Source: an uncultured Gemmatimonadales bacterium
GTDB lineage: Bacteria > Gemmatimonadota > Gemmatimonadetes > Gemmatimonadales > GWC2-71-9
NCBI GenBank assembly: GCA_963748815.1
Contig: CAVVKJ010000005.1
Location: 514,577 to 578,576 of the forward strand
Length of the DNA stretch: 64,000 nt
Direction of reading: 5' to 3'
Of this stretch, positions 1 to 64,000 are shown piece after piece. The notes below the pieces were generated by a model. It was not told the origin of the DNA, did no database searches, and saw nothing but the letters and a program-made list of their open reading frames with translations. The position numbers were made by a program, and so were the translations under genes. Within the stretch, counting starts at the first letter, position 1. Each line of letters starts with the position of its first letter.

Positions 1-259
1 CAGTGGCCTGCAGGTCCAACACCGGAAGTGTGATGGGGGTGCGCCAGAGATCCCGATAGCGGGAGCCGAACATCGGGGTGCCAAGCCAGCTGATCCAGGA
101 GGTGGTGCTGAACTGGGGGCCGGGGACCACCGTCACGCTGTCGCGCAGGACGGGACGAGCCTGCCCCGCGGCAGGGGAGGTCGATAGACCGAGTGCGACG
201 AGCACCAACCACAGCTCGCGAGCGATCCTACTGGCCCTGCGCGCAAGTCGCACTGGCAC
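1..259 (-). CDS. N-terminal part of a secreted/outer-membrane protein that runs off the window
   Basis: Manual translation from GTG 259: MPVRLARRASRIARELWLVLVALGLSTSPAAGQ...MFGSRYRDLWRTPITLPVLDLQAT. It has a signal peptide, and the YRDLWxTP..PVLDL motif recalls large BamA/TamA-like proteins (recollection, unverified). Confidence 0.6.
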   Translation of the reverse strand, partial: MPVRLARRASRIARELWLVLVALGLSTSPAAGQARPVLRDSVTVVPGPQFSTTSWISWLGTPMFGSRYRDLWRTPITLPVLDLQAT

Positions 260-355
260 TGACTCCGCAAACCAGGGTGAGAAGGGCCACGATCGATCCG
301 GTTCCCGCGGATCAGCTCCGTCAATCATAACCGCGCACGAGCGGCCCGGCCCCTG

Positions 356-1201
356 TCAGGGGAGCTTCGCGCTGGCCTCACCCACCACGCGTTGAACCAT
401 CGGGTTGTCGGGGAATTGCTGCGTGAGCTGTTGCAGCACACCGCGCGCAGAGTCGGGCTGCCCCATCGCCAGATAAATGTCGCTCCGCAGCAACCCGGCC
501 TGGAGGGCCATGCGGGCGTTGTCGGTCGGCACCTGGAGCTGGTCCACGGAGGCCATGGCCGCCGCGGGGTCGTGCCGGTCCACCAGCTGTGACCGCGCCG
601 CGAGCAGCTGGACGCCGAAGTCATCCGGCATCTGGCGCGCCAGTTCCTCAGTCAGGCGGGCGGCGTCGGCGGTATCGCCCGCCTCGCGCTCGGCGCGGGC
701 TCCGTTGAACAGCCCCGCCACCAGGAGGTTCTTCACGTGGTCGGGATGGCCGGATCGCGTGCCGACGCCGCCGGCGTAGTTATACACCACCTCGCCGCCA
801 TGCTCCGCCGCCTCGAAGAGGAAGAACGCTGCGACGACCCCGGTGACCGCCGAGCCGATGAGCGCCAGGCGGCGGACCTTTTCCCGCTTTGCCAGCGCCA
901 GCGCAAGAATTTCGAACCCTGCCACGACCAGGAAGAGATTCCGCGCCCGCTCCCCCGCCGCCTCGTGTTTTTGCACCGCTTCGCGCGCGCCGGGAATCCG
1001 CTCGGCCGGGCCGTGCGCCTCGTCTCCGGAGCGCGCGGCCAGCACGCCGGAGAGTGCGGCGGCGAGCAGGGCCACCGTCGCGGCCGGCCTGATCCACTCG
1101 ATCTTGACGACGAGGGAGAGGATCCGGAGTCCGACCCCGATGAAGCCGAGAACGACGATGAAATGGACGATTTGCGGATGGAACGAGGCGATGCTGGGCA
1201 T
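356..1201 (-). CDS. DUF2231-like membrane protein with C-terminal TPR-like region
   Basis: HPxIVHF N-terminus, about 4 TM helices, HGGEVVY motif, helical C-terminus ending LxQxFPDNP. Confidence 0.75.
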   Translation of the reverse strand: MPSIASFHPQIVHFIVVLGFIGVGLRILSLVVKIEWIRPAATVALLAAALSGVLAARSGDEAHGPAERIPGAREAVQKHEAAGERARNLFLVVAGFEILALALAKREKVRRLALIGSAVTGVVAAFFLFEAAEHGGEVVYNYAGGVGTRSGHPDHVKNLLVAGLFNGARAEREAGDTADAARLTEELARQMPDDFGVQLLAARSQLVDRHDPAAAMASVDQLQVPTDNARMALQAGLLRSDIYLAMGQPDSARGVLQQLTQQFPDNPMVQRVVGEASAKLP

Positions 1202-1303
1202 AAGGGCCTGGCCTGGCGAATAGGGGAGGCGAATGGAGCCGGTCTCCGGGCTCGCGAATCATAGGCCCGCAGGGGACGGGGTGGAAGTCGGCGGCCGGAC
1301 GGG

Positions 1304-2458
1304 TCAGTCGCCGAGTGCCCGCCGGTACGCGTCCGCCGTCTGTCGCGCGGCGCGCGCCCAGGTGAATGCTGCCGCGCGCGCAATGCCGGCCTTGCCCAGG
1401 GTCTCGCGGCGAGCCGGGTCCGCCAGGAGCGACGCGATGGCCGCCGCAAGCCCGGCGACGTCCATCGGCTCGACGAGGACGGCCGCGTCGCCCGTCACCT
1501 CGGGCACGGAGGTCGCCCGGGCGGCGACGACAGGGCATCCCGCTTTCATCGCTTCAAGGACCGGGAAGCCGAAGCCCTCGAAATAGGAGGGGAAGGCGAA
1601 GAGGTCCGCGGCGGAGTAGGCGGCAATCAGCTGGTCCTCGCTAAGACCGGAGCGATACCGCACGTGGCGTTCGAGCCCGTGACGCGCCACCCGGGCGCGG
1701 GTCCGCGCGCTCGGCCCGCCGACGCGGAGGAGGAGGAGGTCGGGCCAGTCCTTGACGAGGAGCGCCATCGCGTCGAGCAGCGACTCGACGTTCTTGCGGC
1801 GCTCCTCGCTGCCGACGTGCAGCAGCACCGGCCGATCCTGCTCCAGGCCGAGCGCGGCGCGGCTGGCCGCCCGGTCGCGCGGTGCGAACGCGGGGCCGAC
1901 GGCGTGGTGCACCACGCTCGTGCGCGACTCGGGGTAGTCGTATTCCGACAGGAAATCCACGCGCGAATACTCCGACGCGAAGATCAACCCGCGGGCCCGC
2001 CGGAGTGGCGGGAAGTGGCGCCGGCGCAGCCAGGTGGAGATCCCGGGGTGATTGGCACCGAGTCGCAGTGCGATGAGGTCCTGCACGGTCACGACGGCGG
2101 GCGCAGCGTGCCGCACGCCGGCCCCCATCATCTGACTCGAGAAGTGGTAGAGGTCGTACCCGGCCGGCACTCGGCGCGGAAAGTAGTAGTGGGAGTTGAG
2201 CAGGTAGGTCGTGCCGAAGCCTCGTGCCTTGGCCCAGCGCGGCCGGTCCTGGATGGTGATCGTGGAGCCGTCCGCCGGCGCATGGGATGCACGCCATTCC
2301 CGCGGGTCCGCGCGGCCCGGCAGGTTCTGGAGCAGCAGGTCGACGTGGACGGGCCGGGGGTCGAGGGCGTGGAGGGCGTGGTTCAGCTCTCGGGCGTAGC
2401 GGCCGATGCCGCCGCCGGGGGGATGGTCGTTGACCAGGAGGACGCGTGGGAGGGTCAG
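1304..2458 (-). CDS. Glycosyltransferase family 4 (GT-B)
   Basis: GGIGRY N-terminal motif, RKNVE, FPSYFEGFGFPVLEAM. Start codon is uncertain and lies near the PP2C stop. Confidence 0.9.
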   Translation of the reverse strand: MTLPRVLLVNDHPPGGGIGRYARELNHALHALDPRPVHVDLLLQNLPGRADPREWRASHAPADGSTITIQDRPRWAKARGFGTTYLLNSHYYFPRRVPAGYDLYHFSSQMMGAGVRHAAPAVVTVQDLIALRLGANHPGISTWLRRRHFPPLRRARGLIFASEYSRVDFLSEYDYPESRTSVVHHAVGPAFAPRDRAASRAALGLEQDRPVLLHVGSEERRKNVESLLDAMALLVKDWPDLLLLRVGGPSARTRARVARHGLERHVRYRSGLSEDQLIAAYSAADLFAFPSYFEGFGFPVLEAMKAGCPVVAARATSVPEVTGDAAVLVEPMDVAGLAAAIASLLADPARRETLGKAGIARAAAFTWARAARQTADAYRRALGD

Positions 2459-3345
2459 CCGGCCGCCTCCTCCTGCTTCACGGCGCGCCCAACGAGAATG
2501 GTGATGTTGTCGCTCCCGCCGTCCGCCAGCGCGTCTTCGAGCAGCTGCTCGCACACCTGCCTCGCCGAGGTCATCGACCGCAGTCGCTCCGTGATCTTTT
2601 CGTCGGAGACGTGCTTGGAGAGTCCGTCGCTGCACAGCAGGATGACGTTGTTCCACGCCATCTCGATCCGGGTCACGACCGGCGCCGTCTGGTGGCCCCC
2701 GATCGCGCTCGAGAGCACGTGCGCCCACCGGGTCCGCGGGGCGTCGGCGCGGGTCAGCACGCCCTGGTCCACGAGCTCCTGCGCCATCGTCTGATCACGG
2801 GTGATCTGGGTGAGCACGCCGTCGCGCATCAGGTAACACCGGCTGTCGCCGAGCTGCAGGAGGTAGGCCCTCGGCCAGACGCCGAGGTACAAGGTGAGCG
2901 TGGTGGCCATGTTGCGTCCGCTCGGGTCGGCCTGGGCCCGCTCCACGACGCGCGCATGCGTCTGCATGGCCGCGGCCTCGAGGGCGGAGACGAAATCCTC
3001 CTCCGCCGCGGCGTCGGCGGTATAGTACGCCCGCATGCTCTGGGCGACGTATTCCGTCACGGCCTCGACCGCCAGCCGGCTCGCTTCCTCGCCGTGCGAA
3101 CTGCCGCCGACCCCGTCGGCGACCATGGCCAGGGTCGCAAGCCGTTCGGTCGCGGGCCACCGACTGCCGTCGGGAAGGCTGGTGAGGGCAATGTCCACGT
3201 GCCGCCGGAGGGCGCAGATGAGAAAGTGATCCTGGTTCGACGACCGGACGCTGCCCCTGTGGGTCAGGCCGTAGATGTCGCGCTCGGCGTCCGTCGGCTT
3301 GCGCGTCGACGGCATGTCCGGTGGCGGCTCGAAGGATGAGCTCAT
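2455..3345 (-). CDS. PP2C-family Ser/Thr protein phosphatase
   Basis: RxxNQD, VADGVGG, GDSRCY, LCSDGL and GGSDNIT motifs. Confidence 0.93.
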   Translation of the reverse strand: MSSSFEPPPDMPSTRKPTDAERDIYGLTHRGSVRSSNQDHFLICALRRHVDIALTSLPDGSRWPATERLATLAMVADGVGGSSHGEEASRLAVEAVTEYVAQSMRAYYTADAAAEEDFVSALEAAAMQTHARVVERAQADPSGRNMATTLTLYLGVWPRAYLLQLGDSRCYLMRDGVLTQITRDQTMAQELVDQGVLTRADAPRTRWAHVLSSAIGGHQTAPVVTRIEMAWNNVILLCSDGLSKHVSDEKITERLRSMTSARQVCEQLLEDALADGGSDNITILVGRAVKQEEAAG

Positions 3346-3366
3346 CTGCCTTCCTCTCCTGGGTGC

Positions 3367-5595
3367 CTAGCGCGTACCGCCGCTGCCGATGGTGCGGGCG
3401 AGGAACCGGTCCGACACCTCCTGGATCATCTTGAAGCTCGGGAAGTTGTATGCCGCGCCGTGGCGTCCCGGCGGGTAGATCCGCAGCTCGACGTCGACCC
3501 CCGCGTCGGTCGCCGCGGTGAGAAACTGCATCGTGTTCACCGGGTGCACGTTGTCGTCCATCATCGAGTGCACCACGAGCAGCTTCCCCTTGATCCGTCC
3601 GGCCCGCGGGTTAACCGCGGAGCTGTCGTAGCCGGCCGCGTTGTCGGGGAGGACGTCCATGTATCGCTCGGCATAAATCGTGTCATAGAGGCGCCAGTCG
3701 CTGACGGCCGAGTTGGCGATGCCCGCCGCGAAGACGTCTGGGTAGGCGGCCATCGTGTACAGGACGCTGTACCCGCCGTAGCTGGTGCCGTCGATCGCGA
3801 TTCGGCCGCCGTCCACGTAGGGCTGACTGGCCAGCCACCGTGCGGCCTCCGCAAAGTCCATCGCCTCGTACTTGCCGAGGTGCCGATACACCTGCTTCAT
3901 GAACGCGCTGCCGTAGTTGTTGGAGCCCCGGTTGTTGAGGCCCACGATGATGTAGCCCTGCTGGGCCCGCCACTGGTCCATGCCGTTGGAGCCGAACCGA
4001 TCATACACCTGCTGCGAGCCGGGCCCGCCGTAGATATCGAGGATGACGGGGTATTTCTTCGCCGGATCGAAGTCGGGCGGCTTGATCATCGAGCCGTCGA
4101 GCACCTGGCCGTCGGTGGTGGTGAACTGGAAGAGTTCCACCGGGGCGTAGGCGTACGTGGACATCCAGGTGGTGACGGCGGCGTTGTCCTCCAGCTGCTG
4201 GAGCATCTTGCCGCCGGTGGCCCACAGCTCAACCTGTCGCGGCTGCGTGGTAGAGGACCAGCGATCGATGTAGTACCTGGCGTTCGGCGCCATGTCGATG
4301 GCGTGCGTGCCGGTCGTCGTGGTCAGGCGCTTCTTGCCCTTGCCATCGAAGCGGACAGCGTAGAGCTGCCGCTGGAGCGGCGAGACTTCCGTGGAGCTGA
4401 AGTAGATCATCTTCCGGGCGGGGTCGGTCCCCTCGATGCGGGTGACCGTGTAGGGGCCGCTGGTGATCTGGTTGATCAGCTTGCCGGAGTAGTCGTAGCG
4501 GTAGATGTGCTGCCAGCCGTCCTGGTCGGATATCCAGAAGAACTCCCTGCTGCCGGCCGGGAAGGTCATCATGTCCTGGATGCCGGCGTAGAAGTCGTAC
4601 ACGTCGAGCCAGGTGTCGCTGGTCCAGGTCCGCACCAGGCGGCTGCCCGCGTCCTGCACGTTGAAGAAGAGGAGGCGGAGGGTGTTCTGCTTCCGATTGA
4701 GCTCGAGCACGGCCAGGGTGTCGGGGGAGCTGGTCCAGTAGATCCGCGGTATGTAGAAATCCCCGGTCGCCTTGGTGTCGAGCCAGACCTGCTTCCCGGT
4801 GGCGACGTTCACGACGCCGATCCGGACCTTCGGGTTGGAATCCCCCGGTTGCGGGATGCGCAACTTGTCCCACTCAGGATGCGCCCCCTCGTAGTTTGAC
4901 AGCTGAATCACCGGCTCGGCGCTCTCGTCGACCTGCCAGTAGGCCAGATGCCGGCTGTCCGGCGACCAGTTCCAGGCCTGCGCCATCCCGAACTCTTCCT
5001 CGTAGACCCAGTCGAACCGGCCGTTGTGCAGCGTCTCGGTGGCGCCGGTGGTGAGGCGCCGGTCGGCGTTGTTCGCGAGGTCGCGGACGTAGAGATCCCC
5101 GCCGAGCTCGTACCCGAAGAGCGCCCCGTTGGGCGAGAGCTCGCCGGTCTGGGCCCCCTTCGCGGCGAGCTGCATCGACTTGTCGGCCAGCGAATAGACG
5201 AAATAGTCCGAACTGCCGGAGCGTCGGTAGATCTGCTTGAACCGGGTCTGGAAGACCAGGTGCTTCGAGTCCTGCGCGAACTGGAACGATCGATAGCTGA
5301 ACGGGGCCGCTGTGTCCGGGAAGGTGACGCCCTTGGCGGAGAAGAGCAGGGTGTCGCTGCCGGTCGCTGGATCGGTCGCGCGGATCTCCTCGCCGTCCGC
5401 TCCCCGCGTGGTATAGGAATACCGGTTGCCGCCGTCGATCCAGGTGACGCCGCGCGGCCCCGACCGGCCGGCCATAGCACCGGATGCCTGGAGCGCCTCG
5501 GTCACGTTGGCAAACGTCTTCTTGTCCTGGGCCTGCCCCGGAACGGTGAGCAGGGCAGTCGAGAGGAGCACGAGCGACAGGGTGCGGTAGCGCAT
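3367..5595 (-). CDS. S9B dipeptidyl-peptidase IV family peptidase, secreted
   Basis: Signal peptide from MRYRTLSL; DWVYEEE, GTSYGG nucleophile, DDNVH, C-terminal His. Confidence 0.95.
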   Translation of the reverse strand: MRYRTLSLVLLSTALLTVPGQAQDKKTFANVTEALQASGAMAGRSGPRGVTWIDGGNRYSYTTRGADGEEIRATDPATGSDTLLFSAKGVTFPDTAAPFSYRSFQFAQDSKHLVFQTRFKQIYRRSGSSDYFVYSLADKSMQLAAKGAQTGELSPNGALFGYELGGDLYVRDLANNADRRLTTGATETLHNGRFDWVYEEEFGMAQAWNWSPDSRHLAYWQVDESAEPVIQLSNYEGAHPEWDKLRIPQPGDSNPKVRIGVVNVATGKQVWLDTKATGDFYIPRIYWTSSPDTLAVLELNRKQNTLRLLFFNVQDAGSRLVRTWTSDTWLDVYDFYAGIQDMMTFPAGSREFFWISDQDGWQHIYRYDYSGKLINQITSGPYTVTRIEGTDPARKMIYFSSTEVSPLQRQLYAVRFDGKGKKRLTTTTGTHAIDMAPNARYYIDRWSSTTQPRQVELWATGGKMLQQLEDNAAVTTWMSTYAYAPVELFQFTTTDGQVLDGSMIKPPDFDPAKKYPVILDIYGGPGSQQVYDRFGSNGMDQWRAQQGYIIVGLNNRGSNNYGSAFMKQVYRHLGKYEAMDFAEAARWLASQPYVDGGRIAIDGTSYGGYSVLYTMAAYPDVFAAGIANSAVSDWRLYDTIYAERYMDVLPDNAAGYDSSAVNPRAGRIKGKLLVVHSMMDDNVHPVNTMQFLTAATDAGVDVELRIYPPGRHGAAYNFPSFKMIQEVSDRFLARTIGSGGTR

Positions 5596-5786
5596 CGAAG
5601 TCCAAGTCCTGTGACGAGTGGAGGGAGGGAATCCCTGAAGGTACGCGTACGGGAAGGTTGTGCAACACGGACCCTGCAAGATGCCGCCAGCCGGCGCGCA
5701 CCGCCAGCCGTTGGCGGATGGCATATATTAGAGTTGCCAGCTGCGAGCCTCTGGCGCGGTCCAGCCGCCTATCGATGGGGAACTGC

Positions 5787-6791
5787 ATGCCCACCAGTCC
5801 TAGCCGCCCGAGTGCGCCGCCGGCGGACTTTCCCATCCCGGTCCACTCCCGCAATCCGGGGATGCCGCTGGACCTCTCCTGGGTCCGATCGGTCCGCGCC
5901 AACCGGAGCGCGATCGAGCGACGGGCCGCCACCTTGCCCAAGCGGCGGACGGTGAAGCGGGAGTATCAGGCGGCGTGGCTCCTCCGCGCCATCACTCTGA
6001 TGGACCTCACGACGCTGCAGGGCGACGATACCCCGGACCGGGTGCGCCGCCTCTGCGCCAAGGCCCGGGCACCGGTCCGGGAGGACCTCCTCGCTGCCCT
6101 CGGCGCCGAGGGGCTGGGCATCCGGGTGGCGGCGGTCTGCGTCTACCACGGCCTCGTCCCCGCCGCCGTTGAGGCGCTGCGGGGCACCGGCATTCCGGTC
6201 GCGGCCGTCTCCACCGGCTTTCCGGCGGGCCTCAGCCCGCTTCCCCAGCGCGTCGCGGAAATTCACGCCTCGGTTGACGCGGGCGCGGACGAAATCGACG
6301 TCGTGATCACCCGGGGGCACGTCCTGGCCGGCGACTGGGAGGCGCTGTACGACGAGGTGCGGACCTTCCGCGAGGCCTGCGGGGACGCGCACATCAAGGT
6401 GATTCTCGGCACCGGGGAGCTGGGCACCCTGCGAAACGTGGCGCGGGCGAGCCTGGTCGCGATGATGGCCGGCGCCGATTTCATCAAGACCTCGACGGGG
6501 AAGGAGCCGGTCAACGCCACGCTGCCGGTGGGCCTGGTGATGGCGCGCGCCATCCGCGACTACCTCGAACGCACCGGCCACCGCGTCGGATTCAAGCCGG
6601 CCGGCGGCATCCGCACGGCGAAGGACTCGCTGGACTGGCTCGCGATGATGAAGGACGAACTGGGCGACCCCTGGCTCCGCCCGGAACTCTTCCGATTCGG
6701 GGCGAGCGGACTGCTGACCGACATCGAACGGCAACTCGAATTCTTCGTAACCGGCCGGTACTCGGCAGCGCACCGCCACCCGATGGCGTAG
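5787..6791 (+). CDS. deoC: Deoxyribose-phosphate aldolase
   Basis: DLTTLxGDDT, GADEIDVV, FIKTSTGK, GFKPAGGIRT and RFGAS motifs. Confidence 0.95.
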   Translation: MPTSPSRPSAPPADFPIPVHSRNPGMPLDLSWVRSVRANRSAIERRAATLPKRRTVKREYQAAWLLRAITLMDLTTLQGDDTPDRVRRLCAKARAPVREDLLAALGAEGLGIRVAAVCVYHGLVPAAVEALRGTGIPVAAVSTGFPAGLSPLPQRVAEIHASVDAGADEIDVVITRGHVLAGDWEALYDEVRTFREACGDAHIKVILGTGELGTLRNVARASLVAMMAGADFIKTSTGKEPVNATLPVGLVMARAIRDYLERTGHRVGFKPAGGIRTAKDSLDWLAMMKDELGDPWLRPELFRFGASGLLTDIERQLEFFVTGRYSAAHRHPMA

Positions 6792-6820
6792 CGCTCACTG
6801 GCTGACGACAAGGACTCCCC

Positions 6821-9230
6821 ATGACCACGATTCCCGACATCTTCGCCTCGATGGCGTACGGGCCCGCTCCCGAGTCCGCCAAGCCGGCCGAGGAGTGGCT
6901 GGCCCGGCATGGGGGGAGCTTCGGCCTGTTCATCGGCGGCGCATGGACGACGCCGGGCGAGTTGTTCGACACGGTCAACCCGGGGACGGGGCGACGCCTC
7001 GCCGGAGTGACACAGGCGACGGACGCCGATGTGGACCGCGCCGTCGCCGCGGCGCGCGCCGCCCAGCCTGGCTGGTGGGCGCTGGGCGGGCACGGGCGCG
7101 CCCGGCACCTGTACGCGCTCGCGCGGGCGGTGCAGCGCAACGCGCGCCTGCTGTCGGTGCTGGAGTCCCTCGACAATGGCAAGCCGATTCGCGAGTCACG
7201 CGACATCGACATCCCGCTGGTGGCGCGGCACTTCTACCACCACGCCGGGTGGGCGCAGCTGATGGACCGGGAACTCCCCGGCATGGAACCGGTCGGCGTC
7301 GCGGGGCAGATCATCCCCTGGAACTTTCCGATGCTGATGCTGGCCTGGAAAATCGCGCCGGCGCTCGCCATGGGGAACACGGTGGTGCTGAAGCCCGCGG
7401 AGTTCACGTCGCTGACGGCGCTGCTCTTTGCCGAACTGTGCAATGAGGCGGGGCTGCCTCCGGGGGTGGTCAACATCATCACCGGCGATGGTCGGACCGG
7501 CGCCGCCCTCGTGGCGCACCCCGGCGTGGACAAGATCGCGTTCACCGGCTCGACCGACGTCGGCCGCGTCATCCGGGTCGCCACGGCGGGGAGCGGCAAG
7601 AAGCTCTCGCTCGAGCTGGGCGGAAAGTCGCCCTTTCTCGTCTTCGACGACGCCGACCTCGACAGCGTGGTCGAGGGCGTCGTGGACGCGATCTGGTTCA
7701 ACCAGGGGCAGGTCTGCTGCGCGGGGTCCCGGATCCTGGCGCAGGAGGGGATCGCGCCGAAGCTGGAAGCGCGCCTGAAGGCCCGGATGGAGACGCTCCG
7801 CGTGGGCGACCCGCTCGACAAGGCGATCGACATGGGGGCCATCATCGCGCCGGTGCAACTGGAAAAGATTCGCGAGCTGGTGGCGAGAGGGGAGGAGGAG
7901 GGCGCCCGGATGTGGCAGCCGTCGTGGAGCTGCCCGACGGAGGGGTTCTTCTACCCGCCGACCCTCTTCACCGACGTGGCCCCCTCCGCGACGGTGGCGC
8001 AGGTCGAGATCTTCGGGCCGGTCGTCGTGATGATGAGCTTCCGGACCCCGGCCGAGGCGGTCGAACTGGCCAACAACACCCGGTACGGCCTCGCCGCGAG
8101 CGTGTGGACCGAGAACATCAACCTCGCGCTCGACATCGCGCCGAAGGTGAAGGCCGGATCCGTCTGGATCAACTGCACGAACGTCTTCGATGCGGCCGCC
8201 GGGTTTGGCGGCTACCGCGAGAGCGGGTTCGGGCGCGAGGGGGGGAAGGAAGGGCTGTGGGAGTATGTGCGAGAGGCGCCCAGGCGGGGAAGCGGGGAAG
8301 CGGGGAAGTACATGACGCGCAGCGCGACACCCAAGTCGGGGGGCCGCTCCAGCCTCCGCGCTTTCCCGCGTCCCCGCGTCCCCGCCGATCGACCGCACCC
8401 CGAAGCTCTACATCGGCGGGGCGCAGGTGCGCCCCGATTCCGGTTACAGCCTGCCGGTGCACGATGCATCGGGCGCGCCGGCGGGGGAGGTGGGGCACGG
8501 CAACCGGAAGGACATCCGCAACGCCGTCGAGGCGGCGCACGCGGCGCGTGGCTGGGGACGGGCGACCGCGCACCTTCGGGCCCAGGTGCTGTACTACATC
8601 GCCGAGAATCTCGCTGCGCGTCGTGAGGAATTCGTGGGCCGCCTCGTCGACCTGACCGGGCGCACGAAAAGGCAGGGGCGCGACGAGGTCGAGCGGTCGC
8701 TGGCGCGCCTCTTCACCTATGCCGGGTGGGCGGACAAGTGGGATGGCCGCGTCCACCACACCCCGATCCGGAATGTGACCCTCGCGATGCCGGAGCCGCT
8801 GGGCGTCATGGCGGTGGTCTGTCCGGACGACTGGCCGCTGCTCGGTTTCCTCTCCACCACGATGCCACCGCTGGCAATGGGCAACGCCGTGGTGGCGGTG
8901 CCGTCCGGCCGCTGGCCGCTCCTTGCCACGGATCTCTACCAGGTGCTGGATACCTCCGACCTGCCCGGCGGCGCCCTCAACATCGTGACCGGGCCGCGCG
9001 AGGAGCTGGCCGCCGTGCTGGCCGCGCACGACGACGTCGACGCGATGTGGTACTGGGGTTCAGCCGCGGGGAGTGCGGAGGTGGAGCGGCTGTCGGCGGG
9101 CAACCTGAAGCAGACCTGGGTGGATCACGGTCGGGGTGTTCGCTGGGAAACTCCCGCGGAGGGCGAGGGGGAGCGGTTCCTCCGCCGCGCCACCCAGATC
9201 AAGAACGTCTGGGTGCCTTACGGGGAGTAG
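6821..9230 (+). CDS. Two-domain (ALDH16-like) aldehyde dehydrogenase, frameshifted at the G run near 8338-8343
   Basis: PWNFP, FTGST, LELGGKSP and GQVCCAGS in the first ORF. A second truncated ALDH domain (IDRTPKLYIGG...KNVWVPYGE) is in another frame; deleting one G joins them. Confidence 0.9.
8282..8386. repeat. Inverted pair of octamer tandem arrays in the ALDH linker
   Basis: AGGCGGGG-AAGCGGGG-AAGCGGGG-AAG at 8282-8308; TTTCCCGC-GTCCCCGC-GTCCCCGC ending near 8386. Confidence 0.8.
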
Positions 9231-10809
9231 CGCGCTTCCGGGGCTTGGGGGCCGGCGCGAGTGACGCCGTGATCGTGATCTTCCGTCCGAGGACCCTCTG
9301 CAGCACATCCGCCTTGCGGCGCGCGGCCCAGCCCTCGAGGGCCATGTTGGCGCCGGCGCGTTTGGGCGTGATCCGCAGGACGAGTTTCTTGCGCGTCACT
9401 TCCGCCGACACCTGATCGACCACCGCGGTGTGCCCGCGATCCAGGCCGTCGGCGACCCGGAGCAGCCCGGTGACCCGGCGGACCAGCGCCTGATCATCAG
9501 GCGGCAGGGCCGCGAAGGGAAGGTCGGACTTCTTGGGACCGCGGCGGCGGTGGTAGCGGCTGACCAGCGCCACGAGCGAGCGTTCGCGGGCGCCCAGGCC
9601 GATGCGGTCGGCGTGCATGATCAGCTGGTAGCTGTGGCGGTGATGACTCTTGTAGCTGACGAGCTGGCCGACGTCGTGCAGGATGCTGGCGGCCTCGAGA
9701 ATGTGCCGTTCTTCCGGCGTGCACCCCACCGCTTCGCCGATCTGGTCGAACAGCGACAGGGCCAGCAGGCGGACCTGCTCGACGTGCTGGCGGTCGGTGC
9801 GGCAGCGGTCGGCAAATTCGCGGACCAGCTGCATCGGGTCGACCGGCGGCGCGACGGCCGCGGATGCGCCCACCATCTCCCAGAGCAGCCCCTCGCGCAG
9901 GCCATACGCGCTGACCGTCACGCTGCCGGCGTCGAGGCGTTCGAGGAGCGCGGCAATGACGGTGAGCCCCGCCAGGATGATGTCGGCCCGCTCCGGATTG
10001 AGCCCCGCGACGCTCCGCCGCTGCAGCGCGGTGCGCGTCGAGAGCCACTCCAGCAGGTGCTCCACCTCGGCCACGGTGACCTCGATGCCGTGCACGGGCT
10101 CCGTGGGGTCGCCGCCCCGCCGGGCCACCGCCATCCTGCCGAGGTTGGTGAAAGTCCCGCCCGAACCGATGATCCGTGCGCCGGTCCACGCCCGCTTCGG
10201 CAGCTGCCGCGCGAGGCGCTTCCCCAGATGCTTGCGCAGCGCGCCGACCTCGCGGTGCTGCGCGCGTGTGCCCGGGATGAACTGCTCCGTCAGCCGGACC
10301 GCGCCGTAGGGCAGCGATCGGCTGAGCTCCACCAGTCCGTCGACCGCCCCCACCAATTCGAGGCTCCCGCCGCCGATGTCGGCGATCAGCGCCTTGGTGT
10401 TCTCGAGCCGGAAGTGGTGGCGGACGGAGCGATAGGAGAGCTGGGCTTCGTGCTCGGTGCTGATGACCTGCAGGGGGAGTCCGATGTCGTCGCGGACGCG
10501 GCGCACGAACTCGTCGCCGTTCTTGGCCTCGCGCACCGCCGCGGTGGCCACGGCGGCGATGCGGGTGGCGCCCCGGCGCCGGGCCACGTCGGCCATGCGG
10601 CGGAGCGCAGCGAGGGCGCGCTCCATGGCCGCGGGGTCGAGCCGGCCGGTGGCGGCGAGTCCCTGCGCGAGGCGGGGCTGGGCCTTGATCTCGTCGATCG
10701 GGGCCAGTCCCGAGCCCGGATCGTACTCGGCGATCAGGAGCCGGATCGAATTCGAGCCCACGTCGATCGCGGCGAGCCGCTCGCGCCGACCCGGGCCGCG
10801 CCGCGTCAC
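9199..10809 (-). CDS. ppx: Ppx/GppA exopolyphosphatase
   Basis: IDVGSNSIRL, DIGGGSLE, YGLREG and HD domain (LHDVG). Confidence 0.93.
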   Translation of the reverse strand: MTRRGPGRRERLAAIDVGSNSIRLLIAEYDPGSGLAPIDEIKAQPRLAQGLAATGRLDPAAMERALAALRRMADVARRRGATRIAAVATAAVREAKNGDEFVRRVRDDIGLPLQVISTEHEAQLSYRSVRHHFRLENTKALIADIGGGSLELVGAVDGLVELSRSLPYGAVRLTEQFIPGTRAQHREVGALRKHLGKRLARQLPKRAWTGARIIGSGGTFTNLGRMAVARRGGDPTEPVHGIEVTVAEVEHLLEWLSTRTALQRRSVAGLNPERADIILAGLTVIAALLERLDAGSVTVSAYGLREGLLWEMVGASAAVAPPVDPMQLVREFADRCRTDRQHVEQVRLLALSLFDQIGEAVGCTPEERHILEAASILHDVGQLVSYKSHHRHSYQLIMHADRIGLGARERSLVALVSRYHRRRGPKKSDLPFAALPPDDQALVRRVTGLLRVADGLDRGHTAVVDQVSAEVTRKKLVLRITPKRAGANMALEGWAARRKADVLQRVLGRKITITASLAPAPKPRKRATPRKAPRRS

Positions 10810-11513
10810 CGCTTCGGCGCCCCGGCGGGCCAGGCGGCGTCTCCCACGTCTTCGGCGTGATGCTTGATCGACTTCCCTTCCACCAGGAAGACGACGTCCT
10901 CGCCGATGTTGGTCGCGAGGTCGGCCACCCGCTCCAGGTTGCGGCTGACCAGGAAGAGCTCCATCCCCGCGCCGATGGTGTGCGGGTCCTCCATCATGTG
11001 GGTGAGGAGGATCCGGAACACCGACTTGTGCAGCACGTCCACCTTGTCGTCCCGCCGGCAGACCTCGCGCCCGGCCTGCGAATCGCCCCGGATGAAGGCC
11101 TCGAGCGCGTCGGAGAGCATGTCACGCGCGAGGCGCGCCATCTCGACGATCTCGGGTTCCGGGGCGATGGCGCGCTGGTCCGCCAGGCGCAGCGCCGACT
11201 GCGCGATGTTCACGGCGTGGTCGCCCACCCGCTCGAGGTCGTTGGCGATCTTGAGGGCGGAGGTGAGCATGCGGAGGTCGCGCGCCATCGGCTGCTGCAG
11301 GGCCAGCAGGTTGATGCACATCTCCTCCAGCTCGACTTCCATCCGGTCGATGACCCGGTCGCCGTGGATCACCGTCTCGGCCTTGGCGCTGTCGCGCTCG
11401 AGCAGCGCGTCGACCGCGAGCCCCAGCGCCGCCTCCGCCTCGCCCGACATCGTCAGGAGGCGGATCTTGACCTGGCTCAGGTCGTCGTGAAAATGCCGGT
11501 GGGCCTCGGTCAT
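10806..11513 (-). CDS. phoU: Phosphate signalling protein PhoU
   Basis: [34 protein letters not shown]. Confidence 0.95.
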
Positions 11514-12366
11514 CCGAATCTCCCCGTGATGTACGCCTCGGTGCGCTCCTGCACCGGCGCGGTGAAGAGCTGCTCGGTGTCGCCGAACTCGATCAGCTCG
11601 CCGCGGTCGAAGAAGCCGGTGTAGTCGGACACGCGCGCGGCCTGCTGCATGTTGTGCGTCACGATGACGATGGTGTAGTGCTGCTTCAGCTCGAAGATGA
11701 GTTCCTCGACCTTCTGGGTCGCGATCGGGTCGAGCGCGGAACAGGGCTCGTCCATCAGCAGGACCTCGGGGGCGTTGGCCAGCGCGCGGGCGATGCAGAG
11801 CCGCTGCTGCTGCCCGCCGGAGAGCCCGGTGCCCGGTTCGTGGAGGCGGTCCTTCACCTCGTCCCAGAGGGCGGCCTGCCGCAGGCACCGCTCCACCAGT
11901 TCGGGGAGGTCCCGCCTCGAGCGCCAGCGCGGTTGACGGTCGGGCCGTAGGCCACGTTGTCGAAGATGGACTTCGGGAACGGGTTCGGGCGCTGGAACAC
12001 CATGCCGATCCGCCGTCGCAGGTCCACGAGGTCCCGCCCGGGTCCGTAGATCGGCTGCCCGTCGAGCAGCAGGTCGCCGGAGTGGGTGACGTCGGGAAGC
12101 AGTTCGTGCATCCGGTTGATGGCCCGGAGGAAGGTGGACTTGCCGCAGCCCGACGGGCCGATGATGGCGGTGACGGCGTGCCGCTCCACGCTGAGCGAAA
12201 TCCCCTTGAGCACTTCCGTCGCGCCGTAGGAGAAGCGAAAGTCCCGCGCTTCGACGACCGGCGCCCCGACCGGGTGGGTCCGTGCCGAATCCCGCCGCGG
12301 GGCGAGCGTCGGCCTGAGGCTGGCTGCATGCGGCATGGCCTTCCGTTCGACGAGGGTGGAGGTCAT
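11510..12366 (-). CDS. pstB: Phosphate ABC transporter ATPase (second copy), frameshift near 11910-11935
   Basis: GPSGCGKST and [11 protein letters not shown] in one frame; [23 protein letters not shown] and YITGRFG in another. Confidence 0.92.
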
Positions 12367-13131
12367 CCGAACCGTCCGGTGATGTAGGCTTCGGTCTCTT
12401 CGCGCGCCGGCGAGGTGAACAGTTGCCGCGTGGCGCCCGACTCGACCATCCCGCCCAGGTAGAAGAAGGTGGTCGTGTCCGAGACCCGGGCGGCCTGCTG
12501 CATGTTGTGGGTCACGATGACGATCGTGAACGCCTGCTTCAGCGTGAACAGCAGTTCCTCGATGCGCTGGGTGCCCTGCGGGTCGAGCGACGCGGTCGGC
12601 TCGTCGAGCAGGACGACCTCCGGCTTCGGGGCGATGGTGCGGGCGACGCAGAGCCGCTGCTGCTGCCCGCCGGAGAGGGCGAGGGCGCTGGTGCTGAGCC
12701 GGTCCTTGACCTCGTCCCAGAGCGCAGCGCCGCGCAGCGCCTCCTCGACGGTGACCGCCACCTCCGCCCGCGAGCGCCGCTGCCCCACCCGCAGTCCCGC
12801 CGCCACATTATCGAAGATGGACATCGTCGGAAAGGGGGTGGGCTTCTGGAAGACCATCCCCACCCGGCGCCGCAACTGCATCGGGTTGACCTTGGCGGCG
12901 TAGACGTCCTTGCCGTCCAGCAGAACGCGCCCCGTGATCCACCCCCCCGGCGTCAGCTCGTGCATCCGGTTCAGCGAGCGGAGGAAGGTGGACTTGCCGC
13001 AGCCGGAGGGCCCGATCAGGGCGTGGACCCGGTTGCGCCGTGAAGCCGAGCGTCACGTCCTTCACGGCGGTGACCTTGCCGTACATGGCGCTCAGTCGCT
13101 CGGTGGCAATATGGGCCAGGGGCTCAGCCAT
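12363..13131 (-). CDS. pstB: Phosphate ABC transporter ATPase (first copy), frameshift near 13035
   Basis: [38 protein letters not shown]-terminus MAEPLAH is in an adjacent frame. Confidence 0.92.
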
Positions 13132-13970
13132 GATGGGTGAACTTCCGCCGCGTCGCCAGCCGCGCAGCGATGCTGAGCACCAGGACGACCAGGATCAGCA
13201 CCAGCGCCGTGGCCCACGCCAGCTGGTGCCACTCCTCGTACGGACCGGTGGCGTAGGTGAACACCACCAGCGGCAGGGCCGCCATCGGCTGGTCGAGGTT
13301 GAAGGAGAGATACTGGCTTGCCGAGCGCCGTGAAGAGGAGCGGGGCGGTTTCGCCGGCGACGCGCGCCACCGCCAGCAGGCTGCCGGTCACGATGCCGGG
13401 GAGTGTCGTCCGCACCACGACGGTCAGGCTGGTCCGCCACCGCGAGTACCCGAGCGCGAGCGCCGCCTCGCGGAGCGAGTGCGGCACCAGCTTGATCATC
13501 TCTTCCGTGGTGCGGGTCACCATCGGGATCATGAGAATGGCGAGCGCCACGCTGCCCGCCAGCGCCGAGAAGTGCTTCTGCGAGGCGACGATCCAGGTCC
13601 AGGCGAAGACGCCGACCACGATCGACGGGGTGCCGTTCAGCACGTCCGACACGAACCGGGTGAGCGTGGCTAGCCGGGAGCCGGGGTACTCGGCGCAGTA
13701 GATGCCCGCCCCGATGCCGAGGGGGAGGCCGATGAGGCAGGCGGTGCCCACGATCATCAGGGTGCCGACGATGGCGTGCATGACCCCGCCGCCGGTCTCG
13801 CCGGCTGGCACGGGCAGCTTGGTGAAGAAGGCGAGATTCAGGCTGCCGGCGCCCTTCACGGCGAGCGTGCCGAGGATGAGCAGGAGCGGCAGGACGGCCA
13901 GCACCACGGCCAGTCCCATGAGACCGACCATGACATGGCTCCGGCGGCGGCGGGCGGCGGCGCGGTTCAT
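13124..13970 (-). CDS. pstA: Phosphate ABC transporter permease PstA, frameshift near 13318
   Basis: PSIVVG, LREAALALG, ARVAGETAPLLFTA; C-terminus (DQPMAALP...AWATALVL) is in a shifted frame. Confidence 0.92.
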
Positions 13971-14928
13971 GCCGACTTCCCCCCGCCGTCCCGGGCGACG
14001 CGCCAGATGAGCAGCCGGGCCGCCGCGTTGATCAGGACCGTCACCACGAAGAGCGTCAGCGCCACGTACGACAGCGCCGACAGATGGCATGTTCTCCACC
14101 GCCTCGGCGAACTCATTGGCGATGGCGGCGGCCATCGTGTACCCCGGGGCGAAGAGCGACGCGGCGATTTCATGCCGATTGCCGATGACCATCGTGACGG
14201 CCATCGTTTCGCCGAGCGCACGGCCGAGCCCGAGGATGACGGCGCCGATGATGCCCGACCGGGCGTAAGGGAGCACGGCCCCGGTCAGCGCCTCCCATCG
14301 CGTGGCGCCCAGCGCCATCGCGGCCTCGCGCTGGGTGTTCGGAACCGCCAGCAGCACCTCCCGCGACACCGACATGATGTACGGCATGACCATGATGGCC
14401 AGGATGATCGCGGCCGAGAGCATCGCCGGGGCCGTAGATCGGTCCCTGGAAGAAGGGGAGGAATCCGAGGGTGTCCTTCAGGAACGGATAGACGGTGGCG
14501 CGGAGGAACGGGATCATCACGAAGATGCCCCAGAGTCCGTACACCACGCTCGGAATGGCGGCCAGGAGCTCGATGAGGAAGGCGACGGGGCCGCGGATCT
14601 TCATCGGCGCGAATTCGGTCAGGTAGATCGCGACGCCCAGCGACAGCGGGACGGCAATCAACAGCGCGAGCGCTGAGCTGACGACGGTGCCGAAGATCAG
14701 CGGGAGGGCGCCGAAGCGGCCTTCGACCGGGTCCCATTCACTGCTGGTGAGGAAGCCGAAGCCGAACTCGTGGATGGCCTCCCGGGACCCGACCCACAGC
14801 TCCCAGACCAGGAAGCCGAGAAGGACCGGCACCGCGAGGGCGGCGACCGTCAGCAACGCCTTGAACAGGCGATCGCCGAACCGGGCACCACCCAGCGTCT
14901 GTTCCGGGGCTGGATTCGAATCATCCAT
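13967..14928 (-). CDS. pstC: Phosphate ABC transporter permease PstC, frameshifts near 14428 and 14087
   Basis: FGALPLIFGT, LAAIPSVVYGLWG, GRALGETMAVTMVIGN, IANEFAEA. Confidence 0.92.
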
Positions 14929-14962
14929 AGCGCGGGAACCTACCGGCGGACGGTGGGCGGAC

Positions 14963-14990
14963 GGTCACGGCCGTGTAACGGGAGTGTCAC
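14963..14990 (-). promoter_or_regulatory. Putative PHO box upstream of pstC
   Basis: Three hexamers at exact 11-bp period on the minus strand: GTGACA-n5-GTTACA-n5-GTGACC. Confidence 0.65.
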
Positions 14991-15175
14991 GACGGCTCGT
15001 CCTGAGGGCAGGGGGATTGCTCGGATTCCACGATTTGCCTTGCGCGATCGATTTTCGGGCCGCAGGTTGGCAAGTGGGCCTCGCTCAAGCAGTTCGAGTC
15101 GATCTCCTGGCGGCGATCCCAGCCGAGACGACCACGCCGGAAGTCCATGCGCCCCGATGTCCCTATTGGTGAGGA

Positions 15176-18100
15176 TTGATGCCAGTTCGGCCGCACCCAC
15201 CCAAGAAGAACTTCCGTCACTCGGTGCTGCTGGCCGTGGGGTTGGCCGCGGCGTGCACAGCGGATCCGTCCACGGGACCGGTACCCCAGGACCGGATCTC
15301 GGCGGTGGTCCTTACAGCGCCGAGCCAATACCTGGCACCCGGCGACACCGTCCGGTTCACGGTCCAAGTCATGGATTCCAACGGACGCGTCCTGCCGGAC
15401 GAGCCGGTGACGTGGACCAGCAGCACGCCCAGCGTCGCCCGCGTCAATGGCGAGGGACTGGTCACGGCCGATTCCGTCGGCGCGACCACGATCACCGCCA
15501 CCGCGGGCGGCAAGCACGGAACCGCGGATCTCGCGGTGCAGGTCTTCGAACTCTGCGACTGCACCCGCATTCTCGACTCCACGGCCATGACGCTGGTCTC
15601 ACGCGACGACAGCACCGGGCGGTACGTCTTCCGGGTCGTTCGGGGACCCGCGCCTTCCATCGTGCCCGGCGACATCGTGGTGGGGGCCCAGGGCGTGGGG
15701 TACATCCGGCGGGTGGAGCAAAGTTCGCTCGTTGGAGACGTGCTCACGCTGGAGACGGCGCAGGCGTATGTCGAGGAGGCGGTGCGCGACGGCGGATTCG
15801 CCACCACGGCGTACACCGACGATCCAAGCGGCGCTCCCGCTCCGGGTCGGGGTGCCTGGGTGGGCCCCTGGACCACAACGTACATGGCGCCCGGCGTGCG
15901 GCTCAACCGCGCAGGGCTTTGTTGCACGATGGACGGCCTGTCGATCGGCATCAAGATCGCCCAGGGGCCGGTTGCTGGCTCCGTCGACTTCACGGTCAAG
16001 CAGGGTGGCATCGAGTTCTCCCCGAGGGCAGATATTGGCGCCCGGGTGAGCTGGTTTCAGCTCAAGGAATTCCACTCGATTTTCCAGGGCAACCTTGGCC
16101 TCGATCTTCAGGAGTACGAGCTCAAGGTCGCTCTCACCGGGTCCACAAACGTCACGGAGAAGCTCAGCAAGGAGAGCAAGAGCTTCCTGATTCAACAGCG
16201 CCCCTACGCCACGTTCATCGGGCCGATGCCGGTGCTGATCATCTTCACCAAGAAGCTCTCGCTCGAGATCACGCCGACAGTCAGTGCGAGCGTGACCTTC
16301 ACGGGCAAGTACCATTCGGGTATCGCCCTCTCCGCCGGCGTTCGCTGGGCTGATGGCGGGGGTTGGACCCCGGTCTCCAGTGCCACGCCCTACGATACGG
16401 CGATTGCCCCGCAGTTTCAGGGCGTCGAGGGCTCGGCGTCGGTGAAGATCGCCGTCGTCCCCGAATACAACATGCTCATTTACGGTGCGGTGGGGCCATT
16501 CGTGAACCTGGAGCCCTTCGCCGAACCGGCAGCCTCGGCCGGTTTCACGTTCGCGAATGGCTCCGCCACCGGCCTGAATTGGGCCACGAAGGTCGCAATC
16601 GGACTCAATCTCAACATGGGGGCGAAGCTCTCGGTCTTCGGCCGCAAGGACCTCTTCCAGGTCGGGTTCGCCATCCCGCTCGTGAAACCGCTCGATCTCA
16701 TCCGGGACTTCAGCGACGGACCCCTGACGGTTCGAGCAGAGGCAATCGGGCAGGACCTCCCCGCCTCGTTGGGGGTCAGGCTTCGGCCGGCATTCACGGA
16801 CAAACTCCCGCTTACGGGGCGCCGGGATCTGTCGACATCGACTCGCGACACGCTGGTGGCGGCCAACGACTCGGTCACCCTCGACCGGATTCGCTCGGGG
16901 ACAGGGTTCCCTCATCAGTTGACGCTGACAAACATCCCCGGCAACTGCTACGACTCGCTCGCCAACCCGGATACCGTCTCGATTCGGTCGGCAGCCTTTG
17001 TTGCGCTCGGGAATGCCTCCACTGCTGCGAGGTTCCTGGTCAACTGCATCCCCCTCGGCGGCGTGCGGGTCGCGGCGGTGACGACGGGACCGGATGCCCC
17101 TTCCCGCTATGCGGTGACACTCCTCCGCCGTGACACCGTCGGCGTGGGGAGGGCCACGACGGCCGAGACGGTGAGCGTTTCAGGCGGGCTGGCCGCGTCG
17201 GACACCATCCTCGAGGACTTCGTCCCCCGGAATACCCGCCGAGGGGGCACGGGCCGACTCGACGCGACCCTGAATCCGGGGCGACGGAACTGCGCGGTCG
17301 CCCTGCCGACCACCCACCAACTCGTGGTCCAATCCGGAGACACCGTCTCGTCCCAGTTCCTCGTCACGTGCGTCCCACTCGGGCTGGTCCGCCTTCAGAC
17401 GACGACGGTGGATGCAGATGCGGGCCCGACCTCCGATCCCGTGGAGTTTGTCTCGTCCCTGACCCCGCAGGCCCCCGTCGACACGGTCGCGACGCCGCCA
17501 GGCCCCCTCGCGGCCAACGGCAGCGAGCTCGTGAGTGGCCTGGTGCCGCTCTACAATGCCAGCGGGGCCCCAGGGCGCTACACCGCAGGATTGGGCGATG
17601 CGCCGAATCGGTGCACGGAGCCGGGGACATTCACCCGCACGGTCACGGTCTTCCCCGGCGATACGGCCACGGCGTCGTTCCTCGTGGCATGCGTGGAGCG
17701 GCTCCACGTGGTCACACAGACCACTGGGCCGGGCACCGACCCGGACGGATACCGTATCGTCGTGGAGAACGATGACGGCTCCGCGGACACCGTGGGGACG
17801 GCGATCACCAGCGCCGTAGGCATCGCGGGCGTCGTGCCGGGCGCCCACGTCGTACGACTGGCTGGGGTCGAGTCGAGCTGCGTCGCACCGGCGCCCGCGA
17901 ACGTGGTGGTGGATGGCAGGGATTCGACGCGCGTCACGTTCCACGTCAGCTGTCCGGCTCCGCCCCAACCCACCGGGCTGGTCGCCACGTTGATCGACAG
18001 CAACCGCATTGACCTTGGCTGGACACCGGTGCCGCCCGCCACACCCGTCGCCCTGTATCGAGTCTATCGCGCCGGCGTCCTCCACGATTCGACGGTCGCC

Positions 18101-19321
18101 GCGGCGTACAGCGATCCCGGGTTGCCACCGCACACCACCTTCGTGTACCAGGTCTCGGCGGTCAGTCCGACGGGCCTGGAGGGCGCGAAGAGTGCGCCGC
18201 TCTCGGTCCGGACCCTTGATGGGACCCCACCCACCGCTCCGGCCGGGCTCGTCGCCAGCGCGGTGAGTGGGGCGCGGATCAACCTGAGCTGGCAGTCCGC
18301 GACCGACCCGGAGACAGGCGTGGCGGGATACCAGGTCTTCCGTGACGGGGCGGAGATCGCCAGTTCGACGACGACGGCGTACGCTGACACCGGGCTGGCG
18401 TCAACCACGACGTATACCTATCAGGTCCGGGCGGTGAACGGGGATGGATTGCAGGGGCCGCTCAGCGCCCCGGCCACGGCCACGACCCTTGATGGGACGC
18501 CGCCGACGGCGCCGACGGGGCTCGCGGCGACCCCTGTGAGCGGCACAGCGATCGGATTGGCCTGGTCACCGGCTGCGGACGCCGAGAGCGGGATCGACGG
18601 CTACAACCTCTATCGAGACGGGGTGCTGGTGACCAGCGTCCCCAGCACGACCTTCACGGATACCGGGTTGTTCCCATCCACCTCGTACACGTATACGGTG
18701 AGCGCGACGAACGGCGCGGGGATGGAAGGACCGATGAGCCAGCCATCGACCGCGATGACCTTGCCGGACCAGACCCCCCCGACCGCACCCAGCGGGCTCA
18801 GCGCGCTTGCGGTCAGCAGCAGCCGCATCGATCTGGCGTGGGTCGCTGCTGGAGACGCGGAGAGTGGTATCCAGGCGTACCGCGTCTACCGCGACGGCGT
18901 CCTGGCTTGGACCGGGAGCGGGACGGAATACAGCGATCTGGGATTGAGCCCATCGACGTCCTATACCTACCGGGTCACGGCGGTGAATGGAGCCGGGCTG
19001 GAAGGCCCTGCGAGCACGCCGGTCACCGCCACGACGCCCGGCGCCTCCACGGGTGACCTGCTTATCCTGACCGTCTCGACCGGCAGTCACATTCCGAGTG
19101 AGTACGAAGCCAAGCTGCTCGACACGCACGGTAACATCCTGCAGCGCGTACCCATCGAGGCGAACGGGTCGGTACTCTTTGCGAGCCTCGCGCCGCAGGG
19201 GTACAAGGCGTGGCTCTACTCCGTGCCGTCAAAGTGCACTGTGGCAGGGGCCAACCCCCGCCCGGTGACGGTCGTCGCCGGTGCCGTGACCTCGACGACC
19301 TTCACCGTCACGTGCCGGTAG
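15176..19321 (+). CDS. Large surface lipoprotein: Ig-like (Big_2) domain, Cys-pair repeats and 4 fibronectin type III domains
   Basis: Lipobox LAAAC; VTWTSSTPSVARV..GLVTA; four PTAPxGL...YxVYRDG...YTYxVxAV FN3 units. Confidence 0.85.
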   Translation: MMPVRPHPPKKNFRHSVLLAVGLAAACTADPSTGPVPQDRISAVVLTAPSQYLAPGDTVRFTVQVMDSNGRVLPDEPVTWTSSTPSVARVNGEGLVTADSVGATTITATAGGKHGTADLAVQVFELCDCTRILDSTAMTLVSRDDSTGRYVFRVVRGPAPSIVPGDIVVGAQGVGYIRRVEQSSLVGDVLTLETAQAYVEEAVRDGGFATTAYTDDPSGAPAPGRGAWVGPWTTTYMAPGVRLNRAGLCCTMDGLSIGIKIAQGPVAGSVDFTVKQGGIEFSPRADIGARVSWFQLKEFHSIFQGNLGLDLQEYELKVALTGSTNVTEKLSKESKSFLIQQRPYATFIGPMPVLIIFTKKLSLEITPTVSASVTFTGKYHSGIALSAGVRWADGGGWTPVSSATPYDTAIAPQFQGVEGSASVKIAVVPEYNMLIYGAVGPFVNLEPFAEPAASAGFTFANGSATGLNWATKVAIGLNLNMGAKLSVFGRKDLFQVGFAIPLVKPLDLIRDFSDGPLTVRAEAIGQDLPASLGVRLRPAFTDKLPLTGRRDLSTSTRDTLVAANDSVTLDRIRSGTGFPHQLTLTNIPGNCYDSLANPDTVSIRSAAFVALGNASTAARFLVNCIPLGGVRVAAVTTGPDAPSRYAVTLLRRDTVGVGRATTAETVSVSGGLAASDTILEDFVPRNTRRGGTGRLDATLNPGRRNCAVALPTTHQLVVQSGDTVSSQFLVTCVPLGLVRLQTTTVDADAGPTSDPVEFVSSLTPQAPVDTVATPPGPLAANGSELVSGLVPLYNASGAPGRYTAGLGDAPNRCTEPGTFTRTVTVFPGDTATASFLVACVERLHVVTQTTGPGTDPDGYRIVVENDDGSADTVGTAITSAVGIAGVVPGAHVVRLAGVESSCVAPAPANVVVDGRDSTRVTFHVSCPAPPQPTGLVATLIDSNRIDLGWTPVPPATPVALYRVYRAGVLHDSTVAAAYSDPGLPPHTTFVYQVSAVSPTGLEGAKSAPLSVRTLDGTPPTAPAGLVASAVSGARINLSWQSATDPETGVAGYQVFRDGAEIASSTTTAYADTGLASTTTYTYQVRAVNGDGLQGPLSAPATATTLDGTPPTAPTGLAATPVSGTAIGLAWSPAADAESGIDGYNLYRDGVLVTSVPSTTFTDTGLFPSTSYTYTVSATNGAGMEGPMSQPSTAMTLPDQTPPTAPSGLSALAVSSSRIDLAWVAAGDAESGIQAYRVYRDGVLAWTGSGTEYSDLGLSPSTSYTYRVTAVNGAGLEGPASTPVTATTPGASTGDLLILTVSTGSHIPSEYEAKLLDTHGNILQRVPIEANGSVLFASLAPQGYKAWLYSVPSKCTVAGANPRPVTVVAGAVTSTTFTVTCR

Positions 19322-19322
19322 C

Positions 19323-22289
19323 ATGTCCATGACCGCTCGCCTCTCTCCGTCCCGGTGGTCGTTTCCCCTGTCGAGGCGGCTGGTCGCCGTGATGCTGGTG
19401 ACCCTCGCATGTGGAACCGACCCCACCGGACCGAGCACCGCACCGGCCTCCGTAGATCATTCGGTCGTGAACGTATCGCGCAACGTTCTGACCTCGGGCA
19501 CGGCCGCCACCCTGACCCTTCAGCTCAAAGACGCGGGGGGCCGTCCGGTTGGCAGCGATGGGCAGGACGTCGTGTTCTTTGCGACTGGCGGCGGTTCCAC
19601 CGGCGCGATAGGTGCGACCGCCGACCAGGGGGATGGAACGTTTGCCGCCACGTTCACTGGACTTCTCGCCGGCACCGCCACGACCATCGGCGCCAGCATC
19701 GACGGGCAACCTGTCACTACCCCGCTGCCCACGCTCCAAGTGGTGCCGGGGCCTGTCGCGATCGTGGCGACCACGCTGGAGGCCGATCCCCGGACCGTGG
19801 TGGTCGGGAATGGAGCGACGCTGGAGCTGGTCACTCGCGACCAGGCGGGAAATGAGACTGGCGCCGGCGGGAGGCACGTCGTGTTTGCCGTCGGTGGAGG
19901 CACCAGCACCGGCGTCATCGGCGAGGTGTCCGACCACGAGAACGGCCACTACACGGCCGGCTTTCTTGCAACCGGTGCCGGAACACCCCTGACTGTGGGG
20001 GCGACGGTCGACGGGATTCCCCTGACTAGCGGGCTTCCGACGGTGACTGTGGCCCACGAGGTCTCTCCCGATTCGTCCACGATCGCCCTGTCCTCCGATA
20101 CCATCGCCGTCAACGCCGGCCTGATGGTCACACTCCGCGTTCGGGACGGGACTGGAGTGCCGAGGACGAGCGGGGGCGAAACGGTGCATTTCCGGGTGCT
20201 GAGCGGTCCCGGGACGGGGCAGGGCACGATCGACAGCACGATCGATCACGACGACGGATCGTACACCGCCCTGTTCACCGCCACGGCCGCGGGAAGCCCG
20301 GTGGCGCTCGGGGCAACGCTCAACGGGGCCACGGTGGCCGGTCCGAACCCGACGGTCACAATTCTGCCGCTCCCCACGTCCCCGCAGCAGTCCACCGTGT
20401 CGACGAGCCGCGACACGGTCCTGGCGGGGCAAACGGCGACCTTCACGGCGCGTGTGTTGGACCAGGGTGGCCTGCCCGTCAGCACCGGCGTTGCCGTCAC
20501 CTTCGCGCTCGGGACCGAGGGATCCAGTGCGGGCAATGTCGGTCCGGTCACCAACAACGGCGACGGGACCTACGGCGCAGTCTTCACCGGCATGTCGGCA
20601 GGCACGGCAACAACCATCCGCGCCACCATCAATGACAGCAGTCAGATCCAGATGCTGGATTCGCTCGGGATCTCGCACCTGCCGACGATCACGGTGCTGC
20701 CCGGCGCGCCATCGCCGGACTCGTCGCTGCTGGCCGCAGCGCCCGCCACCGTGGCCCTCGGGGACTCCGCCACCATACGTCTCACGACACGCGACGCGCT
20801 TGGGAACACCGTTTCGGAGGGTGGGCAAGCTGTGTCGTTTCAGCGAGTCGGCGGCGCCGGCACCAGCATGGGGACGATTCGAGGACTCCGTGACGTCGGC
20901 GATGGGAGCTACACGGCGTACTACGTCGCCGATTCAGCCGGCACCCCGGATACGATCCGGGCCACGCTGAACGGCGACTTGGTGACGTCGGGAATGCCGA
21001 CTCTGACCGTGATCTGTTCTGCGGGCCCCGTCTCGCTGGCGGCATCGACGGTCCTGGTGAACGACACCACGGCGGCGCAGTCGCCCGTGAAGCACGTGAC
21101 CCTGCCTTCGGGGGTGACGACCACCGTCACACTCCGCGTCCGGGACAACCAGGGGTGCCCCGTGTCCAGCCCGCTGACCGTGAGCTTTGGAGCGGTCGGG
21201 GGAACCAGTACCGGCACCTTGGGCGCGACGGTCGATCAGGGGGACGGCACCTATACAGCCACCTTCACCGGCCGCATCGCGGGAAGCGCGCTCACTGTCA
21301 CGGTGTTGGTCGATGGCCAGCCGGTCACCTCCGAGTCCGCCACCATCACGGTGGCGCCCGGCGACATCTCACCATGGTCGTCCGTCGTCACCGTGTCCCG
21401 GGCGAGGATCGATTCGGGTGCGCGGTCCATCGCGACGCTGCAGGCGCGCGATTCCGTCGGCAACGTCATCGTGTCCGGCGGTCGGACGGTCACATTTACC
21501 CTCGCCGGAGCGGCAGCGCATGGGTCGATCGGCCCAACCACCGACGAGGACAATGGACGCTACTCAGCCACCTATGTCGGGTTTGCCGCGGAGCCGGGCG
21601 CCCACGATTCCGTCCTGGTCCGGATCGAAGGCACGCCGGTCCGGATGCCCATGCCCACCATCGAGGTGGCAGCCGGAGCGATTGCCCCGAGCCAGTCGGT
21701 GGTCATGGTCAGTGCCGACAGCGTGGCGGCAGGCGATTCGGTTCTTGTGACGCTGATCGGACGGGATGCGCTTGGACGGGCATTGGTGACCGGAGACCGA
21801 CCCGCCGTCATCGCGTTCTCCCAGGTTGGGATCAGTTCGGGCGTCTTTCAATCTGTCCAGAATCTGGATGACGGCACCTACGATTCCTACCTCCTCGCGC
21901 GCGGTGCCGGCACACCGACGACAATCGGCGCGACCATCGATGGCACCCTCGTCTCGACACCCCTCCCCGTCGTGACGGTCGTTCCGGGGCCGGCCGCACC
22001 AGGCACTTCCATGCTTTCCGCCATCGCGGACAGCCTCGGTGTGGGCGACACCACGACCGTGGAGCTCGAGGTGCTTGACGCCTTCGGCAATCCGGTGTCG
22101 GATCCTGGTCTGGCAGTCGTGTTTACCCTATCGGCGCCCGGCGTGGTCGGCGTGGATGCTGCGGCCTACGCGGGGGCCAACCGTTATACGGCCCGACTCT
22201 CGGCGCTGGTCGCGGGGACGGTGGCGGTGGGCGCGACCGTGGACGGCGCGAGCGTGACCACGGCGCCCGTCACCATTCGCGTGGAGTGA
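19323..22289 (+). CDS. Surface lipoprotein made of about 9 invasin/intimin-type Ig-like repeats
   Basis: Lipobox TLAC; nine units of about 105 aa with a GxIG..D..DGxYxAxF..G...IxATxDG motif. Confidence 0.85.
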   Translation: MSMTARLSPSRWSFPLSRRLVAVMLVTLACGTDPTGPSTAPASVDHSVVNVSRNVLTSGTAATLTLQLKDAGGRPVGSDGQDVVFFATGGGSTGAIGATADQGDGTFAATFTGLLAGTATTIGASIDGQPVTTPLPTLQVVPGPVAIVATTLEADPRTVVVGNGATLELVTRDQAGNETGAGGRHVVFAVGGGTSTGVIGEVSDHENGHYTAGFLATGAGTPLTVGATVDGIPLTSGLPTVTVAHEVSPDSSTIALSSDTIAVNAGLMVTLRVRDGTGVPRTSGGETVHFRVLSGPGTGQGTIDSTIDHDDGSYTALFTATAAGSPVALGATLNGATVAGPNPTVTILPLPTSPQQSTVSTSRDTVLAGQTATFTARVLDQGGLPVSTGVAVTFALGTEGSSAGNVGPVTNNGDGTYGAVFTGMSAGTATTIRATINDSSQIQMLDSLGISHLPTITVLPGAPSPDSSLLAAAPATVALGDSATIRLTTRDALGNTVSEGGQAVSFQRVGGAGTSMGTIRGLRDVGDGSYTAYYVADSAGTPDTIRATLNGDLVTSGMPTLTVICSAGPVSLAASTVLVNDTTAAQSPVKHVTLPSGVTTTVTLRVRDNQGCPVSSPLTVSFGAVGGTSTGTLGATVDQGDGTYTATFTGRIAGSALTVTVLVDGQPVTSESATITVAPGDISPWSSVVTVSRARIDSGARSIATLQARDSVGNVIVSGGRTVTFTLAGAAAHGSIGPTTDEDNGRYSATYVGFAAEPGAHDSVLVRIEGTPVRMPMPTIEVAAGAIAPSQSVVMVSADSVAAGDSVLVTLIGRDALGRALVTGDRPAVIAFSQVGISSGVFQSVQNLDDGTYDSYLLARGAGTPTTIGATIDGTLVSTPLPVVTVVPGPAAPGTSMLSAIADSLGVGDTTTVELEVLDAFGNPVSDPGLAVVFTLSAPGVVGVDAAAYAGANRYTARLSALVAGTVAVGATVDGASVTTAPVTIRVE

Positions 22290-22320
22290 CCAGCGGCGCG
22301 TCAGCACCTGTCAGGAACGA

Positions 22321-22352
22321 CAACGGCCGGCCCCGAAAGGGACCGGCCGTTG
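22321..22352. terminator. Likely bidirectional intrinsic terminator between the Ig-repeat gene and pstS
   Basis: CAACGGCCGGCCCC-GAAA-GGGACCGGCCGTTG hairpin between convergent genes. Confidence 0.75.
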
Positions 22353-22372
22353 CGCATGTTGGTCAGGCGTAA

Positions 22373-23416
22373 CTAGTTGACAGGAATCGGCTTGCCGTTG
22401 GCCTTGAGCCCGGCGATCCGGGGCTTGATCAGTGCGACGACCTCGGCGGGGAGGGGCGCGTACTTGAGCTCGCCGGCCATCGCCTGCGCTGCCGGCGTGA
22501 CCATCCAGTTGAGGAAGTCGCGGAGGAGTTTCGCCTTGGCCGCATCCTTGGAGTCGGGCCGCACGAGCAGCCAGGTGAACGACGAGATGGGGTAGGTCTC
22601 CGCGCCCGGCGCGTTGGTGATCGACACCCGGAAATCGGTGTCCTTGGCAAATTTGGCGCTGGCGGCGGCGGCCGTCGCCGACGCGAGGCTCGGCACGACG
22701 AAGTTGCCGGCGCTGTTCTTGATCTTCGCGTAGGGCAGGTTGTTCGACAGCGCGTAGATCAACTCGACGTAGCCGATGGTCCCTTCGATCTGCTTGACCT
22801 GCTGGGTCACCCCTTCGTTGCCCTTGCCGCCGAGGCCGACCGGCCACTTCACGGAGGTGGCGTAGTTGACCTTGTCCTTCCACTCCCGGGACACCTTGGT
22901 CAGGAAGTCGGTGAAGATGTAGCTGGTGCCCGACCCGTCCGAGCGGTGGACCACGATGATGTCGGTGTTGGGGAGCGCCACGCCGGCGTTCATGCTGGCG
23001 ATGCGCTTGTCGTTCCACTTGGTGATGCGCCCGAGGTAGATGTCGGCGATCGTGGCGCCGTCGAGCTGGATCTGCGTGGTGCCGAGCGACGGCAGGTTGT
23101 AGGTCAGCACGACCGCGCCAATGACGGTCGGGATGTGCAGGACGTTGTTCTGCACCGCCTCCATCTGGGCCGGGCTCATCGGGCCGTCGGTGGCGCCGAA
23201 GTCCACGGTGCCCTCGGTGAACTGCCGGATGCCGCCGCCGGACCCGATCGACTGGTAGTTGATCTGGATGCCGGTAGCCTTGTTGTAGGCGTCAAACCAC
23301 TTCGTATAGATCGGGTTCGGGAAGGTGGCGCCCGCCCCGGTCAGGCCCTGGGCGCCGGCTGGGGCCGCCACGAGGGCGGCCGCGCCGAGCGCGAGGGCGA
23401 TGGATCGAAAGGTCAT
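22373..23416 (-). CDS. pstS: Phosphate ABC transporter substrate-binding protein
   Basis: GAGATFP, YQSIGSGGGI, HRSDGSGTS, YPISSFTW. Confidence 0.97.
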   Translation of the reverse strand: MTFRSIALALGAAALVAAPAGAQGLTGAGATFPNPIYTKWFDAYNKATGIQINYQSIGSGGGIRQFTEGTVDFGATDGPMSPAQMEAVQNNVLHIPTVIGAVVLTYNLPSLGTTQIQLDGATIADIYLGRITKWNDKRIASMNAGVALPNTDIIVVHRSDGSGTSYIFTDFLTKVSREWKDKVNYATSVKWPVGLGGKGNEGVTQQVKQIEGTIGYVELIYALSNNLPYAKIKNSAGNFVVPSLASATAAAASAKFAKDTDFRVSITNAPGAETYPISSFTWLLVRPDSKDAAKAKLLRDFLNWMVTPAAQAMAGELKYAPLPAEVVALIKPRIAGLKANGKPIPVN

Positions 23417-23428
23417 CGTGTCACTCCC

Positions 23429-24543
23429 TTAGAAATTCATGGTCAGCGCGGTACGAATGCCGCTGATCGTCTTGAGGTCGGACTGTTCGAAGCTCTGGGA
23501 CTCGTACATCAGGCGGAACTGCGCCTTGCTGCTCAGGTACAGGTTGACGCCTGCCGTGATGAGCGTGCTCTGGTCGTCCACGACGTTGTTGCTCGGCTCG
23601 GCGAGGTCGTACCGGAAGGCCGGCTCGATGGCGTAGAGGAAGCTGTCCGGCGACTTCATCCGGATGTTGTACGCGGCGACGCCCTGGAAGCCCCAGATCT
23701 CGTTGGCGCTGTTGAGGGTGCTCTCGCCGCTCATGTAGTCGACCATCACGTACAGCCCTTCGTTACCCGGCGCGCCCCACTGCGCGTCGAGGCCCCAGCC
23801 GGTGTTGGTGGCGGAGCTGTCGGCCGGCACAGGGTGTCAGGCCGCTGGACGAAGTCGTGGCTGGCGAAGGATCCGCCGATCGCCAGCTGCGGCGTGATCG
23901 CGTAGGTGGCGCGGGCGTAGTACGACTTGGAGTTGTTGAGATCGAGGTTGTTCGGGGAGAGTGCACCGTTCATGACGCTGCCCATGATGGCCAGCTTCTT
24001 TTCCATCCCGGTGTACATCAGGCCGGCGCCGATGTCGTGCGCCGCAAAGCCGTTCCCGATGGAGAGGTCGTTCGAGGAGACCGGCACCAGGCCGCGGTAG
24101 GCGCCGCGCTCGATGGAGGGCAGGTTGTTCGACGATGTGAGCTCGTACCGGCCAAAGTACCGCTTGAACTGCCCCGCCCGCAGGACGAAGGCGCTCTTCG
24201 CCTCCGGCTTGGTGAAGGCGACGTCGAGGTAGGCGTCCTTCAGGATCAGGCCCGACTGGCCCGTCGTGTAGCTGGGCTGGATGACGAAGGAGATGTTCTC
24301 GGTCAGGTTGCCCTTGGCCGTGATGCGGGCGCGCCGGATGAGAAAGTTGCTCTCAGCTGCGCGCGCCGACGCGGGCAGCGCCGCATAGATGGCATTCTCG
24401 CCGTTGTTGAAATCGTAGAATTCGACCTGGAGGCGGCCGACGACCTTTACGTTGGGGTACGTCGTCTGAGCCGCAGCGGCACCAGCGAGGATCAAGGTCA
24501 GCAGAGCGAGGCTCGAGGCCGAACGCCACATCAAGGAACGCAT
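23429..24543 (-). CDS. Phosphate-selective (OprO/OprP-like) porin, frameshift near 23830
   Basis: Signal peptide, GRLQ, IRRARI, LKDAY, GQFK, C-terminal Phe; lies directly upstream of pstS. Confidence 0.8.
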
Positions 24544-24661
24544 GTCCACCCTTTCGTGCGGGGCCGCATCGGCACCCATGGGTTGTCGTCGGGGAGCCCG
24601 GTGCCCGCCCGCGCGATGCCCGGAGGGGACTGGACATCGCGGCGTAACGAACGCAACGGCG

Positions 24662-24700
24662 CGTCACGCCCGTGCGTGCGTCGTGTCACGCGTTTGTAAC
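24662..24700 (-). promoter_or_regulatory. Putative PHO box upstream of porin-pstS
   Basis: Minus strand GTTACA-n5-GTGACA (24700-24684) plus GTGACG 22 bp further on; same motif as upstream of pstC. Confidence 0.55.
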
Positions 24701-26428
24701 GGCGCGACTTTCCCCCACGGCCAGGCCTCCGGGAAACCACGCCGACACCCGCGTGCCCGATCCCAGCTCGCTCTCGATCCCCACCCGGCCACCGTGCGCC
24801 TCGACCGTGTGCCGGACGATGGCAAGCCCCAGGCCCGTCCCCCCTTCCGCGCGCGAGCGGGACGGATCGACGCGATAGAATCGCTCAAAGACCCGGGAGA
24901 GGTGCTCCCGCGGGATCCCGCTGCCGGTGTCCTCGACCTGGAGGGAGACGCCCTCCTCCACCACCCTGCTCCGCAGGGTGATCCGTCCGCCGGCGGGGGT
25001 GTAACGGAGGGCGTTGTCGATCAGGTTGCGGAGCACCAGCCGAACCCCCTCGGCGTCGGCCAGCAGCGTGCCGGCCCCGGGACCGATATCCGTGGCGATC
25101 GTGACCCCGAGTTCGTCTCCCCGGTCCGCGCAATCGGCCACCAGCTCGGCCGCCACGTCGGCAAGGTCGATCGCCGCGAGATCGGGCTGCCAGCGCCCCG
25201 ATTCGATCCGCGCCAGGTCGAGGAGGTCGTCGACGAGTCGCTGCATCCTCCGCGCGTTGGCCAGGATCGTCTCGAGGAACTGGCGTTCCGTCGTCGGGTC
25301 AGGCCGTTCGGCCAGCAGGGTTTCGGCATATCCCGAGATGCTGGTCAGCGGTGTCTTCAACTCATGGGAGACGTTGGCGACGAAATCCCGCCGGACCGCC
25401 TCGAGCCGCCGAATCTCGGTTTGATCGTGGAGGACGAGGATGGCGCCGCCGGTCGGGAGCGGTCGCGCGCTGATGACGATCTTGCGCCCGTCGATCCCGA
25501 CTTCCTCGCCGTCCACGGCAGCGCCCTCGCTGACACGCCGCACGATTTCCCGCGCCGAGCGCCCACGAAACAGCTGCTGCAGGTCGGGGAGGAGGGTCTG
25601 CGGGCCGTAGCCGAGCAGTTCGCGCGCGGCGGGGTTGGCGGTCACGATGTGGCCCCGGGCGTCGGCCGCCACCACCCCCTCCACCATCGCCGCCACCATG
25701 GCGGCCGATTCCGCCTGCTCATGTCGCAGCGTCTCGAACCGTTCCCCCAGATCGTGGTGCATTTGCCGGAGCGCCTGGACCAGCGTGTCGATGTCCCGGA
25801 TACCGGAGTGCGGAAACCGGGGCGCCTGCCCCGCGGCGATGCTGCGCGCGGCCTCGGTGATGGCGGTGAGTGGGCGGGTGACCGAGCCGGCGGTGATCCA
25901 CGCGACCAGCGTCCCGAACAGGAGCGCGACCAGCGCGGCGAGCGCGACGGCCAGCTGCGCCCGATGCACGATGCCGTCCACGTGGTCCAGGTCGGCGGAG
26001 ACGCGCACCACGCCCGGGCCTCCCGCCACGGCGACGTACATCATCTCCCGCCCTACCGTTTCGCTCTTGCGCTTGCTGACCCCGACCGAGCCGGCCAGGG
26101 CGGCACGAACCTCGGGACGGTTCCGGTGATTTTCGATCGCCGGGAGCGGCAGGGTGGCGTAGTCGCTTTCCCCGGTGACCGTTCCATCTTTCGCGATGAG
26201 GGTGATTCGGTAGCCGGTTTCCTGTCCGAGCCTGTAGATCCACGCCTGCGCAGCGGGCGCTTCGGCCGGCAGCCCTTCGCGGACGATCAGCGCCTCGCGC
26301 CCAAGGGTGCTGGCCACCTCGCCCTCCAGGTCGCGGCGGAGGGCAAGGTCGGCGGTCCACAACAGCACCACGACGCTGACCACCAGGACCAACAGGGTGC
26401 CCGAGATCACCCGGCCGGTGAATGTCAC
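24686..26428 (-). CDS. phoR: Sensor histidine kinase PhoR
   Basis: ENHxNRPEV, HAMP/PAS, FVANVSHELKTPLT, FYRVD, GGTGLGLAI. Confidence 0.92.
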   Translation of the reverse strand: MTFTGRVISGTLLVLVVSVVVLLWTADLALRRDLEGEVASTLGREALIVREGLPAEAPAAQAWIYRLGQETGYRITLIAKDGTVTGESDYATLPLPAIENHRNRPEVRAALAGSVGVSKRKSETVGREMMYVAVAGGPGVVRVSADLDHVDGIVHRAQLAVALAALVALLFGTLVAWITAGSVTRPLTAITEAARSIAAGQAPRFPHSGIRDIDTLVQALRQMHHDLGERFETLRHEQAESAAMVAAMVEGVVAADARGHIVTANPAARELLGYGPQTLLPDLQQLFRGRSAREIVRRVSEGAAVDGEEVGIDGRKIVISARPLPTGGAILVLHDQTEIRRLEAVRRDFVANVSHELKTPLTSISGYAETLLAERPDPTTERQFLETILANARRMQRLVDDLLDLARIESGRWQPDLAAIDLADVAAELVADCADRGDELGVTIATDIGPGAGTLLADAEGVRLVLRNLIDNALRYTPAGGRITLRSRVVEEGVSLQVEDTGSGIPREHLSRVFERFYRVDPSRSRAEGGTGLGLAIVRHTVEAHGGRVGIESELGSGTRVSAWFPGGLAVGESRAVTNA

Positions 26429-27132
26429 GTGTGGCGCCCAGAACGGTCGTTGGCGCGGAATCGATACCCGAACCCCCGGACCGTCTCGATCAGCCTCCCG
26501 GCGTCGCCCAGCTTGCTGCGCAGCCGCTGCACGTGCATGTCCACCGTGCGGGTCTGGATGTCGGGCTGGGCCTCCCAGACGGTTTCGAGCAGGTGCGGCC
26601 GCGTCTGCACGCGGCCCCGCCGCTCGATCAGCGTCAGCAGGAGTTTGTACTCGGTGGCGGTCAGGTCGAGCTCTTCCCCTCCCAGGGTGGCGCGGAGCGC
26701 CGCACGGTCGATGACGATGTCCCCGGCCGTCAGGGTGTCTCCATGGGCCACCGACGGGGCCGCGAGGCGTCGAAGGACCGCGCCGACCCGCAGCGTCAGT
26801 TCGGCCGGCGAAAAGGGCTTCGTGAGGTAGTCGTCCGCGCCGAGGGTGAGGCCGCGGATTCGGTCTGCCTCCTGCTTGCGCGCCGTCAGGAGAATGACCC
26901 CGATGTCGCGGGTCTCAGGGCGCGCCCGGAGCTCGGCGAGCACGTCGTAGCCGGACATCCCGGGGAGCATCAGGTCGAGGATCACGACGTCGGGCCGCTC
27001 GTCGGCGGCGGCCTTCAGCGCGTCGGGTCCCCGTGCCGCGGTGGAAACCCGGTACCCGGCCTTGGCGAGGTGGTAGGCCACCAGCGCCGTAATGTCAGGT
27101 TCGTCGTCGACGACGAGGATGCGATGCGTCAT
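26425..27132 (-). CDS. phoB: OmpR-family response regulator PhoB/PhoP
   Basis: ILVVDDE, LDLMLP, GADDYLTKPF, RTVDMHVQRLRSKL; adjacent to phoR. Confidence 0.9.
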   Translation of the reverse strand: MTHRILVVDDEPDITALVAYHLAKAGYRVSTAARGPDALKAAADERPDVVILDLMLPGMSGYDVLAELRARPETRDIGVILLTARKQEADRIRGLTLGADDYLTKPFSPAELTLRVGAVLRRLAAPSVAHGDTLTAGDIVIDRAALRATLGGEELDLTATEYKLLLTLIERRGRVQTRPHLLETVWEAQPDIQTRTVDMHVQRLRSKLGDAGRLIETVRGFGYRFRANDRSGRHT

Positions 27133-27503
27133 GTGGGGGACTCCGCGGGCGTCGCGACCCGGACGCGGGGATTGGCTCGGCTGCGGTCGGAGGCCTGGTG
27201 GCGCTCCGTGCGCATCTGTTCCTCCTGACCGAGTGCTTCGAGGGTGGCCGCCATCAGGCGGCCGCGGACGCCGGACTCCCGCCGGATTCGGTAGAGCACG
27301 AACTGGGCGATCGGCGTGTCCCGCACCAGGTTGGCTTCCTTCAGCACCTTCAGGTGCCGGGAAACGGTAGGCTGGGGGACGGCGAGAATGGCCTGGAGGT
27401 CGGACACGAACAACGGCGCCGCGGCGAGGCAGTTGAGAATCCGGAGCCGGGTCGGCTCGGCAAGCGCCACGAGGAGTTCCGTGGTGGAGGGGACGGCGTT
27501 CAT
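27129..27503 (-). CDS. ArsR/SmtB family transcriptional regulator
   Basis: ALAEPTRLRIL and QPTVSRHLKVLKEANLV HTH. Confidence 0.9.
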   Translation of the reverse strand: MNAVPSTTELLVALAEPTRLRILNCLAAAPLFVSDLQAILAVPQPTVSRHLKVLKEANLVRDTPIAQFVLYRIRRESGVRGRLMAATLEALGQEEQMRTERHQASDRSRANPRVRVATPAESPT

Positions 27504-27597
27504 ATGCGCGTAAACGAATATCCGGATCGTCGATCCGGCGCAAGGCCTCCGACGCCATGCATTGCGAAACCCGCAGGCAAGGACGGATATTTCCGGA

Positions 27598-30500
27598 ATG
27601 CTCCTACCTCTCCTTCTCGCGGTCGCGTCCGCGCCCGCTGCGCAGGACTCCGCCCATCTTGTCGTCGTCGCCACCACGGACGTCCACGGCCGCGCGACCG
27701 GGTGGGACTACGTGAACGACCGACCGTGGGTGGGTGGGCTGGTGCGCGCCGCCCGGCCGATCGACTCGCTCCGCGCGGCCTATCCGGACCAGGTCGTCCT
27801 GGTCGATGCCGGCGACCTGCTGCAGGGTGACCCGTTCGCCGCCTATTTCGCCCAGGTCGCTCCGCGGGACCCGAACCCGATCGTGGACGTGATGAACCAG
27901 CTCGGGTACGACGCCGCGACGCCAGGCAACCACGACTTCAATTTCGGGGTCCCGGCGCTGCGGGAAATGCTGCGCCGGGCGTCGTTCCGGGTGGTGAGCG
28001 CCAACGTCATCACCGAGCCGTCCGGCGACCCGATGTTTGCCCGGCAGACCGTCCTCCTCCGGCAAGGGGTCCGGGTCGGGATCACGGGGTTCACGACCCC
28101 GGGCGTCATGATCTGGGACCGGAACAACGTCCGCGGGCAGGCGGACGTCCGGCGGATCGGGAGCGCGGCCCCCGCCGAGTTCACGCGCCTCCGGCAGGAC
28201 GCCGACTTCATCGTGACCCTCATCCACAGCGGGATGGACGGCGGGAGTTCATACGACTCCCTCGGCGTGGGTCCGGAAAACGTCGCGGCTTCCCTCGCCT
28301 CCGGGGCCACCCGTCCCGATCTCGTGGTCGTCGGGCACTCACACCGCCAGATGCGCGACTCCGTCCTGAACGGCGTGCACTTCATTCAGCCCAAGCCATA
28401 CGCGCAGACGCTGGCCGTCGCGCACGTCGATCTCGTCCGCGAGGGCGGAACGTGGCGCGTCTCCCGCATCCGCGGGGAGCAAATCGACCTGGCCGGGATC
28501 GAACCGCCCCCGGGCCGCTTCCGGCGGGTGGCGGAGGCGCAGGACGAGGTGCGCATCTGGGCGGCGACCCCCCTCGCGGTGGCGACCGCGGCGATGCCCG
28601 GTCGGGACGGACGCGTCGAGGCGGTGCCGCTGACGACCTGGATCAACGAAGTCCAGCGCCGCCAGGCGGGCACCGATCTCGCGTCGACGGCGGTCTTCGA
28701 TCCGCGTGCGGGGCTGCCCGCCGGCGAAGTCCGCCTCGCGGACGTGGCCGGTGTGTATCCCTACGAGAACACGCTCCGCGGCATCCGGATCACCGGCACC
28801 CAGCTGGCGGCCTACCTGGAGCAGAGCGGTCGGTATTACGTCACGGATTCCACCGGAAGCGTGGCCACCGATCCGACCATTCCCGGGTACAACTTCGACG
28901 TCGTGACCGGAGCGGAGTACGAGCTGGACCTGTCCCAGCCGATCGGAAGCCGGGTGCGGGGCCTGCGGGTGAACGGCCGCGACGTGGTGCCGTCCGAGAC
29001 CTACACCCTGGCCCTGAACAGCTATCGGCAGGAGGGCGGGGGAGGCTTCGATGCGCTGCGTGGCGCACCGGTGATGTACGACCAGAATGAAAGCGTGCGC
29101 GAGCTCCTGGTGGCCGACCTCCGGCGGCGGGGACAGATCGACCCGGTACAGTTCGGCGTCCACAACTGGCGGCTCACGCCGCCCACGGCGCTGACGTCGG
29201 CCCGGCTGCTGACCCGGCCGCCGGCCCGCGACACATTGCAACTGCGCATCCTGAGCATCAACGACTTCCACGGCGCGCTCGAACCCCGGGTGTACAACTG
29301 GTCCGACGGCCGGTTGGTCGGCGGCGCCGCCGCGGTGGACGCCACGATGGATTCGCTCGCGGCCCGCTGCAACTGCACGACGCTGCGGCTGGACGGCGGC
29401 GACGAGATGCAGGGCACCCTGCCGTCGAACCTGACCTATGGCAGGACGACCATCGAGGCGTTCGACCTGATGGGAATCCAGGCCGCGGCCATCGGCAACC
29501 ACGACTTCGACTGGTCCGCCGATACGCTGCGCGCCCGGATGCGGGAGTCGGACTATCCCTGGGTCGCGGCCAACATCTTCGACTCGCTGACCGGCAAGCG
29601 CCCCGACTGGATTACGCCATGGCGGATGGTCCGGGCCGGGAAGTACCAGGTGGCGGTCGTGGGCTTCATTACCAGCGAGACCAAGGCGATTGTCGCCCCG
29701 CAGAACATCGCCGGCCTCACGTTCGGCTCGGGGTACGCCTCCATCAAGGACATGGTCGAGGAGGCCCGCAGTGCCAATCCCGATTTCCTGGTGCTGCTCA
29801 CGCACTCCGGCGGGCGGTGCGACTCGCTCGCGTGTGCCGGTGAAGTCTTCGACATGGCGCAGTCGCTGCCGCCCGGAACGGTCGACGTGATCGTCTCGGG
29901 GCACAGCCATACGCTCATCGACGCGGAGCGGAACGGCGTGCCCATTGTGCAGGCCCGAAGCAACGGCACCGCCGTGGGCATCGTGGACATCATTCGCACC
30001 ACCGACGGCGCGCGGAAGATCGACGTGGACGTCCAGACGGTCTGGGTGGACGAGGTCACCCCCGATTCGGCGATCGCGGCGCTGGTGGCCCGCTCGGTGC
30101 GGACGACGGACAGCCTCTCGAAGCGCGTCATCACCGACATCGCCCTGCCGCTCCCGCGCACCGGCGGCCAATACCCGCTCGGGAACCTGATCGCGGACGC
30201 CTTCCGTAACGTGCTCCGGGCGGACGTGGCGCTCGTCAACAACGGTGGCATTCGCGCGGACGTCGCCGCTGGGCCGCTGACGTTCGGGCAGTTGTTCACC
30301 TTGATGCCGTTCCAAAACGAGGCCGTGACGGTGACGGTGACCGGAGCCCAATTGCGGCAGGCGGTGGAGCAGGGCATCCACGACTCGGGGCCCGACGCCC
30401 ACGTATCCGGCATGCAGGTGACGTACGACATGCGCCGGCCCGCCGGCCAGCGCGTGCGCGACATCCGGCTCGCCGACGGCAAGAAGCTCCGCGACAAGCA

Positions 30501-30681
30501 GCACTACACCCTCGCGGTGAACTCATTCGTGGCCGACGGCCAGGACGGCTTCACGGTGCTCCGTGGGCTGCCGCGCACGTCCGGCGCGATGAGCGACATC
30601 GCCCTCATGGAACTCTACCTCCGCCGCCTGCCGCGCCCCGTCCGCCCACCGGAGGATGACCGGTTCATTCCCTCCCGATGA
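27598..30681 (+). CDS. Secreted tandem 2',3'-cyclic-nucleotide phosphodiesterase / 5'-nucleotidase (YfkN-like)
   Basis: Two metallophosphoesterase plus 5'-NT C-terminal modules (TTDVHG/GNHDF/GHSH and INDFHG/GNHDF/GHSH). Confidence 0.9.
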   Translation: MLLPLLLAVASAPAAQDSAHLVVVATTDVHGRATGWDYVNDRPWVGGLVRAARPIDSLRAAYPDQVVLVDAGDLLQGDPFAAYFAQVAPRDPNPIVDVMNQLGYDAATPGNHDFNFGVPALREMLRRASFRVVSANVITEPSGDPMFARQTVLLRQGVRVGITGFTTPGVMIWDRNNVRGQADVRRIGSAAPAEFTRLRQDADFIVTLIHSGMDGGSSYDSLGVGPENVAASLASGATRPDLVVVGHSHRQMRDSVLNGVHFIQPKPYAQTLAVAHVDLVREGGTWRVSRIRGEQIDLAGIEPPPGRFRRVAEAQDEVRIWAATPLAVATAAMPGRDGRVEAVPLTTWINEVQRRQAGTDLASTAVFDPRAGLPAGEVRLADVAGVYPYENTLRGIRITGTQLAAYLEQSGRYYVTDSTGSVATDPTIPGYNFDVVTGAEYELDLSQPIGSRVRGLRVNGRDVVPSETYTLALNSYRQEGGGGFDALRGAPVMYDQNESVRELLVADLRRRGQIDPVQFGVHNWRLTPPTALTSARLLTRPPARDTLQLRILSINDFHGALEPRVYNWSDGRLVGGAAAVDATMDSLAARCNCTTLRLDGGDEMQGTLPSNLTYGRTTIEAFDLMGIQAAAIGNHDFDWSADTLRARMRESDYPWVAANIFDSLTGKRPDWITPWRMVRAGKYQVAVVGFITSETKAIVAPQNIAGLTFGSGYASIKDMVEEARSANPDFLVLLTHSGGRCDSLACAGEVFDMAQSLPPGTVDVIVSGHSHTLIDAERNGVPIVQARSNGTAVGIVDIIRTTDGARKIDVDVQTVWVDEVTPDSAIAALVARSVRTTDSLSKRVITDIALPLPRTGGQYPLGNLIADAFRNVLRADVALVNNGGIRADVAAGPLTFGQLFTLMPFQNEAVTVTVTGAQLRQAVEQGIHDSGPDAHVSGMQVTYDMRRPAGQRVRDIRLADGKKLRDKQHYTLAVNSFVADGQDGFTVLRGLPRTSGAMSDIALMELYLRRLPRPVRPPEDDRFIPSR

Positions 30682-30908
30682 CCGACACGATTCCCGTCTT
30701 CGTCAACGGGCGGCGGGTGCTGCTTCCCCGGGGAGCCACGGCCGCCATGGCGGTGGCGCAGGATGACCCCGCCCGTGCGGCCGCGGCGGCGACGATCACC
30801 GACGCCCGGGGGTTGCCGGTGTCGCCCGACGCCGTGCTCGTGGGCGGGGCCATCCTGCGGGTAGCGGTGAGCGCCCGCCGCGCCGGCGGGGACGATGCTG
30901 AAGCCTGA
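30678..30908 (+). CDS. Small hypothetical protein, possibly beta-grasp (ThiS-like) fold
   Basis: Overlaps both neighbours; VFVNGRRVxLPxGAT pattern. Confidence 0.65.
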   Translation: MTDTIPVFVNGRRVLLPRGATAAMAVAQDDPARAAAAATITDARGLPVSPDAVLVGGAILRVAVSARRAGGDDAEA

Positions 30909-31920
30909 CCTCTTCCGCCGCCTCCCCAAGGCGGAGCTGCACGTGCACCTCGATGGTTCGCTGCGCCCCGCCACCATGGTCGCGCTCGCCGCGACGGCCG
31001 GGATCGACCTCCCGACGAGAGACCCCGAAGCGCTGCGGCGCTACATGCTCGTGGACGACGCCGGCAACCTCGAGGACTACCTCCGCCGCTTCGATATCAC
31101 CATCGCGTTGCTGCAGACACCCGACGCCATCGAGAGAGTCGCCTACGAAATGGTCGAGGATGCGGCGGCCGACAACGTCCGCCTGCTCGAGGTCCGGTAC
31201 TGTCCGGAACTCAGCACGTCGGCGGGGCTCTCCCTGGACGAGGTGATCGCGGCGGAATGGCGAGGGCTCTCGCGCGGCGCACGGGATTTCGGGGTACGGG
31301 TCGGCATCATCAACTGCTCGCTCCGTCACTATGCGCCGGAGGTCTCGTTGCGGATCGCCGAGCGATCGGTGGCGAACCGCGACCACGGGGTGATCGGGTT
31401 CGACCTGGCCGGCGGGGAGTCGGGCCGCCCGCCCGGCGTCCATCGCGCGGCCTTCGACACCGCGCTGGCGGGGGGGCTCGGGATCACGGTGCACGCCGGC
31501 GAGGCCGCCGGCGCCGAGTCGATCGCCGAGGCCATCCGGGTCTGTCACGCCAATCGCCTGGGGCATGGGACGCGGCTCGCGGAGGACCCGGCGCTGCAGG
31601 ACTACGTACGGGACCGGCGCATCCTGATCGAGACCAACCTCACCAGCAACCTGCAGACCCGTGCCGTGCCGCGGATCGCCGACCACCCGGTCCGGCGCTA
31701 CGTCGACGCCGGGCTCAACGTGACGCTCTGCACCGACAGCTGGCTGATGAGCGGGACGTCGTTGTCGCATGAATACTGGCTGGCCCATACCGAGCTTGGC
31801 TTCTCCCGCGAGGAACTCGACCGGATGATCCTCAACGCGTTCGCCTCGTCCTTCCTGCCCTGGCCCGACCGGCAGGCGCTCCTGGCGGTGGTGAGCGCCG
31901 AACTGGAGGCGCTGCGATGA
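30895..31920 (+). CDS. add: Adenosine deaminase
   Basis: PKAELHVHLDGS, GFDLAGGE, TVHAGE, RLGHG, LCTD. Confidence 0.95.
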   Translation: MLKPDLFRRLPKAELHVHLDGSLRPATMVALAATAGIDLPTRDPEALRRYMLVDDAGNLEDYLRRFDITIALLQTPDAIERVAYEMVEDAAADNVRLLEVRYCPELSTSAGLSLDEVIAAEWRGLSRGARDFGVRVGIINCSLRHYAPEVSLRIAERSVANRDHGVIGFDLAGGESGRPPGVHRAAFDTALAGGLGITVHAGEAAGAESIAEAIRVCHANRLGHGTRLAEDPALQDYVRDRRILIETNLTSNLQTRAVPRIADHPVRRYVDAGLNVTLCTDSWLMSGTSLSHEYWLAHTELGFSREELDRMILNAFASSFLPWPDRQALLAVVSAELEALR

Positions 31921-33299
31921 ACACCCTCGCGCTCCTGCAGACGGCCGCCGAGCGGCTCGTGGCGGCGCAGGCGGGGCTCGACACGCCGCTGGCCAGTCGC
32001 CTCGTCGGCCTGCTCGGCATCGCCACGATGATCGGGCTGGCGGTGCTGCTGTCCTACGACCGGAAGAAGATCGACTGGCGGCTGGTCGGGACGGGGCTCG
32101 CGCTGCAGGCGCTGTTCGGGTTCCTCGTCCTCAAGACCGGACCCGGCAAGGCGGTCTTCAATTTTGCCGGCCGGGCGATCACCGGGCTGCTCGGGTTCCA
32201 GGAGCAGGGGGCCCGCTTCGTCTTCGGCAACCTCGTGCAGTCCACCGTGCCGGTGGGCGTGCCCGGGCCCGGTGGCAGCCTCGACACCACGGCGGGGTTC
32301 GTCGCGAACACCGGCGCCTTCTTCGCGTTCAACGTCCTGCCGACGATCATCTTCTTCTCCGCCCTGATGTCGGTGCTCTACTACCTCGGCGTCATGCAGC
32401 TGGTGGTGAAGGGCATCGCCTGGGTGATGCAGAAGACGCTGCGCACCTCCGGGGCGGAAACGCTCTCGGCCGCCGGCAACATCTTCCTCGGGCAGACGGA
32501 AGCGCCGCTGCTCATCAAGCCGTTCGTGAAGACCTTCACCTCCTCCGAACTGAACACCGTCATGGTCGGCGGCTTCGCGACGGTGGCCGGGGGCGTCCTC
32601 GCCGCCTTCGTCGGGATGTTGCAGGGCAGCTTTCCCGGCATCGCCGCGCACCTCCTCGCGGCGAGCGTGATGAACGCCCCCGCCGGGCTCATCCTCTCCA
32701 AGATCATCCGCCCTGAAGTCGGCGAGCCGCTGACGAAGGGCACGCTCAAGATGGACATCGAGCGGACCGAATCCAACGTGATCGACGCCGCGGCCGGCGG
32801 CGCCGCGCAGGGCGTCCAGCTGGCCATCAACGTGGCCGCCATGCTGATGGCGTTCGTCGCCCTGGTCGCTCTGCTCAATTTCGGGTTGCAGTGGTTCGGG
32901 ACCTCGATCCTGCATCTTTCTGGCACGCCGCTGAGCCTGCAGTACCTGCTCGGCCAGCTGCTGCGCCCGCTGACCTGGGTGATGGGCGTGCCCTGGGCCG
33001 ACAGTACTTACGTCGGCGGGCTGATCGGCATCAAGACATCCCTGAACGAGTTCGTCGCGTACGCGCAGTTCTCCAGCGACCTCGGCAGCGGCATCTCGCT
33101 GGCGCCGCGGAGCGCCATCATCACCACCTACGCGCTGCTCGGATTCGCCAACTTCTCATCGATCGCCATCCAGATCGGCGGCATCGGCGGGCTGGCCCCG
33201 GAGCGGCGCGGCGAAATCGCCAAGCTCGGGCTTCGCGCCATGATCGCCGGCAACCTCGCCGCCTTCATGTCCGCCTCGCTCGCCGGGATGCTGGTCTGA
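31917..33299 (+). CDS. nupC: Concentrative nucleoside transporter (CNT/NupC family)
   Basis: LPTIIFFS, NIFLGQTEAPL, NEFVAY, GFANFSSIAIQIGG. Confidence 0.93.
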   Translation: MNTLALLQTAAERLVAAQAGLDTPLASRLVGLLGIATMIGLAVLLSYDRKKIDWRLVGTGLALQALFGFLVLKTGPGKAVFNFAGRAITGLLGFQEQGARFVFGNLVQSTVPVGVPGPGGSLDTTAGFVANTGAFFAFNVLPTIIFFSALMSVLYYLGVMQLVVKGIAWVMQKTLRTSGAETLSAAGNIFLGQTEAPLLIKPFVKTFTSSELNTVMVGGFATVAGGVLAAFVGMLQGSFPGIAAHLLAASVMNAPAGLILSKIIRPEVGEPLTKGTLKMDIERTESNVIDAAAGGAAQGVQLAINVAAMLMAFVALVALLNFGLQWFGTSILHLSGTPLSLQYLLGQLLRPLTWVMGVPWADSTYVGGLIGIKTSLNEFVAYAQFSSDLGSGISLAPRSAIITTYALLGFANFSSIAIQIGGIGGLAPERRGEIAKLGLRAMIAGNLAAFMSASLAGMLV

Positions 33300-34111
33300 T
33301 GGCAGCGTCTCTGGCCAGCACCGTGTCGGCCGTGCAGAGCCGGCTGGCTGGCCGCGCGCCCGAAGTCGCCATCGTCCTGGGCTCCGGGCTCGGGGGCCTG
33401 GCCGATCGGCTGGCCGACGCCGTGCGGATTCCTTACGGCAAAATTCCCGGCTTCCATGTGCCGACGGTCCAGGGCCACTCGGGAGAATTGGTGGTGGGGA
33501 CGCTGGCCGGCCGCCCGGTGATTGCGCAGAGTGGGCGGTTTCATCTCTACGAGGGGCACTCGGCCGAGGTGGCGGCCCTGCCGGCGCGCCTCTTCGCCGA
33601 ACTGGGTGTCGCGACCTTCGTGGTCACGAACGCGGCCGGGGGGGTGCGGGCCACCTTCCGACCGGGGACCCTCATGCTCATTACCGACCACCTGAATCTG
33701 ACCGGTCAGAACCCATTGACCGGCCCCGTCATGGCAGGAGAGCAGCGATTTCCCGACATGTCCGCCGCCTACGATCCGGCGCTCCGGGCGCTCGCCCTGA
33801 GCGTGGCGGCGGAACAGGGAACGCCACTCGAGCAGGGGGTCTACGCCGCGCTCTCCGGCCCGAGCTACGAGACCCCGGCCGAAATCCGGATGCTGCGGGC
33901 CCTGGGCGCCGATGCCGTGGGGATGAGCACGGTGCCGGAGGTGATCGTGGCCAACGCGCGGGGGATGCGGTGCCTGGGGATTTCCACCGTGACCAACGCC
34001 GCGGCGGGGGTGTCAGACGCCAAGCTCAGTCACGCCGAGGTCATGGAGACGGCCGCACGGGTCGGACAACGCCTGGGCGACCTGATCGAAGGAATCGTAG
34101 CGCGGATTTAG
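33299..34111 (+). CDS. Purine-nucleoside phosphorylase (trimeric type)
   Basis: IVLGSGLG, GRFHLYEG, TNAAGG, GPSYETPAE, VGMSTVPE. Confidence 0.95.
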   Translation: MAASLASTVSAVQSRLAGRAPEVAIVLGSGLGGLADRLADAVRIPYGKIPGFHVPTVQGHSGELVVGTLAGRPVIAQSGRFHLYEGHSAEVAALPARLFAELGVATFVVTNAAGGVRATFRPGTLMLITDHLNLTGQNPLTGPVMAGEQRFPDMSAAYDPALRALALSVAAEQGTPLEQGVYAALSGPSYETPAEIRMLRALGADAVGMSTVPEVIVANARGMRCLGISTVTNAAAGVSDAKLSHAEVMETAARVGQRLGDLIEGIVARI

Positions 34112-34884
34112 ACGCCGTGCTGTAGCGGACCGTGCCCGCCGCCGAGTCCCGGTGCGGCCCGCAGCGCGCGCTGCACGAAGTCGACGGCGTTGGACACCGC
34201 CGTTTCCAGTGGATGGCCGAGCGCCAGGCCGGCGGTGATGGCTGCGGAGAGCGTGCAGCCCGTGCCATGGGTCGAGGTGGTCGGGACGCGCGGGTGTTCG
34301 AAGCGGCGGATGCCCTCCGGCGTGACCAGGAGGTCCACCAGCCGCTCGCCCGGGAGGTGGCCGCCCTTGACCAGCGCCGCTTTTGCGCCGAGGCCGAGGA
34401 TGCGCCGGCCGGCGCGCTCCATCGAGGGGAGATCCGTCACCTCCATCTCGGCGAGGATCGTGGCCTCCTCGATGTTCGGCGTCACGACCGCGGCCAGGGG
34501 AAGCAGGACGTCCCGGATGACCGCTTCGGCGTCCGCGTCGAGCAACCGGTCCCCCGACGTGGCGACGATGACCGGATCGACGACGACTCTGGACCAGCCG
34601 TAGCCGCGGATCGCGTCCGCCACCTGCCGGACCAGTGCCGGGCTCGCGAGCATCCCCGTCTTCAACGCGGCCGGCGGGAGGTCTTCCGCGAGGGCGGCCA
34701 GCTGGTCGCGCACCATCTCGGCGGGCACGGCGTGCACCGATCGCACCCCGCGGGTATTCTGCGCGGTAAGGGCGACGACGACCGAGGTGCCGTAGACGCC
34801 GAATTGGTGGAAGGTCTTGAGGTCGGCCTGGATGCCGGCTCCGCCGCCCGAGTCGGAGCCGGCGATGGTCAACGCGATCTGCAT
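34108..34884 (-). CDS. thiD: Hydroxymethylpyrimidine/phosphomethylpyrimidine kinase
   Basis: [36 protein letters not shown]. Confidence 0.95.
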
Positions 34885-34908
34885 CATCATCCCGTCAGGA
34901 GGGTGGCC

Positions 34909-35676
34909 GTGGCCGGTGTCGAGACCTTGATCCGCGACTTGCGCCTGCGGCGCGGCCGTGAGCGGCGCGGGCTGGCGCTGGCCGAAGGCGTCCGGCTCGT
35001 GGAGGAGGCGCTGGACGCGCGCATCGCGATCCGGCACGCCGCGGTCTCGCCTACGCTGGAAGCTACTCCGCGGGGCGCAGCCCTCAAAACCGCGCTCGGC
35101 GCGGCGGGGGTTCCGCTGACGGAGATGGACGACCGGGCGCTTGCGGGACTCGCCGACACGGAACACCCGCAGGGGGTGATCGCCGTGTTCGAGCCGCCCG
35201 CGTGGACCCTCGACAAGCTGACGCCGAGGGCGGGCGAGATCGTGGTCGTGCTGGACGGGGTGCAGGATCCGGGCAACGTCGGGGCCATCGCGCGGACCGC
35301 CCTCGGGCTCGGCGCCAGCGGGATGATCGCGCTCAAGGGCACGGCGGAACTCACCAACCCGAAGGTGGTGCGCGGGTCGATGGGCGCCCTGTTTCGGTTT
35401 CCCGCCGTCTCGGCCACCGACGCCGAGTGCCTGGCCTGGGCCGATCGCGTCGGCGCGGTGCTCTGGGTGACCGACAGCACCGGGGAACGCCCTGGCGGGC
35501 AGGCGCTGACGGCGCCCGTGGCGCTGGTCCTCGGGAACGAGGGCGCCGGGATTCGTCCGGACATCGAGAAGGCGGCGAGTCGCCGTCTGGCCATTCCCTT
35601 GGCGGCGGGCGTCGAATCCCTTAACGTGGCGGTGGCGGCGGGAATCCTCCTGTACGAGGTGCGGCGTGACGCTTGA
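34909..35676 (+). CDS. TrmH/SpoU-family RNA methyltransferase
   Basis: [32 protein letters not shown] precedes the GTG. Confidence 0.92.
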
Positions 35677-36436
35677 ATGTCTGGTGACGATCATCGCCGG
35701 GATCTTCGGCCTCATGGTCGGGAGCTTCCTGAACGTCTGCATCACCCGCTGGCCGGCGGAGTTGTCGGTCATCCGCCCCCGCTCGCGTTGCCCCCGCTGC
35801 GAAAAGCAGATCGCATGGTACGACAACATGCCCGTGCTGTCGTGGCTGCTCCTCCGCGGGAAGTGCCGGGGCTGCGCGCTGCCGATTTCGCCGATGTACC
35901 CCGCGGTCGAGCTACTGACCGGAGCCATCTGGGCCGGCATGGCCTGGGCCTATCCGCTGGAGCTCGAGGGGCTGCGTGGCGCCTTCTTCTTCACCATCCT
36001 CCTCGGCATCACGTTCACCGACGCCCGGGAGCAGATCATCCCCGACGAGTTCAGCCTCGGCGGCGTGGCGGTCGGCATCCTGTTCAGCTTGGCGGGGGGC
36101 CTCTCGACTCTCCTCCCGGCGCTGGTGGGTGCCGCGACCGGATTCGCCGTGCTGTGGATCGTCGGCGCGGTCGGCGGGCTGATCCTGAAGAAGGAAGCCA
36201 TGGGAGGCGGGGACGTGAAGATGATGGCGATGGTCGGCGCCTTCGTGGGCTGGCAGGGAGTGCTCCTGACGATCTTCCTCGGGGCCCTCGTCGGAACGAT
36301 CATCTACCTGCCGCGCAGCCTGATGGGGAGCAGGAAGGAAATTCCCTTCGGCGTCTTCCTCGCGCTTGGGGCGGCAACGACCTGGATCGCGGGCCCCGCC
36401 ATCGTCGCATGGTACACCGCCTACATCGGGCTGTAA
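35666..36436 (+). CDS. pilD: Prepilin peptidase (A24)
   Basis: GSFLNV, two CxxC motifs, IIPD, MGGGDVK, IPFG. Confidence 0.93.
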   Translation: MTLECLVTIIAGIFGLMVGSFLNVCITRWPAELSVIRPRSRCPRCEKQIAWYDNMPVLSWLLLRGKCRGCALPISPMYPAVELLTGAIWAGMAWAYPLELEGLRGAFFFTILLGITFTDAREQIIPDEFSLGGVAVGILFSLAGGLSTLLPALVGAATGFAVLWIVGAVGGLILKKEAMGGGDVKMMAMVGAFVGWQGVLLTIFLGALVGTIIYLPRSLMGSRKEIPFGVFLALGAATTWIAGPAIVAWYTAYIGL

Positions 36437-37611
36437 CCGGGTCCCTCCTTGCGGCGGCGCTATTCGCCTGCCGCGGGGAGGCGCCCGGCGCGCCGGGAGA
36501 CGCGGTCGGTCGGCTGGTCGACAGTTTGGCCCCCGCCGTCGAGCAGACGGTCGGGCTCCCCTTCAAGGCCCCGCCAAGGTACGCGGTCCGGTCGCGCGAT
36601 CAGGTCGCGGCCTATCTCTCGACCAAGCTCAACGAAGAACTCCCCCCCGAACGCCTGACCGCGATGCACGACGTCTACCGGCTCCTCGGCCAGGTGCCGG
36701 ACAGCCTCGACATCCGCGCGCTCCTGACCGCGCTGTACGAGGAGCAGGTGGCCGGCTTCTTCGACCCCGATTCCGGGACGCTGTTCGTGTTCGAAGGGAG
36801 TGACGTCAAGTCGGCGCAGTTCAAGTTTGTCCTCGCCCACGAACTGGTCCATGCCCTCCAGTACGACTACCTCGCGCTCGATTCGATCATGCACCAGCGC
36901 CGCGACTCGGACCGGCTGGCCGCGGCCCAGGCGATGCTCGAGGGACAGGCGACGCTGGCGTCGATGAAGATGATGGCGCCCGGCCAGGACCTCCTGGGCG
37001 ATGACGCGCTCTGGGAGACGTTTCGGGAACAGCTCGTCTCCGCGCGGGGCTCGATGAAGGTCTTTGCGGAGACGCCGCGGGTGTTGCAGGAGGGGCTGAT
37101 CTTTCCGTACCTGGAAGGCGCGGCATTCGTCCGATGGTTCGAGCGCAATGGTGGAGAGGCCGGCCAGCCGTACGGGGCCGCCATCCCCCTGTCCACCGAA
37201 CAGGTGCTGCACCCGGCGCGTTATGCCCGGCGCGACTTGCCGGTGGAGGTGCCGCTCGACACGGTCGGCGCCGGGCCCGGCGAGACCGACGTGATGGGAG
37301 AAATGGGGATCGCGGTTCTCTCGGCCGACCTCTCGGGGGCCGACGTCGTCAGCACCACCGTCCCGATCGGCTGGGCAGGGGATCGCTACCGGCTCTATCG
37401 GACCGCGGAGGGGCCGGCGCTTGTCTGGCTGATTGCCTGGGACGACCAGCGTGCCGCGGACCGCTTCCTGGCCGGAGCCGGTGCACGGCTCCGGGCCCGC
37501 GAGCGGCCGGGGTACCGCACCACCGTCGATGCCGTGGAGGTTGCCGGGCATCCCGGCACGCGGGTGGTCATCGCGCCGCGTGCGTGGACCGGCTGGAATA
37601 CGCTCCCCTAG
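36409..37611 (+). CDS. Putative lipoprotein with zinc-metalloprotease HExxH motif
   Basis: MVHRLHRAVTGSLLAAALFAC lipoprotein signal; LAHELVHALQ, EGQA, PLSTEQVLHP. Confidence 0.75.
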   Translation: MVHRLHRAVTGSLLAAALFACRGEAPGAPGDAVGRLVDSLAPAVEQTVGLPFKAPPRYAVRSRDQVAAYLSTKLNEELPPERLTAMHDVYRLLGQVPDSLDIRALLTALYEEQVAGFFDPDSGTLFVFEGSDVKSAQFKFVLAHELVHALQYDYLALDSIMHQRRDSDRLAAAQAMLEGQATLASMKMMAPGQDLLGDDALWETFREQLVSARGSMKVFAETPRVLQEGLIFPYLEGAAFVRWFERNGGEAGQPYGAAIPLSTEQVLHPARYARRDLPVEVPLDTVGAGPGETDVMGEMGIAVLSADLSGADVVSTTVPIGWAGDRYRLYRTAEGPALVWLIAWDDQRAADRFLAGAGARLRARERPGYRTTVDAVEVAGHPGTRVVIAPRAWTGWNTLP

Positions 37612-37865
37612 TTGAGCCGCAGCCGGGCCCCGGCGCGCTGCCGCTCGCGCTCCACATCTGCCAGTGCGCGCGATGACATCGCCGCGATTTCCATCACCCG
37701 CGCCAGGAAGGCGAGTCCGAGCGTGAGCTCCTCGTCGCTGAGTCGACGGGCCGCGGCGGTCGCGTGCCTCGGCCCCCGTCCCACCGCCTCGGCCAGTCCG
37801 TCCGCCACCTGTGCCGCCTTCTCAATGTCTGCTTCCAGTTCCCTCGGCTCCGGCATCAATCCCAT
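37608..37865 (-). CDS. Small helical hypothetical protein
   Basis: GGAGG upstream, typical codon usage, amphipathic helices. Confidence 0.55.
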   Translation of the reverse strand: MGLMPEPRELEADIEKAAQVADGLAEAVGRGPRHATAAARRLSDEELTLGLAFLARVMEIAAMSSRALADVERERQRAGARLRLN

Positions 37866-37974
37866 GCCCCCTCCGGCGTGATGAGTCGGGCGGCACCGTG
37901 CCCCCGCTGCACCACGGTAGGGGGGTGGAGCCATCCGCCATCATCATCCTGACGCACCGCGTGGCCTGACGCGA

Positions 37975-39537
37975 CTAGCGGAGCGCCTGGTTGAGTCCGA
38001 AGGCGATCAACCCCACCACCGCACCCAGGACGTAGCCGAGCCGGACGATGAGGGTGAGCTCGCGCTGCGTGACGTTGCGGATGATCTCCTCCATCCGCTG
38101 CGTCGAGAACCCGAGCACCTTCTGCTCCACCATTTCCTGCACCTTGAACTGGGCGACAACACCCGGGACCTGCCGCTCCGTCCAGCTCCACGCGGCGTTG
38201 AGGATTTCGGTGCGCACCCGCTGGGTCGCCTCCGCGCCGAGCCACGCGGAGGGCCGGCCGATGGGGCGCCGCAGGAGGGCGCGAATCGCCCCGCGTCCCG
38301 TGTCCGCCACCCACCTGCGGCCCTCCGTCCCCCCTGCTGCCTCGGCGACGAACCGGGCAATCCGCGCCGGCGGGACCGCGCCGAGGAGGTCGTTCCACGT
38401 TCGCCGTTCGGTGGCGTCGAGCAGCCGGCCGACTGCCCGGCGGGCCACCGTTTGCGTCGCGTCGTCGCGCGCCACCTTCACCAGCCAGTCGCCGAGGGTG
38501 CCGGCAAGGGCCGCCTGCTTCTCGGCGCCCATTCCCGCCAGCCGATCCCGGAGCGGAATCCGCAGGAAGCTCACCAGCCCGTCGTTCACCGCCCGCGTCA
38601 GTTGGCCCCGCATTTCCGGGGTCGCAAGTGTTTCGGCGAACCGCTCGAACCCCTCGCGCTCGAGGCCGTCCAACAGCCGCGTGAACGTCTGGTCGGTCAC
38701 GACAAGCTTCGCGAGCAGGCGCTCGTGCAGCAGCAGGTCGCGCACGGCGCGGTCGAACGCTGTCCGAAGCGCCTGGTGGATCTTTCCCTTCGAGTCGGGG
38801 TCGCCGAGCACCGCCCCGATCCGCTCGATGGCCACCGGCAGGTAGTCGCTGATCGAAGCCTCGACGGTGCCGACCAGGCCGGGGGGGAGACGGTCGATCA
38901 GCGGCTGGTCGTCACGACCCAGCCGCTCCAGCTGCACTTCCACGAAGTGTCGCAGGGCTCCCTCGAGGTCGGCCCCCTCGGTGAACTGTCGCAGCCAGCC
39001 GTCCACCCGTTCCTCGAACGCGCCGCGCCGGTCTGCGGTGAGGAGTTCCCCGATCGGTCGATCGCCGTATTCCGCCTGCCACTGCTTCACCCAATGCTCG
39101 GCCTGGGACTCAAACGCCGGCGAGGCCATGTACGCCGCCAGGTCGTCCGCGACGCGCTCGCCGATCTGGTCGATCCAGCGGTCCAGGTCGGCGATCATGG
39201 CGGGGGGAATCAGGTCGATCAGCGGGCCCCGCTCCTGTTCCAGCATTTCATCGAGAAATCCGCTCAGGGCTCCATCGAAGGCCGCCCGTACCTCGGGGGC
39301 CGAGAGCCGCTGCGACAGGTCGGCCGGGGTCAGAAGTTTCTCCCCCACGGTCTTGCCGATGCTCTTGGCCAGCCTCGCCTTGTTCTTGGGTATTGCGCCG
39401 TGCAGGCGCAGCGGCCACCGTCCGCGCTGCTCATAGGGGTGGAACAGCATCCAGATGGCGACCGCGTTGGTCAGGCCGCCGGAAATGGCGCCCACGGCCA
39501 CCGTGAGGAGGCCCGCCAGGAGTGATTGAGAGTCCAT
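37975..39537 (-). CDS. DUF445 family membrane-anchored protein
   Basis: GGLTNAVAIWMLFHP...GAIPK N-terminus; EL..IVRLGYVLGAVVG C-terminus. Confidence 0.85.
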   Translation of the reverse strand: MDSQSLLAGLLTVAVGAISGGLTNAVAIWMLFHPYEQRGRWPLRLHGAIPKNKARLAKSIGKTVGEKLLTPADLSQRLSAPEVRAAFDGALSGFLDEMLEQERGPLIDLIPPAMIADLDRWIDQIGERVADDLAAYMASPAFESQAEHWVKQWQAEYGDRPIGELLTADRRGAFEERVDGWLRQFTEGADLEGALRHFVEVQLERLGRDDQPLIDRLPPGLVGTVEASISDYLPVAIERIGAVLGDPDSKGKIHQALRTAFDRAVRDLLLHERLLAKLVVTDQTFTRLLDGLEREGFERFAETLATPEMRGQLTRAVNDGLVSFLRIPLRDRLAGMGAEKQAALAGTLGDWLVKVARDDATQTVARRAVGRLLDATERRTWNDLLGAVPPARIARFVAEAAGGTEGRRWVADTGRGAIRALLRRPIGRPSAWLGAEATQRVRTEILNAAWSWTERQVPGVVAQFKVQEMVEQKVLGFSTQRMEEIIRNVTQRELTLIVRLGYVLGAVVGLIAFGLNQALR

Positions 39538-39721
39538 GCCGGAGTATAGGGGGGCCGGCGGTCCCTCCGGCAGGGTTCCCGGAGGGTGGATTTCGGCTCC
39601 AGAATTGCAGATAAAGGGCCTCCTAGCCCCCTCACCCCCTGCATGATCGGGGGCCGAGGCGGGTTCAGCACGCGGTTTCCCAGAGCAGAGGTCCCCTGAT
39701 GCAGGGTTTCTGGCCGGCCCG

Positions 39722-42496
39722 ATGACGACCGCTGAGGTCGTGAATGCCACACCCGAGCGGTGGTCGCGGCGGAGCACCTTTCCGGCCGTCGGGCCCGTGG
39801 CGTTCCTGACGGCCATCTACGGCCTTGCCTACCTGTTCTGGGAGCGGTCCGGCATCGGGAGCGCGGCCTTCCGGGACTTCGTCGGCAACGCCGGGTTCAT
39901 GCCGCTGAACCTGACCCTGGCCACGCTCTGTTTCGTCGCCTCGACCCGGCTGGTCCTCGACCCCGGCGTTCGTCGCGCCCTGCGGATGATGGGCATCGGC
40001 TCGACCGCGGTGCTCGTCGGCAACGCCATTTCGGTGTATTACGTGCTGGTCCGCGGGGAGAGTCCCGCCGTCAGCTGGGCCGACCTCTTCTACCTCAGCG
40101 ACAGTTTGCTGCTGCTGGCGGCGTTGCTTGCCTTTCCCCTGACCCGGCGCATCCACCTCGAATGGTGGAAGTTCGTGCTCGACGCCACGATGGTGCTGGT
40201 CGGTGGCGGCGTGATGATCTGGTATTTCACCGTTCGTCCCGGTGCGCCGGGCCTCGTCGAGGGCATCGGCGCCACCGTCATTACCTACGCCTTCCCCCTC
40301 GCCAGCCTGCTCGTCCTGCTCGGAATCACGTCCGTCCTTCTTCGGGGGCCCATCGATCGCAATCGCTGGGCGTTCGGCTTGCTTGTCGGAGGCGTGCTGC
40401 TGAGCGTCATCGCCGACCTGACCTTCGGGCTGATCCAGGTCCAGACCGGCGAGCGGGGCGCCACCCTGGTGGACGCGGTGTACCTGATGGTGTACCTGCT
40501 GCTGATCGCGAGCGCGGAGCTGTACTGGCGGCGGCCGGTCCCCAGGACGGCCGGCACGGAGGAATACCAGCCCCGCTCCCAGCCGCTGAGTCCGCTGCCC
40601 TACCTGGCGGTCGGCGTCACGTTTGGCCTCCTGCTCTTCGAGGCCTTCCAGCCCGACCGGGAGCCGGTCACCCAACTCGCCGTCGGCGCCCTGGCGATCA
40701 CCGGGCTCGTCGTCGTCCGGCAGTTGCTGGCGGTGCGCCAGAACGTGCGCCTGCTCGCCGAGACCGCGGCGCGGCAGAACGAGGCCAGGTTTCGCTCGCT
40801 GGTGCAGCATTCCTCCGACGTGATCCTCGTGGTCGAGGGGGACGGCACCATCCAGTACGTCAGTCCCTCGGCCGCCCGCGTGCTGCGCTACGATCCTGAC
40901 CGGCTGCTCGGGCTCTCGGTCCACTCGCTGCTGGTGGTCGACGACCGCGAGCGTGCCAGCGCGTTCCTGCGCGACGCGGGCCGAACCTCCAGCCTGCCGG
41001 CCCCGATCGAGTGGGGCTTTCGCCAGCCCGACGGGTCGGCGCTTCACACCGAGACCATCGCGACCAACCTCATCAACGATCCCACGGTGCGCGGCATCGT
41101 GCTCAACATCCGGGACGTGAGCGAACGCCAGCGCCTGCGGGACGAGCTGCAGCACCAGGCGTTCCACGATTCGCTGACCGGGCTGGCCAATCGGGCGCTC
41201 TTTCGCGACCGGGTGAGCCACGCGCTCGCCATCGCGCGCCGGCAGGGCCGGGAGGTCACCGTCCTGTACCTTGACCTCGATGATTTCAAGAAGGTCAACG
41301 ACAGCCTGGGGCACGCCGAGGGCGACCAGCTGCTGCGGCTGGCGGCCGAGCGGTTCCTCGCCTGCGCGCGCGCCACCGACACCGTGGCCCGCCTCGGCGG
41401 CGACGAATTCGGCATCCTCATCGAGGACGTGCGCGGCAACGACGGCACCGCGGTGCTGGTCGATCGGCTGGCGGGCGCCATGCACTCCCCGTTCCAGCTG
41501 GGGCACAACGAGGTGCATGTCTCGCTCAGTTTCGGCATCGCCACGGCCGTCGGCGACGAGAGCGCCGACGACCTGCTGCGGAACTCGGACCTGGCGATGT
41601 ACACCGCCAAGCGGCAGGGCAAGGGCCGGTTCGCGACCTACGAGTCGAAGATGGTCTCCGACCTGCGCCACCGGCTGGAGATGGAAGTGGCGCTGCGCGG
41701 GGCGATCGAGCGCGAGGAGCTGGTGCTGCACTACCAGCCGATCATGCACCTGCAGACCGGAGCGATCTTCGGATTCGAGGCCCTCGTGCGGTGGAACCAT
41801 CCGAAGTACGGGCACCTCCTGCCGGGCCACTTCGTCCCGCTCGCGGAAGAGACCGGGCTGATCGTCCGGCTTGGCGCATGGGTGCTGCGCGAGGCGTGTG
41901 CCCAGATCCACCGGTGGCGGCAGGCGCACCCCGGTGCCGACTGGACGATGTGCGTCAACCTGTCCGGACGGCAGTTGCAGGAGCCCGACCTCGTGCCCGA
42001 GACGCGCCTGGCGCTCGGCGTGACCGGCGTCGACCCGTCCGCCCTGGTGCTCGAGATTACCGAGAGCGTGCTCATGCAGCAGGCCGATTCGGCCCAACAG
42101 CAGCTGCGGGCCATGAAGGCGCTGGGCGTCGGCCTCGCGATCGACGACTTCGGCACCGGCTATTCCTCGCTCAGCTACCTGCAGCGGTTCCCGATCGACA
42201 TCCTGAAGATCGCAAAGCCGTTCATCGACGATGTCGGGGCGGGGATCGAGAAATCGGCACTGGCCCGCGCCATCATCGGCCTCGGCGACACCCTGAAGCT
42301 CAAGACCATCGCCGAAGGGGTGGAGATCGCCGAGCAGCGGGAGGCGCTGATGGCGCTCGGGTGCGAGCTGGGGCAGGGGCACCTGTTCGCGAAGGCGCTC
42401 CCAGTGGAGGGAGTAGAGCGGATGCTGCAAGAAGCGGGGAGGCGGGGAAGCGGGGAAGCGGGGAAGCGACTCACAAGCAGGGTAGTGGGATATTGA
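39722..42496 (+). CDS. Membrane-bound PAS-GGDEF-EAL diguanylate cyclase/phosphodiesterase
   Basis: Multi-TM N-terminus, PAS, RLGGDEF, FEALVRW, DDFGTGYSS. Confidence 0.95.
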   Translation: MTTAEVVNATPERWSRRSTFPAVGPVAFLTAIYGLAYLFWERSGIGSAAFRDFVGNAGFMPLNLTLATLCFVASTRLVLDPGVRRALRMMGIGSTAVLVGNAISVYYVLVRGESPAVSWADLFYLSDSLLLLAALLAFPLTRRIHLEWWKFVLDATMVLVGGGVMIWYFTVRPGAPGLVEGIGATVITYAFPLASLLVLLGITSVLLRGPIDRNRWAFGLLVGGVLLSVIADLTFGLIQVQTGERGATLVDAVYLMVYLLLIASAELYWRRPVPRTAGTEEYQPRSQPLSPLPYLAVGVTFGLLLFEAFQPDREPVTQLAVGALAITGLVVVRQLLAVRQNVRLLAETAARQNEARFRSLVQHSSDVILVVEGDGTIQYVSPSAARVLRYDPDRLLGLSVHSLLVVDDRERASAFLRDAGRTSSLPAPIEWGFRQPDGSALHTETIATNLINDPTVRGIVLNIRDVSERQRLRDELQHQAFHDSLTGLANRALFRDRVSHALAIARRQGREVTVLYLDLDDFKKVNDSLGHAEGDQLLRLAAERFLACARATDTVARLGGDEFGILIEDVRGNDGTAVLVDRLAGAMHSPFQLGHNEVHVSLSFGIATAVGDESADDLLRNSDLAMYTAKRQGKGRFATYESKMVSDLRHRLEMEVALRGAIEREELVLHYQPIMHLQTGAIFGFEALVRWNHPKYGHLLPGHFVPLAEETGLIVRLGAWVLREACAQIHRWRQAHPGADWTMCVNLSGRQLQEPDLVPETRLALGVTGVDPSALVLEITESVLMQQADSAQQQLRAMKALGVGLAIDDFGTGYSSLSYLQRFPIDILKIAKPFIDDVGAGIEKSALARAIIGLGDTLKLKTIAEGVEIAEQREALMALGCELGQGHLFAKALPVEGVERMLQEAGRRGSGEAGKRLTSRVVGY
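42431..42468 (+). repeat. Tandem octamer array (GAAGCGGG, about 4.75 units)
   Basis: gaagcggg gaggcggg gaagcggg gaagcggg gaagcg, read directly from sequence. Confidence 0.95.
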
Positions 42497-42553
42497 GCAG
42501 GGCTGCGGCTTCTCGGTCACTACAATTCTGCCAGCCCCTCTCATTTTCCCATC

Positions 42554-42967
42554 ATGCCCACCCTTGCGAAGCGGGAACGCCGTCCGCGGACCCGCCACGA
42601 AGGCCTGAAGGCCTGGCAGTCGGCCCAAGCCCTTACGCTCGCGGTCTACCGGGCTACCAGGAATTGGCCAACAGCAGAGCGGTATGGCCTCGTCTCCCAG
42701 GTCAGGCGAGCTGCGGTTTCGGTGTCGGCGAACATCGCCGAGGGTTCGGCCAGACTGGGCCCCCGAGAGTTCCGTCGATTTCTCGACATCTCGCTCGGGT
42801 CGCTGGCGGAGATTCACGTCTATCTTGTTCTGGCCAAAGAACTTGGGCTGATTTCGATGGCGGAATGGGGGGAGTTGGAGGCACTCCGGGACCACACCGG
42901 CAGACTGATCTGGGGACTTTCAAGGTCGATTCAGAAGCGGCCTGCAAGCTCTGCAATTGCCGGGTAG
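42554..42967 (+). CDS. Four-helix bundle protein (23S rRNA intervening-sequence protein / TIGR02436-like)
   Basis: LKAWQ, ERYGLVSQVRRAAVSVSANIAEG, FLDISLGSLAE. Confidence 0.93.
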   Translation: MPTLAKRERRPRTRHEGLKAWQSAQALTLAVYRATRNWPTAERYGLVSQVRRAAVSVSANIAEGSARLGPREFRRFLDISLGSLAEIHVYLVLAKELGLISMAEWGELEALRDHTGRLIWGLSRSIQKRPASSAIAG

Positions 42968-42980
42968 CCCGCGATTCCAC

Positions 42981-43047
42981 CGCTGCCCCGCTGCCCCGCT
43001 GCCCCGCTGCCCCGCTGCCCCGCTTCCCCGCTTCCCCGCTTCCCCGC
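42981..43047 (+). repeat. Tandem octamer array (CGCTGCCC)x5 (CGCTTCCC)x3, inverted relative to 42431-42468
   Basis: Read directly; CGCTTCCC is the reverse complement of GGGAAGCG. Confidence 0.95.
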
Positions 43048-43088
43048 CCATTGCCCCAACCCCTTAATCCGCTTACGTTTCAGGGCTT

Positions 43089-44421
43089 ATGTTCGACGAG
43101 CTTTCCTCCAAACTGTCCGACACGCTCCGCCGGTTGGCGGGCCGTGGCGTCCTGACGGAGGATGCTGTCAAGGAAGGACTTCGTGAAGTCCGGCGGGTGT
43201 TGCTCGAGGCCGATGTCAGCTTCGACCTCACGCGCGAATTTCTCGAGCGGGTGCAGGCGCGCGCGGTCGGCACCGAAGCGCTGAAGTCGGTGCGTCCCGG
43301 CCAGCAGGTCGTCAAGATCGTGTACGACGAACTGGTCGCGCTGCTCGGCGAGAAGCAGGCGCCGATCGCATTCGCGTCCGTGCCGCCGACGGTCATCCTG
43401 CTCGTGGGGTTGCAGGGGTCCGGCAAGACGACCACCGCCGGCAAGCTGGCGAAGCGCCTCAAGCTGGAGCAGAAGGCGCCGTTCCTGGTGGCGGCCGACG
43501 TGTACCGCCCGGCCGCGGTCGATCAGCTGGTGACGGTGGCGGGGCAGGCGGGGGTCGGGCGTGCACGCGGAGCCGGGTGTCACCGACGTGGTGGGCATCG
43601 TGCGGCGCGGGATCGAGGCGGCGGGCAAGGCGCGGGCGCGTACGGTCCTGGTCGACACCGCCGGCCGGCTGCAGATCGACAGCGAGATGATGGAGGAGCT
43701 GGCGCGGCTCAAGGCCGCGATCAAGCCCCATGAAATCTTGCTCGTGGCCGACGGGATGACCGGGCAGGACGCGGTCCGGATCGCCGGCGGGTTCCACGAG
43801 GCGCTGGGGATCACGGGCGTGATCCTGACCAAGATGGACGGCGACGCCCGGGGTGGCGCGGCCCTCTCCATCTACGGCGTGACCAAGGCGCCGATCAAGT
43901 ACATCGGCGTGGGTGAGAAGCTCGACGCGCTCGAGCCCTTCATCCCGGAGCGGATGGCCGGCCGCATCCTCCAGCAGGGCGACATCCTGAGCCTGGTGGA
44001 AAAGGCCCAGTCATCGCTCGACGAAGAGGAGTCGGGCCGGCTCGCGAAGAAGGCGATGTCGAAGCGAGGCATGGACCTCCAGGATTTCCTGTCGGCCATG
44101 CGGCAGATGCAGAAGCTCGGGCCGCTCAAGAACGTGCTGGGGATGTTGCCCGGGGTGAACGCCCAGATGCTCAAGCAGGCCAACGTGGGCGAGGACCGGC
44201 TGAAGCATGTCGAGGCCATCGTCCTCTCGATGACCCTGAAGGAACGGCAGAACCCCGACCTGCTGAACGGGTCGCGGCGGAGTCGGATTGCCCGGGGCAG
44301 CGGCCGCACGGTGCAGGAAGTCAACCAGTTGATGGCGCAGTTCAAGCAGATGCAGAAGTACATGAAGTCGGCAGGTAAACCCGGCGCTCGCATGCCCTTT
44401 GGGCGCGGGTTCCCCGGCTGA
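43089..44421 (+). CDS. ffh: Signal recognition particle protein, frameshift near 43558
   Basis: LLEADV, GLQGSGKTT, DTAGRLQID, TKMDGDARGGAALS, M domain. Confidence 0.96.
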
Positions 44422-44445
44422 GCACGTAACCCAAGGGATTGAGAC

Positions 44446-44709
44446 ATGGCAACTCGCATTCGTCTCCGCCGGGTCGGGCGGAAGAAGCTCCCGATCTACC
44501 GCATCGTGGTCGCCGAAAAGACGGCGCCGCGCGACGGCCGCTTCATCGACGTCATCGGCACCTACGCGCCGAAGGCCAAGCTGGAAGCGGACCAGATCAC
44601 CGTCGACGCCGAAAAGGCGCGGGCCTGGCTGGACAAGGGCGCCACGGCGTCCGAAACGGTGAACTCGCTGCTGCGGAAGGCCGGACTCTTCCAGACGCCG
44701 ACGGCCTGA
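44446..44709 (+). CDS. rpsP: 30S ribosomal protein S16
   Basis: IRLRRVGRKKLPIYRIVVA..PRDGRFI. Confidence 0.97.
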   Translation: MATRIRLRRVGRKKLPIYRIVVAEKTAPRDGRFIDVIGTYAPKAKLEADQITVDAEKARAWLDKGATASETVNSLLRKAGLFQTPTA

Positions 44710-45239
44710 TGACGGAAGGCGCCCGCCACATGGTGGTCGGGCGGTTTCGCAGGCCGCACGGCATGAAGGGGGAGTGCACGGTCTTCCCGCTCACGGACGA
44801 GCCGGGACGGGTCTACGCCTCGGGGCAGGAGCTCTGCCCGGTGGATCTCGCCGGCGAGCCGATGGGAAGTCCGCTGAAAGTGGAGCGGAGCCGCGCGTAC
44901 CACCGCGAGTGGCTGCTGAAGTTCGTCGGGATCGACCACCGGGATGCGCTCGAGCGGTACCGGGACGGATTCCTGGCGGTCCCGACCGACGCGGCGTCCC
45001 CGTTGGAAGAGGGCGAGGTGTACCTCCACGAGCTCGACGGGTTCGCCGTGCGGCTCGAGGATGACACCCCGGTCGGGCTGGTCACCGGCTACTACGAGAC
45101 GGCGGCCGGGCTGGTCATCGAAGTGCAGGGCCCGAAGCGGGAGTTCCTCCTGCCGTACCGGAAGGAATTCGTGAAGCAGGTGGACCGCGGCGCGCGTCGC
45201 CTGGTCGTCGCTCCACCGGATGGGTTGCTCGATGCCTGA
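44709..45239 (+). CDS. rimM: Ribosome maturation factor RimM
   Basis: VGRFRRPHGMKGE, GEVYLHEL, PPDGLLD; synteny. Confidence 0.93.
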   Translation: MTEGARHMVVGRFRRPHGMKGECTVFPLTDEPGRVYASGQELCPVDLAGEPMGSPLKVERSRAYHREWLLKFVGIDHRDALERYRDGFLAVPTDAASPLEEGEVYLHELDGFAVRLEDDTPVGLVTGYYETAAGLVIEVQGPKREFLLPYRKEFVKQVDRGARRLVVAPPDGLLDA

Positions 45240-45933
45240 GCCGCTCCGCATCAACGTCGTCACGCTCTTTCCGGAGGTGTTCGCGCCCTGGCTCGAGGCG
45301 TCGATCATCGGGCGGGCGCGGTCGGAAGGGCGGGTCGAGTTTCGGGTGGTGCAGCTCCGGGACTTCACCCACGACCGGCACCACACGGTGGACGACTACG
45401 CCTTCGGGGGTGGCGCGGGGATGGTGCTGAAGCCCGAGCCGTTCTTCGAGGCGGTGGAGTCCCTGGGCCCGCCGGCGGGGCCGGTGGTGCTGCTCTCGGC
45501 GCGAGGCAGGCGGTTTGCCCACACCGACGCGGTGCGCTGGTCGCTGGGGCCGGAGCTGACGCTGCTCTGCGGGCATTACAAGGACGTCGATCAGCGGGTG
45601 GCCAATCACCTGGCCACCGACGAGGTCTCCCTGGGAGATTTCGTGCTGACCGGGGGCGAGCCGGCGGCGCTCTGTGTCCTCGACGCGGTGGTGCGGCTGC
45701 TCCCCGGCGCCCTGGGCGACCATGAGTCGGCCAGCACCGATTCGCATTACGACGGGCTGTTGAGCCCGCCGAGCTACACCCGGCCGCCGGAATACCGGGG
45801 GCTGGCAGTCCCGGAGGTCTTGCGCTCCGGCGACCACGCGAAAATCGCCGCGTGGCGGAAGGAACAGGCGGACACACTGACTCGCGAACGCCGGCCCGAT
45901 CTCTGGCAGGCGCACCTCGCGTCGGACGACTAG
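45232..45933 (+). CDS. trmD: tRNA (guanine37-N1)-methyltransferase
   Basis: [35 protein letters not shown]. Confidence 0.96.
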
Positions 45934-45977
45934 CGGCAGGACGCCGAACGGGGCCCACGGGGCCGCCACTCAGGAGA

Positions 45978-46331
45978 ATGACGATGGAACGGATGGATGC
46001 GTTGACGCGCGGGACCCCGCGCACCGATCTCCCCGCGTTCGATGCCGGGGACACAGTACGGGTCATGGTGCGCGTCCGCGAGGGCGACAAGGAGCGGCTG
46101 CAGGCGTTCGAGGGGGTGGTCATCTCCCGGCGCGGCGGCGGGGCTCAGGAAAACTTCACCGTCCGGAAGGTCTCGGCGGGCGTCGGCGTGGAACGCATCT
46201 TCCCGGTGCAGAGCCCCACGATCGCCTCGATCGACCTCGTGCGGCGTGGCCGGGTTCGCCGGGCCAAGCTGTACTACCTCCGCGCGCTGAGCGGCAAGGC
46301 CGCGCGCATCCGGGAGAAGCGCGAGGTCTGA
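45978..46331 (+). CDS. rplS: 50S ribosomal protein L19
   Basis: [35 protein letters not shown]. Confidence 0.97.
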
Positions 46332-47021
46332 GTGACCGCCCGTCGTCCCACGTTGGACCGCGAAGCGGCGGTGTGGGCCGACGGGCAGTTGTTGGTGGGT
46401 GTCGATGAAGCAGGCCGCGGTCCCCTGGCTGGTCCAGTGGTGGCCGCGGCCGTCGTGTTTCCGGTCGGGTCGTCTCGGCTCGAGGGCGTCCGCGACAGCA
46501 AGACGCTCTCGGCCGCGCGCCGGGAGGCGCTGGCCCTCGAGATCCGAGGGGCCGCGCTCGCCATCGGCGTCGGTGGCGCCTCCGTCCGCGAAATCGACGG
46601 GCTGAACATTCGGGTCGCGACGGCCCTCGCCATGCGCCGCGCCCTCCTCCGCATCCTGCCCCGCTGCCCCGCCGCCCCGCCGCCCCGCCTCCTGCTCGAC
46701 GGCCTGCCCATGGCGGAAATCGGCTACCTCCACGACGCGCTCGTCGACGGCGACGCGCACTGCCACAGCATCGCCGCCGCCGGCATCATCGCCAAGACGG
46801 TGCGCGACCGGTTGATGCGCCGGCTCGCTGGCCGGCACGCCGGGTATGGGTGGGATCGCAACAACGGATACGGCAGCGCGGAACATCTGGCGGCGATCGG
46901 GACGCTCGGCCCCACCGACCATCACCGCCGGAGCTTCAGCCCGGTGAGCGGACTGGGACTTCCTACTTGGCCTTCCAGAACGCCTTGTCCTGACTCGCGA
47001 ACGCATCAGGCACGTAACTGA
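46332..47021 (+). CDS. rnhB: Ribonuclease HII
   Basis: GVDEAGRGPLAGPVVAAAV, DSK, IAAAGIIAK, HRRSF. Confidence 0.95.
   Translation: MTARRPTLDREAAVWADGQLLVGVDEAGRGPLAGPVVAAAVVFPVGSSRLEGVRDSKTLSAARREALALEIRGAALAIGVGGASVREIDGLNIRVATALAMRRALLRILPRCPAAPPPRLLLDGLPMAEIGYLHDALVDGDAHCHSIAAAGIIAKTVRDRLMRRLAGRHAGYGWDRNNGYGSAEHLAAIGTLGPTDHHRRSFSPVSGLGLPTWPSRTPCPDSRTHQARN
46656..46689 (+). repeat. Octamer array (C[T/C]GCCCCG)x4 inside rnhB
   Basis: ctgccccg ctgccccg ccgccccg ccgccccg; translates as LPRCPAAPPPR. Confidence 0.8.
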
Positions 47022-47781
47022 TTTGCGGGACGATGGTGAGCACCTCCGTTTCCACCTGCTGGGTGGAGGCGCTGAACTGTGCGGCGACTGCCTGGGGAGA
47101 GGCCATCTTGGCACCGACCGGGCCCCGCGCCGCGAGGTCGCTGTCGAGGCCGCCGTAGGAGCTCATCGGCACGAACAGGATATAGGCCGGCGACGGTCCG
47201 CCCGCCACCAGCTCGTAGGTGACCCACGGCGTGGCGACGCCGGCAGCCCGGTAGGCGGCGATGTAGGCGCCCATGGTGGTGGCAAACGCCTCGTCCTGGC
47301 CGGGCCGCACGCTGAATGTGCTGATCCAGAAGTGACGCGTGTCGGTCTGGATGAACATCGGCTGGTGGCTCAGGTCGGCGCGATAGGTGGCCAGAATCGT
47401 CTGGACGCCGGTCACAAAGCCCGATTCGCGGGCCATCAGGGTATCGAGCTGCTTGGCGAGGGACTTGTCGGTCTGGTAGCTCAGGTCGAGCTGCTCAAGG
47501 CTGGCGAAGTCGGTGGCGCCGCCGATGAACCAGAACTCCGGCGCGCCCGAGGCGGCGACGGCGCCAACATAGCTGTACGGCACCTTCTTCGATTGGAGGG
47601 CAGCGACCCACGCGCGCTCGTTCGCGAGGTGCCGCGGGGCGGTGCCGAATTTCGCGGTTTCCCGGACGATCCGGATGGCGGGCGGCGGCGCCGGACTCAG
47701 CCACAGGCTCTGGGCGGAGAGCGCGGCGGGGCCCGCCAGCACCAGCAGTGCGGCGAGCGAGGCGGGGAGGGGGGCACACAT
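46963..47781 (-). CDS. Secreted hypothetical protein with two similar alpha/beta (NIPSNAP-like) halves
   Basis: Signal peptide ending ALSAQ; internally repeated pattern. Fold assignment is inference. Confidence 0.7.
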   Translation of the reverse strand: MCAPLPASLAALLVLAGPAALSAQSLWLSPAPPPAIRIVRETAKFGTAPRHLANERAWVAALQSKKVPYSYVGAVAASGAPEFWFIGGATDFASLEQLDLSYQTDKSLAKQLDTLMARESGFVTGVQTILATYRADLSHQPMFIQTDTRHFWISTFSVRPGQDEAFATTMGAYIAAYRAAGVATPWVTYELVAGGPSPAYILFVPMSSYGGLDSDLAARGPVGAKMASPQAVAAQFSASTQQVETEVLTIVPQISYVPDAFASQDKAFWKAK

Positions 47782-47880
47782 GGGTCGCTCCTCGGTGAGG
47801 ACAGCGCCGAACCTACGCCTGGATTCGACGCTCGCAAGCCCTTGAATCCGGCCCCTCCGGGTGCAAGGTTTCGGATCGTC

Positions 47881-47954
47881 GGGGGCGTAGCTCAACTGGC
47901 TAGAGCAACGGGCTTTTAACCCGTAGGTTCTGGGTTCGATCCCCAGCGCCCTCA
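47881..47954 (+). tRNA. tRNA-Lys(TTT)
   Basis: Acceptor GGGGGCG/CGCCCTC, anticodon arm ACGGG-CTTTTAA-CCCGT, T-loop GTTCGAT; CCA not encoded. Confidence 0.96.
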
Positions 47955-47996
47955 CTGCAGTCCCGCCGGGCCCGGATTTCCCGTACCCCAGGTGCA

Positions 47997-49409
47997 ATGC
48001 ACCCCTCCATCGCCTTCCTCTACCTGCTCAGCGAATGGGCCATCCGGTTCGTCATGCTGGTGTACGTCCCGCAGCGGCGGAGCCCCGCCGCGGCGCGCAC
48101 CTGGCTGCTGCTCATCTTCCTCCTGCCGTGGCCGGGGTTCCTGCTCTACGCCGTCATCGGGCGGATCAAGCTGCCCGCCTGGCGACTCGCTCGGCAGCGC
48201 GAAGTGTCCGGGATGATCCGCGCCTGGCAGGGCCGGCACCCGGTTCCGGCGCCGGTGGCGCCGCACGCCGGCGGCGTGCCAGACCTCGTCCACGCCCTCG
48301 GCGATTTCCGGGTGCTGGAAGGCAACACGATCGAGCTCCTCGCTGACTACGACGCCTCCATTGCGCGACTGGCGGCGGACATCGACTCCGCCACCGAGTC
48401 GGTGCACCTCCTCTATTACATTTTTGCCGACGACGACCGCGGCGGGCAGGTGGTGAGCGCGCTCCTCAGGGCGCAGGCGCGCGGCGTCGAGTGCCGGGTG
48501 CTCATCGATGCGGTCGGTTCACGAAAGTTCGCGCTCGGCGACCTGCTCCGGCGCCTGCGGGCCGCGGGGATCCCGGCGCATGAGGTGCTGCCGGCCGGGC
48601 TCTTCCGGCGTGGCGCGGCACGCTTCGACCTGCGCAATCACCGGAAGGTGGCGGTGATCGACAACCGCGTCGGCTTCACCGGGTCGCAGAACATCGTGAA
48701 TCCCGGCTTTGTGCCGGGGTATCCCAATGAGGAACTCGTCGCCCGAGTCACGGGGCCGGTCGTAATCCAGCTGCAGGCGGTGTTCCTGCAAGACTGGTTC
48801 TTCGAGACGGGCGAACTTCCCGCGGACACCGACGCCATCACCTGGCCGGCGTCGGCGGGCGCCTCGCCGGCCCAGGTGCTCCCCAGCGGCCCCGGGTACG
48901 AGCGGGAGAACGCCCAGGAACTCCTGGTCCACCTCTTCCACCGGGCGCAACGGCGCATCGTGATCACGACGCCGTACTTCGTGCCGGATGTCCCGTTCCT
49001 GCAGGCGCTCCGCACCGCCGTGCGGCGCGGGGTGGAGGTCCGCCTGATCGTGGCCTACCCTGTGGACAAGTGGGTCATGGCGCTCGCGCAGCGGTCGTAT
49101 TTCGACGAGCTGCTGCGGGCCGGGGTCCATATTCACATGTACCGCCCCCACTTCCTCCACGCCAAGCACGTCAGCATCGACGAACACCTCGCGATCGTCG
49201 GGTCGGTCAACATGGATATCCGGTCGTTCGCGCTCAACGCGGAGGTGGCCCTGCTGGCCTACGACCCGGCGGTGGTCGATGCGCTGCGCGGGGTCCAGGA
49301 GAAGTACATCGCCCACTCGACGGAACTCACGCTGGAGGCGTGGGCCCGGCGCCCGGTCTGGGTCCGGGTCGCGCAAAACACCGCCCGGCTCGGCGACTCA
49401 CTCCTCTGA
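47997..49409 (+). CDS. cls: Cardiolipin synthase
   Basis: Two HKD motifs (RNHRKVAVID, HAKHVSID) and N-terminal TM helices. Confidence 0.94.
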   Translation: MHPSIAFLYLLSEWAIRFVMLVYVPQRRSPAAARTWLLLIFLLPWPGFLLYAVIGRIKLPAWRLARQREVSGMIRAWQGRHPVPAPVAPHAGGVPDLVHALGDFRVLEGNTIELLADYDASIARLAADIDSATESVHLLYYIFADDDRGGQVVSALLRAQARGVECRVLIDAVGSRKFALGDLLRRLRAAGIPAHEVLPAGLFRRGAARFDLRNHRKVAVIDNRVGFTGSQNIVNPGFVPGYPNEELVARVTGPVVIQLQAVFLQDWFFETGELPADTDAITWPASAGASPAQVLPSGPGYERENAQELLVHLFHRAQRRIVITTPYFVPDVPFLQALRTAVRRGVEVRLIVAYPVDKWVMALAQRSYFDELLRAGVHIHMYRPHFLHAKHVSIDEHLAIVGSVNMDIRSFALNAEVALLAYDPAVVDALRGVQEKYIAHSTELTLEAWARRPVWVRVAQNTARLGDSLL

Positions 49410-49470
49410 CCGCCGGGGTTACCTTTCCCCGGCGACCCGGTTCCTCCATCTCTTCAGCGTGGATCCCTTC

Positions 49471-50325
49471 ATGAGTCTCATCTGGATCAACGGCCAGTGG
49501 CACGACCGCGACAGCGCCAAGATTTCCGTATTCGACCACGGCCTGCTGTACGGCGACGGCGTCTTCGAGGGGATGCGGGTGTACGGCGGGAAGCCGTTCC
49601 GGATGGACGAGCATCTCGAGCGGCTCTACGACTCGGCCCAGGCCATCTGGCTCACCGTGCCGATCCCCGTCGAGGAGATGGCCCGGGTGACGGTCGAAGG
49701 GGTCAAGCGCGCCGGCATCACGGAGGGGTATCTGCGGCACGTCGTGACCCGCGGAATGGGCGATCTTGGCCTCGATCCGCGGAGCTGCCCGCATCCGACG
49801 GCCATCGTCATCTTCGACACCATCCGGATCTGGCCTGCCGAGCGGTACGAGAAGGGGCTCGCCATGATTGGCGCGGCCACGCCGATGCCGAATCGGGAGG
49901 CCCTCTCCCCGCGGGTGAAGTCGCTCAACTACCTGCCCCACATCATGGCCAAGCTCGAGGGGATCCAGGCGCAAATGGACGAGGTGCTGATGCTCGACCG
50001 CAGCGGCTACGTGGCCGAGGCGTCGGGGATGAACATCTTCGTCGTGCGGCGCGGCGTGGTGACGACGCCCCCGGCCTGGACCGGCATCCTGCGCGGGGTC
50101 ACCCGCGACATCGTCATCGATCTCGCCACGACGGCGGGGATGACCGTCCGGGAAGAGCCGATCAATCGGTATGATGTGTACACGGCGGACGAGGCGTTCC
50201 TGACCGGTACGGCCGCGGAAATCGCTCCCATCCGTTCGTTGGACGGCCGACAGATCGGTGCCGGGCCGATCGGGCCCGTCACCCGCACGCTGATGGACCA
50301 GTTCAAGGCGCTCACCCGCGGGTGA
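49471..50325 (+). CDS. ilvE: Branched-chain amino acid aminotransferase (class IV)
   Basis: DHGLLYGDGVFEG, VKSLNY, ILRGVTR, ADEAFLTGTAAE. Confidence 0.93.
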   Translation: MSLIWINGQWHDRDSAKISVFDHGLLYGDGVFEGMRVYGGKPFRMDEHLERLYDSAQAIWLTVPIPVEEMARVTVEGVKRAGITEGYLRHVVTRGMGDLGLDPRSCPHPTAIVIFDTIRIWPAERYEKGLAMIGAATPMPNREALSPRVKSLNYLPHIMAKLEGIQAQMDEVLMLDRSGYVAEASGMNIFVVRRGVVTTPPAWTGILRGVTRDIVIDLATTAGMTVREEPINRYDVYTADEAFLTGTAAEIAPIRSLDGRQIGAGPIGPVTRTLMDQFKALTRG

Positions 50326-50390
50326 AGCGCGGCCCTTGACCTCCTATGCCGGCGCCGCATATTCGCCGGAGAGTCCCCACGGGAGATTGC

Positions 50391-50630
50391 ATGGCTTGGC
50401 GCGTCGTCGAGCACGGCGACACCACCTGGAATGTTTCGTTCGCCGCCGAGCGGACGGCCAACACCGCCGCTTGGCGGCTGGTCCTTTCGTTTCGTGCCTC
50501 GGAACCGGAGGCGCGCGCCTTCTGGGCGCCGTACCCCCTGGAATCGACCTCGCGTTCGGTGCTCTACAGCCAGGCCGATCGCATTTCCGCCGACCGACTG
50601 TCGGCCATCCTGTCCGAACATCTCGGTTGA
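50391..50630 (+). CDS. Small hypothetical protein
   Basis: GGAG ribosome-binding site, coding-like composition. Confidence 0.65.
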   Translation: MAWRVVEHGDTTWNVSFAAERTANTAAWRLVLSFRASEPEARAFWAPYPLESTSRSVLYSQADRISADRLSAILSEHLG

Positions 50631-50643
50631 GCGGGGCCTACCC

Positions 50644-50892
50644 ATGACGCAGGTGTCTTTCCAGGATCTCCGCCGCATCGCCGACTCCCTGGCGGCCCTC
50701 CGAGGCAAGTCGGTGGCCGCTGCGGTCATGCGCTCCGATCTCCGACAGCTGCGGCTGGAGACGGACGACGGCATGATGATGGTGCTCACCGTGGAGTTGG
50801 ACGAGGCCGGGCGGCCCCGCCTCGAGGTGGACGTCGTGCGCCAGCCGGAGGAACTGGGCCGGCAGCTCGAGGTCCGCTTCGACGCTGTCTAG
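50644..50892 (+). CDS. Small hypothetical protein
   Basis: MTQVSFQDLRR..., GC3-rich codon usage. Confidence 0.65.
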   Translation: MTQVSFQDLRRIADSLAALRGKSVAAAVMRSDLRQLRLETDDGMMMVLTVELDEAGRPRLEVDVVRQPEELGRQLEVRFDAV

Positions 50893-51780
50893 GGCGCGCC
50901 GGTCATTGCCGCCCAGACGACGGCCGAAATGCTCGCGATGTACCGCTTGGCATCGGCGGGCCGTTCGAAGCCGCGGGTCAGCACCACCAGGACGTAGGGT
51001 GGCCGGGTCGGGGGGTAGATCACCGCGGCATCGTGGTCGATGCCGGTAATGCCGCCGGTCTTGCTCGCGATCCGGGTGCCCGTCGGGACGCCGGCCGGAA
51101 TGCCCTCGCGAAATTGCTGGTGTGTCAGAATGTCGAGCATGATCGCAGTGGAAGTGTCCGACGCCGCCCGGCCCTCGGGCGATGGCCGCCATCAGGACGG
51201 CCAGGTCCCGCGCCGTCGTGGTGTTGCTGAGGCCGCGATCGAAGGCCTTCTGGTCCTCTACGCCGCGTAGCACCGCAATCGAGTCGGCGCCGAGCCGACG
51301 CGAGGTGGCCTGGATCTGCGGTGCCCCGAGGAGGTCCACCAGCAGGTTGGTGGCAAAATTGCTGCTCCAGGTGATCATCAGCCTGGCCAGCTCCTGGGCC
51401 GGCACCAGCTCCCCCTCGCGGGCGAAGAGGGTCTTCTCGGAGTCGTCGGGCACGAGGAGCTGGAAGCTCGAGCCGTCCACGATCGAATGGAACTCGTTCT
51501 TCACGAGCACGGGCCACGCCCAGCTGAACTCGCCGGCGTCCACCCGCTGGGCAAGTTCGATCAGGACCGGCACCTTCATGGTGCTGGCGGCGTGAACGCG
51601 CCACTGCGCGTTGATCCAGAGCGAGTCGCCCGTGCCCAGGTCAATCAGGGCGATCCCCACCTCGGCGCCGGCCGGCGGGAGTTCGGCCCCCAAGTTGCTT
51701 CGGAGTGCCCCGGGAATCTGGCCCCAGGCCGGCGCGGCCAGCGACACGGCGGCTAAGCACAGCAATGACAGTCGTTTCAT
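50889..51780 (-). CDS. Class A beta-lactamase-like serine hydrolase, frameshift near 51175
   Basis: Signal peptide; STMK (SxxK), SSN (SxN), KTG in the shifted C-terminal ORF. Confidence 0.88.
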
Positions 51781-51824
51781 GACGGGGAGAGTACCCGCTC
51801 CACGTCGCACTCTCAAGAGACCCC

Positions 51825-52235
51825 ATGCCTGATACCCATCCGCGCTTGCGTTTTGCCGAGTTCCGGATCGAGCGCCTGCCGAGCGGTCGCTGCAGCGCCG
51901 GGGTGGTGCTCACCGGACCCGGCGGGGCTCGCTACGAGGGCGAGGCCCAGGGGCTGGCGTCGCAGGCGGGCGAGCTGCGGTGCGCGGCACAGGCCTGCAT
52001 CAGCGCGCTCACGCAGTCGGTCGAGGGGGAGTTGAGTTTCGAGTGCCTCGGCGTCAAGGCGATCCGGGCCTTCGATGCGACGGTCGTCATCGTGTCACTC
52101 GCGACCCGGGGTGAAGGGGCCCCGAAGCGGGTCGTCGGATCCGTCCTGACGGAGGAAGAACCGACCCGGGCCGCCGCTCTCGCCGTCCTGAACGCGACCA
52201 ACCGACTCCTGGGAAACCGCTATTTCGTGGACTGA
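51825..52235 (+). CDS. Hypothetical protein
   Basis: Clean ORF ending AAALAVLNATNR. Confidence 0.7.
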   Translation: MPDTHPRLRFAEFRIERLPSGRCSAGVVLTGPGGARYEGEAQGLASQAGELRCAAQACISALTQSVEGELSFECLGVKAIRAFDATVVIVSLATRGEGAPKRVVGSVLTEEEPTRAAALAVLNATNRLLGNRYFVD

Positions 52236-52361
52236 AGTGGCGCGACCCCGCTCACCCACCGGGCATCTATCCCAAGTGCCGCTCCCCGATTGAGGTTCCC
52301 TGCATCGCTGTCGGTAGGCCCCCGGGGTCGAGGCGCCGGGTTCTTCGACCTCGCCTCATGT

Positions 52362-52390
52362 TGTAAGTGACTGTTACGTAACAGGTTACA
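52362..52390. promoter_or_regulatory. AT-rich palindromic site upstream of the mltD-like gene
   Basis: Perfect 14-bp palindrome CTGTTACGTAACAG flanked by TGTAA and TTACA. Confidence 0.45.
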
Positions 52391-52519
52391 GCTCAGGTTT
52401 GTCTGGTCCCGCCTTTCGGCATAGGTTTGGCTCCATTCCGCGGGCGAACGGCCTGTTTCAGATTGAGATTCGCCCTGGGGGTTGCACCCGGCTTGGTGGA
52501 ACCCAAGGAGCCATATCGA

Positions 52520-54097
52520 GTGTCACGCACAATCCTGCTCGTCTTCCTCGTCGGCACCACCGCCTGTAGTAGCGGTGGCTCACCGGCAGTTGCCCCCTCT
52601 CCGGTGGCGCAGGCCGTGTCCCCCCATTCTGATGGCGACCAGACGGCCCAGGGCGCCTCCGGCGCCGCTGCCGCCAACTTCGCGACGCTGCCCCCGCCAG
52701 TTGCGGTGCTGGACGTGGACAGCATGGCCAGGACCATCGTGGCGGCAGACTCCGCGGCCGACGCCGCGGCACTTGCCGCGCTCGATCTGGCCTACCCGGA
52801 GGCGACCGTCGAGCCGGCCTTCTCGCACGGGGGAGGCGCGGACGATCTGGAGGTCGCGACATCGTGGGACATTGACGTCGAGACGTACGTGTCCCACGAC
52901 CGCGTCCAGTACTACCTCGACTTCTTCCAGGGGCCGGGGCGCGAGCGGATGGCCATCTGGCTCACCCGGCTCCCGCGCTACGAAACCATGATCCGCGAGC
53001 AGATGCAGCTGAACGGCGTGCCGGAAGACATGGTCTACCTCGCGCTGATCGAGAGCGGGTACTCGAACTCGGCGGTGAGCCGCGCCCGGGCCACGGGCAT
53101 GTGGCAGTTCATGAAGGGCACCGGCCGGATGTATGGCTTGCAGGTCAACACCTATGTCGACGAGCGGCGGGACCCGGTGAAGTCGACGGCCGCGGCCGCG
53201 CAGCACCTGAACGACCTGCAGGAGCGCTTCGGATCGATCTACCTGGCCGCCGCGGCCTACAACGCCGGCGCCGGCAAGGTCTCCCGCGGGCTCCGCGGAC
53301 TGCCGGCGGGCACCACGAGCGCGGCGCCTGACGAGCTGGGCGACGACGAAGGGGTCAACAACGACGCGGAGTTCTTCCGCCTCTATGACACGAAATACCT
53401 CCGCCGCGAAACAAAGGATTACGTCCCGAAGCTGATCGCCGCGGCGCTCATCGCGAAGGAACCGACCCGGTACGGATTCGACGCGCCGCCGGCGGTTCCG
53501 CCCTTCGCCTACGACTCGGTCATCGTCACCAGCCAGACCGGGCTCGATGTGATCGCCCGGCTCTCGGGCGCCACCCTCGCCGAGATTCGCGACCTGAACC
53601 CGCAGTACATCCGGATGGTGACCCCGCCGGGCAAGTCCGCCGTGGTGCGGGTGCCGGTCGGTGTGGGCGAGCGAACCGCACTGGCGTACGCCGAACTGCC
53701 GCCGTCTCAGCGGGTGGCGTATCAGACCCACGTGGTGCGGAGCGGCGAAACGATCTCGGGAATCGCATCGCGGTATGGCGTCAGCACCGGCGAGGTGCGC
53801 GACGCCAACCCGAAGATCCCGAAATCGGGGATGATCCGGGTCGGGCAGCAGCTGATCATTCCCACGAGCGGCTACAGCGCGCAGACCCGCGCGGCCATCG
53901 CGGCCACCCAGGAGTCGGTGCGTGCGCCTTCCCGGAACGCCAAGGTGTACACGGTCCGGAAGGGCGACACCCTCTCCGGCATCGCCAAGCGCTACGGGAC
54001 GACCACCTCGAGCCTCAAGCGAATCAACGGGCTGTCCAGTGACCAGCTGAGGATCGGGCAGAAGATCCGGCTGCAGAGCTCGGGTTCCCGAGCCTGA
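52520..54097 (+). CDS. mltD: Membrane-bound lytic murein transglycosylase D-like lipoprotein (SLT + LysM)
   Basis: Lipobox TTAC; LIESG, GMWQF, AAYNAG, ETKDYVPK; LysM repeats. Confidence 0.9.
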   Translation: MSRTILLVFLVGTTACSSGGSPAVAPSPVAQAVSPHSDGDQTAQGASGAAAANFATLPPPVAVLDVDSMARTIVAADSAADAAALAALDLAYPEATVEPAFSHGGGADDLEVATSWDIDVETYVSHDRVQYYLDFFQGPGRERMAIWLTRLPRYETMIREQMQLNGVPEDMVYLALIESGYSNSAVSRARATGMWQFMKGTGRMYGLQVNTYVDERRDPVKSTAAAAQHLNDLQERFGSIYLAAAAYNAGAGKVSRGLRGLPAGTTSAAPDELGDDEGVNNDAEFFRLYDTKYLRRETKDYVPKLIAAALIAKEPTRYGFDAPPAVPPFAYDSVIVTSQTGLDVIARLSGATLAEIRDLNPQYIRMVTPPGKSAVVRVPVGVGERTALAYAELPPSQRVAYQTHVVRSGETISGIASRYGVSTGEVRDANPKIPKSGMIRVGQQLIIPTSGYSAQTRAAIAATQESVRAPSRNAKVYTVRKGDTLSGIAKRYGTTTSSLKRINGLSSDQLRIGQKIRLQSSGSRA

Positions 54098-54119
54098 CCG
54101 CTCGGAAGTACGACGTGCG

Positions 54120-54153
54120 AACGGCCGGAGCAGACGCTCCGGCCGTTTGTGTT
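54120..54153 (+). terminator. Intrinsic terminator after mltD
   Basis: AACGGCCGGAGC-AGAC-GCTCCGGCCGTT followed by TGTGTT. Confidence 0.75.
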
Positions 54154-54208
54154 GGCGGGCCTGACGCCGGTTAGATTTGGGCCTGGTCATACCCCGGGAG
54201 CAGCGCCG

Positions 54209-55321
54209 TTGACGGACACCCCTCTGCCTGATTCCACCCGCCGCCGGATCGGCGTCTGGCTCGCCGGCTGGGCCGCCATGGTGCTCATCCTCGTGCTGGT
54301 CGGCGGCGCCACCCGCCTGACCGAATCGGGGCTGTCGATCACCGAGTGGAAGCCGGTGACCGGCGTCGTCCCCCCGCTCAATCAGGGCGACTGGGAAACG
54401 GAGTTTGCCCGGTACCAGCAGATCCCGGAGTATCGGGAGCTCAATCTCGGCATGTCCCTGGCGCAGTTCCAGGTGATTTATCTCTGGGAGTTTTCGCACC
54501 GGTTCTGGGCTCGGCTGGTCGGCCTCGCGCTCGCGCTGCCGCTGGTGTTCTTCCTCTGGCGGCGGGAACTGCGCGGGAGGCTGGCCTGGCGGATTGGCGG
54601 CATCCTCCTGCTGACGGGGCTGCAGGGGGCATTGGGGTGGTACATGGTCAAGAGCGGACTGACTGTCCGGACCGACGTCAGTCAGTACCGACTCGCCGCT
54701 CATCTGACCCTGGCCCTGGTCGTCTACGTACTGGCGGTGTGGACCTCGGCGGAGCTGCTCGGAGTCGGTGGTCGGGACGATGCGCTCAACCCAGGCGCCG
54801 CAGGGCGCCTGCGGCGCCGAACCGCCGGGTTCGTCGGTTTCGCCTTCCTCACCATCGTTTCCGGCGCGTTCGTGGCCGGACTCGACGCCGGGCACGCGTG
54901 GAACACCTTTCCGTTGATGGGCGGCCAGGTGATCCCACCCGGTTACACCGCCCTCACGCCCTGGTACCTGAACGCCTTCGAGAATGCGGCCGCGGTGCAA
55001 TTCCACCACCGGTTGCTCGGCATGGCGGTCGCGCTGCTTTCCCTGCTGCTTTGGCGGTCGAGCAAGGGCGTCCCCCTGCCGGACGGAACTCGACGGTGGT
55101 TTGCCACGGTGGCACTTCTTTCCGCCGCACAGATGGCCCTCGGCATCACCACGCTGTTGCTGCGGGTCCCCGTGGCGGTGGGCGTGCTCCATCAGCTTGG
55201 CGCGGTGCTGGTCCTGACGGCGTCACTGCTCGCGCTCGCGTCGCTCCAAACGAAAGACGGCCGGCGAAATTCGCCGGCCGCCCTCGAAACCCGTCCTGCC
55301 CGCGCCGTTAATTCACGGTGA
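54209..55321 (+). CDS. ctaA: Heme A synthase (COX15/CtaA type 2)
   Basis: GGATRLTESGLSITEW, WEFSHR, GWYMVKSGL, VSQYRLAAHL, QFHHR, LHQ. Confidence 0.94.
   Translation: MTDTPLPDSTRRRIGVWLAGWAAMVLILVLVGGATRLTESGLSITEWKPVTGVVPPLNQGDWETEFARYQQIPEYRELNLGMSLAQFQVIYLWEFSHRFWARLVGLALALPLVFFLWRRELRGRLAWRIGGILLLTGLQGALGWYMVKSGLTVRTDVSQYRLAAHLTLALVVYVLAVWTSAELLGVGGRDDALNPGAAGRLRRRTAGFVGFAFLTIVSGAFVAGLDAGHAWNTFPLMGGQVIPPGYTALTPWYLNAFENAAAVQFHHRLLGMAVALLSLLLWRSSKGVPLPDGTRRWFATVALLSAAQMALGITTLLLRVPVAVGVLHQLGAVLVLTASLLALASLQTKDGRRNSPAALETRPARAVNSR
55258..55280. terminator. Hairpin at the convergent ctaA/SLT ends
   Basis: CGGCCGGCGAA...TTCGCCGGCCG with a T-rich tail on the minus strand. Confidence 0.55.
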
Positions 55322-56009
55322 CGGGGACGTTGGCGTTTCGCAGGTCGCCCTTGATCACTTTCTTCGCGTAGCCGTTCCGCGGGTCGCCCCCCTGGGCCAG
55401 GATGGCGGCGACGATGGTCGGACCACGGTTGTACGCCAGCAGGGCGTGATCGACGTTGCCGTCGAACCGCTTCAGCAGGTCCTTCAGGAAGCGGAAGCCA
55501 ATCCGCAGGTTCGTTTCCCGGTCGAAGAGCTGCGCCTCCGTGAGGTCCGGCATGTAGAACTGCGCCGTGGGCAGTCGGACCTGCGTCAGCCCGATGGCGT
55601 TCATCGGGCTGCGGGCGCGCGGGTAGAATTCGCTCTCCACCCGCACCAGCCGGAATGCCATGGCCGGATCGATCCCCTCGCTGAGCGCGATGTCGTAAAT
55701 GGCGGCGCTCAGGTCGGCCGGAATCTTGTACTGGGCCGAATATTCGAAGATCGCGTTGGCGCGGGCCAACTGGAGGTGCAAGACGGCGGCCTCGCCGCTG
55801 ACGCCTTCGAGGCGGCGCGCCATGTCGCCGAAGCCTCGGGCCACGACATCGACCGACGGGGCAGGGGCGGTATCATCGGCACCGGCGCGCCGCGGCCAGC
55901 CGGCCAGCGCGCACACCAGGACTCCGGCGCCGAGCAGAACGCCACCCCGGAACATGAGCCGGGGGGTCGGGGAATTGCGTTCGATCTGGTGGTCCGTTCG
56001 GGTCAACAA
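55308..56009 (-). CDS. SLT-domain lytic transglycosylase
   Basis: VESEF, AIGLTQV, ALLAYNRG. Confidence 0.88.
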   Translation of the reverse strand: MLTRTDHQIERNSPTPRLMFRGGVLLGAGVLVCALAGWPRRAGADDTAPAPSVDVVARGFGDMARRLEGVSGEAAVLHLQLARANAIFEYSAQYKIPADLSAAIYDIALSEGIDPAMAFRLVRVESEFYPRARSPMNAIGLTQVRLPTAQFYMPDLTEAQLFDRETNLRIGFRFLKDLLKRFDGNVDHALLAYNRGPTIVAAILAQGGDPRNGYAKKVIKGDLRNANVPVTVN

Positions 56010-56060
56010 ATCGTTGATCCTCCACTAGGGTCTGCCGACGGGTCGGTCAACCGAAGGCGA

Positions 56061-56534
56061 TTACTTCCGCGTCCAGTCGCCGTGCGTCCCGCCAGTCTTG
56101 TCCAGCACCTGCACTCCTTCGATCGTCATGCGGCGGTCGACCGCCTTCACCATGTCGTACACGGTGAGACAGGCCACCGCGGCCGCTGTCAGCGCTTCCA
56201 TTTCGACACCGGTGCGTCCCTCGCATCGCACGCGCGCGGTGACGTGCACGCCGGGCAGGTCCGGATCGAGCTGGGCGCGCACTTCGATCGCGTCCACCGC
56301 CAGCGGGTGACAGAGCGGAATGAGGTCGCCCGTCCGCTTGGCCGCCATCGTGCCGGCCACTTCCGCCACCGAGAGGACATCGCCCTTCTTGATGGCCTGT
56401 GCAGCCACAAGGTCGAACGCCTCGCGGGACATCCGCACCCGACCCTCGGCCGTTGCAGTGCGGACCGTGACCGGCTTCCCGCCGACGTCCACCATCCGGG
56501 CGCGTCCCTCGGCGTCGAGGTGCGAGAGGCTCAC
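56061..56534 (-). CDS. moaC: Cyclic pyranopterin monophosphate synthase
   Basis: LSHLD..ARMVDV, LIPLCHP, TGVEMEAL, YDMVKAVD. Confidence 0.96.
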   Translation of the reverse strand: MSLSHLDAEGRARMVDVGGKPVTVRTATAEGRVRMSREAFDLVAAQAIKKGDVLSVAEVAGTMAAKRTGDLIPLCHPLAVDAIEVRAQLDPDLPGVHVTARVRCEGRTGVEMEALTAAAVACLTVYDMVKAVDRRMTIEGVQVLDKTGGTHGDWTRK

Positions 56535-57619
56535 AGCACGCCTGCCAGATCGCCACCGAGCACCGCCAGCAGGAGCTGCGGATTGACGTTGCCCTGCGCG
56601 GCCAGCCGCGCCTCGGCCACCAGCGCCTGCGCCTCCAGCAGCCCGGCGGGCTCGCGGCCCTCGAGCGCCGCAGGCACCGGCGCCACGCCCGTCACACCGG
56701 CGGCCTGGCGGGCGGCGTCGCCCAGCGTTTCCGCGACGGCATCGAGCAGGTCGGTGAACTCGCCCCGCGCCGACCATGGAGCCTGGGCAAGGGCCCGCTC
56801 GGCGGCGGGTCCGGTGCCCGCGAGGACCGCTTCGAGCCAGATGGCGGCGGCCTTCCGGTTCCTGGCGCCGTCGCCCGTCTCGGACAGCGCGGCGCCGATG
56901 GAACCGTTCGCGCGAGCCACCAGCGTCTTCAGCTCGGCCCCGGCGGGCGCGGGCTCGAGGTGTGCGGACAGAAAGTCCTTCACCTCGACATCGCTGAGCC
57001 GTCCCAGCCGGAGGGGCACTGTACGCGACCGGATGGTCGGCAGCAGTTTCCCCGGGTCGGCGGTGGTCAACACGAAGTAGGTGTCGGCCGGCGGCTCCTC
57101 GAAGAGCTTGAGGAGGGCATTGGCTGCCTCGGGGCTCGACTCCTGGGCCACCAGGCGGTCGGCCTCACCAACGATGAACACCTTCTTCTTGCCTTCGACC
57201 GGCGTCAGCGCCGCGCGGCGGGCGATCAGGCGCGCCGTGGCCATCCCGTGGGCCGACATGCCGTCGGCGGGGGAGTAGAGCGGTGTCTTCCGCCGTTCGT
57301 CGATCAGCTCGGCAATGTTCTCCGCGGCCTCTTCCACCTGCTTGTCCGGTTCCCCGGCCTTGGGGCGGGGTATCGGGACGATCCAGTGCAGGTCGGCGTG
57401 GGCCAGGCCGAGGACCAGGCGGCAGGTCCGGCACTGCCCGCACGGCTCACTGCCTGGGGCCTCGCAGAGCACCAGCTGGGCGATCCAGAGGGCGAGGCGC
57501 TGCTTCCCGACACCCTCCGGGCCGGCGATCAGAATGACCTGAGGGAGCTGGCCATTCGCCACGGCCCTGACAAGACGACGGCGGGCCACCGAGTGACCCG
57601 CCAGAGGCTTCAAAGACAT
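56531..57619 (-). CDS. holB: DNA polymerase III subunit delta'
   Basis: GPEGVGK, C..PCGQCRTC zinc module, AANALLKLFEEPP, LLPTIRSR. Confidence 0.9.
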   Translation of the reverse strand: MSLKPLAGHSVARRRLVRAVANGQLPQVILIAGPEGVGKQRLALWIAQLVLCEAPGSEPCGQCRTCRLVLGLAHADLHWIVPIPRPKAGEPDKQVEEAAENIAELIDERRKTPLYSPADGMSAHGMATARLIARRAALTPVEGKKKVFIVGEADRLVAQESSPEAANALLKLFEEPPADTYFVLTTADPGKLLPTIRSRTVPLRLGRLSDVEVKDFLSAHLEPAPAGAELKTLVARANGSIGAALSETGDGARNRKAAAIWLEAVLAGTGPAAERALAQAPWSARGEFTDLLDAVAETLGDAARQAAGVTGVAPVPAALEGREPAGLLEAQALVAEARLAAQGNVNPQLLLAVLGGDLAGVL

Positions 57620-57923
57620 GGGAAGAAGGTAAGCAAGTGGCGGGCGATTGGTATCCGTACTCGTGTAACATCTTTTTCAACAACGACTTAGGTGTGCATT
57701 TCCGTGCCACACGGAGCCCCGGAATGCGCCAATCTGGCCTGTCCCATAAGTGTGAGCACTTGCTCGCATGGACCTCATTGTGAGTGTCTGCTCGCATGGA
57801 TTGTAACACGGCGCTGTGTAACGGCTTCCGGATTGGCTCCTGGCTGCACTGGTCTGCACCCGCCTGGACGCTTGCCCCTTGGCCTGCCACGGTGATGGTG
57901 ACCGATAATCGGGCAGTCCGATG

Positions 57924-57972
57924 TGTGGAAAGTTGGAAAACTGGGGGATAAGTCAGTGGAGGGGGTGGAAAA
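57924..57972 (+). promoter_or_regulatory. Cluster of degenerate DnaA-box-like 9-mers
   Basis: TGTGGAAAG, GTTGGAAAA, GGGGGATAA, GGTGGAAAA; 1-2 mismatches each to TGTGNAWAA. Confidence 0.5.
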
Positions 57973-58004
57973 GAGGACTGGGGACTGAGGACTGGGGACT
58001 GAGG
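57973..58004 (+). repeat. Heptamer tandem array (G[A/G]GGACT)x4+
   Basis: gaggact ggggact gaggact ggggact gagg. Confidence 0.9.
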
Positions 58005-58062
58005 GTTGCGGGTCCCAGCTTCTGTCATTGCGAGGAGACCCCGGGAGGGGCCGACGAAGCAA

Positions 58063-58161
58063 TCCCGTGCGCGGGCGCACCGACCGGGGTGGGCGCGTCT
58101 CGACCAACCGGGGCCGTCCCGTGCGCGGGCGCACCGACCGGGGTGGGCATATGCCCACCCC
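58063..58161 (+). repeat. Two 32-bp direct repeats ending in a REP-like palindrome
   Basis: TCCCGTGCGCGGGCGCACCGACCGGGGTGGGC at 58063 and 58117; GGGGTGGGCAT-ATGCCCACCCC at 58140-58161. Confidence 0.85.
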
Positions 58162-58354
58162 TATTCAAAGGGGTTCAACCCAATGTGCCAGACGCCAGGG
58201 ATCTCCACGGCTAAGCAATTCCGTGAGGCTGCCTCTAGACGCCTTCGATGGCCGTTTGCACCGTCGGCCCCGCTTCCCCGCCATCCCGGCGCTTTCGCCA
58301 GGGTGCTCGTCCTATTAAACTTGCCACGCGCGCGGCCGGGTGGCGGCGCGCCGA

Positions 58355-58428
58355 TCCCGAGTAGCTCAGTTGGTTAGAGCAGCTGACTGTTAATCAGCGG
58401 GTCGGGGGTTCGAGTCCCTCCTCGGGAG
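58355..58428 (+). tRNA. tRNA-Asn(GTT)
   Basis: Acceptor TCCCGAG/CTCGGGA, anticodon arm GCTGA-CTGTTAA-TCAGC, GTTCGAG; CCA not encoded. Confidence 0.96.
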
Positions 58429-58597
58429 TTGCCGCGGGACCCAGTAAAGTGCCAGTAGCGCTCCGGCCCGGGCCATCGCCTGGGCCGCTTGTGTTTCCGG
58501 CCATGTGAGAAGCGTCACCGCACGGTGTCAGGCGACTGACAGATTGATGGTGTAGGTTTTCCATAGTTCGCAGGGCTTCAGCATTCAATATGTAAGG

Positions 58598-59431
58598 ATG
58601 GACTCGATGCGTTGGAATCCCCGATTGTCAGCCGTAGGGGTCTTGGCTGTGCTTGCCGCCTGCTCCTCCACGGAACCCAATAGCGCCGCGGGACCGAATG
58701 CGGTGTCGAACCAGAACGTCACCACGGATGTCGCGATGGTGGCCACGGAACTTGGCGCCCAGGATGTGGAGGCGATGCACGGGCCGGGCGGCGGGTTTGG
58801 GTTCGGTCTGCGCCCCGACCTCGGCCGGTTCAGTTGCGACTCGCTGTCCCGCGAGGGGCTGACCGTCGTCCGGACCTGCACGTACGCAGACTCCGACGGC
58901 GTCACCCAGGACGCGTACGATTCAAGCACCACGGCCACCGTCACGGTGCACACCGAGATCAGCGGCGCGTTCGGCAGGGGTCGCTGGAGCGCGACCATGG
59001 ACCGGATGAGCGACCTCGTGGTCTCCGGCCTCGCCGGCGCCAACACCACCATGATCTGGAACGGGTCCAGCTCGGGGACCGCCAGTCGCGTGCGGCAGGT
59101 GGACAGCACCGAAACGCGCGAATACGACATGACCTTCTCCGGCTCGATCACGGACGTGGTCATTCCGGTGCCGCGCACCGATACCAGCTGGCCCTTGTCA
59201 GGCATCATTGCCCGGGAGGTGTCGGTCACCTTCGTCGGCGGTCCGCGCGACGGCACGACGGTCACGCGCACCACGACACTTGAGTTCAACGGCACGCAGT
59301 ACGCGACGCTCACCGTCAACGGCGAGACCTTCCAGGTCGACCTCGCACGCCGCAGCTGTCAGCGGGACGGCCACGGTGGTGGTCGTGGTGACGGCCACGG
59401 GGACGGCCCAGGGCACCGGGACCACGACTGA
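58598..59431 (+). CDS. Hypothetical beta-rich lipoprotein with Gly/His/Asp tail
   Basis: Lipobox LAAC; Thr-rich strands; ends DGHGGGRGDGHGDGPGHRDHD. Confidence 0.8.
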   Translation: MDSMRWNPRLSAVGVLAVLAACSSTEPNSAAGPNAVSNQNVTTDVAMVATELGAQDVEAMHGPGGGFGFGLRPDLGRFSCDSLSREGLTVVRTCTYADSDGVTQDAYDSSTTATVTVHTEISGAFGRGRWSATMDRMSDLVVSGLAGANTTMIWNGSSSGTASRVRQVDSTETREYDMTFSGSITDVVIPVPRTDTSWPLSGIIAREVSVTFVGGPRDGTTVTRTTTLEFNGTQYATLTVNGETFQVDLARRSCQRDGHGGGRGDGHGDGPGHRDHD

Positions 59432-59457
59432 GATACCGGCGGACTTCCGCTGTGCTC

Positions 59458-59496
59458 ACCAACGGCCTCGCCATACGGCGGGGCCGTTGGTCGTTT
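59458..59496 (+). terminator. Intrinsic terminator
   Basis: ACCAACGGCCTCGCC-ATAC-GGCGGGGCCGTTGGT followed by CGTTT. Confidence 0.7.
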
Positions 59497-59580
59497 GCGG
59501 GTGCTTGTGCCCCTTCGGACAGCCTGTAGCTTCGGGAGGGCAGGCTCCCTGCAATCCTATCGCCCCGAAGGCCAGAACCG

Positions 59581-60162
59581 ATGCTCAAGATCCTCGTTGC
59601 CGTTGCCGCGTCCGCCCTCTTCGCCGTGCCGGCGCTCCAGCCCGACGCCTACCCGGTCGGTCGTATCCGGACGGACAAAGGTGAGATTCTCTTCTACCTC
59701 TATCCCCAGACCCCCAACCACCAGGCGAGCTTCATCACGCTCGCCAATACCCACTATTTCGACTCGCTCACGTTCAACCGGGTCATCAAGAACTTCGTGG
59801 CGCAGGGCGGCTGCCCCGACACCCCCGAGGGGTTCGCGGGCTCACCGTACAACCTGGTACCGGAGTTCAACGACAGCCTGCGCCACGTGTACGGCGCCGT
59901 CGGTGCCGGCCGCGACGACAACCCCCAGAAGCTCTCCGCCGGCTGCCAGCTCTACATCGTCGCCAACAAGAACGGCCTGCCTCGGCTCGACGGGAACTAC
60001 ACCGTCTACGGGCAGGTGATCAAGGGGATGGACGTCGTGGAATCGATCGTGTCGGTGCCGACCGACACACTGGACGCGCCGCTGGTGCCGATCAAGCTCC
60101 GCGTCGACATCGTCGACATGAGTTCGTCGCAACTGGCAGGATATGGCATCAAGGTGGAGTAG
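59581..60162 (+). CDS. Cyclophilin-type peptidyl-prolyl isomerase, secreted
   Basis: FNRVIKNFVAQGG, LDGNYTVYGQVIKGMDVV. Confidence 0.9.
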   Translation: MLKILVAVAASALFAVPALQPDAYPVGRIRTDKGEILFYLYPQTPNHQASFITLANTHYFDSLTFNRVIKNFVAQGGCPDTPEGFAGSPYNLVPEFNDSLRHVYGAVGAGRDDNPQKLSAGCQLYIVANKNGLPRLDGNYTVYGQVIKGMDVVESIVSVPTDTLDAPLVPIKLRVDIVDMSSSQLAGYGIKVE

Positions 60163-60224
60163 GGCGGGTCGGCGCTATCGGCTGAACACCGCCCCATGCG
60201 GCACGGCCACAAACCACTGGGACA

Positions 60225-61349
60225 TCAGCGCCGCAAGCGGAGGACCCGGACCGACTCCACATCATTGGAGTCGGCGGCGATTGCAATAAGGGTGGTGTCG
60301 TTGATTGCCCCGAGTCGGAATCCACCCGGCAATACGACCGTCGCCGCGCGGGCCCCCACAGGAGTGAAGATGGCCACTGTGTCGGGAGCCTCGGTGCCAA
60401 CCTGATACGGGATCACCCAGACGTATCCCGCGGGATCAAGGAGGATGTTCGAGAACTCCGGCAGGTGTGCCGCGAAGCTCTCGGCGGCGGTCAAGGCCGG
60501 AGGGTTGTCCGTTGTGTCCAACCTGGAGATGATCGAGTCGCGCCAAGCCTTGGTGACCGGCCGGGCCCGGGGCGTTCGGCGGATCATCCCGATCGGTTTT
60601 CCCTCCAGATCGCAGATTGAGATGGCGTACGATCGATTCTCGCCGATTGCCACGGAGCCGGGTGAGGAGGCTGTGACCAGACGCCAGCCGAACCACCGCG
60701 GGAAGATCATCGGCATGCCATCCGACGTGGACGACATCCAGTCGGCATACGCGAAGTGGCCGAATACGGCCGTGACTGCGCCCATGCTGTCAAGCCGAAT
60801 CACATCGGCTGGCAACTCGAGCGGCCCGTCGGTGCTGGGTCGAGGCCAGGGTGTCCTCGTGGCCAGTAGCCCATGGTCCGGCAAGAGACGATGGGGCTGG
60901 ACCATCATGCTGTCCCGATCTGCGGCCAGGAATGGATGTGCGGTCCGGAACGTCCCGTCTGCTCCGTAGGTCGTCACGCGCCGCTGGTTCTGGTCGTAGA
61001 TGGCGAACCCGTCGTCGGGGAGGAGGTTGAGGAACTGCGGGGAGCGATACTCGCCGGGTCCCGAGCCCTTACGGCCCACCCTGATTGGATCGCCCTCGTC
61101 AATGGGAAAGAGCCAGATTGCTGGCGCGCCTCCATCCACGACCAGCAGCGTGCCATCCGCCAGCAGGGCCGTGCCATATATCCCCACAAACGCCATTCCC
61201 TCGGCTTCGCCGACGACCCGGAGCGGGATGGAGTCGATGGTCCAGACCTGACCGCCAACCTCGGCGCTCCCTACCCTCAGCCCATCCGCCGTGCAGGCCG
61301 AAACCAAGGCAAGGACGAGGAACACAACGATGCCTCGTGTCGTGCGCAT
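60225..61349 (-). CDS. 6-bladed beta-propeller lipoprotein
   Basis: Lipobox VSAC; GRKGSGPGEY; LLDPAGYVWV. Confidence 0.8.
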   Translation of the reverse strand: MRTTRGIVVFLVLALVSACTADGLRVGSAEVGGQVWTIDSIPLRVVGEAEGMAFVGIYGTALLADGTLLVVDGGAPAIWLFPIDEGDPIRVGRKGSGPGEYRSPQFLNLLPDDGFAIYDQNQRRVTTYGADGTFRTAHPFLAADRDSMMVQPHRLLPDHGLLATRTPWPRPSTDGPLELPADVIRLDSMGAVTAVFGHFAYADWMSSTSDGMPMIFPRWFGWRLVTASSPGSVAIGENRSYAISICDLEGKPIGMIRRTPRARPVTKAWRDSIISRLDTTDNPPALTAAESFAAHLPEFSNILLDPAGYVWVIPYQVGTEAPDTVAIFTPVGARAATVVLPGGFRLGAINDTTLIAIAADSNDVESVRVLRLRR

Positions 61350-61457
61350 CAGGATTCCCGGAACGAGGGAGGGTGTGAAAGTTCCCAAACTGTAACCCTT
61401 GAGCTAGTCCCCTCGCCCATTGCGCCCCCCCCCTGCCCGGGGGGAACTTGTAGGGCC

Positions 61458-63507
61458 ATGCACTCCTCCATCGCCTTCCTGACCGACCTGGCCCTCGTGC
61501 TGGGTGTGGCCGCGATCACCACGGTGCTCTCGCAGCGGCTGCGCCTCCCTCCGGTGTTTGGCTACCTCGTGGCAGGCGTGCTCATCGGGCCGACGGACTT
61601 CTTCCCGCTGGTCGCCAATGTGGACACTGTCCGCACCCTCTCGGAGCTCGGCGTCATCCTCCTGATGTTCTCCCTCGGGCTCGGGTTCACCCTGCAGAAG
61701 ATCGCCAAGCTGGCCTCCACCGCCGGCCTCATCGCCGCGGTGGAAGTCGGGCTCTGCATCTCCCTGGGCTATCTCGTCGGGCAAGCCCTCGGCTGGACCC
61801 GGTTCGAGAGCCTCTTCGCGGGGGCCATCGTCGCGATCTCCAGCACCATGATCATCGCCAAGGTGTTCGAGGACCAGCGGATCACCGGGCCGCTGGCCGA
61901 CATCGTCTACGGCGTCCTCGTCATGGAGGACCTCGTCGCCATCCTCTTCCTGGCGGTGTTGAGCGCCGTGATCGCCGGCACCGGCACCGCCGCCGAGACG
62001 ATCGCCGGCACCCTGCCGCGCCTGGCGCTCTTCCTGGCGGGGGCCACCTTTGTCGGGCTCTATGCCGTGCCGCGGGCGTTCCGGTGGATCGTGCGGCAGC
62101 GCCGGGACGAGACCACCCTCGTGGCGAGCGTCGGGCTCTGCTTCTCCGCCGCGCTGCTGGCCCACGCCGCCGGGTTTTCCGTGGCGCTCGGCGCCTTCCT
62201 CGCCGGCTCGTTCGTGGCCGAGGGGGGCGTGTCGAAACAGGTCGAGCCGCTGGTCCGGCCGCTGCGGGACATGTTCGCGGCGATCTTCTTCGTGGCCGTG
62301 GGGATGTCGATCGAACCCAGCGCCATCTTCGAGCTCTGGCCGGCCGTCCTCGGCCTCACCGCAGCCGTCCTCATCGGCAAGACGATCGGCGTCACCGCCG
62401 GGGCGTTCGTGACCGGCCTCGGGACCCGCACCTCGATTCGCGCCGGCCTCTCCATGGGCCAGATCGGCGAGTTCTCGTTCATCATCGCCGCGCTGGGCGT
62501 GTCGAGCGGGGCGACCGGCGCGTTCCTCGCGCCCGCCGCCGTGTTCGTCTCGGTGCTCACCGCGCTCCTGACACCACTCCTCGTGGGGCGCTCGACCGCC
62601 ATCGCCAACCACGTCGACCGCCGCCTCCCCCACGCGCTGCAGACCTACGCCACGCTCTACGGTTCCTGGGTCGAGTCGGCGCGGGGCAAGGCGCCCGCCA
62701 ACACACCCGCGGGCCGGATCCGCCGGCTCGCCCGATTCATCGTGCTCGACGCGGTGCTGCTGACCACCATCCTGATCGGCGCGTCGCTGGCGCTCGAGTC
62801 CGGCACCGACTGGCTGGCTGGATTCCTGGGGCTCTCGACCGGCGATAGTGCAGGCCGGGGCCATCGTCCTCGCCCTCGCGGCGCTCTTTCCCCTCCTCTA
62901 CGGCATCGTGCGGACGGCCCGGTCACTTGGCGACGCGATTGCCCTGCGATCGGTGCCCGCGGCGGCGCCGGGGCGCGCGGACCTGGGCGCCGCGCCGCGC
63001 CGGGCGCTCCGGTTGACCGTGCAGATCGGCGTCGTGCTGATCGTGGGAATCCCGATGACCGCCGCGACCCTCCCCGTCCTTCCGACCTACGGTGGCCCCG
63101 CCCTGCTCGGCGCGTTGCTCCTGCTCCTGGGCGTCGCCTTCTGGCGCTCGGCGCGCGACCTGCAAGGGCACGTCCAGGCCGGCGCCACGATGATCGTCGA
63201 GGCGCTCGCCGTCACCCGCGAACAGGCGGTGCCCGGCCGCGGGATCATGGCGGAGGTGCGACAACTGCTGCCCGGCATCGGGGAGCTGACCCAACTGACC
63301 ATTACCTCGGGCGACGCGGCGGCCGGCCAGACGCTCGCGCAGTTGAACCTCCGCGGGCTGACCGGCGCCTCGGTGGTGGCGCTCTGCCGCGGCGAGGAGC
63401 GGATGGTGCTGCCAGAACGGGACGAGGTGCTGCAGGTGGGGGATGTGCTCGCGCTGACCGGATCGCAGCGGGCCATCACCGCCGCCGCGAGCGTCCTGCA
63501 GGGTTAG
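61458..63507 (+). CDS. CPA2 cation:proton antiporter with C-terminal TrkA-C/RCK-C domain, frameshift near 62846
   Basis: ELGVILLMFSLGL, ISST, MEDL, ALGAFLAG, QIGEFSF; GQTLAQLNLRG..GDVLALTG. Confidence 0.9.
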
Positions 63508-64000
63508 CCGTCGGTCGCGCGCCAGAGGTACCACGACGCGACCGACCGGAAGGGCCGCCACTTCTCGCCGACTCGCTCGATTCGTTCCGGCTTGGGCAGT
63601 TGCCGGGTCCGGTAGGTCAGCTGGAACCCTTTCTGGATCCCGAGGTCGTGGATGGGCAGGACGTCCGGCCGGCCCAGGCGAAAGATCAGCAGCATCTGCA
63701 CCGTCCACTTCCCCACGCCCCGCACCGCCGTCAACCGTTCGATGATCTCGGCATCGGGCATCCGCCGAAGCGCCGCCGCGGTCGGCACCACCCCGTCCAG
63801 CGTCTTGGCGGCGAGGTCCCTCGCTGCGGCGAGCTTCGCGCGTGAGAGTCCAGCGCCGCGCAGCGCCTCATCCGACATCGCGAGCAGCGCCTGGGGTGCG
63901 AGGGCCCGTCGCGGCGGGAACAGCGCGCGGACCCGGCCATAGATGGTGGCGGCCGCCTTGCCGCTCAGCTGTTGGTAGACGATCGACTCCAGCACCTCCT
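63504..64000 (-). CDS. DNA-3-methyladenine glycosylase II (AlkA family), 5' end outside the window
   Basis: IVYQQLS, GLSRAK, HhH VRGVGKWTVQM, LGRPDVLP, WRPFRS. Confidence 0.92.
   Translation of the reverse strand, partial: EVLESIVYQQLSGKAAATIYGRVRALFPPRRALAPQALLAMSDEALRGAGLSRAKLAAARDLAAKTLDGVVPTAAALRRMPDAEIIERLTAVRGVGKWTVQMLLIFRLGRPDVLPIHDLGIQKGFQLTYRTRQLPKPERIERVGEKWRPFRSVASWYLWRATDG

Follow-up and report, generated by a model that had tools for sequence, protein, structure and literature searches.

A lone gene for a four-helix-bundle protein lies between an EAL gene and ffh in an uncultured Gemmatimonadales bacterium, and it is enclosed by inverted octamer arrays whose word is also that of arrays dispersed throughout the genome. 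When congeneric genomes are compared, a different version of this gene is accompanied by a different repeat word genome-wide, and therefore it is likely that the repeat is both recognised and spread by the protein encoded with it. That is to say, the four-helix gene would be the single partner of a genome-wide octamer family. The features concerned are collected in Table 1, where positions are those of the window, i.e., the whole stretch of 64,000 nt that was analysed.

Structure of the cassette at the EAL-ffh site

Table 1. Features of the cassette, its flanks and two gene-less members of the octamer family.
Feature	Position	Strand	Remarks
Gene-less inverted pair, octamer family	8284..8385	+	50-nt spacer; orientation as in the cassette
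Left host gene, PAS-GGDEF-EAL protein	39722..42496	+	profile matches
Left arm, array of purine-rich octamers, GCGGGGAA x4.8	42431..42468	+	TRF (unit called as GAAGCGGG, 4.8 copies); lies within the final codons of the EAL reading frame
Conserved leader motif	42502..42547	+	GCTGCG 42502-42507, CGGTCAC 42514-42520, -10-like CATTTT 42542-42547
Four-helix-bundle gene, allele A	42554..42967	+	137 aa, pI 11.2; PF05635/TIGR02436; only copy found in the genome
Right arm, pyrimidine-rich array	42980..43047	+	5 CCCCGCTG-type units, then 3.5 CCCCGCTT-type units; TRF x8.5
Host sequence before ffh, outside the cassette, TTGCCC-N17-TACGTT	43051..43079	+	conserved in 12/12 genomes, including the empty site
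Right host gene ffh	43089..44421	+	frameshift near 43556
Gene-less array, octamer family, inside a gene that we take to be RNase HII-like	46658..46689	+	gene named from its sequence
Repeat words concerned			GCGGGGAA, GCGGGGCA, GGCAGGGA, GACTGAG

The inverted octamer arrays around the gene, described in an initial annotation made from the letters alone, were confirmed: the match of 42427-42468 to the reverse complement of 43013-43054 was reproduced at 37/42 positions, and the arms share a 28-nt core with 100% complementarity. The long stem proposed there is also borne out by prediction, the fold of the span 42427-43054 pairing the arms (z -5.6, 0/20 shuffles as low). A correction concerns the left arm, which sits within the EAL reading frame. 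The outer GCAA/TTGC, formerly read as the cassette ends, is rejected, since TTGC precedes ffh in 12/12 genomes including the cassette-less one, and the left GCAA is not conserved. A discrete repeat-bounded unit is supported, and as was first noted it lacks a recombinase, a reverse transcriptase and any evident target duplication; divergence of the one empty EAL-ffh site found among relatives (G009) precludes a junction exact to the base, and neither fixed ends nor a target duplication were seen. Joints that apparently skip the gene have sides of at most 30 nt, derive from other arrays and were left out of the counts. In independent short-read contigs the gene and arms are present, although two runs give a right arm that is shortened by about 29 nt. 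As for the repeat itself, the octamer unit is strand-asymmetric and tandem, and not a palindromic REP unit; the genome has one gene copy and its gene-less pairs have mutually different spacers, which is not the pattern of several near-identical copies per genome that defines an insertion sequence or MITE.

The family assignment holds (PF05635, E 3.5e-31, 108 bits against a cut-off of 33.8; TIGR02436, 100 bits against 24), and so does the impression that the ORF is less GC3-biased than its neighbours (0.70 vs 0.88-0.92 in five of them). S23p/IVP four-helix-bundle proteins are given as being without known function in PMC4990558. In structure comparison the fold matches the pentameric 2GSC (TM 0.82), which is the nearest structure, while that of Avd (PDB 4DWL) is more distant (E 0.017, TM 0.66, 9% identity). 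Avd is described as an RNA binder that holds flipped-out bases between protomers (10.1101/2023.10.23.563531). No catalytic motif was recognised in the four-helix protein, and the median pN/pS of its gene over 45 pairs is 0.24.

The -10-like box of the leader lies 6 nt upstream of the ATG, and when held out this leader ranked 1 among 2,889 genes and 2 among 177,949 start codons. A strict sigma-70 promoter and terminator scan found neither. Judged from its sequence, the motif is likely a leaderless promoter, and the conserved leader with its -10-like box suggests that the gene's own transcript starts within the cassette, without the left arm. The idea of a competence promoter is not supported, since genes assigned by peptide motifs to comEC, comM, radC, comF and recA ranked 276-2591. 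A comEA-like ORF, recognised by eye, had a modest score for the leader motif. On the other side, the right arm stops 2-3 nt short of TTGCCC-N17-TACGTT, which is probably the ffh promoter; the ffh frameshift is an extra base missing from the contigs of 4/4 runs. Four metatranscriptome assemblies cover small shares of the region, with zero contigs over the gene, and Rfam gave no match above threshold and two at chance level.

Dispersed arrays and the two alleles

The arrays are by no means confined to the cassette, since its arms are members of the family GCGGGG(A/C)A, which forms 168 arrays in the 3.16-Mb genome (simulated sequence of 1.5 Mb gave 1 array). Preceded by a purine array and followed by a pyrimidine array is 1/2,896 genes, namely the PF05635 gene; the marginal counts for the two sides are 51 and 42 of the 2,896. 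Local spreading from the cassette was rejected, since the arrays are evenly distributed along the contig (7, 7, 4, 7, 4 and 5 per 100 kb). Array sites are gained and lost between congeners; at one, an array was gained in frame (+24 nt), and its word is absent from the empty site. The RNase HII loop has equal length in 14 genomes and its word is rewritten in place, the word in this genome and in G002 not being the dominant one there. In addition, GACTGAG forms 41 arrays in this genome, where the heptamer-armed homologue is absent from its usual site, and five more congeners whose sole match is the octamer gene have 14-37 GACTGAG-type matches.

Among 17 congeneric genomes, two gene alleles, A and B, occupy the EAL-ffh site; they are about 70% identical and differ at nine or so diagnostic residues, including positions 15, 70, 88, 92, 117, 119 and 123. 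The mobility suggested by the initial annotation is supported by tree conflict: between gene tree and host trees the AU p value is 0.0008 for the gene, and for the host loci it is 3e-6 (ffh), 0.059 (EAL), and 2e-41 and 2e-32 (two unlinked loci), so the gene has been exchanged between lineages. Outside the cassette, the word GGCAGGGA occurs in 6/6 allele-B genomes (2-14 places) and in 0/4 allele-A genomes, a contrast that stands for few independent events and may have arisen in either direction. Two of the four allele-A genomes nest among allele-B carriers and are still without GGCAGGGA. Every allele-B genome retains some A arrays, and in one of them (G014) the A word dominates (45/52).

Several genomes have lost the gene or have a broken copy. 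In the three congeners for which no such gene was found beside an assembled ffh, the octamer pattern was counted 0 (G007), 0 (G009) and 4 (G004) times, and 4/5 genomes without a PF05635 match are array-poor in the sampled DNA. In G028, where PF05635 likewise gave no match, 124 kb contain 7 arrays, and G013, in which the gene is frameshifted, has 175 octamer matches.

Homologues and their own words

The suggested enrichment of inverted arrays around homologues was found at 60/69 order-level loci, compared with 30/2,862 ordinary genes. Moreover, inverted arms flank 62/71 metagenome loci of homologues and 6/6 of the cyanobacterial plasmid copies fetched. The arm words are 7-10 nt long, each homologue having its own, and many lack G tracts (AGGCAAT, AGTYGTG, GAATGATG). 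When five arm words were counted in five genomes, the own-genome counts were 22, 23, 112, 77 and 119, and 18/20 off-diagonal cells were 0; AGGGTGT was found in two non-cognate genomes. The paralogues of G023 each have a separate word. On a tree of 139 proteins built with a quick method, unit length clusters (39 changes vs 70 shuffled). For two cyanobacterial proteins whose arms are of the TAGGG type, the nearest relatives are Gemmatimonadales proteins that have arms of this type too, and two with heptamer arms are nearest, by a thin margin, to octamer-clade proteins.

The arms of the Xanthomonas homologue are the published, unexplained GGGAATC repeat. According to the supplement of PMC4692102, one array lies where XCC0516 starts; at 17/21 loci an array of this type is followed by the homologous gene and then an inverted array. 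The same arm design occurs at 21/29 loci of GxxExxY, an unrelated nuclease-fold family, while the RAYT and GxxExxY genes of this genome have other repeats. Viral contigs gave one relative and plasmids 21 records, mostly cyanobacterial, so nothing points to carriage of this clade by phages or plasmids.

Interpretation and comparison with known systems

The best explanation seems to be a pair like RAYT and REPIN, to which we give about an even chance: a pentamer, likely without catalysis of its own, would bind its word, and copying would fall to host enzymes. Speaking against it are the arrays that remain where the gene is missing or frameshifted (GACTGAG here and in five congeners, G028, G013), the A word in allele-B carriers, the non-dominant words in the RNase HII loop, AGGGTGT in non-cognate genomes and the two heptamer-armed cyanobacterial proteins near the octamer clade. 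By analogy with 2GSC, the protein may form a basic five-subunit ring; as in Avd, the ring could bind its own word on single-stranded DNA, with one unit per subunit crevice. It would act in trans, and the chemistry, i.e., inserting and rewriting arrays elsewhere, would be left to host repair enzymes. Alleles may be exchanged by homologous recombination through the EAL and ffh flanks. The label "non-autonomous" given earlier to the cassette is probably reversed: the gene-less arrays look like dependent copies and the single gene like their partner. More broadly, and with a little less than even confidence, it can be speculated that four-helix rings are sequence-specific writers which seed, expand and rewrite arrays throughout the chromosome with host enzymes, even in genes, without a nuclease or reverse transcriptase of their own and with one 7-10-base word per allele. 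The unexplained heptamers and octamers of Xanthomonas, heterocystous cyanobacteria and Gemmatimonadota would then have one cause, and rRNA intervening sequences would be stranded cassette copies.

The protein could also be a host-useful, TRAP-like RNA-binding ring, the arrays being its sites near stop codons, produced by slippage and kept by selection, so that the word tracks the allele through selection rather than through copying driven by the protein. This is unlikely in our judgement, though it agrees with the prevalence of purine-sense arrays at stop codons (66 vs 12), the excess of arrays at convergent junctions (44/315 vs 97/2,246 co-directional ones), the same polarity reported for Xanthomonas and Nostoc in PMC4692102, purifying selection on the gene, the equal-length rewriting of a coding loop and RNA binding by Avd (10.1101/2023.10.23.563531). 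However, arrays in coding regions lie on both strands (17 purine-sense, 19 pyrimidine-sense), their sites turn over between congeners, several genomes have a broken gene or none, and the 24-nt gain of a word missing at the empty site is not a simple duplication. The shared design of the unrelated GxxExxY family, which also argues against an RNA ring, speaks for another reading, in which the arms are master copies used by some other shared enzyme and the four-helix gene serves as cargo, or as an accessory that does no more than keep the cassette. Since gene and arms always travel together, the data are unable to separate protein specificity from cassette DNA, which the word would track in this case; arrays that persist after loss of their gene and the lack of a recognised catalytic motif fit as well. 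Yet with about 170 arrays available as template the genome-wide word tracks the resident allele, word type follows protein clade across phyla, the RAYT and GxxExxY genes of the genome have other repeats and no reverse transcriptase was found, so that this reading also appears improbable, to a similar degree.

Far less probable is the RNA cassette of the initial annotation, in which the arms pair in a transcript and a double-strand RNase excises the ORF as in 23S rRNA intervening sequences. The predicted stem and the common protein family accord with it, as does the Coxiella example, in which tandem heptamers precede the ORF and RNase III cuts (PMC4990558). However, RNase III was found neither in this genome, where a second model gave the same result, nor in 40/41 genomes of the order; the site is outside rRNA, the promoter is likely internal, excision would delete the EAL stop codon, and single arrays are left unexplained. 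It is just as hard to credit ordinary simple-sequence repeats, due to slippage or G-quadruplex selection, that bracket a gene by chance in a repeat-rich genome. From the marginal rates about 0.7 bracketed genes are expected genome-wide, and GCGGGG tracts could form quadruplexes, as proposed in PMC4692102, but for one named gene the probability is about 3e-4, and recurrence of the bracket on most homologues with other words, many without G tracts, refutes chance.

In the open-licence literature no paper was found on the pairing of a PF05635 gene with cognate tandem-repeat arms. The pairing joins two questions, the role of the widespread S23p/IVP proteins (PMC4990558) and the origin of excess 7-8-base tandem repeats in many bacteria (PMC4692102). 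The EAL-ffh locus is a natural swap experiment, with two alleles, two repeat words and sister genomes carrying either, so that two small proteins and a handful of oligonucleotides suffice for a direct test of specificity. If the writer reading is true, a family of programmable repeat-reading rings would be at hand.

Several known systems resemble this one. ORF-bearing 23S rRNA intervening sequences (S23p; Coxiella, PMC4990558) share the protein family, the ORF between inverted repeats, here a predicted stem, and tandem heptamers in the 5′ arm, whereas the present gene is intact and conserved, lies outside rRNA in an order where RNase III was not found in 40/41 genomes searched, and has dispersed cognate arrays. 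Avd of diversity-generating retroelements (10.1101/2023.10.23.563531) is likewise a basic protein of related fold, but here no reverse transcriptase (the genome, 86% complete, gave no match to PF00078), template or variable repeat was found, nor any long direct repeat in 42000-43500, and the closest structure is 2GSC. The dispersed GGGAATC and GGGGA(C/T)T arrays of Xanthomonas and Nostoc (Rehm et al. 2015, PMC4692102) also form convergent pairs with gene-end polarity; in that paper quadruplexes are proposed, no partner protein is named and the function is left open. Ssn with NTS/SRM (Chenal et al. 2025, PMC11893778) has the same repeat-gene-repeat order, hundreds of dispersed cognate copies and species-specific protein-repeat pairs, but there a GIY-YIG nuclease, Ssn, goes with hairpin repeats, the SRMs, whereas here the protein has no nuclease fold, GIY-YIG included, and the arrays are tandem. 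RAYT/REP/REPIN (Bertels and Rainey 2011, PMC3337134) is alike in its short single-copy gene under purifying selection, its own-repeat flanks, its one dispersed repeat type per gene type, and its gene-less inverted pairs and singlets genome-wide. Instead of an HUH tyrosine (Y1) transposase, of which this genome has one gene elsewhere with its own palindrome, the present system has a four-helix bundle, and its repeats are tandem, non-palindromic 7-10-mers that are also gained within coding loops, with in-place rewriting.

Inverted arrays around the four-helix-bundle gene

Array detection and alignment in the window found the arrays and the ORF as the initial annotation had described them, including the agreement of 42427-42468 with the reverse complement of 43013-43054 at 37 of 42 positions, and profile matches placed the ORF in PF05635/TIGR02436 as proposed. 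The outer GCAA/TTGC, previously read as cassette termini, cannot be kept as such: TTGC stands before ffh in 12 of 12 genomes, whether the cassette is present or absent. The protein is predicted to be a four-helix bundle (mean pLDDT 89.6), whose best fold match is 2GSC, the structure of pentameric XCC0516 (TM 0.82), followed by 2RLD and then, weakly, by Avd (4DWL). The names of homologues set the host within Gemmatimonadales. Purifying selection acts on the gene (pN 0.035-0.225, pS 0.32-0.78; 45 pairs among 10 intact genes). In the neighboring ffh, the surplus base is missing from the contigs of four independent runs, so that this frameshift is an assembly error.

Coordinates of the cassette and of related features in the window and in the whole assembly of the same genome (G000)
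Feature	Location	Observation
Left arm	window 42431-42468	octamer array, GCGGGG(A/C)A family
PF05635 gene	window 42554-42967 (+)	between EAL gene and ffh
Right arm	window 42980-43047	octamer array, inverted relative to left arm
Surplus base	window 43556	splits ffh
RNase HII-like loop	window 46658-46689	
Copies of L150 palindrome	window 58064-58163	beside GACTGAG array and tRNA-Asn
L150	G000:C5:409955-410290	Y1/RAYT gene flanked by own palindrome
L077	G000:C19:57318-57755	GxxExxY gene between inverted arrays of own word
L078	G000:C14:122030-122510	GxxExxY gene between inverted arrays of own word
Membrane-protein-like ORF	G000:C5:107800-108500	unrelated ORF, other strand
L373	G000:C13:11900-18400	seven arrays within coding regions of one operon, far above genome mean
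Truncated ORF	G000:C14:4700-5060	beside 13-unit array; leader scores like that of the four-helix gene; presumably GIY-YIG-like by its motif

The bracketing of this gene by inverted arrays is not chance. From marginal rates, 0.7 bracketed genes are expected per genome, so that about one is unsurprising; the sole bracketed gene among the 2,896 of G000 is this one, which is also its only PF05635 gene (3.16 Mb, 86% complete). The gene set came from a custom hexamer model (2,894 genes) that misses low-GC3 genes including this one, and this gene and the 5′ part of ffh were entered by hand. Among 88 PF05635 matches in 41 related genomes, 71, mostly the strongest, were taken, and two with short flanks were set aside; an inverted match between upstream and downstream flanks (score at least 30) was present at 60 of the 69 loci versus 30 of 2,862 ordinary genes, the latter being mostly other palindromic repeats, and a direct match at 4 of 69. 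The enrichment expected in the initial annotation is thus borne out. Inverted arms were also found at 62 of 71 metagenome loci (80 loci, 9 short ones left out) and in all six plasmid homologues fetched from 21 records, there as heptamers. In the accessible supplement of Rehm et al. (PMC4692102), a GGGAATC array is placed at the start of XCC0516. At 17 of 21 genome loci with such arrays a homologous gene follows, with a degenerate inverted array after it and before the next gene; the remaining four are gene-less. In a proteobacterial MAG (L066), an in-frame GGGAATC inverted pair lies within a coding sequence that we take to be MetRS-like.

Period-7/8 arrays in G000 number 227 (168 of the GCGGGG(A/C)A family, 41 GACTGAG, 15 GCGAAG/CACGAA and 3 other), counts that may be slightly inflated, since near-identical gene copies on contigs C5, C15 and C16 suggest that the assembly includes strain duplicates. 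With a stricter detector the number was 153, and Markov-simulated sequence of 1.5 Mb gave 1; of the 153, 87 have a gene end within 30 nt (random positions, 13%), and at stop codons the sense strand is purine 66 times and the opposite 12 times. Same-family neighbors less than 800 nt apart stand in purine-then-pyrimidine order 18 times and in the reverse order once (p 8e-5), the prevailing order being the cassette's own orientation. In sampled DNA, PF05635 carriers have 25-148 arrays per Mb, and fragmented assemblies may lose arrays; among genomes free of PF05635 hits, samples of 124, 149, 170 and 108 kb gave 1, 1, 0 and 0 arrays, and one of 124 kb from G028 gave 7.

Repeat words across genomes and at the EAL-ffh site

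When five arm words were searched in five genomes, the own-genome matches were 22, 23, 112, 77 and 119, and 18 of the 20 other cells were zero; the exception was AGGGTGT, also matched in two other genomes (12 and 16). Paralogues within one relative, G023, have differing words. On a quick tree of 139 proteins (56 rows without a period label), unit length clusters with 39 changes versus a shuffled mean of 70, and in the 86-row group containing this protein the labelled rows are all 8-10-mers; such clustering alone is weak evidence, because kin share labels. When phyla are compared, the Gemmatimonadales proteins with TAGGG-type arms are the closest ones to two cyanobacterial proteins whose arms are also of that type and to the Xanthomonas protein; two other proteins do not sort by their word.

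Of 17 congeneric genomes, 12 have the gene between EAL and ffh; among these, the locus is cut by a contig end at the arm in G005 and G006, and most of EAL is deleted in G014. In G015 the left arm and gene start are visible. An empty site does exist: in G009, EAL is followed by ffh, and both gene and arrays are missing. Neither EAL nor the gene is present in G007, the assembly of G004 has a gap here, and G016 lacks the locus. The EAL deletions end at or beside arrays: in G014 (L034) the EAL 5′ end is joined to the left arm, and in G007 (L033) a decayed right arm is kept.

On the gene tree, allele A comprises G000, G005, G011 and G012, all with GCGGGGAA arms, and allele B comprises G001, G002, G003, G006, G008 and G014 with GGCAGGGA arms, plus G013 and G010 with other words. 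In trees of ffh and of a distant polymerase locus, G000 and G005 nest among G001, G002, G006, G008 and G014. AU tests on the gene reject the host clade (p 0.0008). The allele-A clade is rejected on ffh (3e-6), on the polymerase locus (2e-41) and, with G005 missing, on a second unlinked locus (2e-32), but not on EAL (0.059). Outside the cassette, the six B genomes have exact GGCAGGGA arrays at 6, 14, 3, 6, 2 and 6 places; no such array is seen in G015 or in any of the four A genomes, and G013 and G016 have one each. The A word accounts for about 0.7-0.9 of the octamer matches of A carriers. Among the seven B-clade carriers whose arms are GCGGGG-type or GGCAGGGA, its share is 0.01-0.4 in all but G014 (0.87). 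These shares are approximate, as the search patterns are one base apart. In this natural swap the word thus appears, from sequence comparison, to follow the allele, in few independent events.

RNA processing, array gain and the source of the word

The initial annotation proposed an RNA-processing unit like the intervening sequences of 23S rRNA (IVS), carrying no reverse transcriptase (RT). The available part of PMC4990558 offers a parallel, in that tandem heptamers precede the ORF of the Coxiella IVS. No RT was found in the 86%-complete G000, as proposed; against the processing itself, RNase III was found neither in G000 nor in 40 of 41 Gemmatimonadales genomes, that is, in one of the 41, and in none but one of several near-complete ones. 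A motif common to homologue leaders has a -10-like box at its end, 5-6 nt upstream of ATG, and with training on 19 homologues (9 orthologues) and this gene held out, its leader ranks first of 2,889 genes. The mRNA therefore probably starts inside the cassette, without the left arm.

Arrays also appear inside genes. Relative to G009, one polymerase loop is 21-42 nt longer in 13 of 16 genomes, most with an array there; the loop is array-free in G009 and G007, with a partial unit at the empty site. Another loop of that gene is equally long in G000 and G014, with A versus B words, and the RNase HII-like loop is of equal length in all 14 genomes, non-periodic in G009 and of mixed words in the rest. 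Arrays were thus gained in frame and later rewritten unit by unit; no target duplication is visible at the gains in the polymerase loops compared across congeners. The operon at L373 is presumably an error-prone polymerase operon; in several congeners one of its loops also receives a palindromic element of another kind.

Against a protein-directed reading, GACTGAG arrays persist without their gene in G000 and five congeners; where five or six congeners have a heptamer-armed four-helix gene, G000 has the membrane-protein-like ORF. G013 has many arrays with a frameshifted gene, and the G005 gene is frameshifted too; both may be assembly errors like that in ffh. The reading also fails to account for G014, for G028 and for two of the RNase HII loops. 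Since gene and arms always move together, sequence cannot separate protein specificity from templating by the arms. The GxxExxY family, of a different fold, has the same repeat-gene-repeat design with other words in G000 and at 21 of 29 loci; this suggests that the families have a common logic, with the protein as reader of the word and a chemistry that may differ. The 114-kb contig of the L077 gene has 10 of the 16 CGCGAAGR arrays, and the L078 site carries two different cassette types in congeners.

A candidate mechanism and known systems

In the mechanism proposed, the ring protein would bind its own word on single-stranded DNA, host repair synthesis would insert and rewrite arrays at partial seeds, and selection would spare those at gene ends and in tolerant loops; the gene would stay between two arrays of its own word and be exchanged by recombination via conserved flanks. 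The putative binding mode is borrowed from Avd, in which, according to the available part of 10.1101/2023.10.23.563531, flipped-out bases are held by five protomers. No link of the PF05635 family to tandem arrays was found in the open-access literature, subscription journals lying largely outside the search; the accessible text of PMC10053308 ties PF05635 to Avd and goes no further. This locus contributes an exchange of alleles in which the word goes with the allele, and the connection to XCC0516. As far as the accessible portions of the sources go, its logic is like that of RAYT/REPIN (PMC3337134) and of Ssn/SRM (PMC11893778), though each of those systems has a defining enzyme and a repeat shape different from what is seen here.
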